From contig CP089276.1 in NCBI GenBank assembly GCA_023920165.1, forward strand, positions 4,030,001-4,094,000: DNA of 64,000 nt. Direction: 5' to 3'. Source of the stretch: Curvularia clavata (lineage: Eukaryota). Shown one piece after another: positions 1-64,000 of this stretch. The notes beneath the pieces were generated by a model. It did not search any database and was not told the DNA's origin. It saw nothing but the letters and a program-made list of their open reading frames with translations. How positions within the stretch are numbered: the stretch's first letter is position 1; the number at the start of each line of letters is the position of its first letter. The position numbers were made by a program, and so were the translations under genes.

Positions 1-388
1 CGGCGGAGAAGGCTACGATTTCCTCGACTGCAGGGGCGTTGGCGTGGTGTGCCTTCTTCTCGCGCATACGCACGGCTTCTTCGATTGAGAGTTCGTCGAA
101 GGGGTTCATCGAGTGCTTGACGTTTGCGGTTTCGACGGCGGTTTGCGCGCGGTTGACTCGTGGTTTGACCTGACCAAGAACATGTTATTTATTGTACACT
201 TGTTACTCTGTACAGACAAGGGTCAATCCACTCTCCCAATGGAACATTCAGCCGCTGAAGCGTATGTATCTCTTGCATGCCATTGCAATTGGGAGTGTGA
301 ATCCATCCTGTCGCATTTCTTAGTGGAATGAACATACCGCATAGTCAATGACCCGTTTAACGGGTACTAATATCCTCAGTCCTGACAT
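1..388 (-). CDS. Electron transfer flavoprotein beta subunit (5' part; 3' end runs off the window)
   Basis: Not in the ORF track. Exon 1 (388-338) reads MSGLRILVPVKRVIDYA, then a GTATGT..CAG intron (337-170), then exon 2 (169-1) VKPRVNRAQTAVETANVKHSMNPFDELSIEEAVRMREKK. This is the hallmark ETF-beta N-terminus. Confidence 0.95.
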
Positions 389-517
389 CTTTTGTATATG
401 GCGACTCCTCAACACCTGGAAAATGCAAGTGTTATAAAGTCAGTGCAAGTAATGATGTAGAAGAGCAAGGGTGGGGTGGATAGCATCGGAGTTGGTCCTT
501 GGATTCACGGTGCTTAG

Positions 518-542
518 CCGAGGCTTTTTCCGATGTCCTCGG
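518..542. promoter_or_regulatory. Pair of CCGAGG/CCTCGG motifs (FarA/Ctf1-type core) upstream of ETF-beta
   Basis: CCGAGG at 518-523 and CCTCGG at 537-542, 130-150 nt upstream of the ATG. CCTCGG is the known core for fungal fatty-acid catabolism regulators. Confidence 0.5.
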
Positions 543-1422
543 ACGGCCTTGGCACGACGCAATTCCAGCCATGTACCATTTGTATCTACCACGACATTGG
601 ACTTTACATCGCTTAGACCTGGACTAGTCTTTGTAAATGCATAGATCTTATAGCTTGAGTGACCAGTTTGTGGAACTGCCAAGCGACTTGGCATATCTCA
701 TTTCCGACCGAGTTTCTACATGTGACCATGCAGATGCGATGATCCGAATCGTCTTTCAGTATTACACGACCATAGGAAATAAAAGCAAAGCACAAAAACT
801 AACCTTCGTGTAATATGCATTCGTAGTTACGGTGTAAGCCTAGTCAAGGTCCCAGTCTAGGTAACCACAATCGGAAGACGAGAACAATACTGTGTATGTG
901 ATGCAAAGATACGACAATAGCGAGACACCGTTTTGAAATTGATTTGGTTAACATACACAAATTTCTGTTAGAGGCTGCAATCGATCAGGCAGCGTTATGA
1001 ATCATGCTCACTGCTGTTGGGGCATCAACATGGTTGCCTCGCACAGCCATCTCGCATGATAGTGGTAGTGTACATAATGGTACCACGGTAAGAGGAAAAA
1101 GCAGCAAGTATAAGACACAACTATTCTCCAAACCACTACGTCCTTCAACAACTCATTTAAGTTTCGAACAAATACCAGACTATCCGTACAACAAGAGCTC
1201 AAGGTTCGTTCAGAGTATAGCACATGAAGTGGACGAAGTGTAACTCTAGACTGACTCTACTTTGTAGAGCCAGCCACTCAAGCAAGCATCCTACTTAGCC
1301 GATAACGCACAGTTGATCTTATGAAGTGGCCACACCAGTATATGGAACTGGTGCTGCTGGTGCTACACGTTCTATTCCTTCCTCCTCACGCTGCACCCAA
1401 TGTCCGTCTTGTGAGCCCAGCC

Positions 1423-2411
1423 ATGGTCGCCAAAGAAGGCATTCACCGCTTGGCAAAACTCTTCCGGATGACGCGTCCTCCATCAAAGTCGGATCTTTCC
1501 GAACTTCCCTTGGATATCATCCTGATGATCGTAACATATCTTGACGGCTGCGACCTTTTCTCTCTTGCATTGACCTGCAAGAGCTTTTACCGTCTCTCAG
1601 AACGATGCCGTCTGTCCCTGCAACCGGCACAGAAACAAAAACTATTATTACTCCTAGAGAAGGATCTTCCGTTCCTCTATTACTGCCATCGATGTACAAG
1701 GTTGCATCGCTGGCGTGGTCGCCGGAGCAAACCCATCACTTCCTGGTACAAGGAGAGTCTACCTTGCAAGCGAAATCCAGACCATCACCTCTTCCTTCCG
1801 CCTACCTGTCAAATTCCCTATTATCATGCGCGTCTGGTCATGAACCGACACCTCTATGGCCCAGAGCATGGCCTGCCTCTCGAGACACTCAAACCACATT
1901 GCTTTCAGCAAGCACGCATCTTCAATGACCAACTTATGATTCTGTCAGTCATATCAATAAAGAACTAGATATACGGTTCAGATGCACTCAGATTCAGTAT
2001 CGATTATTTTAATAAAGAATTAGTCTGCGCACATCTCACTATTAAGAGTCAGTTATATGCTTCCCTTCCCAGACAGGTTCCCGAACTCGTTGACGTGCCA
2101 GGGAAACCTCTAGCCTACGGTTTCTCATTTGGATCCTGTATCTATTGTGTGACAGACTATAGCATAGAAAGACAATGGCGAGGTGCCCGGGAGAAAGACA
2201 GGGTCGAGGTAAAAGTCTATCGATGGCTGGGTGACTGTCGATCACCCTTCAGTTGGGAATGGCGTACTATTTCAAAGTGCAACTCAGGCGCAAAACGCAG
2301 ATCAGCGCATTCGCCAAAGTATAACCTGGGTTTGTGAGGCAGAAATGGAAGGAGGCAGAAGCAGCTGAAGAAGCTGTGAAATGTAGAAGTGGTATAAGGA
2401 AGTGGTTTTAA
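1423..2411 (+). pseudogene. F-box protein, disrupted by an in-frame TAG and a probable frameshift
   Basis: F-box motif LSELPLDIILMIVTYLD and a CxxC motif (YCHRCTRLH). After TAG 1966-1968 the same frame stays open to 2337 (VCAHL, GSCIYCVTDY, WLGDCRSP). A second frame from about 2325 reads PGFVRQKWKEAE to TAA 2411. I found no convincing intron that removes the stop. Confidence 0.7.
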
Positions 2412-3081
2412 GCAGCAAACTGCGGAGACTGCGCGTATAAGTATTTGTTGCGTCACATCCAAACAACCGATGATGTTTGATTGGGTGTGACAAGTATTGG
2501 CGGCAGTATCTGGACGACTACTGCTTAGCCTTGAGATCTTCCTCTCCAACCGCCAGGACTGTATTTTCAACATAAGAGGCGGTAGATGTAAGAGCTAGAG
2601 GGAACTTTGCTTCGTCAAGAGCAGGAGCATATTTGATAGAGAGTTAGGACGTCGGCTAAATGGCTATCCATGAATGACGAAGTAGGTGGAGAATAGAGTT
2701 GATGGTGTGCAGGAACAAATTGATGAATTAATAGGCAATGAACTCCTGGAGCTCAGCATTTTCAACTCGGTTCTCGATTGATACAAAAACTACCCTTAGC
2801 TATTCAATTTACAGTCTCTGGAAGTTCATCACTGATCATTCAGCATTTGTAGCGAGAATGTTAGAGAAGAGAGGCCGCCTTTTTCGTTATACACGCAAAA
2901 TTTTCAAGGCGTAAAAACAAGAATATCAGATATCTATCTATGTAAGCATAACCAGGAATGATTTAGCACGGGTGCCATGAGCAATTTAACCCGACTTCCT
3001 TTCTGGGATTAGCCGATGTTATTTCATTCAGCGCTCTCCCTCCACAAGTGAGCCTCTGCGCCGTACTCCTAACCGCTCAAC

Positions 3082-3759
3082 ATGTCGAAACCAACTGAAA
3101 TCGAAAGCTTTGATAGCTTACGTGCATCAAAATCTCTGGTATTTACTTCGAAGGACATGCTTAGACTCCGATGGAGACCATTCGGCTCAATTCAGTCTTC
3201 AGTCTACGTCGCAGACGATCTCAGTACAATAACATCTCTTTCTCCATACCAACAAGCCGCTGGAATTGAAACCCCTTTTCACCAAATTTCGACCTCTCCA
3301 GCAACGGAACCGCCAGTTTCGTCTATCACTGTACGATTGATGGAGCTGGAAGATTGGGAGTCCGATTGGGTAGACGCACACGAGCCGCATGCTCAGCACG
3401 ATAGCGGAGACGCCCAGTGGAGTACGGAGCCCCGCACCAAGCTCATGCGTTGCTGCGGCCAACGTCGTCCATATCCTCCAGCGCCTCTTTTAGTTCAGTC
3501 CGCAGAGGGAGGGTTCGTCACAGTGCACGACTTTGTCACCCAGACACACGAATGGCTTCAGCCTCTGCGCAAAGACATCTTGAGCGCCATGGAGGTTACT
3601 TTTGGAAGGGTTTATTCAGATTCACAGCTTTATCTCGCGTTGATTGCACTGGATAATTTAATGCTGGTCAGAGATGAACGTCCAGGGCAAGTAGAAAGGC
3701 ACTGGGAACGAGTTGTCGATCATGTTCGCAGACGCGAAGCAGAGATATTGAGAAAATGA
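3082..3759 (+). CDS. Hypothetical protein (225 aa)
   Basis: Intronless ORF with a good start context (CAACATGT) and protein-like composition (RCCG, GFVTVHDFV). No function recognised. Confidence 0.75.
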   Translation: MSKPTEIESFDSLRASKSLVFTSKDMLRLRWRPFGSIQSSVYVADDLSTITSLSPYQQAAGIETPFHQISTSPATEPPVSSITVRLMELEDWESDWVDAHEPHAQHDSGDAQWSTEPRTKLMRCCGQRRPYPPAPLLVQSAEGGFVTVHDFVTQTHEWLQPLRKDILSAMEVTFGRVYSDSQLYLALIALDNLMLVRDERPGQVERHWERVVDHVRRREAEILRK

Positions 3760-4209
3760 GGAGGCTAGAATAAATCCACATATATCTGCTCCTTGTGTAC
3801 GTGATATTCAGGCTAGAGACTATTGCTTTCGAAGAAGGTGTTGATATCATGGTGCTGTATCAAATGCGATTAAGCGTAGCAGGTAGATACTTTGAACACC
3901 AATGAAGATTTGGCCACAATTTAGGCTCAAATACAGTCATGTTGAGCCATTTGAGGTCCGTAAAAGAACAGTCGAATTGTATTAAATACTTTCACAAATT
4001 GTCGTGTAATGCTAAGCTTTTGGATCACGAGTCAACCATAGGAGGAGGAGAACGAGGCAGCGCTGTTGCAGAATGATGCCTCGTATTTCCAGGAAATCTC
4101 ATTAAATATGTTACCAAACCTTATGAATGGTGTATCTGTTATTATCTATATAATTCTAGGTAAATATATCATCTTGTAACCACAACACACATCATGTAGA
4201 GAAAAAGCC

Positions 4210-4298
4210 AAAAAACCCCGCGATGGCGGGGTTTTTCTATTGCCTAACTACCTAGCTACTGGTGTTCTTCTTGCGTGCGGTGGCACGCGAAGAGAATG
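4210..4298. repeat. Two adjacent GC-rich inverted repeats in AT-rich intergenic DNA
   Basis: AAAAACCCCGC-GATG-GCGGGGTTTTT (about 4211-4236) and TTGCGTGC-GGTG-GCACGCGA (4271-4290), the latter with extendable flanks. Confidence 0.7.
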
Positions 4299-4489
4299 AT
4301 ATGAGAAAAGAAATCGAAATGGATGGCCAACAACACTTATACTAGACGTTGAATCGTTGATTTGATGCAATCATCTAGGACTCTTCTTTACTCGCTCTGC
4401 GCTTTCTTTATGAAGATCCTTAGTCCCTAGGCCTAGAGATCTGAGAAGTCATTCTGCCGACGGCCATTTCATGCTGTTGCATCCCAGTG

Positions 4490-5449
4490 TCAACTCGCCA
4501 CGCCGTTTGCAAATTGCTCACAGCTCGCACAAAATCCAAACGTCCTACTCGAGTTGTATTCCCAGCACTGTTGTGCGTAATCTGGCGATGTAGTCCCACA
4601 GCCGTCACCCAAAAGCACACAATCGTACCCATTGCTAAATGCATCTGTCAACGTCCCGCCCACACACTGGTCCGTATTAACTCCCGTAAAGAAGAGCGTC
4701 CTGATGCCTTCTCGGTCCAGGAACTCTTTTAGTGGCGTTGTTGCACCCCACATACCGCTCATCCTATTCTTGTGGATCCAGATATCGGGGTTCTTCTCAA
4801 GTTTGCTTCCCTCAGTGTAAATTGCATCAAGAGGAGGGAACAATGCCGCGTTCCAGGTATCGCGCATGAGCAATCTGCCACCTTCGACTGATTTCCCATC
4901 TGGAAAGGTAAGAGTTCCGCAATCCGCGCCCATGCCGCAGTAGACAGACTTTTTTTCTTCCCCATGACGATCTACACTCACACTGCTTTCATGATAGCCG
5001 AAAGCATCGTCACCTATATTGAAGTTCGAATCCACGGGAATTGCGAAGAACCCAAAGGCCCGTTTGATTGCTGGCGGCATTTCTTTAACATCTTCCTCAG
5101 TAAGCCCCCAGTTCACCCAAACCACTCTAATTCCTGCCTTCCTCGCGGCTGGTATTGCGTGTTCAATCAACTGTTTGCAAGCGGCATTCCCAGCGCCTTG
5201 TTGATTGCGACCAAATGCTTCTGAAAGAAAGAAATTTTGCATATCGATGATTATAAGAGCAGATTTTGACGGGTCAACCGTGATGGGCTGGGTTGACGTT
5301 TGAATAGTGAAAGAAGGGCCTGAGATTTTCGAAGAGTGAGTAGGTGGGTGAGTGAGGTCGAAACCCGATTGTGAAGTGTGCGACCAAAAGCTTGAGGATG
5401 ATCCTATCAAAGCTTTGCGATGGGTTTTGGTTGTAGTGGTGGAAGCCAT
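4490..5449 (-). CDS. Isochorismatase-like cysteine hydrolase
   Basis: ALIIIDMQNFF, HKNRMSG and FTGVNTDQCV give the D-K-C triad. Probable start MASTTT at 5449. Confidence 0.9.
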   Translation of the reverse strand: MASTTTTKTHRKALIGSSSSFWSHTSQSGFDLTHPPTHSSKISGPSFTIQTSTQPITVDPSKSALIIIDMQNFFLSEAFGRNQQGAGNAACKQLIEHAIPAARKAGIRVVWVNWGLTEEDVKEMPPAIKRAFGFFAIPVDSNFNIGDDAFGYHESSVSVDRHGEEKKSVYCGMGADCGTLTFPDGKSVEGGRLLMRDTWNAALFPPLDAIYTEGSKLEKNPDIWIHKNRMSGMWGATTPLKEFLDREGIRTLFFTGVNTDQCVGGTLTDAFSNGYDCVLLGDGCGTTSPDYAQQCWEYNSSRTFGFCASCEQFANGVAS

Positions 5450-5747
5450 GGTTGTGGGCGTTGGAACGACGACAATCACCAGAAACAGTTTTTGTCGCAC
5501 TTAGATAGGTATAATTGTGAGAGAGTCGTGGTAAATACAAAGCTGGATAGAGGACGTTGAAGTCAAGTAATGTGGTCATAGTCAAGGATCCAGATAAGGA
5601 AGGCCATCATCTCACTTGCCGAAGCGGGGCAGATCTGCGTAGTCATGGAGATAGAGATACCGTGTTGTCGATGATATTACCAAGAGATTTGCTTCTTAGA
5701 CGAAGTGCAGTGACTAGGCTTCAACTGTTCTTCGAGCTAACATGCCT

Positions 5748-7170
5748 TTATCTAATCCCGGCAAGCCGTCTTCTTGCAAGTTGAACAAGTTGTGGCCACT
5801 CTTCCCTTTGATTGGCTGTACCTGGAGCTTCGAGAATCTGACGTAGGTATTCTTTTGCTCGTTCATGATCACCTGTTGAGTCGTAATACTCTGCAAGCTG
5901 CAGCATAGAAGGCTTGTGGCCAGCGTTCGATGCGGCCTCCTGCCATTCCCGCGCTAACGCTGCAGTGCTGCCGGGCTTCCATCCTAGCAGCCAATTGAGG
6001 GCTTTGCGTATGCCGCCATCATTGAGAATGGGAGATTCACTCTTCGCAGCCTCCTGATAAAAGTCAATGAGGTCAATCATGGCTTGTTTGTGACCAGACG
6101 CCGCTGCTTTACTGGTATATCGCAGCCATTTCTCACTGGTTCTAGGCTCAAAACCAGCGAGCTCATAGTACGAGAGAGGGTCGTCCCCTTCGAGAGCACC
6201 TCTCTGGAAATAAATCTTTGCTTCCGCCTGTGATTCAGGATCCTTTCCAGCTTTCAATAAGAAACCGAGCGCGTTCCATGGTGCAATAAGAGGCAGCTGC
6301 ATAGGATGTCTTGATCCAGGTTCGTATTTGAGACTAGAAGGCTTGACTGCTTCCAAATAGGCATTCTTCGCCTGGAGTCTTTGGCCTTCTTGTTCGAGAA
6401 ACAGTCCTTTTAAAGTCAATACTTCCGGTCCCAAAGCAGTAGTCTTTGCTAGTATCTGCTGGTCGAAGCTCTCTAGCGTCTGGCGGTACTTAGGTATCTC
6501 CTGCCGGGGAAAAAGACGTGCTAGCTCCTGCACAGATTCATCACCCATGCTGCTTAGATACACAGCAGTCAGGATATGTACAACAGCCAAAGGATCTCCA
6601 GCCTGGGCACACCCTTGGAGAAGTAGTCCAGAGATAGCTTTGTGCTGGCTTGGAGGAAGCTGAGATCTCTTTGCAGGGTCACTTATGTCAGGTATTTTGA
6701 AAGTAATGATCCCAAGGGAGGAAACGTCATCGAGCTGGACGTTGTACTCTGTCAACATCAGCATCGGGAGTTCACGTTGCATGATGGGTCTGCTACGCAC
6801 TTTTTACCAATCGCAGAACATTAGTGCCATGATCCATCTTGTTTTTATGTGCAACAAAGTCTTGGTAAAGGCTCTGCGCTGTGTGGGGTTCCATCTTGAG
6901 AGCGCCTTGCTGTTTAGTAAGGGTATAGAAACCTAACCGACTGCGCTCGTCGACGTCAGCCCTGGCTCTTGGAGCGTCGAATCTTTGCTTGGTAGCATAA
7001 TTGCGAGTTTGACTTCGTATGCTAGTATCTTGTCGGGTTGAAAAGAGTGCTAGCTTTGCGATGCTCTTGTACTTGGCACCTCTGGTAAATTGATGCGATT
7101 GGCAAATGAGACAAGTCTCAGATTGCCCAATGGCTCTCGCTGAGCGCCACCCAAGTCTAGACACCGACAT
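5748..7170 (-). CDS. Sel1/TPR-like helical-repeat protein, probably mitochondrial
   Basis: Arg/Ser-rich presequence-like N-terminus. Intron 6800-6749 (GTGCGT..CAG) joins two ORFs in frame. Sel1-like motifs AAASGHKQAM and ASNAGHKPSMLQLAEYY. Confidence 0.8.
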
Positions 7171-7374
7171 GACTGGGTAATGAACTCCTGTTGTTGTAAG
7201 TGTGGTGGAGTTGGTGGTTGCAGGCTAGTCTCGGAGGTCCGCAATGGCCGCGAAATCTTGGCGCGCCAGAATCTTTTTTGGTGTCGCGAAGAAAGTTGCA
7301 CTCTAACCTAGACATCGCGAATCCAGGTCGCGCTTTCGCCAGAACACTACCGAAATTACATTTTCGCTGTCGCA

Positions 7375-8868
7375 ATGGTCACTACCCGGGGAGGAACAGA
7401 GACGCCGGGTGCACCGACGCCCACACCACGCAGCTCGACAAGAAAGCAACTAGGAAAGCGAGAACTCGAGTCGCTGGAGACGCCGACGCAGACGAAAAGG
7501 CAAAGAAAAGCCCCCAAAGCTACCGCAAAGAGAGGAAACGCCAAGAACACAAAGGAGACGAGTGAATCCACAGACGAACCTTCACAGGAGTCTTCGAACG
7601 ATACCTCAGACACCATCGCCGGCGCTGCACCTACGTTAGATACCCCCGAGACACCCAGGCAGAGCGGTTTGCCAGCTCGTCAAAAGGCGAGTCCACAAGT
7701 AGTCGTTAGCAACGAGGCTTCAGAAGAATCCTCCAATACCGTGGGAAAGGAAGATGAGGTGCCTTCAACCGTGCAAAACCCTGCGTTTTATACACCCACA
7801 CAGGCCCCCGGCTCCGTTTATGCTACGCCAGCTACACATAAGCAGCCCGAAGGCTCGCCTACACCAAAAGCTAAGAAGACGACGGATCAAACACCATCAG
7901 TGGCAGCGAAAAAGGGAAGAGGACGCCCTAAGAAAACACCACAAAAAGAGCTAGCTGAAGTCATTGACGAAATCCCGTCTTCTACCTTCGAGAGCGAAAT
8001 GGCACCTATACCTTCGCAAGATTCCATACCCCCCTCAGCACAGCCCGAAAAGATACACATGCGTTTCGGCAGCGAGGAGCCTGCGCTGTCGCCAGAATCA
8101 CCAATTCTGAACAAGCAAGGCAGCAAACGTTACGAAGCTGCCGAACCCGTCATTGAAGCGCCTCAGGCCGACGAGGAAAAAGATGACGAAGTCAGCGACT
8201 CGGATGATGAAGCCCCCGAAGTAGTCACAACAGCGGCTGCCAGCTCTAAAGCTCTTGCTGCCCGTGCCGAAGCTGAACGTGCGCAGAAAGCTCAGCAAGC
8301 GAAGGAAGAAGCCAAACGAAAAGCACGTGAGGAATTCCTTGCCGCCCAGCAAGCCGCCAAGCGCGAACGAGAAGAGAAAAAGGCAAAGAAACTAGCGAAG
8401 CAAGCCGCCAAAGAGGCAAAGGCGGCAGCCGCCGCAGCAGATGGTCCTGACGCCGACGAAGAGCCAGCCTCAGAATCACGCATGGACCTCGACACATCGA
8501 ACGGCCTCCTCCCTGCCTCTCTGCTCGAAACAATCGACGACCAGCGTCCACCCACGCCTCCGCCCGAGCGCCGCGGCAAAACTGAGGAGGAAAGGAGAAA
8601 AGAGAAGTTGAACCAGCACATCAAGTTCCTCGAGCGAACGGATAAGCCAGCCAAGGACATCAAGAAGGGCAAGCTCAGTGTAGCTGTTCTGGCACAGCAG
8701 AACAAGGTCATGCCGCCCAAGGTGAACAGGGTCACAAAGAATGTACGTGAGGATTGGCTCAAGGGTAGGCAGGCGGAGAAGAAGAAGCAGGGTCCAAGGA
8801 GTAGGTTTGGCAGGATGGAGAGGAGACCGCATGTGAGCCGTGGTTTCCTGAGAGATGGAGATGATTAG
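7375..8868 (+). CDS. U3 snoRNA-associated (Bud21/Utp16-like) nucleolar protein with an AT-hook
   Basis: 497-aa ORF with acidic SDSDDEAPEVV, a coiled coil, a C-terminal LLPASLLE..KLSVAVL..MPPK..REDWLKGR pattern, and AT-hook KKGRGRPKK. Confidence 0.7.
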   Translation: MVTTRGGTETPGAPTPTPRSSTRKQLGKRELESLETPTQTKRQRKAPKATAKRGNAKNTKETSESTDEPSQESSNDTSDTIAGAAPTLDTPETPRQSGLPARQKASPQVVVSNEASEESSNTVGKEDEVPSTVQNPAFYTPTQAPGSVYATPATHKQPEGSPTPKAKKTTDQTPSVAAKKGRGRPKKTPQKELAEVIDEIPSSTFESEMAPIPSQDSIPPSAQPEKIHMRFGSEEPALSPESPILNKQGSKRYEAAEPVIEAPQADEEKDDEVSDSDDEAPEVVTTAAASSKALAARAEAERAQKAQQAKEEAKRKAREEFLAAQQAAKREREEKKAKKLAKQAAKEAKAAAAAADGPDADEEPASESRMDLDTSNGLLPASLLETIDDQRPPTPPPERRGKTEEERRKEKLNQHIKFLERTDKPAKDIKKGKLSVAVLAQQNKVMPPKVNRVTKNVREDWLKGRQAEKKKQGPRSRFGRMERRPHVSRGFLRDGDD

Positions 8869-9059
8869 ATGGATGTCAACATATCTTTTTTTACTTTCGC
8901 ATCATGAGCTTTATAGGGCATGCGAACCAAAATCAGGGAAAAGCGGAATGTCCAATTGAGATATCTCATTTATCATTTCAACACGTGCAGGTTTTTGTCT
9001 GCTCTATCTATCTATCGTCCTGAATTCAAATTTCCAATTCATTCATGCAAATAGCTCAC

Positions 9060-10100
9060 CTACCGCCGTCCCGGCCTCTTGGGCTTAGCAAATCCTTTGC
9101 TCTCCTCCTTCTTCTCCACCTTGAACTCATCCAGGATAATCTGCTCGGAAATCTCATCGGGGTTTGTGGCTTCTAGCTTCTTCATAACTTTGAGCCCGCC
9201 GTCGTTCTGCGCTAGCGATACCACGTTACCCCGGCTCGCAGCATATATCATGCGTTCTCTGATCTTGGCGCCACTCGGGCACGTCGAGATGAAGACAATC
9301 GACGCATCTGGGTCGTTGTGACGGTAGAACACGTATCGCGGCTCCTTTGTGTCGATAGAGGAGGAGATAGTCGACGGCGTGGCCGAAGACGAGGACACAA
9401 GTTTCAGTGTCTCCGTCGCACCATCCATTCTCAACTGCACCAAGTTATCTGTTCCTCCTTGTCCCAGCTTCTTCAATGCCTCTGCAATCTCGTCATCAGC
9501 ACGGATAGCCAACTTGCCGCCTTGAGCCAAACTCTGGCCCCGCGTGCCCCTGCTCTCCAGCGCCTCGGCCGCCTTGATGTCCTGCAGCGACTGCTCCTCG
9601 GCCGTCAGAGGGTTCTCGGATTCCGTATGAGCGACATGCTTCTCCCAGCCCTCGGTTGTCAACTCAGAGGCTTCGGTCGTGAAGATGCTCTCGGCAAAGT
9701 GTTCACCGCCTAGTTCGCGCACGAGGGTTAACCGTGTCGATGCGAACAGCATCTTTTGCCGTACGGGTGCCGCATTGGGTACGTATGTCACTGCTACCAG
9801 GCTCTTGTCTGGGCTGCTCAGGCTGTCGGCGCGGCGGAGCAGAATGTAAAGGGCGGCATTGTCCTTGACGTGGGGTTGGAGGTTCGAGAGATCGTCGACA
9901 AATGTAGAGCCGTTCGAGGAAATCGTACCACTAGGTACAATTGTTTCGTTCTGAATCGTTGCTAGAATACCGCGTTGGTTGGACGAGGTTATAAGGCTGC
10001 CGAGGGCAGATTTGAGCTCTTGGGAAGCTGTTCCGCATCTTTAGTGGGGCTTGTGAGTAGGTGAGATTGAGGTAACGGTACCGGAGATGCCGGACTGCAT
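9060..10100 (-). CDS. TWF1: Twinfilin (two ADF-H domains)
   Basis: Exon 1 (10100-10082) MQSGIS, then intron 10081-10028. Motifs YVPNAAPVRQKMLFASTR and CPSGAKIRERMIYAASR, and C-tail GFAKPKRPGRR. Confidence 0.93.
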
Positions 10101-10419
10101 CTTTACGTGTGTCTATTGTGAATACAAATTGTAGAGAAAGAGGTGTTCAAATGGCTGTCGTGTTGTGTAGAGCCCCTTAACGTGTCTGATTGTTTACGCT
10201 GACGTAGCATACGTGGGGCAAGCGGGCAATGTAGCTGATGCACTTGGCGGTCCCTGCTTTTACCCATCCCGTGTTGTTCCTAGGGATGCCTGTGTACGAC
10301 AAACTACTATATGTATTCTGAGGATGAGCTTGGGTTGATGCAATTGATTCTGTGACATTTGGTATTCGATACAACATGAAAAATCATAGATTGCCCACAC
10401 ATGCTCCACCAAATCAGTG

Positions 10420-11729
10420 CTACTCTTCGTATTGGCCGCCCGGCAGCATCTCCCGTCCTTTCTCCAAAACACCCTTGAGATATTCGTATACAGTGAATGT
10501 GACAGCCTGGCCAGGAGCGACTCGCATAACACGCGGTGTGATGCCCTTGTAGAAACTTCGGACACCTTCTTGCTTCCACATATCACTGGAAACACGATTA
10601 GCTACTATCATAGTCCCAGATGGTTCAGTGACTTACCTAGCAATCATTGTAATCCGTTGTAGCGCACTTTGGCCAGCTTCAGCAGGAGTTTTCTGTAATC
10701 TTGTCTTGATGGTATCGATGGGCGCATTCGTAAATGGTCCCACAGCACCACTTATCAGTCCGATCATACTTGTCTCGTAACCGGGCAAATCAGTGCTGCC
10801 GTGATATTTTTGCAATTGCGACCTCAACTCTGAGTATGCCGTAAAGTTCGCTGCCTGATTGGTTCCCTGACGCAGAGCAGTGAGCGAGACACCGCGCCAT
10901 AAAGCGCCAGCACCCTCCTCCTTCACGACAGTGTACATCGCATGGGCAGCGTTTCGATACTTGGGTACGTCGAGTGGATCTGCCATGGAATGGTGTTGCG
11001 CTTGGAGACGGATCTTCACCACCTCCATAGGGGTGACAACGAGGACGGCTTCTGTGATTCCCGCAGCGAGACCAGCTGTGAATTGTCAGTATTTGCTCAT
11101 TGTAGGTATTCCCTAAGAGAAACACGGTGGATGTACGCAACGTAAAGCCGATGCTGTAGAAACTTACCCATAAACGTCGATTTTGACGCAACATTACCCT
11201 CCTTATCTGCCAACAGTTGCTTGTACCATTCGTAACTCGTGAATCGTATAGCCATCTTTGGAACAATTCCAGTAAGCACCGCACCCAAACCCTTGTACAA
11301 ACCCAGCGCAGTTTCCCTTTTTACGATCTCGGCACCTGTGGTAATGAAACCACGCTTCTTGGCCTATAATGCTACATTAGCATTCGTCTTGAGAAGTGCA
11401 CCGGAAGTTGCGCAGATGTCAAGTATAACGTACTCCTGGCGCGCGAGCTCGTCTTGATAATTGCATTCGAACTTTGATCGTATCTAAGACTTTGTTAGAC
11501 TTTTTGACGACCACTTTGGTATTTGATATTCAGTGGTAAGACTTACCCAGAGGATGGCACGCGAGCGCTTCCATCATACCAGCACCACCGCCAGCTACAC
11601 GAAACGTTCAGTTTTTGCCAACAAAACCCACGTATGTTCAAATATAAGGCCCTCTAGCTTACCAATGAGATTCGTGGCCGCCGAGGCGGGCTTCTTCCCA
11701 TTAGGCCCTTGGACCGACTTCGCAGACAT
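10420..11729 (-). CDS. SFC1: Mitochondrial succinate-fumarate carrier (multi-exon)
   Basis: Carrier signatures CHPLDTIKVRMQ, TPMEVVKIRLQAQHHSMADPLDVPKYRNAAHA and APIDTIKTRLQ, plus FYKGITPRVMRVAPGQAVTF. Confidence 0.93.
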
Positions 11730-12708
11730 GTTGTGTGGTGTTGATGTCCAGTCGCACAAGAAGAATAGTTACAGGAGCGTGAAGCAAAACCCTAAACTTC
11801 CCCAATACTTGAATACTCAAGTCTCAAAGGTTTCTGGTACTGAGAGAACAAGCTGGACCGCACCCAGAAGTTGGATAGAGCGTAGCGGACCCTAAAAGCC
11901 TCGGCTCGAAAGCTTCTAGTCAAGTGCAGAAAGAAACACAGGAAGTAACAGCTGCTTGAGAAGCGACAACAAGACGAGGAACAAGAATTGTGAGTCAAGT
12001 GAAAGCGCCAGGAAATTCGTCAGTCATATTCCTACCAGTGCTGATCAGAAGCTACCCGCGGGTAGCAGGTCAGATACTCATTCGCTCCGCCAGCCTCGGC
12101 CTGGGCTCACGCCAGGGCCGAATGTCTGAGTTTAGTCTGGCACGCGTCTGTGTTTGGCATGACCTAGCTGGCGAAGGACGGGGTCGCTTGGCATACCCCG
12201 GATTTTGCCATCGTGGACGAGCGGAAGTTACGATGCGCTGATGTCGTTCGGCCGGGGATCGGCTCAGGGAACTACGTTGCCGAGCTTCCAGTCCTAAGCC
12301 ACCCCTCGCAATTGACTGCCCATACCATGACGTGGGGAGAAGATCGGCTCTGGCCCAGGTGTGGTTTCGAGTTGGTGCATTTTCATGAGCTCGTGCGCAT
12401 GTCAGTAGCAGTGGGGATGGGGATGAGGGGTGGAACGATCGACATGTGAAAGTGTGGGAGTATGACGTTGGAAGGGTAATCGGAAATATTTCCGATGCAG
12501 TCCTGTACTTCCCGAAGACGGCTTGACAATGCACGTGCGCGAAGATGCCTCGGAACCTAGCACGTGTGCGTTCCCGTCTTGTTCTCGCAAATATATTTAG
12601 GAATGGCTGTTGACGGATATGTGAGCGGGAGAAATGAAGCCGCAAAGATGACAATGGGTATATTCGTACTACAGGACCGAAAACACCCCTATACCGAACC
12701 TAACACCC

Positions 12709-15583
12709 TCAAAGAAACTTGACCTCATTGAACAAGCTGGCCCTTACTTGCATCAGTGCCACCAGCTCCAGCACAAAGTTCTGCAGAATCACAACGTTCG
12801 TGATGATATGTAGCAGACTAGCCTCTCGGACATCCTCTTCCTCGGCTTCCTCAGCACCCTCCGTCGCGTTTTCAGAGGGCTCCTTTGGTGGCGGCTGGAA
12901 CTTGGATAGCATAACTTCAACTTCTTTTGATCCAGCCGCACGCCGGAAGCGGATACGTCTTTTGCCAAACTGATTCATCCTGATTTGCGCTATGCTGGCA
13001 TCAACATCGGACATCAGCGATGGCTGTAACATGCTGACGTTTTGTACCGAGAGTGGGGACGCTGCGCGAGCAGGTGACCCTACGAGCGTCTGCCCACCAT
13101 ATCTGGAGGGGACAGGGGATGCTCCAGGGGTATTTCTTGAACTCGACAGTGTTTCTTTCCTTCCTCTGGGGGACTGAGCCCGTGATGGCGTTTTTGGTGG
13201 ATCTAGAACGTGTTTTGGAATCTGTGGTGTCCAAGATCCTGGCGGTATTTCGGAAGGAGCCTTGACTGGCTTTGACTGAGGTGTAGCCATTCTTGACTCA
13301 TCTACTATGTCTTGGTGCATACGGAAGGTATTTTTGCGGTTAGCGACCTGCTCATCAAAATCCTTGATGTCGCTCCGGAGGGCATTGACTTGAGCTTGGA
13401 GCTGCTGCAGGCATGCAAGCAGCTGGGGTGTGGCGGCCTGGTTCCAAGTTGGAAACCTCTCGGCCATGTACATAGCCCGTAAGTTGTCATTTGAGAACAC
13501 CTCAGCTTCGGAGTTGTTGCTCTCAAAGTGATAGTCAGCAGGGTCAACGGACAGCCAACCTTCCAGACGAAGCTGGGAGCATGTTCCGAGCGTGATAATT
13601 GCCTCGGTAAGTGCTAAATTAGTCTCGACGTCGTTGGTGAGGAACGTCAACAGCAAGTCGATAAAGGTCTGGAAGAGTGGGTCCTCTGGAAGCAGGTGAT
13701 GTGGATCAACATCTCTAGCCGAGGCTTCAGCTGAGTCGAAGTAGCCTTGGTTCTTCGCGGACATGGCTGGTATACCGATCGTCTTCAGCGAACAGGGATG
13801 CGATTCCAGTAAACTCAATACGTCTTTGAGATAGTTGTCGTAAGCTTCGTCGACGCCTTCGAGTCCAGCAAGGTCTACCGCAACACCCAGATAGACCTCA
13901 AGTTCTTTGTTCAACGATCCCACTGTCCTCTGATGTTCTTTGTGGTGAAGACTCATGACCTTTACGAGGGATCCAAGGGCATAGCCATGGCTTTTGCTCA
14001 GTATCACTGTTGTCAACTTCAATGCAGCAGTAACGGTTTGGGGATTCCGAGAGGCCGTGCTACCAAGCACAAGATCGACCAGATTGAACAGCGATGGGTT
14101 CAGTTTGTCCTCATCCTTGTCGGTTGCGCTGAGAAGCATGAGCGACTGGCGTCTTTTAACTGCGGCTGGTGAACGTGGAGCTGTAGAGGTCGTATAGTCT
14201 AGTAGTGCTAACAGATACTGAAGCATCATGTGGACGAGTTCCGGGTGGTCTAGACCGTCCAGAATATGACGAAGATATGTAAGTACAGCAACTGAAGAAC
14301 CACCGTCGGCGTCAGAAGATTCCAAAAGCGAAGGATATCTATGTGTGATCAGCGGAGTGCACACAGAATGTGCATGTTGGATACATACAAGAGCTGCTGA
14401 AGAAAAAGGGCCTGAAAGTGGTCGATCAGTGTGACTCTGACGTCTACCGATCTGCAATGCTCCAATACATCCTGCCAGAATGCTAGGTAAGATAGAAACG
14501 TGAGAAGATGGCCTTGGAAGTCGACACTAAAGAAGTTTTCTGCTTGTGGGTTAGGCTTCATATCAGTGTAGTCGGAAAGAGACAGTATCAGGGGCAGTTC
14601 GTGCGGGGGATGCAGGATAGACAGTTTCCTAGGCAATGTTAGTTTCGAGTAGAAGCAAAGGCCAAAGAAGTCATGTACCTGCTCATTTGACTGTATAACG
14701 CCCCCAGTCCCGTAGCCATGAGCGTAGGAAGGTCGCTGTTCACTATCCACTGCTCCAAGTCAATAGACCTAGAAGCAGATTCGAAAATGTACAGTAAGCC
14801 AGTGCGTGCAAAGTCTCCGATACGGCCTTCATGGTGGACATGGTCAATAAGTTGGTAGCATAACGGAAAATCCTCCTTTTGCGTGACACCCGCGAAATCG
14901 GTCTTCTGATTGAGCAGCCGCCGTTGGCTGTCTGCAGATGTCGTGGTGAACCATACGTGCAATATCTCTGGTTGCAGCCTAATCTTCGCCGCGATACCAA
15001 ACAGAAGCTCAACAATATCGGCCTCGATATCTTCACCAATGCCTATACTGCCTGATCCGATTGTCCGGTCGATGAAGTTCATGAGCGAGGCAGCAAAGAC
15101 ATCGTTCTCGAGAAAGTCCTCTTCCTCGCTATCGATAAGGGCATTGTAGAATGCGACTGCGTCCCTAACGGTGCCTTCGTCGTGTGCGGTAGCTGCTATC
15201 TTAGATACTGCTGTGTATATCTGCTGGGCAGCGGCGAACTGCAGACACATGTGGGGTGCCGGTGATCGGGACTCATCGCTGAGTATCGCGGTGAGGGCCT
15301 GGAACCCACGACGGATATTCCCCAGGGCTTCGCGGTCGCTTGCGAGGTTGGTTGCCTTTTGCCATGTTTGCTGCTGCCTGTCAGGGGCTGTGTATCGTTG
15401 TGCGGGCACACTGGCATACCAGTACTTGGTTGTATCGCTGCCGGAAGCGTGTCAACCGCTGTTGCGGGTTATTTGGCGCCGCCTGTTTCTTCTTCTGGGA
15501 CGAGCCGCCGAGTAGCCTCACCCACTGTGCACAGTCAGCTTCGCCATCATCGTCCTGCCGTCGGCCATACGCACGAAGTCCAT
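12709..15583 (-). CDS. RAI16-like / FAM160 (FHIP) family protein (multi-exon)
   Basis: 9-nt first coding exon ATGGACTTC (15583-15575) gives MDF|WVRLLGG. Family motifs HHEGRIGDFARTGLL, LMATGLGALYSQ, YPSLLESSDADGGS and NVVILQNFVLELVALMQVRASLF. Confidence 0.9.
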
Positions 15584-15891
15584 TTGATCTCTTACTCACC
15601 CCGCATTTGGGCCGCGTACGTGGGGGCAATGATGGCTGGAGTGATGTTGACGCGGAGCGCGCCGTGTTGGTGGAGCGAGCTTCAAACCAATCGTGTTGCA
15701 TCTTCTCCGCGGGGCAGGTACCACCATTCTCTTCGCTGCCAACATCTTCACTAGTGATACATCTACCACGCAAGCAAGACTCGTTATAACAAAGGCAGTA
15801 TATTAGGGTCTACGGAAATACTCGGTACAACTGGAAAAAGGTTGGATATAAATCTGGATGCTTAAAATGCCCACAAAAAAAAGACGAATGC

Positions 15892-17148
15892 TCAGATGGC
15901 CGCCTCCTCAGCTGTCCATTTGACCTCCTTGACACGGTCACCATTCAGAGTGGCAAGTCCACTCATACCTAGCATGAAATCTCTGCCCTTAAGCAGCCAA
16001 ACAACGAAACTCGGCAGTTTCCATCCCATGATTGCACCGACACCGCCGCCACTTCCAATCGGGACTATCATGGACTCTTTCGTCTCCAGCTTGAACTCCC
16101 GATCTTTTCCCTTGGGCTTCTCATAAGCATTTGCGGGGTTGAAAGAGAGCAAGTCGCGCTTGAGGTTGATGCCAAGAGCTGGCATACCACTCATGATATC
16201 CCAGACGATATTACGCGAATAGCTGGCGACATCGCCAAAACCATAGACGCGTGGGCCTGCTGCATCAACTCGAAGAGTGGATTCATTGGTAACAAGGAAG
16301 CCTCTGTCATTCAAAAGCTCCTTAGGAAGCCAAGAAGAGTTCGGTCGGACGCCGTAAGCGGGCACGAAGAGATCGGCCTCAAGCTTGTTGCCATTCCCGA
16401 GGACAACAACCGTCTGACCATCCTTATTAAGTGAGGAATCTGTCACACGTGTGTTGTAGATGACCTTCACACCAAGAGCATTGAGTTTGCGTTCTGCAGC
16501 TTCAGCAATGGCAGGGCGTAGACCAGGCAGGAGCTTCTGATCGGCTGTGATCAACGTAATCTCCACTTGGGGCTTGACTTTGCTGAAAAACCCCGGCTTG
16601 CCATTGCGATGCTCAGCGACTTCACCAGCAAATTCCACTGCCGTAGGACCACCTCCAACAATGACAATCTTCTTTGCTGCTGTAACCTTCTCGTTGGTCG
16701 AAGCGATGGAATCCAAAGTATCTTGAGCATCTCCACTCATGGAAAAGGCGGGATAGTATGTGCTGCTGCCTGTAGCAACAATCAAGGCATGATAGGTCAA
16801 AGCCTGGTCTTCGGCTCCTTTTTTGCTGCGATAAAGAACCCTTCGTGTTGAAGTCTCGAGGCCAGTTGCCGAAGCCTCAATGAATGTAAAGTCTTCCTGG
16901 GAGTACTGCTTGAACCCCTCGTGCAAGTCGAACATGACTTTCTCGGTCGACATACGACCTGTGGAAGCTGCTACTCGGGGCGACGCGAACCTATAGTACC
17001 ATTGCGAAGATGGCGAGATATTATAGACGTGGTATTTGGCGTCCTTTTTAGCTTTGAGCGTCGGCAGAATGTACCTCAGTATGTAATGGGTCGCTTGAAG
17101 ACCGGCGGCTGAGGCGCCGAGCACGACGATGTTGCGCTCTTCTGACAT
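15892..17148 (-). CDS. AMID/AIF-like FAD-dependent pyridine nucleotide-disulfide oxidoreductase
   Basis: Rossmann motifs IVVLGASAAG and IVIVGGGPTAVEFAGE, plus LIVATGS and YGFGD. Confidence 0.9.
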   Translation of the reverse strand: MSEERNIVVLGASAAGLQATHYILRYILPTLKAKKDAKYHVYNISPSSQWYYRFASPRVAASTGRMSTEKVMFDLHEGFKQYSQEDFTFIEASATGLETSTRRVLYRSKKGAEDQALTYHALIVATGSSTYYPAFSMSGDAQDTLDSIASTNEKVTAAKKIVIVGGGPTAVEFAGEVAEHRNGKPGFFSKVKPQVEITLITADQKLLPGLRPAIAEAAERKLNALGVKVIYNTRVTDSSLNKDGQTVVVLGNGNKLEADLFVPAYGVRPNSSWLPKELLNDRGFLVTNESTLRVDAAGPRVYGFGDVASYSRNIVWDIMSGMPALGINLKRDLLSFNPANAYEKPKGKDREFKLETKESMIVPIGSGGGVGAIMGWKLPSFVVWLLKGRDFMLGMSGLATLNGDRVKEVKWTAEEAAI

Positions 17149-17836
17149 GACTGATATTTGAATTTGATGAAATAGTAGATATCTTAAGAACGAAGAAAGG
17201 GAGAGATGTGAAGTACTGAGTGAATTGCAAGACGAGAATGCCTAGCTATACATATATTATTTCTGCATGAGGACTTGTTATCTTATCGCGGACTAATTTT
17301 GATACACTTCTGAACCTTGATTGCCATGTTAAAATGAATACTAATTCGCCGAAAAGCAAAACCTTGCGTAGAATGCTACAGTCGCGTCGGTCGCGATTGT
17401 GTCGCGAAAGATGACGAGGTTTGTAATGCGCGCCGGCAGCCGGATCCTGCAGCATCCGCATATTCGTAAGCATACCGACAAATCTCCAGCAGCTTTGATT
17501 GGCTGTAAACCCCCAGCCACAGCATTACGTGCCATAATTTCGATCGGAAACTGTCGTCCGCTTTGAAATAATCCAGAGGACACTAGCCTTGATTAGAAAA
17601 GAGAGTTTGGTGGATGGATTCGAGGTTGTACAAAGGTGCTTTGTTGCCAGTCTTCGTTGTCAGAGCACTTCGTTCCTTCAGCACCACTCTCGTGAGCGCC
17701 TTCAACTATGGGGCCCATGCGCATGAAAGTAAACAAAACCACATCTTCTCATTCTTCGTACTGCTCCTGATCAATTCACATCCCGTCCTCTTCCTGCAAC
17801 CACTTCCATGTTCGCTATCTTCTTTGTTTCCTTGTT

Positions 17837-20800
17837 TCACCAGGCTGTTTCCCCGTGCACGTTTTCTCTCTGCTGGTACTCGGTCCACTCGGTACCTAGG
17901 AGACCCAAACCGCCGGACGTATAGGCCAAACCCTGTGAGAAGTTGTTCTCAGAAGAAGAGAACACTCTCCGCTGCGCTTCCGCACCGAGTTGCTCGACCA
18001 GATCCTTCGCAGCTATTTGACCGTTATTTTCCGCAAACTCTCGGGCTCTGCGGATTTGTTCGCCTCCATCTGACAAAATATTAACGTCTCGATGAAAAAG
18101 CAAGAGAAGCATATCTATTCTTCCATGCTCTGCTGCAAACTCAAATGCAGTTCTCCCCAGATATTTACTTCCCGGCGCATTGATGTCTGCGCCGTGTTCG
18201 ATAAGCATTTCTGCAATGCGGATAGAGCCAGCCTTAGCAGCATATTGGAGAGCAGTTCCCCCCTCCCAGATGCAGGGCGAGCCATTGACATCAACCCCTT
18301 GCTCCAGAAGAAACTTGACAATTTCGAAATTACCCAGCTCAACGGCCAGCTGCAGAGCGGTGCGATTGATGCGAAGTATTGCACCGAAATTGAGATTTGC
18401 CCCTGCGTTGTGCAGAAGCTTGACCATGTCAAGATTTCCAGTTGATATTGCCTTCAACACAGCGTTCAATCTGCCTTTATTCGAAAACTCGACAGTGCTG
18501 TTAGGATTGCCGTCAGAATCCAGCAGAATTTGTACGACCTTGATATTCCCAGTGGCGATCCCTTTCCCAAGTAATGAAGGGAGGTACCGAGTCATAAAAC
18601 CGTCGTCCCTGAGGTACAATGTCATATTAACATCAACATGTCCTACGAGCATCCTGACCAGTATTTCGTCTTTGTTTTCGATCGCCTCGCGCAGCGCTGG
18701 AATGGCGAAGGTTTTATAACCATTAGGATATCGCTGGCAAAACGAAACAAGAATAGCTCTGGCCAATTTACAAGACTTCTTTGCAGCAGCTTGAAGTGCA
18801 CAGGGATCATTTGGATCCGCGCCATGGTCGAGCAGATACTGAACGAATTGTTCGTGACCACATTGAACTGCTTCTTGCAGAGGGGAGTTGTTGTTCATAG
18901 GAGAGGTGCCATCAATATCCGCTCCATTTTCGAGCAGGCACCGAGCAGTTTCGTGATCCCCCTGGCGAACGGCCTGTTCAAGAGGTGTCCGGATCTCCCA
19001 TCTGAATGACCGTAGTTGCAGAGGCCGAAGAGCAGTTCTTGCTCCACTGACACTAACACCGGCATCGATCAACAATCTTAGAATATCGCGATCGCCCCAG
19101 CGTACAGCGAGGTAAGCAATAGCTGTTTCAGATTCGGTTGAGTTGGTTGAATTGAGGAATAGCTCAAGAAGCCGGGCGTTGCGTGTCAGGATAGCGGCAG
19201 CAATACTAGTATAGTTTGGTCGTACTCCAGCCATCATGAGAAGCTCGACAATGTCATCGTTCCCCCCCAATGTAGCAGCAGCCACCAAAACTGGGAAGAA
19301 TGGGTCCCTCACTTCAAATTTCCCTATCCCCATCGCGAGGAACTCTTGGACTATATCCTTGTTTCCCACTTCAGCCGCCGCGAGAATTATGCTCCTAATA
19401 CACTCTGGGCTTATATATGCTTGTGATGGGCCGTAGCTTTTGAAAAGAGTGACTATCTCTTGACGTCCATATCTAATGGCTTCGGCAAATGGCGTAGTCG
19501 GGCAAGTTTCGAACGAATAGCCTTCCAATAGAGCTGAATCTACTGCTGAAGGGAAGATCCTCATAGGGCCTTTCCCTCCAAAATCCAACGAGAAACCTCC
19601 AGGGAAAAGGTCGTGGATTCCAACACCTAGTTGTATGTACCTCTCGACCAGTACGAGGTTGTTACCGTAAATCGCATTATAAAGACATGCCAAGTTCGGA
19701 GTCAAACCAGATTCCAGGCAATAGTCAACTAAGCTGATAATGCCCTGTTTGGAAGCAATCTCAAAAACGAATTTAAGATATTGCTCAGCGCCTTGGAGCT
19801 CTTCTTCGAGAGTGAGGCCTTGAAACGCTGACTGTAATACTGCAATGACCTTTTCGGCTCTGCAGAAGCCCAAAAAATCAGAAATTATGTTGATTGATGA
19901 GAAAGATTCACCGGCGAAGTCGATTGGAAGCTTGTTATACTGTATGTAGACATCTAGTACAGTTTCGCATCTCCAAAATCTAGAACTCTCCAGCATTCTT
20001 ATGGGAATTCTAGCCCGAGCTTCCAAGAGGTATCGTAGAATGCCGCTGTCTATTGGCGGGCCATTTACCCCAGATGACCAAGGGATGAGGCCAATAAGAA
20101 TATATATGGGACTGGAAGATGGATTCTGATGTATCGTCTGGTTAGGATTCGCACCTGCGTGTAACAAGATCTTCACAATTTCGAGACTACAAAACTTGCA
20201 TGCTAGACCGAGAGGCGTATATCGACGGCCACCAAAGCGGCAAGTGACCCGATTGATATCAAGACCTCTTCGTAATACTGCACTGACGAGGACTGGTATA
20301 TTAGACTTTATGGCGATGGTCAGGATGCTTTGCTGCAGCGCCGCGGCATACAGATGCGGTAGGGCGTCCAGGATATCTTCCATGTGAGCGACAGAAAATT
20401 GTCTGACCTGTTCAAATATGGTATCAAAGGCTGCATAGTCAGAGCCAGCGAAATTGTTCATAAGCAGATATAGTATCTGCTTCAATATGACCACATCCAC
20501 AGAGCTTCTCTGAAGTTCTTGACCGGGTTCGCCAGGGAGCAGATGCTTCGTTTGGTTGATTGAAGCGAGAATCTTCGATTGATTGTTTCTGAAAAGAGCA
20601 CGAAATCCACGGAAGAATGGTTTATTGAGATCCGTAAACAAAGAAATAGTGTTCTTGGGTATATAGAAAATATCCCGAAACTCTGCTATACCTGAAAAAG
20701 AGGTCGACGGGCTTCTTCGGATGGGCGTAACTAATGGCAATGTATCCGAGTGAGGAAAATGCGGGGACGTATCCCTGTGGAAGTTTGGTGTTGGGTGATC

Positions 20801-21468
20801 TGAAAACACTCTGTTGTAGAGATTATTGAGGTTGTTCGTTTGATAACAATTGTGACTTGATTCCAGATTCCAGGGTTCTTCAGGAATAAGTAAGTTGGTG
20901 GGAAAGTCTGTCGTTTGTGGGTCGTCCAAGTAGGTGCCTTGGGCTTCCAAGCTGACAATCGTCTCTTCCGCCTCATCTTGATACTGATTCTCTTGGTTCC
21001 CGTCCTCTTGATCTGATTGAACCTCAACGCCGGGAGGCAGTTCTCTCTTTAGACAGCACTCTCTATTCGTCTCACATTTCCTATAACGGGCTGTCTCTTT
21101 TCTCACTTTTTCATCGGCGAGGCATGTTCCATGGGCATACACGCGGCTGAAAAGCCCAGCCTCGTCTCGTTCCTCTATAATACGGCCTAAAGTATGCCAG
21201 GTTTCACGGGTCAATTTCTTCTTGAAACCCCATCGTATGAACTGAGATTCATATTGTGGTTTGCTTAGAAAAGTAGATATCAGCTTACAAATCACACAGA
21301 AGAATTTGTAGAGTCTCACCTTGCAGAGAAGCCTTTCAGTTTCATGAGTTCAATAACACCGCCTTCCCCCTTAAGGCTCTTGCCTTCAGACAAATAAAGA
21401 TTTTCGATCGTGTCTTTATGACTCTCCCATTTCGTTTGGGATATCCTGGGATGATTTTTTTTCGGCAT
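17837..21468 (-). CDS. Clr5-domain / ankyrin-repeat protein (about 1190 aa)
   Basis: Exon 1 (21468-21320) MPKKNHPRISQTKWESHKDTIENLYLSEGKSLKGEGGVIELMKLKGFSA, intron 21319-21264, then SKPQYESQFIRWGFKKKL. This matches the Clr5 pattern W..HK..I..LY..E..SL..V...M...F.AS..QY...F..WG..K. Many ankyrin repeats follow (TPLGLAC, TPLEQAV, SPLQEAV, TALQLAV, TALQYAA, TAFEFAAEHG). Confidence 0.9.
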
Positions 21469-21571
21469 GACTAAGATACAAATCGTAAGGTTGAGAAGAA
21501 AGAATTGGGGTAATGTCTTATAAGCTGCTGTTGAGAGGAAATCAAGCAGTGGTTAAATACCAGGTCGAGCA

Positions 21572-22283
21572 ACAGATTCTAGGAAACAGAATCTGGAAGA
21601 AGGGTTGGGAAACCAGAATCTGGAGTTGGGCATCCTAATCAACAATCCAGATTCTGGAATTCAAGCTTGGCGATTGGTTAGGCGTCTCTACGCAAGCCCT
21701 TCAGAGGTGCAAGGCTGAACCGTCCTCGCTTCACCGGTCTGCCCTCTGTCGTTTGATTCGAGCGGTAAACGCTGCATGCATCAGCCACAATGTGATATGC
21801 GCAACACGTTGCAGCTGAGTTGCATAGAAGCCATCCAGTAGACTAGACGCAAACCAGAATCTGGATTTCGCTACGGCTGCAGATTGTGGTGACGGCCTCA
21901 TTCAGTCTTGGATGCCACGTCGGTTCCACGTCAGCGGCCATACTCTCTGTCCTGAGTATGTCGGAGAGAATTGTTTTCGGCAGCACAACAATAACGTCTG
22001 TTACAGCTGAAACCATCGAGGTGGGTGCGTGTGAAGGGGTAGGTGGTTGATAGCTGATCTCTCGGAATGTCGGAATATCGGAAACGACTATCACTTCCCC
22101 TGTTACTCATGTCTATTCCAGAATCTGGATATTTGCAGAAATTGGTACAAATTCGAATATCAGATTCTGGAACAAAGCGGAATATGAGTATCACTACCAG
22201 ATTCTGGATATACTGCGCCACAAAACATGATGCGCAACGCCTTCATCGCTTACTCTGGGAAGAAAACCATGACCAGTTTCTGG
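21572..22283. promoter_or_regulatory. Array of palindromic CCAGA(A/T)TCTGG sites in a divergent intergenic region
   Basis: Perfect copies at 21613, 21647, 21854, 22118 and 22197. One-mismatch copies at 21586, 22160 and 22273. Two-mismatch copy at 21572. Confidence 0.85.
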
Positions 22284-22430
22284 TTTAGAGGTAAGTATCT
22301 AAATGGTGACCTCCATTGCTATTCTGAAGTCTTCACGGCACATACCCTCCATCAAGTGCGTGTTGTAACTACTCTAAATCCTTGAACAACACATAACATA
22401 ACATCTCCTTCTCGAATATCATTCAAAAAC

Positions 22431-22713
22431 ATGAGCAACTGGTCCCTCGAAGCGCGCATAGCCCTCATAGCTCTATTCGTGCAACCTACAATACCCGCCC
22501 TCGCTCTCTGCGCCAGGATAGCATGGCGAAAATGGTATCCTCGACGCGAAAGTAAGATTACTTGGACACAGCATGTGCAGCAACAAACTAACATGCTCAG
22601 CCGTCCCCCTGACGTTACTTCCACTACATCATCAGCGCCTCCCAACAGTGCTTCCGCTACCGCAATATCGAAGCCTCCTGACGAGAACATGGACACTGCA
22701 TACATATGTATAA
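22431..22713 (+). CDS. Small single-pass membrane protein (77 aa, spliced)
   Basis: AAACATG start. Exon 1 (22431-22551) MSNWSLEARIALIALFVQPTIPALALCARIAWRKWYPRRE has a hydrophobic helix followed by a basic patch. Canonical intron 22552-22600 (GTAAGA..CTAAC..CAG), exon 2 to TAA 22713. Probable 5'UTR intron 22291-22329 (GTAAGT..GCTAAT..AAG). Confidence 0.7.
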
Positions 22714-22807
22714 CCACATTGAAGGGAACCTGTAACAATACAAAACTGGGTTGGCGTCAATTATTTATACCAATTACAAAATACATTACATGCATCTCGT
22801 ATTACCA

Positions 22808-24067
22808 TTATCTCTTTCCCACAAAACGATCCTTGTCTACCAAAACCCCCCTTGCCATCTCCAACTGCTCATCCGTCTGAACAACCAGCGTCTTGTACCT
22901 TGCACCATCCGCAGTAATATCCGTGACGACATCTTCAACCTGCGCTTCATTCTTCTTCGCATCAACAGCGAAACCCAGACACTTGACGCCCTGCACCACT
23001 GCCTGCCTGAGCTTGGTACCCTTCTCTCCGATCCCTCCTGCAAAAACAAGGGCATCGACTTCTCCATCCAGCTTTGTAAAGTACGGACCGACGTAGTTGA
23101 GAATGCGGTCAACAAAGATGTTGAACGCAAGTTTGTCCTCGTGCCGATCCGAGGAGCTGATTTTGCCGAAGTCCGTGGTTCCTGTTAGACTCTTCCAGCC
23201 GCTTTGCTTGTTCAGGATCTCTTCGGCTTGGGTAATGTGCATCTTCTCGCTTGAGCTGTGCGACGGCTTTCCCGCGTTGTGCGTGTAGTGGAACATCAGT
23301 GATGGGTCGATAGAGCCCGAACGTGTGGCACCTGGTAGGCCAGCGAGAGGCGTCAAGCCCATGGTGGTGTCTAGAGACTTTCCGTTCTTGATGCAACATG
23401 CCGATGCTCCGGAGCCAAGATGCAGGGCAATAATGTTGACCTGATCGACTGGCTTCTTGAGATGCTCGGCTACAGCGTTGACGATGAATGAGTAGCTGAT
23501 ACCATGGAATCCGTATTTTCGAAGTTTGTTTCTTTGTGCCACTTTTTGATCAATGGGGTACGTGCATATGTAGTCGGGTAGCGTATTGTGGAATGAAGAG
23601 TCAAAGTAGGCAATGTTCTTAGCATGCGGCAAGGCCTCTGCTACTGCCCGGACAATGGTAAGGGCTGGGGCATTGTGAAGTGGCGCCAGATCAGAGAGCT
23701 CCTCAATGTGATGGTATGTTTCCTTGTCGATGACCTGACTTTTGGGATAATCTCCACCATGTACAACGCGATGGCACGTGAATCGAATGTCATCTGTGTG
23801 GTTCAGCTCTGTAAGGCCCTTGTCGTTGGTCAGGTGCTCGAGGATGTATCGAAACCCGTCTTCTTGGGATTTAACATTCTCTAGTTCTTTTCCTTTGATC
23901 TTCTCGTCGCCACGCTCATACTTAAGTTTCGCAGGCGGTGCGGTTAAGCCTTCGACTGTCGCTTCGGCCAGCTGGACGGGCACCAAGGAACCGTTTTCAG
24001 GTGTCTTGTATACCGATATCTTGACACTAGAAGACCCTGCGTTGATCGAAAGGATGATTTCCGGCAT
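22808..24067 (-). CDS. ackA: Acetate kinase
   Basis: Signatures ILSINAGSSSVK, HRVVHGG, LAPLHN, KYGFHGISY, HLGSGAS, TRSGSIDP and LVFAGGIGE. Confidence 0.97.
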   Translation of the reverse strand: MPEIILSINAGSSSVKISVYKTPENGSLVPVQLAEATVEGLTAPPAKLKYERGDEKIKGKELENVKSQEDGFRYILEHLTNDKGLTELNHTDDIRFTCHRVVHGGDYPKSQVIDKETYHHIEELSDLAPLHNAPALTIVRAVAEALPHAKNIAYFDSSFHNTLPDYICTYPIDQKVAQRNKLRKYGFHGISYSFIVNAVAEHLKKPVDQVNIIALHLGSGASACCIKNGKSLDTTMGLTPLAGLPGATRSGSIDPSLMFHYTHNAGKPSHSSSEKMHITQAEEILNKQSGWKSLTGTTDFGKISSSDRHEDKLAFNIFVDRILNYVGPYFTKLDGEVDALVFAGGIGEKGTKLRQAVVQGVKCLGFAVDAKKNEAQVEDVVTDITADGARYKTLVVQTDEQLEMARGVLVDKDRFVGKR

Positions 24068-24125
24068 GTTTGGTTACCTCCAGTAACTGTTTCAGATCGA
24101 GAGGCGACTTTTGGAGATCCCGATA

Positions 24126-24468
24126 TGACGTCAGTCGGTAATGGATAAGACGTCTCTAGGGGTGAGACGTTTCGAAAAAAGAAAAGAGAGATTTGGGTGT
24201 ATGGGACGCAACAAGGGAGGGAAGTCGTAGAAATTAGGCTTGCATTGAATGTGTACGTCTGGATCAGGCGTGCAGCGTCAGGTCGAATCACCGGAAGTCG
24301 CGGAGCTGCAGACCAACAATTTCTTTTCCCACTGAAGCTTGCACAGTTCAGGCTTCGTCATATGTGCGTTAATTTTGATACGTCTCCGCTGGCTGGACCC
24401 ATCCAATGCCGCATCTAGTGACCGCAACGTGCCGGGCCGACGCTGGTGAAGTCAATGCTATGACGTCA
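24126..24468. promoter_or_regulatory. Two perfect CRE palindromes TGACGTCA upstream of acetate kinase
   Basis: TGACGTCA at 24126-24133 and 24461-24468, the ATF/CREB bZIP consensus. Confidence 0.5.
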
Positions 24469-25876
24469 TCACCGACGTTCACTTACCTCGACTAACATTG
24501 AACTACTGAACTACATAATATCGTACTTGCGAATGAAGAGAGAATGATAGGGGTAGAGTTCTAAATCCAAAATTCAACTGCAACGCATGACCATACACTT
24601 GTGGCATATAGAAGAGTTATGATGAGATATGATATAGGATGAAGGTCCTGTCCCCAATGTTCTGGTATTTCCTGTTAGAGAAAGAGATAAGCCAAGCGGA
24701 TGAGATCAGAAAGAGTGAAGTGTAGAAAAAGAGCGCCGGTATAAGGTAGTTAAAGAGAATGCAGAATATTGCCTGGTAGGAAAAAGTGCATGTTGTATAT
24801 ATAACAAGATATATTCTAAAGTTGTCCATAGACGAGCGAGAAAAAAAGCCAACACATCACTTCCTCAACCTCAACTCCATTCTCATTTTTTAACAATTTG
24901 TCATTTCTCTACCCTACCCCCGAAGAAAAGGCATCAGGTCAAGATAGCAAGCAAAGAGGAAGGGCCCTCTTCCTCCTCGCTTCCTGCCTGTACATCTCTC
25001 TTTTTTATCTATACATGCCCCTCCTTTCATCAACAACGAACAAACAAAGGCCCTACCCACCCAAGCACCCTATGAATTCAGTGAGTTTGAGAGACCCTAT
25101 CCATGTATTTGCCTCGTACCTCCCAAAAAAGTGCTGAGCCCATGAGTTAAAGGAGACAGAAGGAAACAAAATATACCATCACAATGAGAGAGCCAGCCTG
25201 CCTTCTTTTCCCCCACATGAAGAGAACAAAACATATGCATGTTCTTTTTCCAGCTTTTGCGAAAATCTGGAGTGCGGAAAACACAAGCAAAGGGTGGAGA
25301 AAAACACAAAAAACGCTTTGGTGTACCGAGATATCCGTATGAGAACCGAACCCAAGTTTGAACCTGAACAGCAGGCAAGGAAAACAAAAAAAGAAAGAAA
25401 AACTCCAAGTTGATGCGATAACATGCAGGTTGTTTTCGCCCATGACGAAGGACAAAAAAAGAGAGAGAACGCCGTTCAAATGGACAATACAAAGAACGCT
25501 CTGCGCGGCCGCTGGGTTTCCTCCACCGCCGCCGAGTATATAACGGCAATGCCAATGCGATTGATTGAGGCCATGTAAGAGAGACCATGGCATGAGAACT
25601 TTTTCCCTTTCCCGTTCTTTTTTTTCTTCTTTTCCTGGCACGTTTGGACCATTCCGTTTCGTTGAAGCTGATATCATCACAAAACAACGTGTCGCTGTGT
25701 ATGCAGTACCCAGGTGTTGAGCCAGCCAATGCTACCGATGAAGAAACCCTTCGCCACGCCGAGCCGGGGCGGATGTCGTGTCATATTTTGTTCTAGATAT
25801 CCAAAAAGATAACTGAGAGGTAACTGTTTCACACCAGATCAATGTGTGTGAGCAAGATGGCCAAGTTGGAAGTGTA

Positions 25877-28800
25877 TCAACCACCTTTGCGATCAGCAAC
25901 ATTGGCAGGCAACGGCTCACCAGCCGCCTTCTGCTCAGGCGCCCTGGGCTTCTTGTTCTTCCCCTTCTTACGGGGAGCCTGTTGCTGCCAAGAGCTAGGA
26001 CTAGAGCCACCCGCACTCGATTTGTTCGTGCGCTCGTTGCTCTGGGATGTCTTCTGTTGCTGGGCGTTGCGGCCATCCTTGCCATTGCCATTGCCATTTG
26101 ACCCACCTGTAAGCGATGCACGGCGATGCTGCTGGGTATTCGATTTTGGTTGCGCCTTGTGTCCATTGTTGTTGCTGTTTACGATTTTGCCAAGGTCAGC
26201 GGAACGAGTGGCAGTTGGAGATGGTGTGCGTGTTTCAAAAACTGGCGACAGCAGCGGAACAGTTGCAGACTTTGGCTCCTGAGGTTGTGATCGCTGCACA
26301 TTCGACGTTTCCAGAGGTGGAAGACCGTTGGTATATGCAGGTGTGGACCACTGAGCGTGAGGAACTATGCGGGTTGGCGATATATCTTCAACACGATCAC
26401 CATGGTGGCCATTGGGAATGTCGTAGTTTACCCAGGTATCGCCAATTGCTGGAAACGGCTGCTGGTTTTCACTAGGTACGTGCTGCATACCTGTCAAATC
26501 CGCCGCTGGGTGCCCATTCATAGATCCGTTGACGATTGGAGGTGCCATGTTTTCTGCCCCTTTCTGTCTTTGCATCTCTTGCAGTACTAGTTGTTGACGT
26601 GCCTGGAGCTGCTGAATTTGGTGAATGGCCTGGTCGTCTGCGTACATGCCGAGTGGATCTTGAGGCGGCATCTCAGGCAGGGCGGTATCGAATGCATCAA
26701 CCCTAGGGCGGGACTGAGTGGGAAAGGAGCCATTGACAATGACTGGTCCGTTATCAACAGGTGCAGGCCGGACGGAGTCAACACGTGACTTGCGTTGCTC
26801 GTTCGTTGTCGCATCGTTCGGCTGAGCCACACTAGTAGAATAGCTTCGCATGTGGCCTCCCAACGGAGAAGGTGAGCGCGTCACCCGCCGCAATGCAGTG
26901 TTCAACAGAGGTTGAGTAATCTCTGGTGACACCCGTCTACGGCGCTGTGCCAGCTCGCTGAAGGATGGAATTGCTGCAACAGTGTAGTCTTGTAATGAAC
27001 GCACTGGTGTCGGTTGTGGTTGTGGTTGTTGCTGCTGTGATGCTGGGGGTGGTGGCTGCTCTGCTACGTAGTAGCCTACATACTCCTTGGGCGAACTATT
27101 GTCTGAAGATGAGGCTGACTCTTGCTGTACGGCTGTTGAATTTACCATCATGTCGGACGCGCTTTGCGTAGTCGAAAGATCTTGCGAGGACCGCGCAATA
27201 GGGTAACCGGCAAAGAGTGCAGGATCAACAAACTGAGGCATAGGTGGATATCCTACAATAGTAGGCTGCTGCGCCGCGTTGCGTGGCGGCTGTGAGTGCG
27301 AACGAAGTGAGGTGGTCTCGCTTGCATTCGACGCGCGATGAACTCCACGATGAACTCCAGGCATGCTGCTGCTCAACGACGGTGAAGATGGGTTCGTCCG
27401 TGACCCATCTTGTGAGCCGTTGAGATCTACCTGAGAGGGGTTGTAGAAGCCAGGGTAATGGTACAGGAACCCCTGAGGAAGAGCATTTGGAGGTATTCCA
27501 CGCTCAGCCAACCGAGGGCTTTGACGCCCGTTTACGTATGGCGATTTTTGAGGTGATCCATTCGTACTGTTCGATGTTCGTCCTTGTGCCTGTGCCTGCG
27601 CTTGTGCTTGTGCTTGAGCAACGGCATGGGCATGCATTTGGGCAGCCCGCACTTGATGTGCTTGCTGTGCATGTTGCTGAGCGGCCAGCTGGGCACGCAG
27701 GGAATTTGACTGCATCTCCAACATCTGGTATTGCTGGTACAGTTGGTCATGCAGCTGGTCGTGGATGCCTCTTGGGAAGCTGAAGTATTCAGGACCAGCA
27801 CTTGTGGGAATGGGCGGGCTGTGCAGAAAGGGCGGACGACCCTGGCCGTAATTCGAGCTGTTAGACGATCGTCTGCTCCCTCCGTGCTGACCCTTGAGGC
27901 TGAAACCGCCTCTACCTCCTCGCGAGTTTTGACCACCCCTTCCATTGCGATTTGGCACACTTGACGTGATGATGGCTTTTTGCGATTGCGGCTTCTTGAA
28001 GATTGAGTTTGACTTTTCTTCGGGCGGATACTCGAACTGCTCGCAGACTTTGTCGAGCTGCTGGCCGTCTGCGAGCAGGTCAAAAGCACGGCGAATCTCC
28101 AAGTGTATACCACGCCAAGCGTAGTCATCGGCCGAGTTTCCGAGATTTCGGTCAATGTTGAAAGGTTCCTCTACACAAAGACGGTTGACGCCTTCCTTCT
28201 GGCCACCGCCAGGGTGCCATCCCTTTTCTTCTCTCGGTATACGTTTGCCCTGACGTACCGACATTGCCTCTTTCTCATAATCGACTTCATGACCGTATAA
28301 GCGGAAGAAATGAAAGAGCAGCTGACCCAAGCTTTCTTTGTTCTTTTCTCCAAACCCTCTCAGTTTCCCTATATCGTCGGCGAAACTCGATAATGATGGC
28401 TGACCGGTTGTCTCATCTCGTGCTCGCTGGGGAAGCTCATGCAGGGTAGGCAGGACTGGGGGATCCCGCGTTTGGAGAAAGTTGAGAATCATACATATCC
28501 ACGTATACGAGCTGATTGTGCCACCAATGCCTACAAACGGTTAAAAAGGAAACATGCGGCGTCGCCGGAGACTTACCAGCATCGTTAAGGATACGCCGCT
28601 TTGTCCAGTATTTGATAATCATGGCTAATGGGCGTACACGGTCGTCTAATTGGATATATGTCTTGATCATGCGCGTGTTCTCGATTGCGGCGACGTTGTT
28701 CACGTTGATGTCGCACGAGAGTTGCAGCTCAGGGTCCCAGACTTTTACTATCCGGACCTTGGCTGCGGGTATACAGACAACACGTTCCATGCCGTCTATG

Positions 28801-29570
28801 GAGGTGAGGTCAGAAATAAATTTATCAAAGCAGTGTTTGGTGACGTACGTTTGTCAAGAGCCTCGGCCAGTGGATGCATCTCTTCTAGCCTTTTCATGGG
28901 CGTTTGAATGCAAAGGTCGACTTGTCGAGGGTCAGCGGGAATAGACTGTGGATGAATTGTGACGCTTACCATCGCTCTCTGATGTCCACAGCATATTACC
29001 CGAGGAGCCAAACACATGGACCATCATCTTGGTGCCCGGAAACTCGGATTCCAGAATGCGCTGCACCTTTTTCACAAAACGCTCTCGGGTATCTGTATCC
29101 TGCTGTTTGGGTACCAACCGGTCGTACAGCTCGCGCATGTCACCGCTCAACTTGTCATCTTCGTGGGGATCTAGGCTCTTCTTGGGCTCTTGTTTTGCCT
29201 TTTCCAATATCTCGTCGGACTGGTAGGGCATGCGTCTCCGGCCCAGCATGCCGACGTTTGTTTCGAACCTGCATTTGAAGGGGCGAGCAGGCCTCAACGT
29301 GGGCATGGCGCCGTTTGCTTCGGACGAGACTGAGCGTGGCGAATGACCGCCCAGGCCACCATTGGGCGAAGGGGAGCGGGAGCGCGTGTTGTAGGAGCGG
29401 GCGACCTGGAGGGGGGTCGAGGGGACGGAGTTGGAGTGGTGGGATACGATGGACGGGCGTTGGCTGCGTGCCTGGGGGTGTGCCTGAGCCTGTGACTGGG
29501 AGTCATGCTGAGTCGGGGCAGCAGCCGAGGCCCGCTTATTGGCTATGTTTGGAGCACCGGTGGATGTCAT
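25877..29570 (-). CDS. Non-canonical poly(A)/poly(U) polymerase, Cid13/Cid1 family (multi-exon)
   Basis: Nucleotidyltransferase motif FGSSGN..ESD|VDLCI, AKVRIVKVWDPELQLSCDINVNN, GGTISSYTW, and PAP-associated LCVEEPFNIDRNLGN. Long Q/P-rich C-terminus. An alternative in-frame ATG lies at 29981. Confidence 0.92.
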
Positions 29571-30194
29571 CGTGGGCGCGCTGTTGGGCCCGGTGCACTT
29601 TGTATCCTTATGCCCATCTGTGGTATCTTTCTGAGCCTGTGCCGTCTTGACGGGAGGCTTCTTGGAGTGGGTGCGGCCTGAGTCCCGCTGGGGCGGCGGG
29701 CTCAGCGAGTGGGGAGACACAATTACGGTGGGGAAGGACGTGTGCGAGAGAGATGGATGCACTTTGTCGATGCGCGCAAGCTGCAGGAGCGGGTGCAGCA
29801 GCAGATATGGGGGCACGGGAGCGTAGGGGAGAAGGTGCGGGCGCAGCAAGTGCGGCTGGAGATGGTGGGCGGGCGAAGACAGAGCCGCGTTGACGTCTTT
29901 TGTGGGATGGGTGTCGGAATGAATGGGCTGTGGATGGTGGATGTAAAGATACTGGGGGAGGTTGTGGCGGCGGTCGGTCATAAACTTTAGTGGCCGAAGG
30001 GATGAGTAGGGGAATAGCGGTACTGGGAGAGGGGCTGCTGCCGCTACTCGCTATGCCAGGGAGCGCCGGGAGACGACGACGAGAAAAAAAACGAAGGGAG
30101 TGGGTGCTTCCAGAGCGGGTAAAGGCAGCGAAGAGGACGGGTGGAGGGCTTCTTCGCAACGAGCGTGTTTTGTGGTCGTCGTCGTGGTAGTGCC

Positions 30195-30227
30195 GGTGCT
30201 GGTGCTGGTGCTGGTGCTGGTGCTGGC
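30195..30227. repeat. (GTGCTG)n hexanucleotide microsatellite
   Basis: About 5 tandem copies upstream of the Cid13-like gene. Confidence 0.85.
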
Positions 30228-31558
30228 TGGGAGAGAGCGAACCCCTGCTGGGCGAGGCGTGTGGGAACGAGTCGCTGAGTGGTGAGGCCGGGCGCTAGTC
30301 AATGGGCCAGATGCAGGTGCAGGTGCAGCTGGGGACGGCGATGGGCACTGCAGACGACGAGCGAGGCGGAATGGAGGCGAGAGTCGACAGAGCGTCGGTC
30401 TGTGAGGTTATGTTTGGCTGGAGGGTGCAGTGCATGCACATGGGCGTGTATCTAAGTCCAACGGGGGATGCGAGCACAGAGCTGCGTCTAGAGCGCTTTG
30501 GGGCGGGCGCGTGCCGTCACCTACACCAGACTGCGAGGCCGACAGGGGCGCCTTCTCGACGGACAATATGCACTTTGCTCTGCCACCTACATAGTACAAA
30601 GTAGTTGCTGCTGCTGCACCGCAGCGGGGCGGGCGCCGCCGCCGCCATACTGGCCTTGTCGTGGGCCAACGCCTGCATTGCTTCTTGCACCACCACCAAC
30701 ATCATGACCAACACCACCACCATCACTGCCTATACCATGGCCGCGGCGTCCGTGGCCTGCCCCGCGCTCGGAGCACAGAGCAGTAGAGGTAAAAGGGAAA
30801 AAAGCACACACCCGCACGCCACACCGTCGTTCCCTCTAACGCAACCCGCGATACAGGGACATGCCCCCGTCAGACTGGCTCAGCACTTGTCAGCCCCGAC
30901 GGCGCTGGCGTGGGATCTGGTGCTGACTGCCCAGAGCTGGCGACTTTGAAATTTCCATGTATGGCAACTATCCTCATGTCCGACTTGACCTCACTGGCCA
31001 TACACCCACGCACGGCGTGGGCGACAAGCGGGCGGCGCTGAAGCCGTTGCTACCCCTTTCCTACCCACTCACTCACTATACGTCACAAGGGGATGGCGGC
31101 TTCTTATGAGACTGTAGGGGGGGGGAGGGGACCATGTGCCAGGCTGTGCCTTGCCCAGAGCAAATGCGACTGCCAATACGCCTGGCCTCCGGACTGCGAG
31201 CTGCTTGATGTATTTTTGGCCTCGTCTCATGCTCATCTCATCTTACTACCACACCGACTCTACCGCGTGAACGGATGCAGGGACGCATGGCCCTTTGCAA
31301 CCACGTACGCATCCGTGCTACCGACGCCCGATTGCGGCTCTCCTGAGGAGCTGCCGGCTCGGATTCAGGGAAAATGTTTTGGCCTGGCAAATTAATATGC
31401 GGGCAATCCACGCCCGTTTCACATGGCCGGAAATATATCTGGGAGGGGAGACGACGTTACGGCGGCCCAGGGTCCGTGTGGCGCACGGTCCCTGTCGTTC
31501 GCTGCCCGTAGCCGAGCCACGGACGGCTCTGCCGCAGGTGCCACTACGCTCCAACAGT

Positions 31559-32516
31559 ATGCTGTCGTTGCTTCTCCCACGCCCTGCACGCCCCACTCTC
31601 TCGTTGCCAAAGCCTCTTGCTGCACGCAGACGTCTGTCCTCAGCCATGGCCGGGCCGCGCATAGGTACCTACTCGGCCCACTGTCCACCCTGAAGACCCC
31701 AATGGCTGATGGTCCGCAGCGAACCCCGCCCTCTTGTATGCCTCCTCCACCACTGCCCGCCACGCTGCCCCCTCATAACGTCCTCGTAGTATCTGCGATC
31801 TGCAAGAGAAGTTCCGCCCGGCCATCCACGAGTTCCCCAGGGTCGTCTCGACGGCACAGAAGCTGCTGAGAGCCAGTATGTCATACGCCTCTTGTGGCTA
31901 TGCTCGTGTCTTGCTGACCAACACCGCCAGGCCAGCTGCTCAATATACCCGTCATCGCAACCACCCAAAACCGCGCTCGATTGGGCGAGACATGTCCGGA
32001 GCTCAAGTTGGATGCGCCTGATGGCGTCAAGACGGTTTGTCATGTTGACAAGACGCGCTTCTCCATGGTGTATGTCTCTCAGCGCCGGACAAGAGAATCA
32101 GGGCTGACCACCGCAGTACGCCTGAAGTCGAAAAGGCCCTCGAGTCTCTCAACGCCTCCGGCCCGCTGTCCTGTATCATCGTCGGTATCGAGAGCCACAT
32201 CTGCATAACCCAGACCACCCTCGATCTTCTGAGGAGAAAGCACAAGGTCTACGTCATTGCCGACGGCGTGAGCAGCTGCAACAAGGAGGAAGTCCCAATT
32301 GCCTTGGCCAGGCTGAGACATGAAGGTGCTATCGTAACCACCAGCGAGAGCTTCATGTACGAATTCGTCGAGGATGCTGGTACACCCGAGTAAGTGGATA
32401 GTCTGGATAACTGGGCCCGCAGGCTGACATGGTACAGGTTCAAGGGTCTTATCAAGATAGTCAAGGAAACATCGCAGACTACCAAGGAGACGATGCAGGC
32501 GCTCTGCAAAATGTGA
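31559..32516 (+). CDS. Isochorismatase domain-containing protein (ISOC2/YcaC-like), multi-exon, probably mitochondrial
   Basis: The spliced product reads MLSLLLPRPAR..(presequence-like)..NPALFICDLQEKFRPAI..TTQNRARLGETCPEL..DKTRFSM..GIESHICITQTTLDL..DGVSSCN..TTSESFMYE. Confidence 0.88.
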
Positions 32517-33147
32517 AGTCAATTGACCAGACTGACAGGCTTAAAGGCAGCTCTGCTGTCACTAGTACTCAATTGCAAAATCGATCTCTCCAACAACGGT
32601 CCTGCGCATTCCAACTTGAGCACAACACAATCTGTGAATCGGGCATCTACTTCCTCCGGCTAACCATACAAGTATACAACAAGCCACTAAACCGCAGCAT
32701 ATAAAGGTGGCGCTCTATCCGTCCGCAGGTTCTCTTATCGATAAGCTCCTTGAGGAAGGCACCTGAGCAACTGACCTGGCCCACTTGTTTGTTCAGAAAT
32801 ATAAAGCAGCCAGCTACACAGTCTGGTACATACGACCATAGGCTCGAGAAAGCAGGATTCCCCGTTCGATCAATCATACTTAAGCTCGAGACCGGCGGAC
32901 TAGTAGTCAGGTGGGTGACCACTGGCGAATCCCCGCTGTCGTATGTTTTTGTTTTTTACGTCTTTTTTTGCCCAGGCCTCGTGAGGATATCTTTTCATCT
33001 AGCTGACTTTATCTCTTCCATCTGATGTTCATGCGTACCTTCACTTGGAGTAACAATGACGTAACCGCTCCTTTCTTGGCACTGCACCCCAACTCATCTT
33101 ATCATACACGCATACCAACACTACCTGCTTTTACTGTAGTGTCAATC

Positions 33148-33693
33148 TCAATTCTTCCGCTCGAGAAACACAGCCTCTTCCCCATACCCTCTCACCTTCT
33201 CCCTCAGTTTCTCCTCGACATCCACCTGTCTAAACCCAAACCTGCCCCAAAACCCACTCGTCCCATATACAGACACCAAACTACTCGTCTCGTACTCTTT
33301 TGCTGCCGTCTCTAATACCTTTTCCACCCCGCGCTGCGCTAGTCCAGACCCTCTGAACTCAGCCAAGATGGCCAGGTCGTGGATGTAGTATTGAGTTGCA
33401 TTGGGTGCGATTTGGGTGAGAAGTGTGTCAAGAGAAGGGGGTGAGTGGTGGGGGATGGGGTGGGAGAGGATGTAACCGCAGAGTTGTTGATCTTGTTCTT
33501 GTCTTTGGCCTTGGTCTTGGTTGGTGGTTTTAAAGAGTCCTAGACATCCTTCAGGAAAAAGTGTAATGCGTTCTTCGAATACGGCGTCACGTTCCGGTAG
33601 GTCCTGGTGGATTGAACTCGCGATTTTAACCACCTGGGCAGTATCGTTTGGGGAGAGGGGGCGCCATTCTAGCGTTGCGGGTGAGTGAGCCAT
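33148..33693 (-). CDS. GNAT-family N-acetyltransferase
   Basis: Acetyl-CoA motif A YYIHDLAILAEFRGSGLA and GFWGRFGF. Intronless. Confidence 0.88.
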   Translation of the reverse strand: MAHSPATLEWRPLSPNDTAQVVKIASSIHQDLPERDAVFEERITLFPEGCLGLFKTTNQDQGQRQEQDQQLCGYILSHPIPHHSPPSLDTLLTQIAPNATQYYIHDLAILAEFRGSGLAQRGVEKVLETAAKEYETSSLVSVYGTSGFWGRFGFRQVDVEEKLREKVRGYGEEAVFLERKN

Positions 33694-35092
33694 TTTGTCT
33701 TTTGATGGTGTCTGGTTTGATTAATTACAGATTGACTTAGTTGGGATGAGTGCTAGGAATTGATTTGATGACTTTGGGACGTGAAATGATTGGTCTATCA
33801 TCGTCGGGGTCCGTGCGGGGCATAGTTGTCTCGATTGGGCATGCACTTTCCCTGTATGATGAGACTCTGTATCTCAGCTTTCTATCCCAAGTTCTCTTTC
33901 ACATTGATATTAAGTATACACCTGCTCTTTCATCGGTGTTGACGACTAGACTGTTGTACTATCCTACCCATGTGGGTTGACTCCGCAAACTACATAGTAC
34001 TATACTGCTTTGACCTTGGTGCCAGCCGCGGGCTTGGTATAAGCTTTGGGCTGCTGGAGCTTACCACATGCGTGATTTGTGCCTAATGCGTTTTCCAGGG
34101 TCGTGATGACGTTGTGCCGTAGTTGCATGACAGGTGCTCTGTGGCTTATCACACTGCACACACTTGCTAATGACAGATCTTAAACAGCTGCTGTGGCGAT
34201 CACTTACTCTGATACATCACATATCACTTCAGATCATTTCGTATTGTGTTTTGCCGCTTTTCAAGACCAGCCCTCTATGTAGGCCTCCGCGGAACAAACT
34301 TCCGTCCGCGGCAAACTTCATTTCTAGCGAAATCACCCGGCACGGGCTGGCCAGCGTCGCCTTGAATAAATTGTGGCCCTTTGGGTAGAAAGGGGCCTGG
34401 GCCAGTAGTCTGTGCTACATGCAACATGATATCCACTGGTATCGTGGTACAGGACAACTACTATCGGCTGTTAAGCGTACCAAGCAGTGAGTATTGGGAG
34501 CATCAATGCAGATGAACATCTTGGCACATGCTTACAGGCTGCCAGAAAATCATTGGGGTTTTTTGAGATCCAGAAATGAACCAAGGAAAATATCGTGCCT
34601 AAGACAAGTGGCCAAGAGCAAAATTGGCTGCAGTTGGCAAGTAATCAGCTGTACAAGCGACACCGCGTACATCTTGCACCACCCCGCCTCACCTGCAGAG
34701 CCTCTCCCCAACAGTACAAACAAGCAAACAGAGTTTCTTGTTCTAGAAGTGATGCGCAGCCTCGTCCTGGATCCGTCCTGGGACTAGAGTAGGAAAAGTA
34801 TACGCCAATTCTAGACTCATGTACGCTGGGTCACGAGTTAAAGAGCTATCCTCAGATTTGCATGGCCACACACTAGTATAGCCTGTAAATCTTCATTGCA
34901 AGACTTAGATTCCACATCTAGAAGCGCCAAATCAACATGAATGAACCAGAAAACAGGTCTGGCCTAAGCCACCTTGGTCTGATCGAGTATAATCTCGACT
35001 ATTTCTAGGCCGGAGGGTAGCATCATAAGAAGCTCGCGCTTGCACATGGAAAACAAGCAGGATTTTCCAGTCCCTCCTCAGATATCCACATC

Positions 35093-35950
35093 ATGCTCAC
35101 CTTCAAGCTTGTTTTCGTAGCTGCGACTAGCGTCCTTGGAGCTGCTTTACCCGAACCAACAGCACCCGGCCAGCTGGATCTTCGAGGCGCCAATTGCGGA
35201 AAAGTCAACGGTGCTTTCGTTGCTCTCGAGAAACTTGGTCCTCAGGGCACATCATTCTGTCGTTCTTTTGTGAACATACCGGCAACAAGTACGACAGTGA
35301 CGATTACCACTCCTACGATTGTGTAAGAGCGCGTTGAATAGTGCCTCCTGTTATTTCCATCAAATAGTATGCTGATGATTTGACAGCACCAGTACAACTA
35401 GCACAACAACAGTTACAGTGACCAGTGCCCAATGTCCTGGGCAAAAGCGAGACATACCAGCATCCGATCTGGGTTACGAGATTGAGTACTTCAAGGGAGG
35501 CAGCCGGGTGGTTCAGAGCCGCGCGAATATCTTACCTCAGCTTCAGGCCTTTGGTGAAGCCAAGATATCAGAAGCATGTAGTTGTTTCGACCTGCGACCC
35601 AAGGCTACCACTGTCGCCACAAGCACAGCGCCTGCACCCGTACGTTCGCCAACATCTCTTCCCTACAAGTTTTAGTGTGATTGCTAACGTTGGACAAGAC
35701 AACAAACGTGGTCGCGACATCAACAACTTGCGTTGTCGCTAAACCACCAGTCTGTAAGATTTCTTCGTCCTCCTCCTCTTCCTTCTGTACCTCAGGAAGT
35801 GAGTGCTGTTCGGGATCCTGCACAACACAGTGGACAGGTGGCAATTGCTGTAACCCACCAGGCGGCTACTGCGACTTGTGGGATCCGGCTGGGTGCTGCA
35901 ATGGACTTTGCATTTTCGACCAAGGTACCAACGCGGGATATTGTGGTTGA
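35093..35950 (+). CDS. Secreted Thr-rich protein with a Cys-rich C-terminus (two knottin-like modules)
   Basis: Signal peptide MLTFKLVFVAATSVLGA. Introns 35323-35386 and 35640-35698 join three ORFs in frame. Internal KR site. 12 Cys in the last ~65 aa. Confidence 0.85.
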
Positions 35951-37315
35951 AAATAGAGCCGTGGTACTACCATCACATCTGACACTCGATCCGAAGTGTA
36001 ATTGCGAACTGAAGTGGAAAAAGGTTGGGTAAGATTGGTGTAAGACGACTCGGAAATTGATAGTCCATATGCCAAATCTGGAGTTTCGTTAGTATGATTT
36101 GCTTTTTGCAGCTCCATATGATCTGTAAAAGACGACAAGCGAGATGTCAGTTGTTTAGCGCGACATTGTTTGATAACGCGGAAAGAGACCACATAACGAC
36201 TTCTAGTATAAGCCAAGCGAGGTAATTTTCTGAGATGGGCATTTTCTGGAGAGAAAGCAACGAACATCAAGTAAAAAGGAAGCCATGATGAAATTGTAAG
36301 TTTACGAGCATATATGCGAGATTACGTAGACCTGGTATTCACATAAAACGAGATCGCCTTAAAATTGTAAACTCATCTTAAAAAATGCGGAGCAGCGTCT
36401 AGGGAACCTAGAACAGTAATACACTAAGAAGTCTATAAATGCTTAAAGACAAAACACCCGCCTCATCTAAGATATCTCTGTAGTAGCGCCAGAAATGATA
36501 TTTACAAGGTAGTAGGGTACGGGATCTTGAATCAGCTCTCGTCATGCTATTCTTCTACTGAGGACAAAGATCGCTTAGTAGATCGCAAACATCAGCGATC
36601 CGTGTTCCAATAAACATAGAGAATCTGCACAAGGGCGCCACAAGGATCACTTTCTAGTGGAGCCAACAACCGAAGCCGTCGGATATGTGCCATTCTGGCA
36701 GATGGCCCATTGCTCCTTTCCTTCCGCGTGCAAGGAGCGAGAGAAGGTAATGCAACCATATTAATCGAGCGTCTTGAACGTGTATGATCAAGACATGCGA
36801 ACTTTCCATTCGATGTTTGTGTGTCTGCGAATCAACTACGTTACAGTCGAAAATATCAATCAAATCATTCTTTTATACAGAGAAATGACACAGATTATAT
36901 GCCCGTCCTCCAATCCTAATCCCACACTAACTATGCAATGTCGTCGCACTCCGCCGCACCACTACGCTGCGCTCTTCTCCGCACCCGCAAGCACAGCTGC
37001 ATTGAGAGGAGGGGGTGGAGCAAGCCATGCATGGCGGGTATGCAGGAAAAGCGGCAAGTACACGTTAACTTCGTCATTGCACATTTCCAACTATGCAGCT
37101 ATCCCGCATCGATTCGAATTACGGCATCTAATCTCTAGCTCCCACCTCTCGTTCCCGCGTGCCACCCAAAAAAAGAAAAAGCCGAATAAATCAACAAAAA
37201 TAAAATAATTCAGGGTCTCAGGCGAGGATCGTCGGAGAATTAATTTCTCGTAAGATATGGGATACAGATATAGCAGTGTGTCCCCACCGAAAGCGGCTCC
37301 ATCTCGGTCTCGATG

Positions 37316-38413
37316 CTACAACTTGGCCCGAATACTCGCCCCACCTTGCACGCTCGCACCACTCAATCTGCCGGCCTTGAACTCATCGACAATCTGCTCC
37401 ATAGTGACCCACTCGACGCCCTGATGCGTGTCAATCCACTCGATAAGCCGCTCGTGCAGCAGAATAACCTGCGGCTTGCCGCTAACCTGCGGATGAATGC
37501 TAATTGGAAAAATGAAGCTGCCGTTTCCCGGGCACTCGCGGTACAAGTACTCAAACTGCTGTTTCCACAGACGCTCAATGACATCCGTGTCAACGTAACC
37601 GTGCGTGCTGGGTTGCGACAGCGACAGCTGGAATGGCGGCCAGTCGTCCAGATGCCAGTTCGCTGGTACCTCGACAACGGACGAGGCATGCAGGGTAGAC
37701 ATGGGCGTCATCCAGTGCGAAGCAGGCTTTGAAATGTTTGTCTCCGTGTAGGTGCTCAGATGCGGAGAAGGAAGGTAGTAGGGCTGGCTGTCGTGGTGCA
37801 TGAAGGAGTGGTCGTATTCCTATACTGCGAGTCAGCGCCATTCAGACCCCTAATCCCCATGGTCTATATCGTACGATGCCATACTCCTCGAGTAATTTAA
37901 CCGTCTCCTTACTGGTACTCCACGCCGGTGCTGTCCATCCGCGGGGCTTCTTGCCCACAAAGTCGGTCAGGACTTGGATGCTTTTGGACAAGACGTCGCG
38001 TTGCTGCTGCTCGCTGAGTGTAGATACAAACTCGTGGGTATAGCCGTGTAGCCCTATCTCGTGCCCTTGGTCAACTATCTTGCGGATCTGCTGGGGAAAC
38101 GACTCTGCTGAGTGAGCGGGCGTGAACCAGGTGGCTTTGATCTGGTATTTTGACAATAGCTTCAGCAGGCGGTCAATGCCTACTGTTGCACCGAACACGC
38201 CACGAGATATGTCAGTTGGGTTCGCTGGATCCCCGGTTTTGGTGTTCAACCTTGATTTCTTATCAGAAAGTAAATTGGAATGGTCATTTAGGGTAGTCGT
38301 ACCATCCGCTTGCCTAGCACAAGGCGGCCATTAGTCTAAGCCTACAGCATTCCATGCTTGTTACTCACTGCGTCAACGTCGATACCATATGAACACAGTA
38401 CTCTTTTTGGCAT
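37316..38413 (-). CDS. CE4 polysaccharide deacetylase-fold hydrolase (PgdA/PuuE-like, no signal peptide)
   Basis: MPKRVLCSYGIDVDA, then an 11-nt micro-exon (38313-38303) giving ASGW. Motifs ATWFTPAHS, HEIGLHGYTHE, GWTAPAW, YDHSFMHHD, NWHLDDWPP and IHPQVSG. Confidence 0.92.
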
Positions 38414-39010
38414 TTTGGCGAGATGTATTTTAGTCTTCACTGTACGATTGTATCTTACAATTGCTGGAAAAAAAGCCTAAGCGTTGTAGCCAGTCTCTCC
38501 TGGGCAACGCATCCTTCTTATCAGCCACCCCAGACTCTCCATCCGCTGTAGCCGACAGCACAGCAGCAGATACAACACACCGACACATCACTCGGTTGCT
38601 ACCACCCTGTCACCCTCTCTTCCTACATGAGTGTGTGTGTGGCCCATAGAGCCACTGATATGCTCGAGAATTGTAATGAAAACGGATATGACCATATTAT
38701 ATGTATGCCGGACTAGCTTGCAGCGGCCGAGCCACCGAATTGGTACCATTGCAGCGTATTACGTAGAAATATTCTTTAGCTTATCGTTATACAGGCGAAT
38801 GGAAGCCGTTTTAGTGTCGGACGGCAGGTCAGACGGAATTGAGCGCGCGGGGGGGTGGGGCAGAGGTGCGATTACCGAGGGGCCTGCCCGCCTTGAAATT
38901 GACGTAAACAGCTCAGCAGTGGAAGGGTGGTATGTGTGTGTAGGTTTCTGCTATTTGCTTCTTGTCTTGCTTTTCATATCTTGGAATCGCTAGGTTGATT
39001 TCCTAAGAGA

Positions 39011-40161
39011 ATGTTGTTCGTTGAGTGTCGAGGAACGCCGTACGAGGTTGGTGGTGACGTCATTGCCGTTCCTCAATCCTACGCCTATTTCCAGTGCTGA
39101 CATAGATCAAGATTGGTTACCAGCACGGCCAAGCTGCAAAACTGCAAATCGATCGAAGCATTGAGTTTTATGCGAGTCTTTTCTTGAAAAATTGCAAGCA
39201 AGAATGGCCGCAAGTTCTCCAGCACGCCGCGGTATTTGAACAGCGAGCAAAGGCACAATGGCCAATGTACCACGAAGAGATGGAAGGTATTGCGGCTGGT
39301 TCTGGACGTAAGCTGTTGGAGATTGTGGCATTGAATGTCAGGACGGAGATCAACTTTGGTTTATTCAGCGATGGATGCACTTCGCTCGCATGGCACACAG
39401 GCAACAATGCATGGTTGGCGCAAAACTGGGATGTGAGTGACTTGCCTCCGAAAGAAAATCAAAAGCGAGATTGAAAGCTAACATGGAAAAAGTGGATGAC
39501 TGAGCAGAAACAAAACCTCATAATCACTAAAATCACCCAGGCCAACAAGCCTACAATAGTCCAAGTCACCGAAGCAGGTATTATTGGAAAAATAGGTTTC
39601 AACAGCTCTGGTGTGGGCACTCTGTTCAACGCTATAAAGGTATATGGTGTAGATTCTACTCGAATGCCTGCTCACTTCGGCCTACGTTTGACTTTGGAGA
39701 GCAATTCGGTCGACGAAGCAGTCCGCAAGTTGGAGAATTTCGGAATGGCGTCTTCGGCTCATATCCTTATAGCGGACTCAACAAAAGCGGTGGGTCTGGA
39801 ATTTACGAAGAGTACATTCGCGCACGTGTTGCCAGACTCCACTGGGAGAGTGATTCATACCAACCATCTCCTTCTCGAACATCCTGGCGAAACCGATACA
39901 GTTTGGTTGAAAGATTCGTTGTCGCGAATTCGAACCATGGCCGAGAACGCTGGAGCACTGAATCAAGATCCCAGCTGGGAACAAATAGCCCGTTTATTCG
40001 AAGATGAACAGAATACCCCCAGTTCGATATGCAGGGTTGAGACAGAGGAGACTGGTAGTGGCACACTGTTCAATATTGTAATGGACCTGAGGAACAAAAA
40101 GGCCATTCTGAGAATGGGCCGACCCACAGAGGTAGAAGAGAGTGTCAATCTAGAGCTATGA
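39011..40161 (+). CDS. Peptidase C45 / acyl-CoA:6-APA acyltransferase-like Ntn-hydrolase
   Basis: MLFVECRGTPYE|IGYQHG, EIVALNVRTEI, autocleavage site DG|CTS, AQNWD|W, EAGIIGKIGFNSSG and HTNH. Two introns. Confidence 0.92.
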
Positions 40162-40763
40162 CGTATGTGAATGTTGTTGGTTTTGCGCCACTTTGAAAAG
40201 GGGTAATGGAACTTCGTGTTCTTTTGAACTATGGCTCATCTTAGTCTGTCGAAATTTTGCACTAAAGACGCGCCGTGTACGCCACATCAGCTCGAAACAT
40301 TGCACGACTGTTTCTCCATCTAAGGCTTATGGAGCGACTGCTCAATAACTCCAGATTTGCAACGCCTTTGTGTAAGCGCCTGCCAGATCCGCTGTAGGCA
40401 GAACTCTATGACAAAGTGACAGGCGGGGATCGAGCGGGTACGAAGCTAAGGCCTAGAGTCATTCGCGGATGCGGATATAAGCCAAGTGTCGATCTAATCC
40501 AGTAGGAACTGGGCCGAAGAATGAGGCTCGAGCAGGACACAGATGCGAAACTTTAGGAATCGCGAATAAGAGTTCGTGGAGGAGGAATGATCTTACTCCA
40601 GGAGTACCTCGTTTGCGGAGTTACCGATAGATCTCAATGGCTGTGCCACGGAACTGCAGTGTTCCGTACAGCTGGTTGGATGGCACCTGATACTGTGACA
40701 GCCACAAGACGCAGGGATCCGAGCACCTAGGAGAAGGACTTGGTCGATGCCAGGCTTACGCAT

Positions 40764-42859
40764 TCATGTTGCATCTGAAATCATATCCGTAGTGTCGTTG
40801 ACATTCAGGGAGAACTCGGCGTTCCAGTCTCGAGGTGGTAGATTGTATGCACACGCGCCGACTGGGTCCGCGCCATCGATCTTCGACGTAGTCGGATTGA
40901 ATATTGTCCAAAACTGGTAAGCCTCGTCAACTTCGGTAGCGACAGAAGGTGGCATCTGGTATTCGCATATACTACTCGTGTCCGATGTAGCCTGATGAAA
41001 CGACGGCGGCTGGAGGGTGGCTTTTTGCTCCAGGTACTCCAGGTACTCGGTCTTTACCGGCAATAACAATCGTTCGTACTCTTCGTAACATCTCCTCGCA
41101 GCAGACCATCGCTCTGAGATTGACAAGAAGCATTTTGAGAATACGTTCATCCAATCTTCCACTTGCTGCCAGGGATATTGGCGTGAGATTTCTCGTTTGC
41201 AACGTTGCAGCCCTTGGAGGAATATGAGGGCGCAGTTGAATACATGGTGACAGGGGTGGAACACGTATTTAATCTTCCCGGCCTCTGCTTCGGATTGTTG
41301 AAAGTAGCCATCGGCAACTTTGACGGCATTTACCACCGCGGCCATCATCTGCTCTTTGCTCGGGGCGGGTATTCGGCGTGAGGAGCGATTCAACAACGAC
41401 AAGATGTATGGGGTTGCGATGTCAGAGTACAAGCACATCTCGGTCCATCGTGCATTCAGGCTGCGGTCTTGGTTGGCATTGGCAGCAGCGTAAATCTCCT
41501 GTCGCCAGCTCGTTATATTCTGGACGCATTGCTGCATCCATTGATCCAGTGATGTGAATTCGTCGGGAACGGGATCGCCATGCCACAAAACCGAGATGAT
41601 ATCGGCTTCGATGAGGCGAAACCGACAAATGATGCGCTGAGTGAATTTTGATATCCGTCCAGTAGGCGATATACCACTCTGGCTAATGGCGGTGTCGTCC
41701 AACTCCAGCGGAAAGGCGACTTCTATGGACCGGATGGGCAAGCTTATAGGGCGTAGAAAGATGCAGCATACCCCAACTTCCATTTCCCATGCACACCAAA
41801 ATATACGACGTCGCATGTCACGCCCATATGCAGTGATTTTAGCATCGTTTGGCAGCTCTTGATGGAGACCGAGGTCAATGACTGCCTGACTGATCAGGCC
41901 TGTGAGAAGCCACAAGTCGGCCATCTTCGGGTTCAAGAAGATGTATTGACTCAACAGCAGAATGGCCTGCAACCCAGCAATGTCATTTGTCGCAACTTCT
42001 GGAATCCATTGCATGGCGTGCCGAACAAGCTGGAAGGCGAGATCGTTTGCCTTTCGCACATTGTTCCGTGCACTAGTGGTCAGAGAGATAGCCATGATGA
42101 TACAGACTATGTAGCGATTGCGGAACGAGTCTTCGCCTGCTTCTGGGATCGGGGCGTTCTTGTGGTAGACAGAGTGGAAAGCTGTCGTCACATCATTGCG
42201 ATGGTAGATTGGGTATTGTGTGATGACCCGATCGAGATAATTGCGCAGGAGCTTGTTTGCGCCAACCTCATCAGGCATGAGGTTATAGAACAAGCCTTTG
42301 GTCTGTTGAGGGTTCAGAATCGACCTTGGGTGGTTCTCGTCCAAATCATTGGACGGAACGGGACCCTTCTTTGAGGGTAGCCGTGTGCCCTTGATGACGC
42401 ACTGCAGAAAGGGCCGGGCCTTGCATACACCGAGAAATGGCGGCGTTATGTCCTCCATTACTTGGTTGACTAGGCTATCAGCAAAAGCACATTTCTCTGA
42501 ACGCCACTGCGGGACCTTTGCGTCAGAGACACTGGAGTCTGCAGGCGAAGGCATGGTGGCACTCGGATAAGGCAAGGAGCTCGCATTCGGCTGAGCATTT
42601 TGACTCTCCAACCTGGCGATATGGGCTTCCAGAAAGTCGGCGATGGATCGCGGAGCCTCCTGCTGGGTGGAAGAGTCGAATCCAACGCACTGTACGCCTG
42701 CATCGACGCAGCGCGTGCACGCTGGGACTTTTCCATCGCACTGGCCAAGTCAGTCAATATACAGACATATAAGGAGAATCCGGCATATACAGATAGTTTA
42801 CGTTTCCTGCAACGTGCGCAGGCAAGCACACGGCGGCGCACTTTAGTACGGTTCTGCAT
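40764..42859 (-). CDS. Zn(II)2Cys6 transcription factor with a fungal-specific TF domain (PPR1/UaY-like)
   Basis: ACARCRKRKLS|CDGKVPACTRCVDAGVQC across one intron. Middle homology region AVIDLGLHQE..RRRIFWCAW. Confidence 0.93.
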
Positions 42860-43232
42860 GGTGGAATGGGAGTGGCGTCAGACTTCTATACCACAACGAC
42901 GTGGCTTTCATGGCGCTGAACAAAGAGAAGGAGAGATAGAGGAACAGAGGAAAAAGGAGAAGAGAAGGCTGGATGGTGTTTCGTGGTCACTGAACGAGAT
43001 GCTAGCACACGAAGGCGCACGAGATGATGCAGCCCCCCGTTGATCGCTTCTGGTTCGGGACACGCTTACCAGATGCACTCGTCCCTCACTAGCCCCCATG
43101 GCCGCCTAGGCATCGCATCGCGTTCCGGATTTTGATTTATGGTGACGGGATAATAGACCCCAGCTTAAAGCCCATGTCTTGCTAGGACTTGATCCTTTCT
43201 TTCTGATCTTCGCATATCCCGACCCGACCGTC

Positions 43233-45044
43233 ATGGCGGCCACGGCCAGCGCCTGTTCCCCCACGCTCGATCTAGACGCGCTGATCCAGGTAACCCCAAA
43301 CGCCTCCACTTCTCAGGAGCGTGCACTCAACTTCCCCAGAGTCTCCCCGCATGCAAGCGATGCCGAGAATGTCGCCGTGGCTGTGATACACTGTTGCCAA
43401 AGTGCAGGTATGTTGTCTCGAGTTTTCACACAATACGCCTTCTGCTGACGCCCACAGGCAATGCACAAAAGCTGGCGTAGAGTGCATGTTCTACGACCAT
43501 GGGCGCAACGAATTACTGCCTCGAAGGTAAGCTGATATGCGTGTCATGGTGACTCTGGCTGACACATGGCTAGTTATATTAGCGGGCTTGTGGATCGTGT
43601 GCGGAGCCTGTCAACTGGGTATCCCTCGCCAGCTGCGTCGAGCGGTCCCATGAATAACACCATCTTCTGCACACAGGCAAAGAGAGACTCCCTCGCAGCA
43701 GAAGCCGTGCAGTATGAGCATCATTTTGCAGAGGCTGGAAACAGCTATCGTTATCTAGGCGCAGAGTCATGCTTGCTCAGGTCGCCTAGATTACATGTGG
43801 CGCCTGACATCCGCAGCGAGCAGATCGACGACGAGTTCGACAAGTGGCAGTTCATGAACAAAGACTCCGCTGAAAAGCAATACGAGCTCACGCAAATTTA
43901 CCTCGACATCGTCCAGCCCATCTATCCTATTTTGGAGCCTTCGCTGCGCTATCTTAAGCCCGATCTGCCCAGCGACCTTGATTCGACTGAGCTGTTTTCG
44001 TTGTACATGATTTATTCGATTGCATGTTACATACTCCCTAATACAGCAAAAAAGCAATCACACAGCCAAGGCTGGAATCCTTCAGGTAGGCTTGCATACC
44101 ATCAAGCCAATTCAATTAGATACCGTTCCTTGGCGACACAATATTTCGCAAAAGCTATGGAGCACCTGGATGCGGCAACTCTAGAGCCAAACATTGACAC
44201 GATCCGCTCGATCCTGCTCCTCGCCATCAACAGCTCATTCGACCCGTTGGCAGGCAATATTGGGCAGCAGCTTGCTCTCGCCGGGCGTTTAGCATTCGAT
44301 CTCGAGTCCAAAAACGCGCTTCAAGAACTGGAACCCAAGGACGTTGAAATGTTGCGTGCCATGCACATGACCATCTTCAGCCTCGAAAACCAAATTGCAT
44401 CAACGTTTGACCGACCAGCACTCTTCCCAGAGCCAGTAAGTCTTATCAGTCTACTCGACACCTTTCTTATGTACTTATAAAACCGTAGGAAACAGAGCTC
44501 TGCTTCGACAAAGACAAGCCCGCAGAATACATGTGCTCACTATTCCGCATGCAAAATCGTTTTCGCAAGGGCGATCACGTAACAAAAGAAAACATGAAGA
44601 AACTACTACCTCTCTTCGACGAAAAGGCCGAACTACCGCCCGTCATACGCATCATCCTACATATTACACATCTTCTGCTCAATCCCTGCTGGAGGAGCGC
44701 ATGGCACGTACTGTACGTCTCATCCACCTAATCTCCACAACGAACTCGCTACTAATCACCGCAATAGAAAGTCCGTAGTCAGCCACGGCACTCTCCATAT
44801 CTTCATCACTCCGTACTGGGTCTACTACGCCGCCACCGTCCTCATCGAAAACATGCCAGCGATATTTGGTGGAGACCTCATTCAGCTCTACTCCAATGCT
44901 CTGCTCGTTCTCGAACTCTCGTCTTGGAAGTGGCCGAGCTCAGCGGCCCTCTCGGCGTCGCTCACGGATCTCATGCAGCATATGAAGACGAAGTATCAGC
45001 CGGATTGGTCGGATAGGCTGCAGCCTGGCGGTGTAAGGATATGA
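43233..45044 (+). CDS. Zn(II)2Cys6 transcription factor (multi-exon)
   Basis: The zinc cluster is visible only after splicing. Intron 43290-43339, then SLPACKRCRECRRGCDTLLPKCR|QCTKAGVECMFYDHG..PRSYISGLVDRV. Also YRYLGAES and IFSLENQIASTFDRP. Confidence 0.88.
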
Positions 45045-45478
45045 GTACACGCTTCGCTGGCAGTTTTTTGTTCGCTTCCACATGGAAGTTTTGTTGCACC
45101 AAGCGCACGTCTCTCTTTAGTTTCGACATGATCCATATTCCTAGCATTGATCACATTCTTATGATGAAACGGGGTTTTACAGCGAGGCGTTATGTTTGCT
45201 TTAGTTTGCGTATCAGTGTAAGCTAGGAAACGCAGTGTATATTAGTGGAAATGCATATACCATACTTCTTACGTGGTTGTTTTGTATGCTTGCTTCAGAT
45301 TGTTCACACACGATTACAGCACTTCAATCGTTCGCCCATTCATACATCCTCAATCATGAGGGGGTGTTGAAAGGTCTGTTTTCCACCGGATGCTCGACGA
45401 ACAGGCTCCATAGGCATGACTGATCGCCGTTCAATCAAAGCACGGCCACCGAACATATTATATCCACCACCTACACAA

Positions 45479-46631
45479 CTACAACCTCGGTTCCCCAGCC
45501 TGCTCATCAGGCATATCAGGTATCCTGCCCTCTTGTAGAAGATTCTCATACAGTGCCAGTGCCGCAAGGGTCTTACCATCGCGCGCAGCCTCTCTCCACA
45601 GCGCATCCAGCGGAACCAGCTTCAGCCGTATCCTCTCGCCCTCATGCTCAAGCCCTGTTGCTCGGTCTTTTAGCCACTCCATGTGCGACCGCGACAGACG
45701 CTTCTGATACAAGTATAGTTTCATAAACTCATCGCAGCCGCCTTTTTTGCAGCGGCGAACGCATCATCAGCAAAAGTTTTCTGTTTCCCTTGTGAGATGG
45801 GAAGAATAGAGTCTTACCAGGACTAGGGTACATCGCTGCACGAAGTTGCTCGGTCCCAGACAAGTTATCACTTGATCCTTGTGGCAAGGCTAGTTCAGAC
45901 AAATCCAACAGGTCGCTCTGGTTGACTTCGAGATGCGCTTCTTCTTTCAGCTCTCTTGCCGCTGTCCCCGTAAAGCAGCCCGAGTCGTCTAGCATGCCAG
46001 CCGGGATCTCAGTAAAAGCTAGACTGGAAACTGCGGGCCGTGGTTGAACTGTCAAAATTACTTGCTTTTCAGCTTCGCCTGAGGCATCTGTTGGCTGCAC
46101 AATGACCTTGAATAAAACGGGTAAGTGTCGTTGATGAAGATTTACAGCACCACAGCGAAGAAACAAAGACTGGATACAGAAGCATGGTCAACATACAAGA
46201 ATAGCTACGCTCCCGCCCCGAAGAAACGCAGCTCCTGGAATCCACTCGTCGTCGCCGGGCCCGTTTCTAATCTCGGATTGTATCTTCATGTATCCCAGGC
46301 GAGCATGATTTTCCTTATCGAACCAGTCTACAGACTCGACTGCCAACTCTTCGAGTCGGTATGGCTTCTTGTGAAACGGATGCGCTTCATCTTGCTGCGC
46401 GTCGAGGGCTTTGATAAGTCCCGATAGCCAGTTTCGTAGTGCGGGGAACTTGAAGGCTGGCTTGTCGATAGGGCTATCCAGGAGCTGCGAGAATTCTTGG
46501 GCGGTGAGATTCCATGGGAGATAGACTGGAATTGGAGGGTTGAAAACTTTGTTACTGAACTCTTCGAGGGTGAGCGCAGGGGGTGGCCTTGTTGGCGGTT
46601 TTGTATTAGGGTCGTGGATTTGTATACGCAT
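45479..46631 (-). CDS. Nudix hydrolase (ADP-sugar diphosphatase-like), three exons
   Basis: IPGAAFLRGGSVAIL, Nudix box EIPAGMLDDSGCFTGTAARELKEEAHL, MYPSPG|GCDEF and GERIRLKLVPL. Confidence 0.9.
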
Positions 46632-47047
46632 GGTGAAAGGTTTGCAGTCTGGCTAGGATAATTCAATAGCAACAAGAGACCCAAGAGACTTGTTTCTATC
46701 TCAACCCACGTGACGCCGAGAAGACGTTACTGATGAAATGCAGATTACCGGGCCGTTGAAGCCTATTTGGTGGTAGTAGGAATATGCGGAGTTAGTAGGG
46801 AATGCTCCACTTCCCCCCACCAACCCATGCGGTGCCCCGCCAAAACTTATGCAGGGCAATCATGGGCAAGGGCGACCAGCCGAGCCGTCTCCAACTGCGC
46901 AACCGCCACCCGCCAGACGTCGCGCAACAGATATCCTCGAGCTGCTCCCAAACTTCCCGCGTTTGCTTCGCTGTGATCTTGCATGCATTGCACTGATTCG
47001 CCTCTGCCGATTACACAGTACTCGTATACATCCTCAACCAGTTCATC

Positions 47048-48719
47048 ATGGGCACCTTGACCGCAGACTGCCCACGCCTCGACATTCACTGCCCGCACAA
47101 GCTCGCCACCAGCTGTAGACTGACTTCCACGCCGAATTGCTGTGCCTGTGCTGACGAAAGAGTACATTCGCGCACGTACCGGGTATATATCGACGGAGTT
47201 GGTTTCGTAAATCGTGGGACAAGGTGGCAAGGCTACTGCTGGTTCTGTAAAGGTTAGAATGCCAACATGGTATTGCGGTATGTAATAGTGATCTGACACT
47301 CATCTAGAGTTCTGGAGCAATCGCCTCGCTGCCACCGACCCGCCGCTCGAGATTTCACAAACGCGCATACCAGAGATACCAGATCAGACCGAGTTCCTGG
47401 CGCGATGGTTTGAGTTCCACCAGGGATATCGGATTGCGAAGCTTCCAGACGGTACGGAACAACGCATAGCTGTTCTAGGAGAGCCATTCAGTGAGGTCAG
47501 TCCTGGCTTCCTGCCGCGGACGTTAGATCAGCTACGCACTGGCGTGGAGAACGATGCATCGAGACCAGAGAATCGGTTCAGCAGGAGAAGATTGACATCA
47601 GAGGAGGAGCGGCCAGAGCAGCCGCAGCAGAGCTTAGAGGATGCTTTGGATGATCTGCTTCAAGAGGCTGAAGAGACTCCGAATACAGGTCCAGCGGTTC
47701 CTGCAGAGCCAGAACCACTAGTGACTCCTCAGATACAGCAAGATCCTTCGGAACCGCCAAGGCCAATGACACGACGAGAGGCACAATTGCAACGCGCAAG
47801 GGAACGATTCGCGCGTGTCTTTGGCTCCCGCGAGGATTTGGAGCGGGAAGACTACGAATCACCACTTACACAAATGTACACGCGAGCGTATGACCGCCAT
47901 CGACAGGCTGAACAACGACGAGCGGAGGGAACGGAGGTTGCGCCTCAGCTCGAGGGCTTGTCACCGCAAGATCGGCGTGAAATTGAGGAGCAGTTACTTT
48001 GGGGCGTGATGCGGGAATCGCAGTCCATGTCGGAGAGCCTGGAGCCACCGACTGAGGTATGGAGCTATGAACCGCGGCGAAGAAACGAGGATGGCGAGGG
48101 GGGCGAAGACGCTGCCATAACCGAAATCCGCTGGTTACGCACCAGCGGACAAGTCAGTGTATCACCAGAGCGCATGGCCTTTTTCGAGAACGGTGGTACC
48201 GAAGGCAGGGAAGCGGCCCGGAGACTCGTGCTAGAGTATCGCCAGAGCCAAGTGCAAGAAGAAGCTCGCATACGTGCCCTTTTTGCCAATCCCAGCGGCG
48301 AATCTAGCTCCAGAGCCCCCGCAACACCAAGTTTCTGGTCGCAGGTTCGCCCTCAGTTCCCTATTCACCCGGACACCCAGACAATGGCTGAAATGCACAA
48401 TATACGTATGGACTTTGAGCAAGAGCTCGCTCGCATGCGGGCTGCTCGTCCGCCAGCACCACCACTCGCTTCGCTGGATAATCAGCCAGACCGACCAGCG
48501 CCAAAAACGGAAGAGGAAATGACAAAAGTACTGGCGTGCCAAGTGTGTTATCAGCAAGTGGCTGACATTGCTGTGCTGCCGTGCGGTCACATGGTCATGT
48601 GTCAGTGGTGCGCAGATGTCGTGGTGCCGATTCGACATGGCCATCTACCGCTGCGCCCAACCAAGTGTCCTATGTGTAGGAAGCAGGTGAAGCAGAGGTT
48701 CAAGATTCACACGGGATGA
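47048..48719 (+). CDS. RING-finger (C3HC4) E3 ligase-like protein
   Basis: N-terminal Cys-rich exon (NCCACAD..WQGYCWFCK|EFW), one intron at about 47252-47307, and C-terminal CQVC..LPCGHMVMCQWC..CPMC. Confidence 0.88.
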
Positions 48720-49305
48720 GGAGGTAAGTCATTGCCGGTTCGTAGCTTTGAGCTTGAGAGTATGTGTCAGTGTCAGTCTGGCAAGTGTATATTATATCGC
48801 AACATATCACAAGTCTATGTGAGACACATCGAAACGATACAATGCCCAGTTTAGAAAATGGAAAGATTACCAAGCATGGATTGAAGGGAACTTAGCTCGG
48901 CCTCTCCTCTCTGTATAGTTTCCATTCGAGCCCATGTTCAGTCTATGCTGTTACAATGGATCTGCATTTACTCGGCTCGGATTTATGCAGTCTTCTTCTC
49001 TCTCCTGCCAATGAAAGCCGAGGCTTTCCTCCCAAGAATTATGAATAGCTAGGTTACTGGAATTTTCCTCCAGGTCTTAGTTCCCAGGCAGAATCTAAGC
49101 TGGTTGCGCAATCAAAGCTCGTATAGAGCCTGTGGAGGCGTGTTCGAACGCTGGCTTAGGTCTATAGCTGAGCAACCATGGATATGTTCCCGCTTTTCAA
49201 ACGCTCCAGAGCCCAGACGAACGTCGCGCGCCTCGACCAGCGCTATGAGCTAGCAAATGTGAATTGCAGGAGCGCGTTCCTGAACACTGCAATAGTGTTT
49301 GCGCT

Positions 49306-49918
49306 TCAGAGGCCACCGTAGATGGCAAAGGAAGACAGGATGAGGACTAGGGTGTTAATGACAGCCCAAACAAACGGTATCCAGGTCGACATTTCAAAGT
49401 ACCCTGCTTGGTATACGCCTCCGAGACTAAGCTCTAGTCAGCACGCGTGTTCTTTCTCGCTCTTGAGATGGAGTTGTTCTGCTCACAGTCCGCCGACAAT
49501 GGCGCCAGAGACGAGCGCTTCAATGCCCCCGACAATGGTGAAAACGGGCAAGGCAATCCATATCAGTTTCCAGTTGCGCCATTGCACGCCGCATGCCCAC
49601 AGCGCAGTGATCAAGTGTATGCCGCCGACTAGAAGTAGCGTCCAGTAGACTGTGAAGCGTAGGATGTCGTCGGGACGGTAGAGGTAGAAGGACGGGTTTT
49701 TTTGCGGTGGAAGCGGCCAGTAGAGCGAGGGAAAGGGAGGGGTGGTGTAGCCCAGCGGTACGGCCGAGTCTACGCGTTGGATGAAGCTGGGGAATATCTC
49801 GTTAACTATCATGTCGGGGAAGCAGTTCAAGAAGCAGTCATGTCGGGTGCAGGGCAGGGGCTAGCTGCAGGAAAACTGGTAAATGTTGGCTAAGGGTTCA
49901 CGTCGAGACGCACCTCAT
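49306..49918 (-). CDS. TMEM170-like small integral membrane protein (three exons)
   Basis: 5-nt first exon ATGAG, intron 49913-49787, then FIQRVD..YTTPPFPSLYWP..DILRFTVYWTLLL..GGL|LGGVYQAGYFEMSTWIPFVW. Three hydrophobic segments. Confidence 0.8.
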
Positions 49919-50213
49919 CAAGGCGACATGGTGTGTTTCGCAGTCTGGGAGAAGGGTAGCCGGGGTCGTATGGCGCACGTGATTGGCTGGAACGCTCGTG
50001 GTTGAGAGCTCAACGCTCGTGACGTCGATCTACCAGTGAATGTCGACGACGGCTAGCGCCCGAGCTCGCAACCTCGGCTCGACGCGACAGACAGTCAACA
50101 CCCGACCCGGCGCCCTCGCATCGCATTGCATCGCATCGCATTCCACACCAAAACCTGACAAAGCCGCGAATGCGCCCGTTGCCGTAGCCTTTGACGGGCT
50201 ACTCGACTCCAAC

Positions 50214-52427
50214 ATGCCCGTCGATCGCCTCTTGTCGACGCTGCTGCGCTCGCTGCAGACATACACGGATCAGCAGGACACGCCGCGGTATGCATCTCAA
50301 CGTCTATGATAAACACCACGCAAACTGACAATCACAGCCTTCTGGGAACCGCGTCTTCACTGCTCACTACGCTCGGCAATCCGCACAATCTCAGTCTTCT
50401 GACCTCGCATCTCCTGACAGCCCCAGCACTATGGGACCGTCCCGACGGCGTCCGGACGCCCCTGCGCATGCTCTCCGTCTTCCACTCGGCAATCACAACA
50501 ATCATCAACCACCACAACGATGTGCGCTTCAACAAAGCGCCAAAGCCCGCGCCTGGCCAGATCCCCACAGGAGGAGGACTGTCGCTCGATGAGTGGGTGC
50601 GCGCCGTAGTCGCGGGCGCAGATGACCGCAGTCGACGATGGAGGCACCTGGTTGTCCTAGGGGGCCTGCTGATTGGCATTGGCAGTCTGGAAGAGCAAGG
50701 CATGGATCTGTACTGGGCGGCCGCCATGAGAAAGAGAGTAGAAGGTGCACTCGTCCGAGCAACCAATCTGGCCCTGGTTGAAGTGAGGGAACGCTCCGAG
50801 GCCGACGGACTAGGAGGCCACACAATAACACTGGTGCTCAACCATGCTTTTGGCTGTATTGGCGACTTGGAGAGAACGCAGATTGACTATGACAAACTGC
50901 TTCCCGTGCTCATTGGAACGGCATTCTACTCCAACGAAGGATTCCAATCGGCCTACTTCCTTGGGGGCTTGGATCTGGATGTGAGGAAAACGAAGTCAGG
51001 AAAACTGGACTGGAGTGTAAGTGTATAGCAAGTAACATAAAGCATCTTGCGCTGACTGAATATAGGCACACTCAAGCTCCTACAGGCAAGTCGAGGTCAT
51101 CATGAACAGACCGTTGGTGGCCTCAATGGGTCCTCTGTCGCGCCTGATTGCGCATGCGGTCGAGAACGTCAAGAACCCCTGGATCATCCAGACCATGATG
51201 GACGATCTCGCGAGTTTCTCTCGCGCCCTCACGACGCAGTGGCGGCAGAACAAGTTCTCTGCCATTGAACCTGCCGATGAAGCAGCTAGCCTAGAAGACG
51301 AAGCGCTTCACAAGACTACACCGCAGTTGTGGAACCTTCTCAAGGCTGCCTTGTTTGCGACGACCATCATTCTCCGCGGCGTCTTCACACGAACACTGGC
51401 TGACAGGGCACTTGCTGCGGATGCTGTTGCCCCACTGCTCGCAGCCCAGGCCTTGCAGACACTGCGCCATCTCTACTTCATCACCTCGAGGCTAGGCCCT
51501 GCCTCCTTCTCACAGCATACCTTTGTGTACCTTACGGCTATTGATATTCTAGCCGCTTACCCTAATCACGTCGACAAATTCCTCAAAACAATCGCTTCCC
51601 AACATCTTGGCAAGATCCCAAGCCACCCTCTCGACCGCATCCTAGATCTCTACTTTCTCAACACATCGGAGCATTTCACCCTAGTACTCTCACCAGCCAC
51701 TAACGAGGACCTACTTGTAGCATCAGCTGTGCCTTACCTTGCGGCTGGAGAGAACCGTCACATGTTACCCATATTCGAGGCGGCGCACAGTGTGATGCTC
51801 GCGGTTCTCTCTGCACCCCAATCAGCAGAAATCACAGCAAAGCATCTCCCTTTCTACATTGACGCTTTGTTCGGCGTCTTCCCTCACAACCTGACACCCC
51901 GTCAGTTCCGCCTTGCGTTCAAAACACTCATGCGCGTCACGGCGCCTCCGTCTCCACTCTCAGCAACACACCCAGATCTTCCGGCTACCCTGCTCGAAAT
52001 CGTTTACCACCGAGCCCTCAATGCTCCCACAGAACCCCTTCCACTCGACTCAGTCGCCATCGCACTCCAAGGCTCAGATGACCCGCCGCCTGCACTCTCA
52101 GAACAGGCTGTCCTCGCACTTACCCTCCTCGACGCCCTGCCCTTTCTCCCCATTCTTTTGCTAGAGGAATGGCTTCCCTTGTGCGCCGAGCTCCTGAACC
52201 AGATTCACGACGACGAGATGCGCGAAAATGTCAAGAGACGCTTCTGGGAGGTGCTAGTTAGTGGAGAAATGGACCCTGAACGCAGCAGCGTTGCGGTGAA
52301 TTGGTGGACGACTTTGGGGGGCAGAGATAGAGTGCTTTTTGGCAGGGAGGAGGGCGCGTTGAATTTTATGAGTGGTGCGCTGCCAGTTGAGGAGGAGCCG
52401 CGGAATGTGCGTGAGAGTAAACTGTAG
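50214..52427 (+). CDS. PEX8: Peroxin Pex8
   Basis: MPVDRLLSTLLRSLQ, LGNPHNLSLLTSHLLTAPALW, FEAAHSVMLAV, PRQFRLAF, and C-terminal PTS1 SKL. Two introns. Confidence 0.92.
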
Positions 52428-52886
52428 TAGTGTGTTGTAGATGCTTATGATACCCATCTTTTCCTGAAATACTTGGACACGCAGCATGTGTTTTTGTGTC
52501 ACGCTTTGGTTGAGTCTTGTAAGATGATGTGTTTTATTCTGTCGAGCAGCTTTTTCGTCTATGACTATTCATGTTACTACAACCAACCAGCACCAGCAAT
52601 AAAACAATCAAGCTCAACTTTGCATAGTGGTACCCTTGTAGTTCCGATACCGACGCTGATCGTCTTCCCTGACGTGGCCGAGCGTGATGGCTGGTACTCT
52701 GAGGATAGCCCCACTAGGTTCTCAAAATCGTATGTTATTCATGGAGTATTTGGGTTTAAAAGCTAGCCCTCCGATACTGAATATTATAAGGTAATGAAAT
52801 TCTTGGAGGAACCTTCTCTATCATTGAGATAACATGAAGCAGTTGAGTCTGTTGCTCATCTGGAAAGCGCAACCGAAGATGTGAAA

Positions 52887-55441
52887 TCATGTCTGATGGT
52901 CGTTCACGTCTTGAGTCGTTCCTCTCGTGCCTCCCGTTCCTACTGTTCCTCTTGTTTGTTCTTCTCGTTCCTCTCGTTCGATTCTCTCAATCAGCTCGAT
53001 CCTCTCCCCCTCTCGCTCCTCCTGTTTCTGGTAATCCTTCTTGCGGGGATACATGATGAAGTACGCTACCAGAAGAGCAAAGAGTATCACAACGACTGAT
53101 ATCGGACCTAAAATCTCGGCGGGTTAGCTTGGTCTCGCAACATATTGGTTCCTTAACTGGTGCTAATCATTCAGGAAAGAACGCACCAGCTATTCTCCAA
53201 AGCTCACTGGATGTTGGGTTCTTATCATCTCCAGTCATTTCCGATACATTCTGGCCGAAGTATGAAGTGAAGAATGAGAGAGGGAGCTAGATGAGTTAGC
53301 AGGGCGTCATGTGCCTGAATGAGCTAGAACTGACGAATATGATTGTAACAATTGTGAACAACATGACGGCCTTTCCTTGCTTGGTTGTTGCACGGGCTTC
53401 AGTCAAACTGGCGGCTTTTTGCTCCAGATCAAGCAACTCGATAAGCTACCGAAACATTTAGCGACGATGTTTTTCTTGGGAATGTACTGAGGAACTCAGA
53501 GGGTCAGGTTACAGACCATGTCATGTGTCCGCGCCGCATCCATGCGGAGTCTCTCAAGATTAGACTTCTTGACATTTAGCTTGCGCTCAGCTTCTTGAAT
53601 TAGAATACCAGCATTGCCACTTATTGCCCGAACACCTTGAAAGGTTCCTTCGTTGGAGATGTGCAGAGCTTCTAGCGTCACATCGTTCAGAACTAGCTTG
53701 TTGGGGATATCTCCAGAGTTTGACAAGTGGATATCGTTCACCAGGCTGTTCATTATTGTGACGAGATTTGCTCCCTCGCCTCCTGTTGTAGGCTCCATAG
53801 GTTTGAAGCGATAGATCTGTCCCTGTAGCGAAGTCAATACGTCGAATTGGTTCTCCAGCAGACGTAGCAGCATATTAAGCTCATCAAGGATATCTGCCAC
53901 TTGTAGTGTCAGATTCAGCTCCTTGATTCCTTCAACTGCAATTTGTTCTGCGTCACGAGCAGACTGTCTTTCGCTGAACTTCTGGAGTTCCTCAGTGTGA
54001 CGGGCTGTCTGTACGGATGTTGAATCAGCTGCGCCTTCAGAATCTACTTTGCAAAACAAATTTTGGAGTTTCTTTTACCTTGATTGCAATCGCCCATCTG
54101 TATATAGCTATTAGGTCTACGAACTGGCCGTTGTCTTCAGTGAAAACATTGGTCACGCTGTGCATGACCAGAAGAGCAGTCAGATCGAACAGGTCCTGGC
54201 ACTTCCTTGTCTCAGCCCTCACCGAGGTCATGACATCAGCGTATCGTGTTCCATTAGCCGCGTTTTGCAAGAACGGCGTATGATCGGATGGAAAGCATGA
54301 GACTAGAGTTGCTGCTAACGTTGTCAATTATGGGCAAATGAAAGAGTCGATGGCATGCTCGAAGAGGAAACATCGGCTGTGAGCAAGGACAGCCAACAAG
54401 AAGGAATTGTACTCACTGCTATCCAGAGCCCAGACCCAGAGCTGATCCACCATTATGACATAGCTATCATCTGCTGCCTCTTTTCTTCCGTCAAAACCTG
54501 GGTTTGCACCCGTCCATTTTGACACAGTTTGTCCAGCATCCCGATATGTCGTGTTTAACAGTCCAGTGTAGAAGAATTGATCTAATGTCCTTCTCGGGTG
54601 CCATGAAGGGGTTCTGTTGGCTGTTGTATTTCTGTCAGTAGCTGTATTTCTGTCAGTAGCTGTGTTTCTGTTCGTCACTGTGTTTCTTCTGTTGGTCAAG
54701 GTGTTTCCGTTGACTGCCGTGTTTCTGTTGATTGCCGTGTGTGGTTGATGGTCAATGTTTCGAAACACTTCCCAACTCAAGTACGGAAGCTACAAACAGC
54801 TCATAATTAGTGATGCATCCGCATGAGTATTTTCTACAATATTATGCGATCTTGTCGAGGCAAATTTTCGGAAATTTGAGACGTACGTATAGTGTGAAGG
54901 ACGGTTGTACGGCGGGATTTTCTCCTTCGGTTGTTTCCCCCGCGGTATGCATCTGGAACGATGGCTCCATGAAGCGGGCATGGGGCGGGACAATATCTCT
55001 TGGAATAGATGACGTTGGTCGAAGTTTGTGTCGCCACGTATTTGGGAGGGGCTGTGCCTGTTCTCCCCCAACCAAGATTCTGACACAGTCCTACATCTCG
55101 GTTTTTGATAAGCCATCTTACATCAATGCAACTGTATTTAGGGTACAATCGTCATATTACCTCAACACAACTAGTATCATTTATGGGTATGTGGATCCAT
55201 CGAAATTTGGTACCCTCTGTTCTGAACCGAGCTGCTGTAGGATCATATCCCGGTGCTCGAAGGGCATTGATGTTTATACTTGGTTTTTCGTGCACGCGCG
55301 AAGGTGTAAAATCATGGATATGCACGAAACTGAATTAGAGTGAAGAAATAAGCCCGGGCTAAAGTCAAGTTGATGGTATATGAGTACACCTCAGCCATGA
55401 AAAGAAACTTACTTTTGCTCTTGAGTGTTTTCTTCTGGCAT
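52887..55441 (-). CDS. Fungal CorA-like (2-TM-GxN) membrane protein, multi-exon
   Basis: Spliced motifs FRWIHIP, PHARFMEP, LY|LPYLSWE, HPRRTLDQFFY, IMVDQLWVW, LEQKAASLTEA and QGKAVMLFTIVTIIF|LPLSFFTSYFGQN, plus a second TM segment. Confidence 0.85.
54610..54740 (-). repeat. Degenerate 18-nt coding tandem repeat (NRNTAT units)
   Basis: TGTATTTCTGTCAGTAGC-type units on the + strand. The protein reads AINRNTAVNGNTLTNRRNTVTNRNTATDRNTATDRNTTANRT. Confidence 0.85.
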
Positions 55442-56920
55442 CGTAGTTCCAAGAGGTGATGTAGAGAGACAGGTTAGTGTCCAGCTGGGGCTCACACTGT
55501 TTATGTCTGACTCTGAGTAAGTGACTTCCGGATAAGGTCCAGCCGTCTATGTGTCTAAACTCAGAAGTAGAAAGCGCCTACGGATCTTTACGAATACGGA
55601 TAGATGTGGCTTATTGGTACGACTTTGAATCCAGGTCTCGTTGGCCACTTTGCAGGGCTGTAGCTGTAGCCTCGCTTACCCTAGTCGCAGGTAGAACATT
55701 GACCATTAAGGCTTTCGAGTACCCATATCTAGGATTACCTTCATATGCGGCTGAAATAAAGGGAAAGCAGATTTATCTCACTTGGATGCAAGGGAAGTGA
55801 GCCCAGTAAAAATAAAGGTTTCGTGAATGTCTCATTTCGATGCTCTGCTTACACTGCGAATCTGTATGTTTGTCAGACTTGGATGATGATACTAACGGCC
55901 TGAAGACGGGTGGAGCTTTGATAGCTGATAGCTGATCTGGCTGTTCGAATGCTCTAGGTAGCCATTCTTGCTACGTTGATGTTACGTACGCCATTCGACA
56001 AGGGCTAAGTTGTAATGTGACTTGGACTTGAGACCCAAGAACAGCCCTCGGATCCCCATCGGGTAATTTTTAGGCTAGTAGGGCTAACAACATGCATAGT
56101 ATTAAGCTCCTATCTAATTCTTAGGATGAACCCTAAGAATTCGTCGGAATACCATTCTAGAATTCTTGCTCCTAACTGCCAAACCTCCCACATAAACACA
56201 GATAAGCAAATAACAAGCACTTTACCCCACCAAACGAAAAGCAAAACAAGATCGCCCCACCAAAGCATCCAATCTCATCAAGCCTTATTTTTTATTTCAT
56301 TTTCCTATCTTATCCTAATTCATATACATGCCCCCACTATGCAGCCATTACTCCCAAAAAAAGGCTTTCTTTGCACCAAGTTCACCAAACCCTTATGAGC
56401 CCCAGAAAAATGGTAGAAAGAGAAAAGAAAAGGTATATAGTATGGATATCAATTCAACCCCCCCTCAACAAAGTGAACAAGACGGAGAAAAGTCGAAGGA
56501 AACCGGAGCGAAGGTAAGAAAATAAGCCACCGCAACAAGAAGCGGAAAAAGGAAGAAAAAAAAGGACAAAAAGTAAAAATAGAAGAAAGCGGGGGGATGG
56601 AAAAAACGACCATGGCACATGCGACCCCACGATGCATGCTTGCTTGCATGCATGCATGTAGTATGCACGATATGCGTAGTAGTTCACCGCCACACCCCCG
56701 ATCGTGTGGAAACCCCCTCGTATGAAACGCCCCTCATGAACGAAAAGAGATAGGCTTACGATGCACATGGGATATACAAAACATGTCTTGACAACACGTG
56801 TATGTGTGGGCGGCGGATCACCTTTGTGACGCCTTAAGTTAAGTTAAGAAAAGAAAAGAAGAAAGAAGACGGCGAAGAAGAAGAACTCAGCGTTTCAATG
56901 GTACTCCGCGACGCCACACA

Positions 56921-59148
<2,228 letters not shown>

Positions 59149-59776
59149 TAGTCGTCGGTCTGCAGTCTGCGGGTAGTGCTAAACATGGACGTGCGCCTGT
59201 TCTGGCATCCCTTAGCGTCCCTCATGGCCGGCCATGGCTTGCGTCCAGCCTTGGGGATGCCGCCACACTAGAACAGAACCGGCCGTCCATCCTGATAACC
59301 TTTGCAGAAGCAATAGTCTCGGCCTCTCCTTCTCTGCCTCTGACTCTTGTTTCCTCTAGCCTACCATGCGCCGCTGCGGCTCTCGTGGCCGCCATCCACG
59401 CAATTTCCCGGCTACCTGTCTTTGTCAGCCCGTGACCGCGACCCCTTTTACCTTTTCCCACAGCCCGTAAACAACAACTACTGCTGCTGCTTTTAAACGT
59501 GGCAATGCAGCGTTGTTTTGTACACCACCATTTTGCAGTTGCACCGGTTGTGCCAGAGGCAGCCCAAGACCATCCGTGAGACTATCCGATTCATTCATTG
59601 GTTATCATACACGACCCCGTCGAAAACAAAACAAAAGAGCACACTGGCCTGAATGAACCCTATCGCGCTAACTCAGCCTTCCTTCTTCCACGAGCCCAAG
59701 CGCCGGTTCCTTTTGATCCCTCCGATCGGGACATGGCCAATCTCAACAGACACCCACTCTCTCAACCAAGCAAAGC

Positions 59777-62700
59777 TCACTTGGCCTGTCCGTGGTTGTT
59801 GAACGGGTAGTTCTGGTCAGAAGAGCCCGGAGAGTAGCTGCAAGAAGAGTAAGTGCCAGGGTATCCGGCGTTGTAGTGGTAAGGGTTCGTTGGGTATGCA
59901 GGGCGATCTTCTTTGTTATTGCGGCCAAGATATCCAGGACGCACAGTCCACTGATGACCATTCTGATACCCAAGACGGCCATCGCCTTGACCGTCCATAC
60001 CCGTCATCATGCTGCGGTGATCGTGCACGTTGCCTAGCTCAGAGCCAGAACCATGGTTACCAACAAAGCCCTGAGCCTGACCTCTATTCGGACTACTGTG
60101 CTGGCCGCTAGCACTGTATCGCTGACTAGTCCTGTCCTCTGCTGCCTTCTGTTCGGACGCTTTTTGCAAAGCCTGTATCATCTGCTTCATCTCTTTGATT
60201 TCTGCTTCCATGCTTGCCATCTTTGCGCTCTGCTCGGCAAGAGTGTTCGGAATGGCTTCCTTGACACTAGCCTTGAGTGCATCCAGCGTAGCATGGATAT
60301 GGTCCTGCTTGGCGGCAATGCCATCTACACAGCTCATGCCTTGGCGTAGGTGAGTGGTATCCTGTTTGACTGCATCCAACTCGAGTTTGACTTGATCAAA
60401 GCGCTTGTTGATCAACTCAGTCGAGTGATTGTGCTTCACCTGGGACAAGTCCTTGTTCTGCTTATGGAACGAATCCAGAAGATCCCACGTTGTCTTGCCG
60501 ACCACGTCCAGGTGCTCGTTTGTCATGTAGAAATGGTCGTCGATGCTCCTAGTCGGAACTGGACGCGGAAGGGGATGCGGGAGCGGGCCGAACGAACCAT
60601 TCATAGCCATGGGTGCGTGTGCCGGATGCATAGGTGCTGGCGCTTTGTGCAACGGACTAGGAACAGCGCTGGGGCAGAGAGGTCGGAAGTCACTGTGCGA
60701 CAGATTGGGACTGACGGCATGCAGCATATCGGTGAGCCGTGAACAAGAATCGTCGGTATGGGGAGGGCCATCATGGTTCTCGCTCTGTGGCGTCGAATTG
60801 GGCTGGTTGTTGATACGAAGCTCTTGCATGACACGCTTCGTGATTGTGGTATCATGTTGCATGTCTTCCTCCCTGGCAAGCTTCTGCTGCCGTTCGAGTT
60901 CGAGTGCATTGGGTGAGTCTGGATCAGTGTCCCTTGGGTCTCCTTGAAACACCATTGGGTTGACGCCCGTACGCGGGTTGTCTGGTGAATTCTGGGGAGA
61001 CGGCGACTCGGAAGGAATTGTGTACAGCAGGCGGCCTTTGTCAGTCTAGAAGGTATCGTTAGCGTTGATCGATGAGACAGTCGCCGTGACCAAGGGAGAG
61101 TGGGGCAACGAGGTATAGGTGAGTGCGCGTCAGGCGAACTGCGGTGAAGGCAAACGGGGTAGACTCACATTCTTGGACGGCGTCTCGCCCTTTCGAAAGC
61201 CGAGGGCGGGAGGATGCTTGGGAGAATAGAAGTGAGGTTTGAGCGGGCTGAAGCTCTTCTGCTCGCGAATACCACTTGGACCGTTGTCGCTTTTGCTGCC
61301 CAGAGGAGGAAGCTGCGGTCTCTTGAGGTGACTGCCATCTACGAGAGCACTGCGCTTGCCTTCCGATGGAACACTAAGCTCCATCTGCTTCAGGCAGTCA
61401 TTACGCTTGTCTTCCGCCCTATTCAAGGAATCATTACGTGCTGGGAACCGCGATGCCGGCTCTTCGTCTTTGGTCTGCTTCAGCGAAACCCTACGCCTAA
61501 AATACTCATGTGGCGGCAACTTACCAGTGAGCCTTTCGTAGGTTTCTGCGTGATAAGGAATAAACTTTGAAGGGCTGTCGGGGTCACTCTCAGACACGAC
61601 CTCCGGGGTTGATGGCGCAGACCGGCCCAAGTCTGGAATCTCCACCAGCATATTCCCCTCGATCTCCGCGTCGTAGCTCTGACGAAGGTCGTGGGCTGGG
61701 CCAACTCGACGGAGTGGACTGCCAGTCCTTGGATACGGCGGTGTATCCTTGGCGGGCGGTGTCGGTGGGATCGACTCTTGGGATTCTTTGACATGAACAA
61801 CTGGAATGATATGTCTAGTGTCGGACGACTGCTTGTTCAAACCATCCCTGCTGGGTGAGCTGTGTCTATCACCGGTACGAGGGCGTCGAAGCGAGCCCTT
61901 TTCGTGATAATCGTCATGGTTGGCAAAGTCTGGCATTGACTTTGAGTGAAGAGGCCATTCAACTTCAGGCACAGGGGGCAGTGCCGGTTTGATGGGACGG
62001 GCTTCAATCACCTGAGGCTGCCGCTCTGCTTCGCCCAGTATCTGTGCTGCTTTGGATGGCATCAGTACTGGTACTGCAGTGCTAAAAGGCGATGGTATCG
62101 TGCCAGAGGACTTGGAGAAAGCATTGCGAAGATTTTGAAAAAGCTTCTTCTTGGGACTCTTGGAGGCCTCTTCTAGAGCTGGCTGCTCGTCTTTATTGGC
62201 AGCCCGACACTGTGGCCGCAGGTCTACGGTTCTGATGTAGACCTCATCCTCCCTCAAGTCACCTGCGGTCCTTTAATAACAATGCTGTGGAATGAGGATC
62301 CTGCACTTACCATTACCTGGAGTGGGCGGAATCTGCCCAGTCAACTTGAACAGGTTCCTCTCAGACCGTGACTCAATCTCGCCTCGAGCCGTTAGCTCGT
62401 CGAGGGCTTCAAGTTCTGCCTGAGCGGCCACGGCACTCTGCTGACTGCGACCTGATCGCTTTGAGCGCGTCGTGGAGCCATGAGAGCTGCCTGTAACAGA
62501 TCCGTAATCCGACTTCTGAGAAGATGAAGCAATCTTCTGTTCCATGACATTGGTAAGCTCAGTCACGGCGTTGCGGCCCTTACCAGAACCCGAGTGCGGA
62601 AGATGTATCTCAGCCGGATCTACAGGCGTAGTCACTGAACTGGCTCCGACAGACCGCTGTCCCTGATGGGTGGCATTGGAAGAATTCTGAGCATATTGCG

Positions 62701-62827
62701 GTCGCTTCTCATGGTCTGCATATTGAGCATTGGCTGGCAGCTCTGTAAGCTGCTGCCGCTGCTGTGAAAGTGAGGGGTTGTTGGTAGGGAGAGGGGGAGG
62801 ACGCTTGCCTCGCGGATTAGACGACAT
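59777..62827 (-). CDS. Hypothetical low-complexity protein with a C-terminal coiled coil (three exons)
   Basis: Three long same-strand ORFs separated by intron-like gaps (about 62311-62263 and 61169-61047). Conserved-looking blocks ESRSERNLFKLTGQIPPTP and IDDHFYMTNEHLDVVGKTTWD. Confidence 0.75.
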
Positions 62828-63549
62828 ATCCGACAGGCTTGTAGCAGATCCCTGCTGTGTGTGTATGTGTGTGGGAGAACTCGCAGTAGAGTGATGGGTG
62901 AAAGAGGAGAGTGGGCTAGCCTATGGGATGGGCTGCTCTGATGAGGTGAAAGGCTCGACTATCTGTTCACGCTCACAATCGTCAGTACTTGGAACTTGTA
63001 GCATACAAGTTCAGAGGTCCTGGGCAGTGCGGCGAGAGGTTGTCTGTGAGTGTTTGTTGTTGGCGAGAGATTAAGTGCGAGTGACGGCTCTGCTGCATAC
63101 TAAGGGCATATGGGCGTGCTGCCACAGGTAACCACGATAACAACAAACGCACCGCACCGCACACTCACCTCGAAATTTGACAGACAGCCACGTGCGGGCG
63201 TAAAATTAGCAATGACGCCATCAGACAGTGAAAGTAGAGAACCTCGTTACCTGCTCCATGCCAGCTAGCTGCCAATTGAGAATATGCATGCATTTGTAGA
63301 TAAAAACGGAACGAGATGTTTGAATTGACTGTCGTTTGAGCCTCGTGCAGGGCAACAAAGCCAGTCAGGTCAATATGTAGAGAGCAAAATGAAAAAGCCA
63401 GCCGGGTAATGGCAGAAGAAAAAGATCGCTACCCACAAATGGCGCCTGTATTCGAAGAGGTATCCAAAAGATTCACGCCTAATCAAAGAAGTTGTGCAAT
63501 GCAACGCTCCCAAGCGTGCGGTCGTGCTTAACTGTCGCCTCCACCACGT

Positions 63550-64000
63550 TCAAAGTATGCAGCATTTCTTACCCTTCTTTCGCTCGCCGCCCTCTTTCTT
63601 TGACGCTGGTGGCTCCAGTGCTGCGACAATTGCCTGGTTTCAAAGTAAGTATTGTGGGAAGCCTAGGCTTGTGGAATTGGCCTACCTCGTCGAATACATC
63701 CTTGAGCTTATATTGGGTCAGCGCCGAGCACTCGACGTACTTGACGGCACCAAGTTCGCGCGCCATTCGCTCGCCGTCCTCCTTCTTGACCGGGGCCATT
63801 CTCTGCTTGGAGAGCTTGTCTTTGACTGCATTATCTTCTCGAAGATCCACCTGCGTACCAACGATAAGACAAGGTACGCCTGGGCAGTGGTGGTGCACCT
63901 CGGGGAACCATTTCTCGCGGACGTTCTCGAAGGAAGCGGGGGAAGTTACGGAGAAGCAGACGAGAAAGACATCAGTCTGTGGGTACGACAAGGGTCGGAG
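63550..64000 (-). CDS. CDC42: Rho-family GTPase Cdc42 (3' part; 5' end beyond the window)
   Basis: [59 protein letters not shown], intron 63685-63634, then [18 protein letters not shown] stop. Confidence 0.97.

What the first reader, a model, noticed from the sequence alone, without database searches (positions are those of the whole stretch)
17837..22713. Candidate undescribed module: Clr5-ankyrin protein and a divergent membrane microprotein sharing an operator-rich region
Seen: a head-to-head pair (ATGs at 21468 and 22431) sits between two metabolic genes (AMID-like and acetate kinase). One gene encodes an N-terminal Clr5 domain and a long ankyrin array. The other encodes a 77-aa single-TM protein that is apparent only after splicing. 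The 960 nt between them hold about 9 copies of one palindrome. Known: Clr5 was named for an S. pombe silencing factor and is considered a putative DNA-binding domain, and ankyrin arrays serve as ligand sensors in fungal NLR-like proteins. Inference: a one-component system in which the Clr5 domain binds the palindromes, the ankyrins sense a signal, and the output is the small membrane peptide. Possible roles are defence, allorecognition or toxin-antitoxin-like control. I am not aware of this architecture being described, but I could not search the literature.
Basis: partly seen in the sequence, partly recalled or inferred. Interest (0 to 1): 0.85.

Follow-up and report, generated by a model that had tools for sequence, protein, structure and literature searches.

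The report
Palindrome-rich promoter between two fungal genes
In a plant-associated fungus, an uncharacterised ankyrin-repeat gene and a tiny unannotated membrane-protein gene point away from each other across a short stretch of DNA packed with eight to ten copies of one 11-letter palindrome, which looks like a shared on/off switch whose binding protein is still unknown.

Summary
The window is Curvularia clavata: a 100% hit names the 1191-aa protein 'hypothetical protein yc1106_05088'. That protein carries a Clr5 domain and ankyrin repeats, and no NACHT or NB-ARC domain. Its 56-nt intron is cut out in RNA-like contigs of a close relative.

CCAGAWTCTGG occurs 8 times with at most 1 mismatch in the 64 kb, and all 8 lie at 21586-22283. 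Chance gives 1.37. The copies form two clusters, one upstream of each ATG.

The 77-aa spliced small gene is probably real. Both exons are conserved, in the spliced frame, with a 97-aa metagenomic protein. Its intron has a rare canonical signature. One homologue sits on a contig of exactly the same length (16,991 nt) as an ankyrin homologue. The gene is unannotated, and the RNA contigs over it are unspliced.

Nothing shows that the Clr5 domain binds the palindrome. Its model is a three-helix, HTH-like bundle, but only at noise-level Z. More distant Clr5-ankyrin relatives (26-36% identical) lack both the motif and the partner gene.

Best reading: a co-regulated divergent gene pair with an array of sites for an unidentified dimeric factor. 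Self-regulation by the Clr5-ankyrin protein is a minority possibility.

The parts
17837..21263 (-). Exon 2 of the Clr5-ankyrin gene (residues 50-1191, stop included). It holds the C-terminal part of the Clr5 domain, a variable linker, a conserved block at residues ~250-400, a hypervariable zone at ~425-700 and a conserved C-terminal ankyrin array.
   Evidence: Translation. 100% match to P0003. Pfam ankyrin families. Conservation profile.
21264..21319 (-). 56-nt intron (GT..AG) inside the Clr5 domain
   Evidence: Contigs of runs X1 and X5 (two studies) join 21263 to 21320 and skip 56 nt. The spliced product equals P0003.
21320..21468 (-). Exon 1 of the Clr5-ankyrin gene (ATG at 21468; the N-terminal 49 codons plus 2 nt of the Clr5 domain)
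   Evidence: Pfam Clr5 E 1.9e-8 on the exon alone and 3.5e-15 on P0003.
21469..22430 (.). 962-nt shared upstream region (putative bidirectional promoter). No contig of the four runs laid covers 21594-22166.
21572..21657 (.). Left cluster of palindrome copies: 21572 (2 mismatches), 21586 (1 mismatch), 21613 and 21647 (exact). It lies 105-190 nt upstream of the Clr5-ankyrin ATG and is partly a 14-nt tandem array. The mRNA-like contigs of a relative end at 21592/21593, inside it.
21854..21889 (.). Central copies: 21854-21864 (exact) and a weak one at 21879-21889 (2 mismatches; may be chance)
22118..22283 (.). Right cluster of palindrome copies: 22118 (exact), 22160 (1 mismatch), 22197 (exact), 22273 (1 mismatch). 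It lies 148-313 nt upstream of the small gene's ATG.
22431..22551 (+). Exon 1 of the small gene (40 codons + 1 nt). It carries the conserved N-terminus MSNWSLEARI..., a hydrophobic span and a basic RKW flank.
   Evidence: phmmer hits P0029 (E 7.5e-7) and P0030 (E 3.1e-6) against 1.84 billion proteins. Alignment. Hydropathy.
22552..22600 (+). 49-nt intron GTAAGA...ACTAAC...CAG of the small gene
   Evidence: A strict intron pattern matches only 2 places in the window, both strands searched, and this is one of them; 0.48 are expected. It is needed to bring exon 2 into the conserved frame. It is not cut out in the contigs of X1 and X5.
22601..22713 (+). Exon 2 of the small gene (37 residues counting the junction codon, plus stop), a Leu/Pro/Thr-rich tail ending ...TRTWTLHTYV
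   Evidence: 13 of 33 residues identical to the C-terminus of P0030, without gaps, E 1e-6 pairwise. tblastn gives two HSPs in different frames, joint E 2.5e-13.
22808..24067 (-). Acetate kinase gene, convergent with the small gene. Its transcript probably overlaps the small gene in antisense.
   Evidence: Pfam. The X5 contig 22380-24223 (1849 nt) is unspliced over 22552-22600.

Best explanation
This is a conserved, divergently transcribed gene pair of Pleosporales fungi. One gene encodes a fast-evolving 1191-aa Clr5-domain/ankyrin-repeat protein. The other encodes an unannotated 77-aa single-pass membrane protein. They share a 962-nt bidirectional promoter.

The promoter carries 8 strong and up to 2 weak copies of the 11-bp palindrome (A)CCAGA-W-TCTGG(A). 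Four lie 105-190 nt upstream of one ATG, four lie 148-313 nt upstream of the other, and one or two lie in between.

The most likely mechanism (inferred, not shown) has three parts. The palindromes are binding sites for a dimeric sequence-specific DNA-binding factor. That factor switches both genes together. The high copy number gives cooperative, switch-like control.

The identity of the factor is open. The Clr5-ankyrin protein is one candidate, but no more than that.

Shown: both gene models, the motif array and its non-randomness, expression and splicing of the Clr5-ankyrin gene in a close relative, and protein-level conservation of the small gene.

Inferred: that the motifs are protein-binding sites, that the two genes are co-regulated, and the membrane topology (N-terminus out, basic tail in the cytosol, from the positive-inside rule).
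For: Motif array.
- 8 of 8 window-wide matches with at most 1 mismatch fall within 700 nt of the intergenic DNA, against 1.37 expected. 0 of 100 shuffles reach 8.
- There are 5 exact copies.
- It is the top repeated 9-mer per kb and the only multi-copy 5-N-5 palindrome in 64 kb.
- Only the 11-13-nt core is shared between most copies. That is the pattern of selected binding sites rather than of a dispersed repeat.
- The sites sit symmetrically before both ATGs.

Clr5-ankyrin gene. P0003 is 100% identical and Pfam confirms the domains. RNA-like contigs from two studies of a 93-97% similar organism have the intron removed and end at 21592/21593.

Small gene.
- Database-wide significant hits to exon 1.
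- Substitutions among the three sequences are mostly conservative: S/T, I/V/L, R/K, W/Y, F/L.
- Exon 2 is conserved only in the spliced frame.
- The intron signature is rare.
- A is at -3 of the ATG.

Linkage elsewhere. P0032 and P0016 both lie on a single ENA contig of 16,991 nt.

No known RNA family fits the region: the best Rfam hit scores 21.3 bits against a gathering score of 70.
Against: - No binding, expression change or regulon has been observed.
- No whole genome was held, so I could not ask whether the motif marks other promoters.
- No orthologous intergenic DNA could be fetched, so conservation of the sites is untested.
- Part of the left cluster is a 14-nt tandem array, so some copies may come from recent duplication rather than selection.
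- The contigs over the small gene in X1 and X5 are continuous with acetate kinase and keep the 49-nt intron. Transcription and splicing of the small gene itself are therefore not shown. That stretch could be only the acetate-kinase 3'UTR.
- The small gene is absent from every annotated genome in the protein collection. Only 2 clusters, both from metagenome or Logan contigs, were found among 60 candidates.
- For the contigs of P0030 (18,166 nt) and P0029 (up to 3,545 nt), no ankyrin homologue with a matching contig length was found. That is 0 of 26 hits and 0 of 85 hits, with proteins of 567-626 aa not examined.
Confidence: 0.55

Rival explanations
1. One reading: a self-contained one-component cassette. 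The Clr5 domain of the ankyrin protein binds the palindromes as a dimer. The ankyrin array senses a ligand or protein. The outputs are its own gene and the membrane micro-protein.
For: The array sits in front of the gene for a protein with a domain tied to gene repression in S. pombe (passages). The AlphaFold model of residues 1-118 (pLDDT 76.5) has a three-helix core at residues 10-64. Most of the 50 structural matches listed for that core are HTH, winged-helix or Myb DNA-binding domains: GcrA DBD Z 5.6, ArgR Z 5.3, c-Myb R2 Z 4.5. The N-terminal 115-119 residues carry a net charge of +8 to +12 in 7 of 7 homologues. No match with at most 1 mismatch lies elsewhere in the 64 kb, as expected for a local circuit. 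DNA-binding domain plus ankyrin repeats is a known transcription-factor design in fungi (Swi4/Mbp1, TOXE; recalled).
Against: All Z values are below the tool's own noise threshold of 8, and Foldseek found nothing at E <= 0.001. No Clr5 domain has been shown to bind DNA in anything I could read, and the original Clr5 paper was not held. The putative recognition helix is invariant in 7 of 7 aligned proteins down to 29% identity, which argues for a shared ligand rather than locus-specific motifs. L001, L003 and L004 (36-26% identical relatives; a Clr5 exon was found in L001 and L003) have 0 motif matches with at most 1 mismatch, no other palindrome array and no small-ORF homologue. L001 has only 106 nt upstream.
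Confidence: 0.17
2. The two products are physical partners, whatever binds the DNA. The micro-protein's ~40-residue cytosolic tail docks on the ankyrin solenoid and tethers or sequesters the Clr5-ankyrin protein at a membrane. The shared promoter serves to keep their amounts matched. This can hold together with the best explanation.
For: The pairing is divergent and probably conserved. Ankyrin grooves commonly bind extended peptides (established knowledge). The tail has a conserved C-terminal motif, (T/A)RTWT(L/F)x(T)(Y/F)V. The ankyrin protein has a hypervariable central zone, while the micro-protein is also only 39-60% identical between relatives.
Against: There is no direct evidence. Gene neighbourhood alone is weak.
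Confidence: 0.12
3. The small ORF is not a gene. The stretch 22380-22807 is only the 3'UTR of acetate kinase, and the palindromes serve the Clr5-ankyrin gene alone or are functionless products of local duplication.
For: Contigs of X1 and X5 run without a joint from acetate kinase across the ORF, with the intron kept. The X5 contig (1849 nt, 22380-24223) has the size of a single acetate-kinase mRNA. The ORF is unannotated in the window's own genome and in all NCBI genomes of the collection. Part of the left cluster is tandem.
Against: Hits to exon 1 are significant against 1.84 billion proteins and the substitutions are conservative. Exon 2 is conserved only after removing a canonical 49-nt intron. 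Four motif copies sit on the small gene's side, 640-810 nt from the Clr5-ankyrin ATG. Contigs drop rare forms and carry no strand, so they cannot exclude a spliced plus-strand RNA (tool text).
Confidence: 0.15

Closest known systems
S. pombe Clr5 (silencing factor; founder of Pfam PF14420)
   Same: It has the same N-terminal Clr5 domain (E 3.5e-15, full profile). [quoted passage not shown]
   Different: No cognate DNA motif, ankyrin array, partner micro-protein or site array is reported in the passages I read. The original paper was not held. No member from a filamentous fungus is functionally characterised in the 5 papers that mention 'Clr5 domain' or the 1 that mentions PF14420.
Fungal transcription factors that combine a DNA-binding domain with ankyrin repeats: Swi4/Mbp1 (APSES + ANK) and TOXE of Cochliobolus carbonum (bZIP-like basic region + ANK, binding the 'tox-box' in HC-toxin gene promoters). 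Recalled, not checked in a call.
   Same: They combine an N-terminal small DNA-binding module with C-terminal ankyrin repeats. TOXE is from the same family of fungi (Pleosporaceae) and acts on a short repeated promoter motif.
   Different: The DNA-binding domain here would be Clr5, which is unproven. The motif is unrelated. The ankyrin array is far longer: the ankyrin-like solenoid runs from about residue 300 to 1150, against 4 repeats in TOXE.
Bidirectional fungal promoters with homotypic site clusters for a pathway-specific regulator: GAL1-GAL10 (Gal4), niiA-niaD (NirA), the qa cluster (QA-1F). Recalled.
   Same: A divergent pair about 1 kb apart with several copies of one palindromic site shared by both genes.
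   Different: 8-10 copies is unusually dense. The motif has no CGG/CCG half-sites, so it is not a typical Zn2Cys6 site. The genes are not metabolic and there is no cluster context: the neighbours are housekeeping genes.
Fungal NLR/STAND proteins with ankyrin repeats
   Same: A long, fast-evolving ankyrin array. Parts of it are replaced between two close relatives.
   Different: There is no NACHT, NB-ARC or other NTPase domain. An NLR survey of Sordariales excluded an orthogroup that held Clr5 and ankyrin domains, because its architecture did not fit an NLR (passage).

Membership tests
Clr5 domain proteins (Pfam PF14420) | Match to the Clr5 profile above the gathering score | tested here: met
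   P0003 residues 11-65: E 3.5e-15, 56.3 bits against a cut-off of 22.3, profile positions 2-54 of 54. Exon 1 alone: 34.7 bits.
Ankyrin-repeat proteins | Several ankyrin repeats above the gathering score | tested here: met
   Ank_2 E 2.3e-58, Ank E 8.8e-53 with 6 stretches.
Fungal NLR / STAND receptors | A central NACHT or NB-ARC NTPase domain between the N-terminal domain and the repeats | tested here: not met
   No such family at E <= 1 in P0001 or P0003.
Helix-turn-helix / Myb-like DNA-binding domains | A fold match clearly above background to solved HTH domains | tested here: inconclusive
   The model has pLDDT 76.5. VIA-align best Z is 5.6 (GcrA DBD, rmsd 2.1 over 48 residues), and only 4 chains reach Z >= 5. 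The tool states that Z under 8 may be only a common arrangement. Foldseek gives nothing at E <= 0.001. No PDB sequence match at E <= 1.
Sequence-specific transcription factor with an autoregulated site array (one-component-like) | The protein binds the repeated motif in its own promoter | not testable with these tools
   This needs EMSA, DAP-seq or ChIP. The only indirect tests were the 0 motif matches at three distant paralogous loci and the invariant helix 3.
Toxin-antitoxin-like or allorecognition (het) pair | A toxic product neutralised by its partner, or polymorphic alleles that trigger incompatibility | not tested
   There are no population data and no toxicity assay. No HET, HeLo or other death-domain family was found. 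The PADLOC library was not searched, as the organism is a eukaryote.
Single-pass membrane micro-proteins | One hydrophobic span of about 19 or more residues with a flanking charge bias | tested here: met
   Kyte-Doolittle 19-residue maximum is 2.09 (window) and 2.36 (P0030), at residues 10-28. RKWYPRRE follows the span. No dedicated TM predictor was available.

The most novel reading that the evidence does not exclude
A self-regulating two-gene cassette of Pleosporales. The Clr5 domain would be a previously unrecognised sequence-specific DNA-binding fold that reads CCAGA-W-TCTGG as a dimer. The hypervariable ankyrin solenoid would be its sensor, and the small membrane protein its effector or membrane tether. 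This would give Clr5 domains, which are widespread and uncharacterised in filamentous fungi, their first molecular function and their first cognate DNA site.
Probability: 0.15. Interest if true: 0.7.

Novelty: new member of a known kind. Interest (0 to 1): 0.4.

Why it matters
Clr5-domain proteins are common in filamentous fungi, yet none is functionally characterised in the papers I could find. This locus offers an unusually clean handle. It has a dense array of one palindrome, two clear targets and a candidate binder next door. A single EMSA, DAP-seq or one-hybrid experiment could therefore name the factor and, if it is the Clr5 domain, assign that domain a function.

The locus also adds a conserved but unannotated 77-aa membrane protein to the gene set of Curvularia and its relatives. 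If the palindrome turns out to bind an ordinary, unrelated transcription factor, the locus is simply a nicely built bidirectional promoter.

Tried and rejected
- Whole genome of the window: none is held, so no genome-wide motif scan was possible.
- RNA evidence: no RNA holder is listed on record. The runs were labelled 'RNA?' as a guess. I treat X1 and X5 as RNA for two reasons: the 56-nt intron is removed, and the contig ends fit mRNA ends. X9 and X10 gave only short, low-depth, 100%-identical pieces, which were uninformative. No contig covers 21594-22166.
- Metagenome scan with the ankyrin alignment: 7 loci, all distant (26-41% identical) or short. Orthologous intergenic DNA was therefore never seen.
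- Third protein search (shorter proteins, 85 hits): no fragment on a contig of 18,166 or 3,545 nt, so no second linkage case.
- ESM Atlas for P0030: only unnamed small Ascomycota clusters at 0.92-0.93, a score that shuffled proteins reach 4-10 times in 100. No lead.
- Pfam on exon 1, P0029 and P0030: 0 families.
- Literature search for the motif strings: of the 872 papers holding a term, the 25 listed are about unrelated subjects (none on a fungal promoter motif), so the matches are most likely primers or constructs.
- From memory I compared the motif with HSE, STRE, Mcm1, PacC, Ace2/Swi5, FacB/Cat8 (TCC-N8-10-GGA), Zap1 ZRE, WCC, CSL and grainyhead sites. None fits. These comparisons are recalled, not tested.
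- Rfam: only mir-2208 at 21.3 bits against 70, caused by two complementary motif copies. Rejected.
- Reading the motif as a coded peptide repeat: the copies fall in different frames of the 73-aa ORF at 22067-22288. Rejected.
- Complex prediction of P0016 with P0032: not folded by a rule of the tool. There is no verdict and I did not pursue it.
- Earlier findings of the scan: nothing relevant.
- The original Clr5 paper (Hansen et al. 2011) is not held.

Full report
WHAT IS THERE

The window is fungal. The long minus-strand gene gives a 1191-aa product once a 56-nt GT..AG intron is removed (exon 1 21468-21320, intron 21319-21264, exon 2 21263-17837). It is 100% identical to a database protein named 'hypothetical protein yc1106_05088 [Curvularia clavata]' / 'Clr5 domain-containing protein' (P0003).

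Pfam on P0003 gives a full-length Clr5 domain (PF14420, residues 11-65, E 3.5e-15, 56.3 bits against a cut-off of 22.3). It also gives strong ankyrin families (Ank_2 E 2.3e-58). At E <= 1 it finds only ankyrin-type families and a sub-threshold DUF3447 match, so there is no NACHT or NB-ARC domain.

The neighbours are a Pyr_redox_2 (AIF/AMID-type) oxidoreductase at 15892-17148(-) and acetate kinase at 22808-24067(-). The rest of the window carries housekeeping-type genes: F-box, isochorismatase, U3 snoRNP, cofilin-type, Cid1 poly(A) polymerase, kinase, and two Fungal_trans proteins at 40.7-44.5 kb. There is no biosynthetic-cluster context.

THE PALINDROME ARRAY

CCAGAWTCTGG has 5 exact copies and 8 copies with at most 1 mismatch in the 64 kb. 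All 8 lie between 21586 and 22283. Dinucleotide-preserving shuffles give 1.37 +/- 1.02, and 0 of 100 reach 8.

Allowing 2 mismatches gives 34 hits, 10 of them in the intergenic DNA. The two extra copies (21572, 21879) are weak, and one or both may be chance.

A blind scan finds no other 5-N-5 palindrome with 3 or more copies per kb in the window. CAGAATCTG (7 per kb) is the most repeated non-simple 9-mer.

Most copies share only a 13-nt core, ACCAGAWTCTGGA. The stretch 21571-21624 is partly a 14-nt tandem array.

The layout is symmetric:
- four sites 105-190 nt upstream of the Clr5-ankyrin ATG;
- four sites 148-313 nt upstream of the small gene's ATG;
- one strong site in the middle.

No Rfam family fits. 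The copies fall in different reading frames, so this is a DNA-level element.

EXPRESSION

Two runs from two studies (X1, X5), from an organism 93-97% similar to the window, hold contigs whose ends match mRNA ends of the flanking genes. In these contigs the 56-nt intron is cut out (joint 21263->21320). The runs are labelled RNA only as a guess, but these features show spliced RNA.

The Clr5-ankyrin contigs end at 21593 (X1) and 21592 (X5). That is about 125 nt upstream of the ATG and inside the left site cluster.

On the other side, contigs start at 22167 (X1) and 22380 (X5). They run without a joint through the small gene into acetate kinase. The 49-nt intron of the small gene is therefore not removed in the dominant form.

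The X5 contig (1849 nt, 22380-24223) has the size of one acetate-kinase mRNA with a 428-nt 3'UTR. So the cover over the small gene may be antisense. Contigs carry no strand and drop rare forms, so this neither shows nor excludes a spliced small-gene mRNA.

THE SMALL GENE

The gene model is exon 1 22431-22551, intron 22552-22600 (GTAAGA...ACTAAC...CAG) and exon 2 22601-22713, giving 77 aa.

A phmmer search of the unspliced 149-aa ORF against 1.84 billion representatives found 3 proteins at E <= 0.001:
- P0029 (49 aa, E 7.5e-7), matching residues 1-43;
- P0030 (97 aa, E 3.1e-6), matching residues 1-46;
- one low-complexity hit that I set aside.

The differences in the three-way alignment are mostly conservative replacements.

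The C-terminus of P0030 aligns with the window's exon 2 only in the spliced frame: 13 of 33 residues identical, no gaps, E 1e-6. tblastn gives two HSPs in different frames, joint E 2.5e-13.

A strict intron pattern occurs only twice in the window on both strands (0.48 expected), and one occurrence is this intron.

The hydrophobic span (Kyte-Doolittle 19-residue maximum 2.09) is followed by RKWYPRRE. This fits a single-pass protein with a cytosolic tail of about 40 residues.

I put the gene at about 0.8-0.85 likely to be real. It is unannotated. A profile search over proteins of 22-170 aa found only P0030 and P0029 among 60 candidates, and neither comes from an annotated genome. Pfam and the ESM Atlas give no family.

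IS THE PAIRING CONSERVED?

Orthologous DNA could not be fetched. One indirect case exists. P0032 is 97% identical to P0030. P0016 is an ankyrin homologue, 46% identical to the window's protein over 56% of the query region. Each is recorded on a single ENA contig of exactly 16,991 nt. That they share one contig is an inference from the equal length.

For the contigs of P0030 (18,166 nt) and P0029 (up to 3,545 nt), no ankyrin homologue with a matching contig length appeared. That is 0 of 26 hits and 0 of 85 hits, with proteins of 567-626 aa unexamined.

Seven JGI metagenome loci were returned. The three useful ones are L001 (36% identical, only 106 nt upstream) and L003 and L004 (26%). They have no motif match with at most 1 mismatch, no other palindrome array and no small-ORF homologue. 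These are distant relatives, not orthologues.

DOES THE CLR5 DOMAIN BIND THE PALINDROME?

This is unknown. An AlphaFold model of residues 1-118 was built from a 7-sequence alignment (pLDDT 76.5). It has helices at 11-27, 38-44 and 51-61, followed by a helix, a hairpin and a helix.

Foldseek found nothing at E <= 0.001. VIA-align against 48,161 chains gave a best Z of 5.6 (GcrA DNA-binding domain). Next came ArgR, PadR-type, Myb, transposase and sigma-54 HTH domains at Z 4-5.3. The list is dominated by DNA-binding three-helix domains, but every value is below the tool's own noise threshold of 8.

No solved structure matches by sequence. The N-terminal region is basic in 7 of 7 homologues, with net charge +8 to +12.

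Against a locus-specific reader: the third helix and its surroundings (P52 Q53 Y54 F58 W61 G62 F63 K65) are invariant in all 7 aligned proteins, down to 29% identity. That suggests a ligand common to the family.

[quoted passage not shown] The original paper was not held. Filamentous-fungal Clr5 proteins are mentioned only as annotations.

EVOLUTION OF THE ANKYRIN PROTEIN

The nearest homologues in other genera (Bipolaris, Exserohilum, Pyrenophora) are only 44-53% identical.

Between the window and the organism of X1/X5:
- window 19388-20140 (residues ~425-675) and 18905-19059 are replaced by unlike sequence of similar length;
- 18582-18693 is diverged;
- the flanking oxidoreductase differs at 49 of 1464 positions, and the acetate-kinase contig at 60 of 2339.

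The same zone is the least conserved in the 12-sequence alignment (residues 501-550: identity 0.11). Residues 301-400 and 1051-1150 are the best conserved, at 0.63-0.73. This is a fast-evolving central surface on a conserved scaffold. Whether it reflects diversifying selection was not tested.

VERDICT

There is a real, probably conserved, divergent pair with a striking shared site array. That much is best explained as co-regulation by a dimeric DNA-binding factor (confidence 0.55). That the factor is the Clr5-ankyrin protein itself is possible (about 0.15-0.2) but has no direct support and two weak counter-indications. Defence, allorecognition and toxin-antitoxin roles are pure speculation, and the protein is not an NLR.

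In kind, this is a bidirectional promoter with a homotypic site cluster, which is a known design. It has an undescribed motif, an uncharacterised domain family and a new unannotated micro-protein. The interest is moderate. It would rise sharply if the binding experiment named the Clr5 domain.

Noticed in passing
window 18582-20140 (residues ~425-900 of the ankyrin protein): Segments of the ankyrin gene are replaced by unlike sequence of similar length between the window and a 93-97% similar organism: 19388-20140, 18905-19059 and 18582-18693. The flanking genes differ by only 2.6-3.3%. The same zone is least conserved among 12 homologues. It may be a hypervariable recognition surface or the result of repeat shuffling.
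   Followed up: partly
window 22380-22807: Acetate kinase and the small gene are convergent, with stop codons 94 nt apart. An mRNA-sized contig (22380-24223) covers the small gene unspliced. The acetate-kinase 3'UTR therefore probably overlaps the small gene in antisense, which could itself influence its expression.
   Followed up: partly
window 21784-21810 and 22217-22243: A second shared element lies in the intergenic DNA: two 27-nt copies, 70% alike, with the core GATGCGCAAC. One sits on each side of the centre. It may be a second factor's site or chance.
   Followed up: no
window 21571-21624: The left site cluster is partly a degenerate 14-nt tandem array (4 copies, 63% matches). The 5' ends of the relative's mRNA contigs (21592/21593) lie inside it, so two sites would be in or at the start of the 5'UTR.
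   Followed up: partly
window 15757-21593: In run X5 a single 5837-nt contig joins the oxidoreductase gene and the Clr5-ankyrin gene, both on the minus strand. This suggests read-through or overlapping UTRs across 17149-17836. In run X1 they are separate contigs.
   Followed up: no
P0030 residues 37-59: The 97-aa metagenomic homologue has about 21-23 extra residues exactly where the window has its intron. The insert begins with VR and ends with Q, as a retained in-frame GTAAGA...CAG intron would read. The prokaryote-style gene call may therefore have read through an intron. This was inferred from the protein only.
   Followed up: no
window 40767-44477: Two ORFs with the fungal-specific transcription factor domain (PF04082) lie about 20 kb away: 40767-42749(-) and 43563-44477(+). 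Nothing links them to the palindrome.
   Followed up: no

Follow-up and report, generated by a model that had tools for sequence, protein, structure and literature searches.

A dense array of a near-palindromic 11-bp motif, a putative cluster of protein-binding sites, upstream of an expressed Clr5-ankyrin gene in Curvularia clavata

The GAL1-GAL10 divergent promoter contains four Gal4 sites, and the promoters of the aflatoxin cluster contain repeated AflR sites. Sites of this type consist of CGG/CCG triplet pairs separated by a variable spacer; they are bound by a dimeric factor and act together. The zinc-responsive element of Zap1 (ACCTTNAAGGT) is an 11-bp palindrome that occurs in multiple copies and is also present in the promoter of the factor's own gene, which is thereby autoregulated. 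The AP-1/Gcn4 bZIP site is TGA(C/G)TCA, of which a 13-bp Maf-type extension exists, and the heat-shock element comprises inverted nGAAn units, at least three of which are contiguous. Short motifs repeated in clusters also constitute the subterminal repeats of class II transposons.

This study analyzed a 64,000-nt stretch of Curvularia clavata DNA (GCA_023920165.1, contig CP089276.1, positions 4,030,001-4,094,000, forward strand), hereafter referred to as the window, in whose own numbering all positions below are given. The original prediction for this DNA had described an array of the motif CCAGAWTCTGG comprising five perfect and four near-perfect copies, and had reported no perfect copy elsewhere in the window. 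Counting the motif over the 64-kb window revealed five perfect copies (starting at 21613, 21647, 21854, 22118, and 22197), all of them inside the array. The expectation was 0.05 copies with a maximum of 1, and none of 100 dinucleotide-preserving shuffles reached five. When one mismatch was allowed, the copies at 21586, 22160, and 22273 were added, and all eight were confined to 698 nt (21586-22283); the expectation was 1.37, the largest shuffle value was 4, and again 0 of 100 shuffles reached the observed number. The remainder of the 64-kb window, outside 21586-22283, contained no copy with one mismatch or fewer, so that the claim regarding perfect copies applies even at this looser threshold. 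With up to two mismatches, 34 matches were found in the window; 10 of these fell in 21572-22283, and the other 24 were scattered, with at most two per kb. In total, the array in 21572-22283 comprises nine copies, of which five are perfect, three contain one mismatch, and one (21572) contains two, in agreement with the predicted tally.

Unbiased clustering of 8-10-mers, performed at a 1-kb scale over the whole window, returned motif-derived words (6-8 copies) as all of the top clusters, and words unrelated to the motif did not exceed three copies per kb in the same analysis. One motif is significantly over-represented in a short non-coding stretch, as is the case in clusters of transcription factor sites. 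The motif array is genuine and far beyond chance.

The copies form two clusters and one intermediate copy. At the left end, a degenerate copy at 21572-21582 (ACAGATTCTAG; two mismatches) falls within the 5' leader that is transcribed from the Clr5-ankyrin gene described below, and RNA contigs of that gene terminate within the following copy at 21586-21596 (ACAGAATCTGG; one mismatch), at 21592/21593. The perfect copies at 21613-21623 (CCAGAATCTGG) and 21647-21657 (CCAGATTCTGG) lie upstream of the RNA contig end, with their centers approximately 25 and 59 nt away from it, respectively. A further perfect copy at 21854-21864, again CCAGAATCTGG, lies midway between the two clusters. The distal cluster begins with a perfect copy at 22118-22128 (CCAGAATCTGG) and continues with a copy at 22160-22170 (TCAGATTCTGG; one mismatch), within which an RNA contig of run X4 begins at 22167, a perfect copy at 22197-22207 (CCAGATTCTGG), and a copy at 22273-22283 (CCAGTTTCTGG; one mismatch). 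Successive copies are spaced 14, 27, 34, 207, 264, 42, 37, and 76 nt apart. The core AGA(A/T)TCT is present in eight of the nine copies, and the central base is A in four copies and T in five. The copies had been described as lying in both orientations; the central base does vary, but the orientation rests on that base only, the 11-mer being otherwise self-complementary. The flanks are not mirror-symmetric, with an A before the 11-mer in seven of the nine copies and an A after it in seven of the nine. Such asymmetry can be explained equally well by descent through duplication and by protein contacts.

The array resembles the Gal4 and AflR clusters in that several copies of one dyad-symmetric site are irregularly spaced over approximately 0.1-1 kb between genes. 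However, the array is without CGG, the inner bases CAGAWTCTG constitute the invariant part of its motif, and only one of the flanking genes is verified. A Zn2Cys6 (Gal4-type) site was rejected; neither CGG nor CCG occurs in the 11-mer or in its conserved flanks, and only two of the nine copies have TCC-N7-GGA on both sides. The Zap1 element is also 11 bp long and consists of two 5-nt arms and one free base, but this link is geometric only; the sequences differ, and Pfam identified no zinc-finger domain in the Clr5-ankyrin gene. The array motif and the AP-1/Gcn4 site are both palindromes of odd length that have one central base and a GA-N-TC core in common, and the central base of the array is apparently tolerant, being A, T, and, in a relative (organism B), C. 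In contrast to AP-1/Gcn4, A and T are swapped at positions +/-3 (AGA.TCT, not TGA.TCA), and the center is W rather than S. We know of no bZIP half-site that resembles the CC/GG extension. An AP-1/Gcn4 site was rejected on the basis of the core, which is AGAWTCT and not TGASTCA. The array resembles a heat-shock element in that TTCnnGAA is found in three of the nine copies when their flanks are included (21647, 22118, and 22160); however, the other six copies do not have two units, and the conserved CC..GG ends are foreign to this element. It was rejected as well, three contiguous nGAAn units being found in none of the nine copies and two in only three.

On its left side, the array adjoins the Clr5-ankyrin gene (17837-21468, minus strand), which comprises an ATG at 21468, exon 1 at 21320-21468, a 56-nt intron at 21264-21319, and a long exon 2 ending in a stop at 17837. 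Pfam assigned exon 1 to Clr5 (E 1.9e-08) and exon 2 to ankyrin families, and the intron interrupts the Clr5 domain. The splice joint 21263->21320 (CT..AC, that is, GT..AG on the minus strand) was observed in contigs of runs X4 and X8, which originate from two different studies; neither run is recorded as RNA, and both were taken as RNA since they carry the spliced intron. Because the contigs of both runs skip 21264-21319, the Clr5-ankyrin gene is expressed and its intron is confirmed. Upstream of the gene, the RNA contigs reach as far as 21593 (X4) and 21592 (X8), end positions that only approximate transcription start sites. They delimit an apparent 5' leader of the mRNA of approximately 125 nt (21469-21593, minus strand) that contains no ATG and includes the sequence TATAA at 21519-21523.

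This TATAA had been described as a TATAA-like element of the Clr5 gene, an assignment with which the RNA contigs conflict. The element is situated approximately 70 nt downstream of the RNA contig end, and the contigs of both studies cover it and extend that distance further upstream. If 21592/21593, where the mRNA contigs end, is close to the true start, the TATAA would lie within the 5'UTR, as would the decayed copies at 21572 and 21586; a second, downstream start that uses the TATAA may also exist. The mid and distal copies are situated 266-685 nt upstream of the point where the RNA contigs end. Since the spliced contigs stop at 21593/21592, the copies at 21613 and 21647 can be called promoter-proximal. 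No RNA of X4 or X8 covers the stretch 21594-22166. All nine copies fall in non-coding DNA, which is bounded by the ATG at 21468 on one side and by the following candidate ORF on the other. Within the approximation that contig ends allow, the array thus takes in the apparent transcription start of an expressed gene and the DNA upstream of it. Its location in front of the Clr5-ankyrin gene is secure.

The right-hand side of the array is less well defined. The original prediction had placed a small gene there and had suggested a bidirectional promoter. The small gene corresponds to a 149-aa ORF (22431-22880, plus strand), an unverified candidate whose tail overlaps the coding end of an acetate kinase gene (22808-24067, minus strand; Pfam Acetate_kinase, E 3.3e-103) that converges on the array. 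Speaking for the ORF are a favorable-looking start context and, at 22553-22600, a candidate intron of 48 nt (GTAAGA..ACTAAC..CAG). No Pfam family was found in it, no homologue was detected at E<=0.001 among proteins of 81-261 aa, and no splice joint was listed in the RNA contigs at the candidate intron. RNA contigs start at 22167 (X4, one study) and 22380 (the other study) and continue through the acetate kinase gene, and they could represent either the 3'UTR of that gene or a divergent transcript. The small gene is accordingly reduced to a candidate ORF and the bidirectional promoter to a possibility, because the RNA starting at 22167/22380 could be the kinase 3'UTR. The remainder of the window contains ordinary ascomycete genes (F-box, isochorismatase, cofilin, mitochondrial carrier, Cid1-type polymerase, kinase, and others), including two Fungal_trans regulators approximately 20 kb from the array. 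No other gene in the window has the motif in its upstream region with one mismatch or fewer, and further target genes are therefore not apparent in the window.

The explanation that we favor, at somewhat better than even chances, is that the array comprises clustered copies of a binding site for a single factor that controls transcription of the Clr5-ankyrin gene. Binding sites for a dimeric factor had been proposed previously. The parts of that proposal that stand are the non-random, non-coding array around the apparent 5' end of the Clr5-ankyrin mRNA and its near-palindromic geometry, but protein binding, the dimer symmetry, and a regulatory effect are what we infer from them. A dimeric DNA-binding protein is suggested because the near-palindrome consists of two 5-nt arms flanking a single base. 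The putative factor would read the arms CCAGA/TCTGG around one loosely constrained base, probably as a dimer. A duplex protein site also fits better than a structural element, because single copies fold weakly and nothing reached the Rfam threshold, as detailed below.

At approximately -25 and -59, the proximal perfect copies would be positioned where the pre-initiation complex assembles, and a factor bound to them may act either as an activator or definer of the core promoter or as a repressor by occlusion. The mid copy and the distal group would serve as upstream elements that add occupancy, and a further role at an unverified divergent transcript is conceivable for them. Cooperativity and looping between the two clusters can only be conjectured. 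The array is probably a new example of a familiar promoter design, namely repeated palindromic sites at the promoter of an expressed Clr5-ankyrin gene; clusters of this kind are already familiar, and the array does not open a long-standing question. If the binding sites are real, they would provide a tractable cis-element with nine copies of an 11-bp core in one promoter, and they could be used as bait for the putative fungal transcription factor in DNA pull-down with the 18-mer AAACCAGAATCTGGATTT, in one-hybrid screening, or in DAP-seq. They could also help to show what controls a member of the large, functionally obscure Clr5-ankyrin family.

It is possible, but unlikely, that the array is instead the neutral debris of local duplication, in which a 13-14-nt unit (AACAGAATCTGGA), and perhaps a unit of approximately 40 nt, expanded through slippage and then decayed, the surviving copies having no function. 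Tandem Repeats Finder (TRF) detected a weak period-14 array at the left end (21571-21624, 54 nt; four copies, 63% matches, score 41), and the distal spacings of 42, 37, and 76 nt are near multiples of approximately 38-40. The copies at 21854 and 21613 have 17 of 18 nt in common (AAACCAGAATCTGGAKTT; repeat family D1, 94%), and those at 22118 and 22197 have a GGATAT flank in common, with an extended identity of CCAGAWTCTGGATAT. Because of the longer flanks common to these two pairs, part of the array probably arose by copying, and the same-sense A/A flanks likewise point to copying and not to independent origin. However, slippage does not explain copies that are 207 and 264 nt apart, and the array is located exactly at a promoter. 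In addition, the spacers between copies retain no residual similarity, whereas five 11-nt cores are perfect, and uniform decay should not spare the core only.

A tandem repeat or minisatellite in the strict sense was rejected. Head-to-tail repetition at a constant period was not observed; outside the period-14 trace, the spacings are 27-264 nt, and TRF found no regular array beyond those 54 nt. The earlier statement that the array is not a tandem repeat is correct for the array as a whole, given its irregular spacings of 14-264 nt, but it overlooks the weak period-14 array at the left end. Under the favored reading, a cluster of binding sites, the copies probably originated partly through local duplication, as indicated by the period-14 trace at the left and the extended flanks that certain pairs have in common; subsequent divergence would have altered the spacers and left the core in place. 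Retention by selection can be argued because the cores are perfect amid unrelated spacers.

We compared the locus with that of relatives. In organism B (run X3, DNA, approximately 97% identical), the whole 2501-nt stretch was recovered in one piece, with 81 substitutions and four small gaps. Between 21471 and 22039, where the tabulated differences seem complete, organism B exhibited 20 substitutions, two of which are inside motif copies (21580 and 21859); this proportion is about the neutral expectation, and the relative is too close to show conservation. The substitution at 21580 (T>C) was present in runs X3, X4, X8, and X12 and falls in the already decayed 21572 copy. The substitution at 21859 (A>C) in organism B affects the central base of the mid copy at 21854. 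In the contig of a more distant relative, obtained from a large mixed run (X12; loose end at 21605), the 21586 copy has decayed further.

An improbable alternative is that the array is the relic of a mobile element, with the two clusters representing the subterminal repeats of a non-autonomous transposon of approximately 500-700 bp (hAT, CACTA, or Mutator style) or of a MITE. The likeness to subterminal repeats consists of a short motif in two clusters some hundreds of nucleotides apart, here approximately 500 nt. Motif-based inverted pairs can also be drawn, for example 21640-21660 with 22115-22135 (21 nt, 90%) and 21610-21623 with 22273-22286 (14 nt, 93%). Nevertheless, these inverted arms consist only of the palindrome and a few bases, with no terminal inverted repeat beyond the motif. 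Neither inverted pair is accompanied by a visible target-site duplication, no transposase-like ORF is located nearby, and no second copy of the region is present in the 64-kb window. The locus is also collinear in organism B, with no gaps other than small ones and no insertion polymorphism, and the array is therefore not a recent insertion. Terminal inverted repeats flanked by a target-site duplication, as expected of a class II transposon or MITE, were not found.

A special case of the regulatory module, which we consider highly doubtful, is an autoregulatory operator, in which the Clr5-ankyrin protein would bind the palindromes through its N-terminal Clr5 domain and control its own promoter. 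Within 64 kb, the array is found only upstream of the Clr5-ankyrin gene. As a stand-in for the intron-split domain of the window gene, residues 1-113 of a related protein (P0002), which is 76% identical over exon 1 and whose named relatives are from Pyrenophora teres, were modeled. In the model, residues 11-60 form a block with a mean pLDDT of 77-86, and together with residue 61 this region comprises three helices. Exhaustive structural alignment of the model yielded Z>=5 for 7 of 48,161 chains, and the matches were almost all small HTH or winged-helix DNA-binding domains. The AhrC N-domain (Z 5.5, rmsd 2.5 A, 58 residues aligned) and the GcrA DNA-binding domain (Z 5.2, rmsd 1.9 A, 48 residues aligned of a 49-residue chain) were near-tied; further matches included the ArgR N-domain, PadR, and sigma-54 RpoN, with Myb R2 and Tc3 near Z 4.

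These matches are nevertheless to be read with caution, since all Z values were 5.5 or lower and a Z under 8 may reflect just a common helical arrangement. The model itself is mediocre (mean pLDDT 64, 22-row alignment), Foldseek returned 0 matches at E<=0.001, and a sequence-profile search of the PDB returned ankyrin designs and weak pyruvate kinase matches and nothing for the N-domain. In the portions of the literature that were accessible, no DNA binding was described for any Clr5 domain. GcrA has been reported to prefer methylated cis-elements, and the papers, as far as their accessible parts reveal, concern GANTC-type elements (PMC5887438, PMC9976885). The overlap between GANTC and the GAWTC core of the array may be a coincidence. 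The corresponding statement on the domain, namely that Clr5 might be a small HTH-like DNA-binding domain that recognizes a GAWTC-centered palindrome and autoregulates at its own promoter, is drawn from the model and is a shade more doubtful still. If true, it would provide the first DNA motif for the widespread fungal Clr5 domain family.

The least credible of these readings is that the array acts at the RNA level, the leader copies at 21572 and 21586 pairing as a 5'-terminal hairpin that would affect translation or stability and the other copies being incidental. The minus-strand fold of 21469-21600 does contain a 9-bp stem between these two copies, but the fold is unexceptional (z -1.05; 31 of 200 shuffles fold equally well), the RNA contigs end at 21592/21593, within the upstream arm, substitutions occur in both arms among the relatives, and at most two of the nine copies are accounted for. 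A cruciform was rejected, single-copy DNA hairpins reaching only -2.2 to -3.3 kcal/mol, as was a known structured RNA, the sole Rfam match being mir-2208 at 21.3 bits, where the gathering score is 70 (E 0.22). A small remainder is left for readings outside those considered here.

We further searched for the motif outside the window. A metagenome scan for two motif copies 10-40 nt apart identified at least 121 loci, and among those listed none aligned to the window (blastn, E<=1e-3). The copy-richest of the listed loci (L105, L034, L007, L085, L116, L029, L119, and L121) proved to be satellites or coding repeats in which the copies recur evenly, at periods of 21, 30-31, or 41. The scan speaks neither for nor against further target genes in fungi. 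In the literature, the exact 11-mers matched, among the matches listed and as far as the available excerpts indicate, what seem to be primers, constructs, or sequence of no relevance. Nor did degenerate spelling of the motif (CCAGANTCTGG, CAGANTCTG, the W forms, AGANTCT, and AGAWTCT) bring it up there as a regulatory element, the one paper matched being unrelated.

Four phage-like contigs of the metagenome scan (L001, L045, L052, and L074) contained the motif in sets of 2-4 inside an ORF with an HTH_36 domain, accompanied in two of them by Phg_2220_C. This ORF adjoins either DnaC-like and DnaB genes or a Dam methylase. In L028, the same repeats are present beside DnaC-like and DnaB genes, and the contig ends before any initiator ORF. 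The repeats of the four contigs are of the lambda-type origin iteron kind and resemble the fungal array in the motif, CCAGAWTCTGG(A), and in their arrangement in sets of 2-4 with a spacing of 30-50 nt; presumably, they are bound by a dimeric HTH initiator. However, they lie inside the initiator ORF of a bacterial virus, whereas the fungal array lies in non-coding nuclear DNA between intron-bearing genes, and blastn revealed no similarity beyond the motif word, which makes the likeness an analogy and not a homology. Taken as such, these loci would show only that the motif word is a workable repeated site for an HTH- or dimer-type protein; they imply nothing for the fungus. Phage- or plasmid-type origin iterons were rejected for the array itself, the neighbors of which are the Clr5-ankyrin and acetate kinase genes among otherwise ordinary ascomycete genes.

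A second, unrelated short repeat was observed at 22058-22085 (plus strand), where CGGAA occurs three times at intervals of 8 nt (TCGGAATA x 2.8; detected by TRF and as repeat family D6). It is located 35 nt before the distal cluster, and it would fit a Zn2Cys6 site better than the array motif does.

The loci listed in a scan for pairs of the near-palindrome CCAGAWTCTGG in metagenome sequences included phage-like contigs and satellite-like arrays in which the motif is repeated. Among the metagenome matches listed, CCAGAWTCTGG(A), the same palindrome as that of the window, occurred in groups of two to four in phage-like contigs (L001, 4001-4106; L028, 3934-4040; L045, 2946-3049; L052, 813-856; and L074, 4001-4104). 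In L001, L045, L052, and L074, the copies were located within an ORF bearing an HTH_36 domain, which in L045 and L074 additionally carried a Phg_2220_C domain; this ORF adjoined DnaC-like and DnaB genes or a Dam methylase gene. This arrangement matches the layout of lambda-type origin iterons, in which the iterons lie inside the initiator gene. Satellite-like arrays with a unit of 21-50 nt were also present among the matches listed (L002, L007, L029, L071, and L072, which belong to one metagenome record series, and L105 and L116). Every unit of these arrays contained the motif, and the arrays are without relation to the window.

Upstream of the Clr5-ankyrin gene, TRF identified a CGGAA direct repeat, TCGGAATGTCGGAATATCGGAAAC, at 22058-22085 (three units with 8-nt spacing; period 8, 2.8 copies, 92% matches), and the distal CCAGAWTCTGG cluster begins 35 nt after it. 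The repeat resembles a direct-repeat site of a Zn2Cys6-type factor and would thus add a second candidate element to the upstream region that holds the palindrome array.

Beside the array, a 149-aa ORF was called on the forward strand (22431-22880), with a hydrophobic stretch at its N-terminus and a candidate in-frame intron of 48 nt (22553-22600; signals GTAAGA..ACTAAC..CAG). The ORF matched no Pfam family and had no homologue at E<=0.001 among proteins of 81-261 aa, and no splice joint at the candidate intron was among those listed for the RNA contigs. Its last ~70 nt overlap the opposite-strand coding end of a fungal acetate kinase gene (22808-24067, reverse strand; Pfam E 3.3e-103). The ORF is either an orphan gene or no gene. 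Acetate kinase and phosphoketolase genes are often linked in fungi; the Pfam scan of the window's 40 larger ORFs gave no match to a phosphoketolase gene.

RNA contigs from two studies carry the same splice joint and confirm the 56-nt intron (21264-21319, reverse strand) that interrupts the Clr5 domain. The predicted structure of residues 1-113 of P0002, a relative of the window's Clr5-ankyrin protein, contained three helices in the Clr5 region (11-27, 38-44, and 51-61). The best structural matches of this modelled region, which were weak (Z 5.0-5.5), were nearly all small HTH or winged-helix DNA-binding domains, a hint that Clr5 might act as a module for binding nucleic acids. Many library "proteins" of 50-90 aa (e.g., P0001, P0005, P0007, and P0019) were merely the Clr5 first exon running into the intron.
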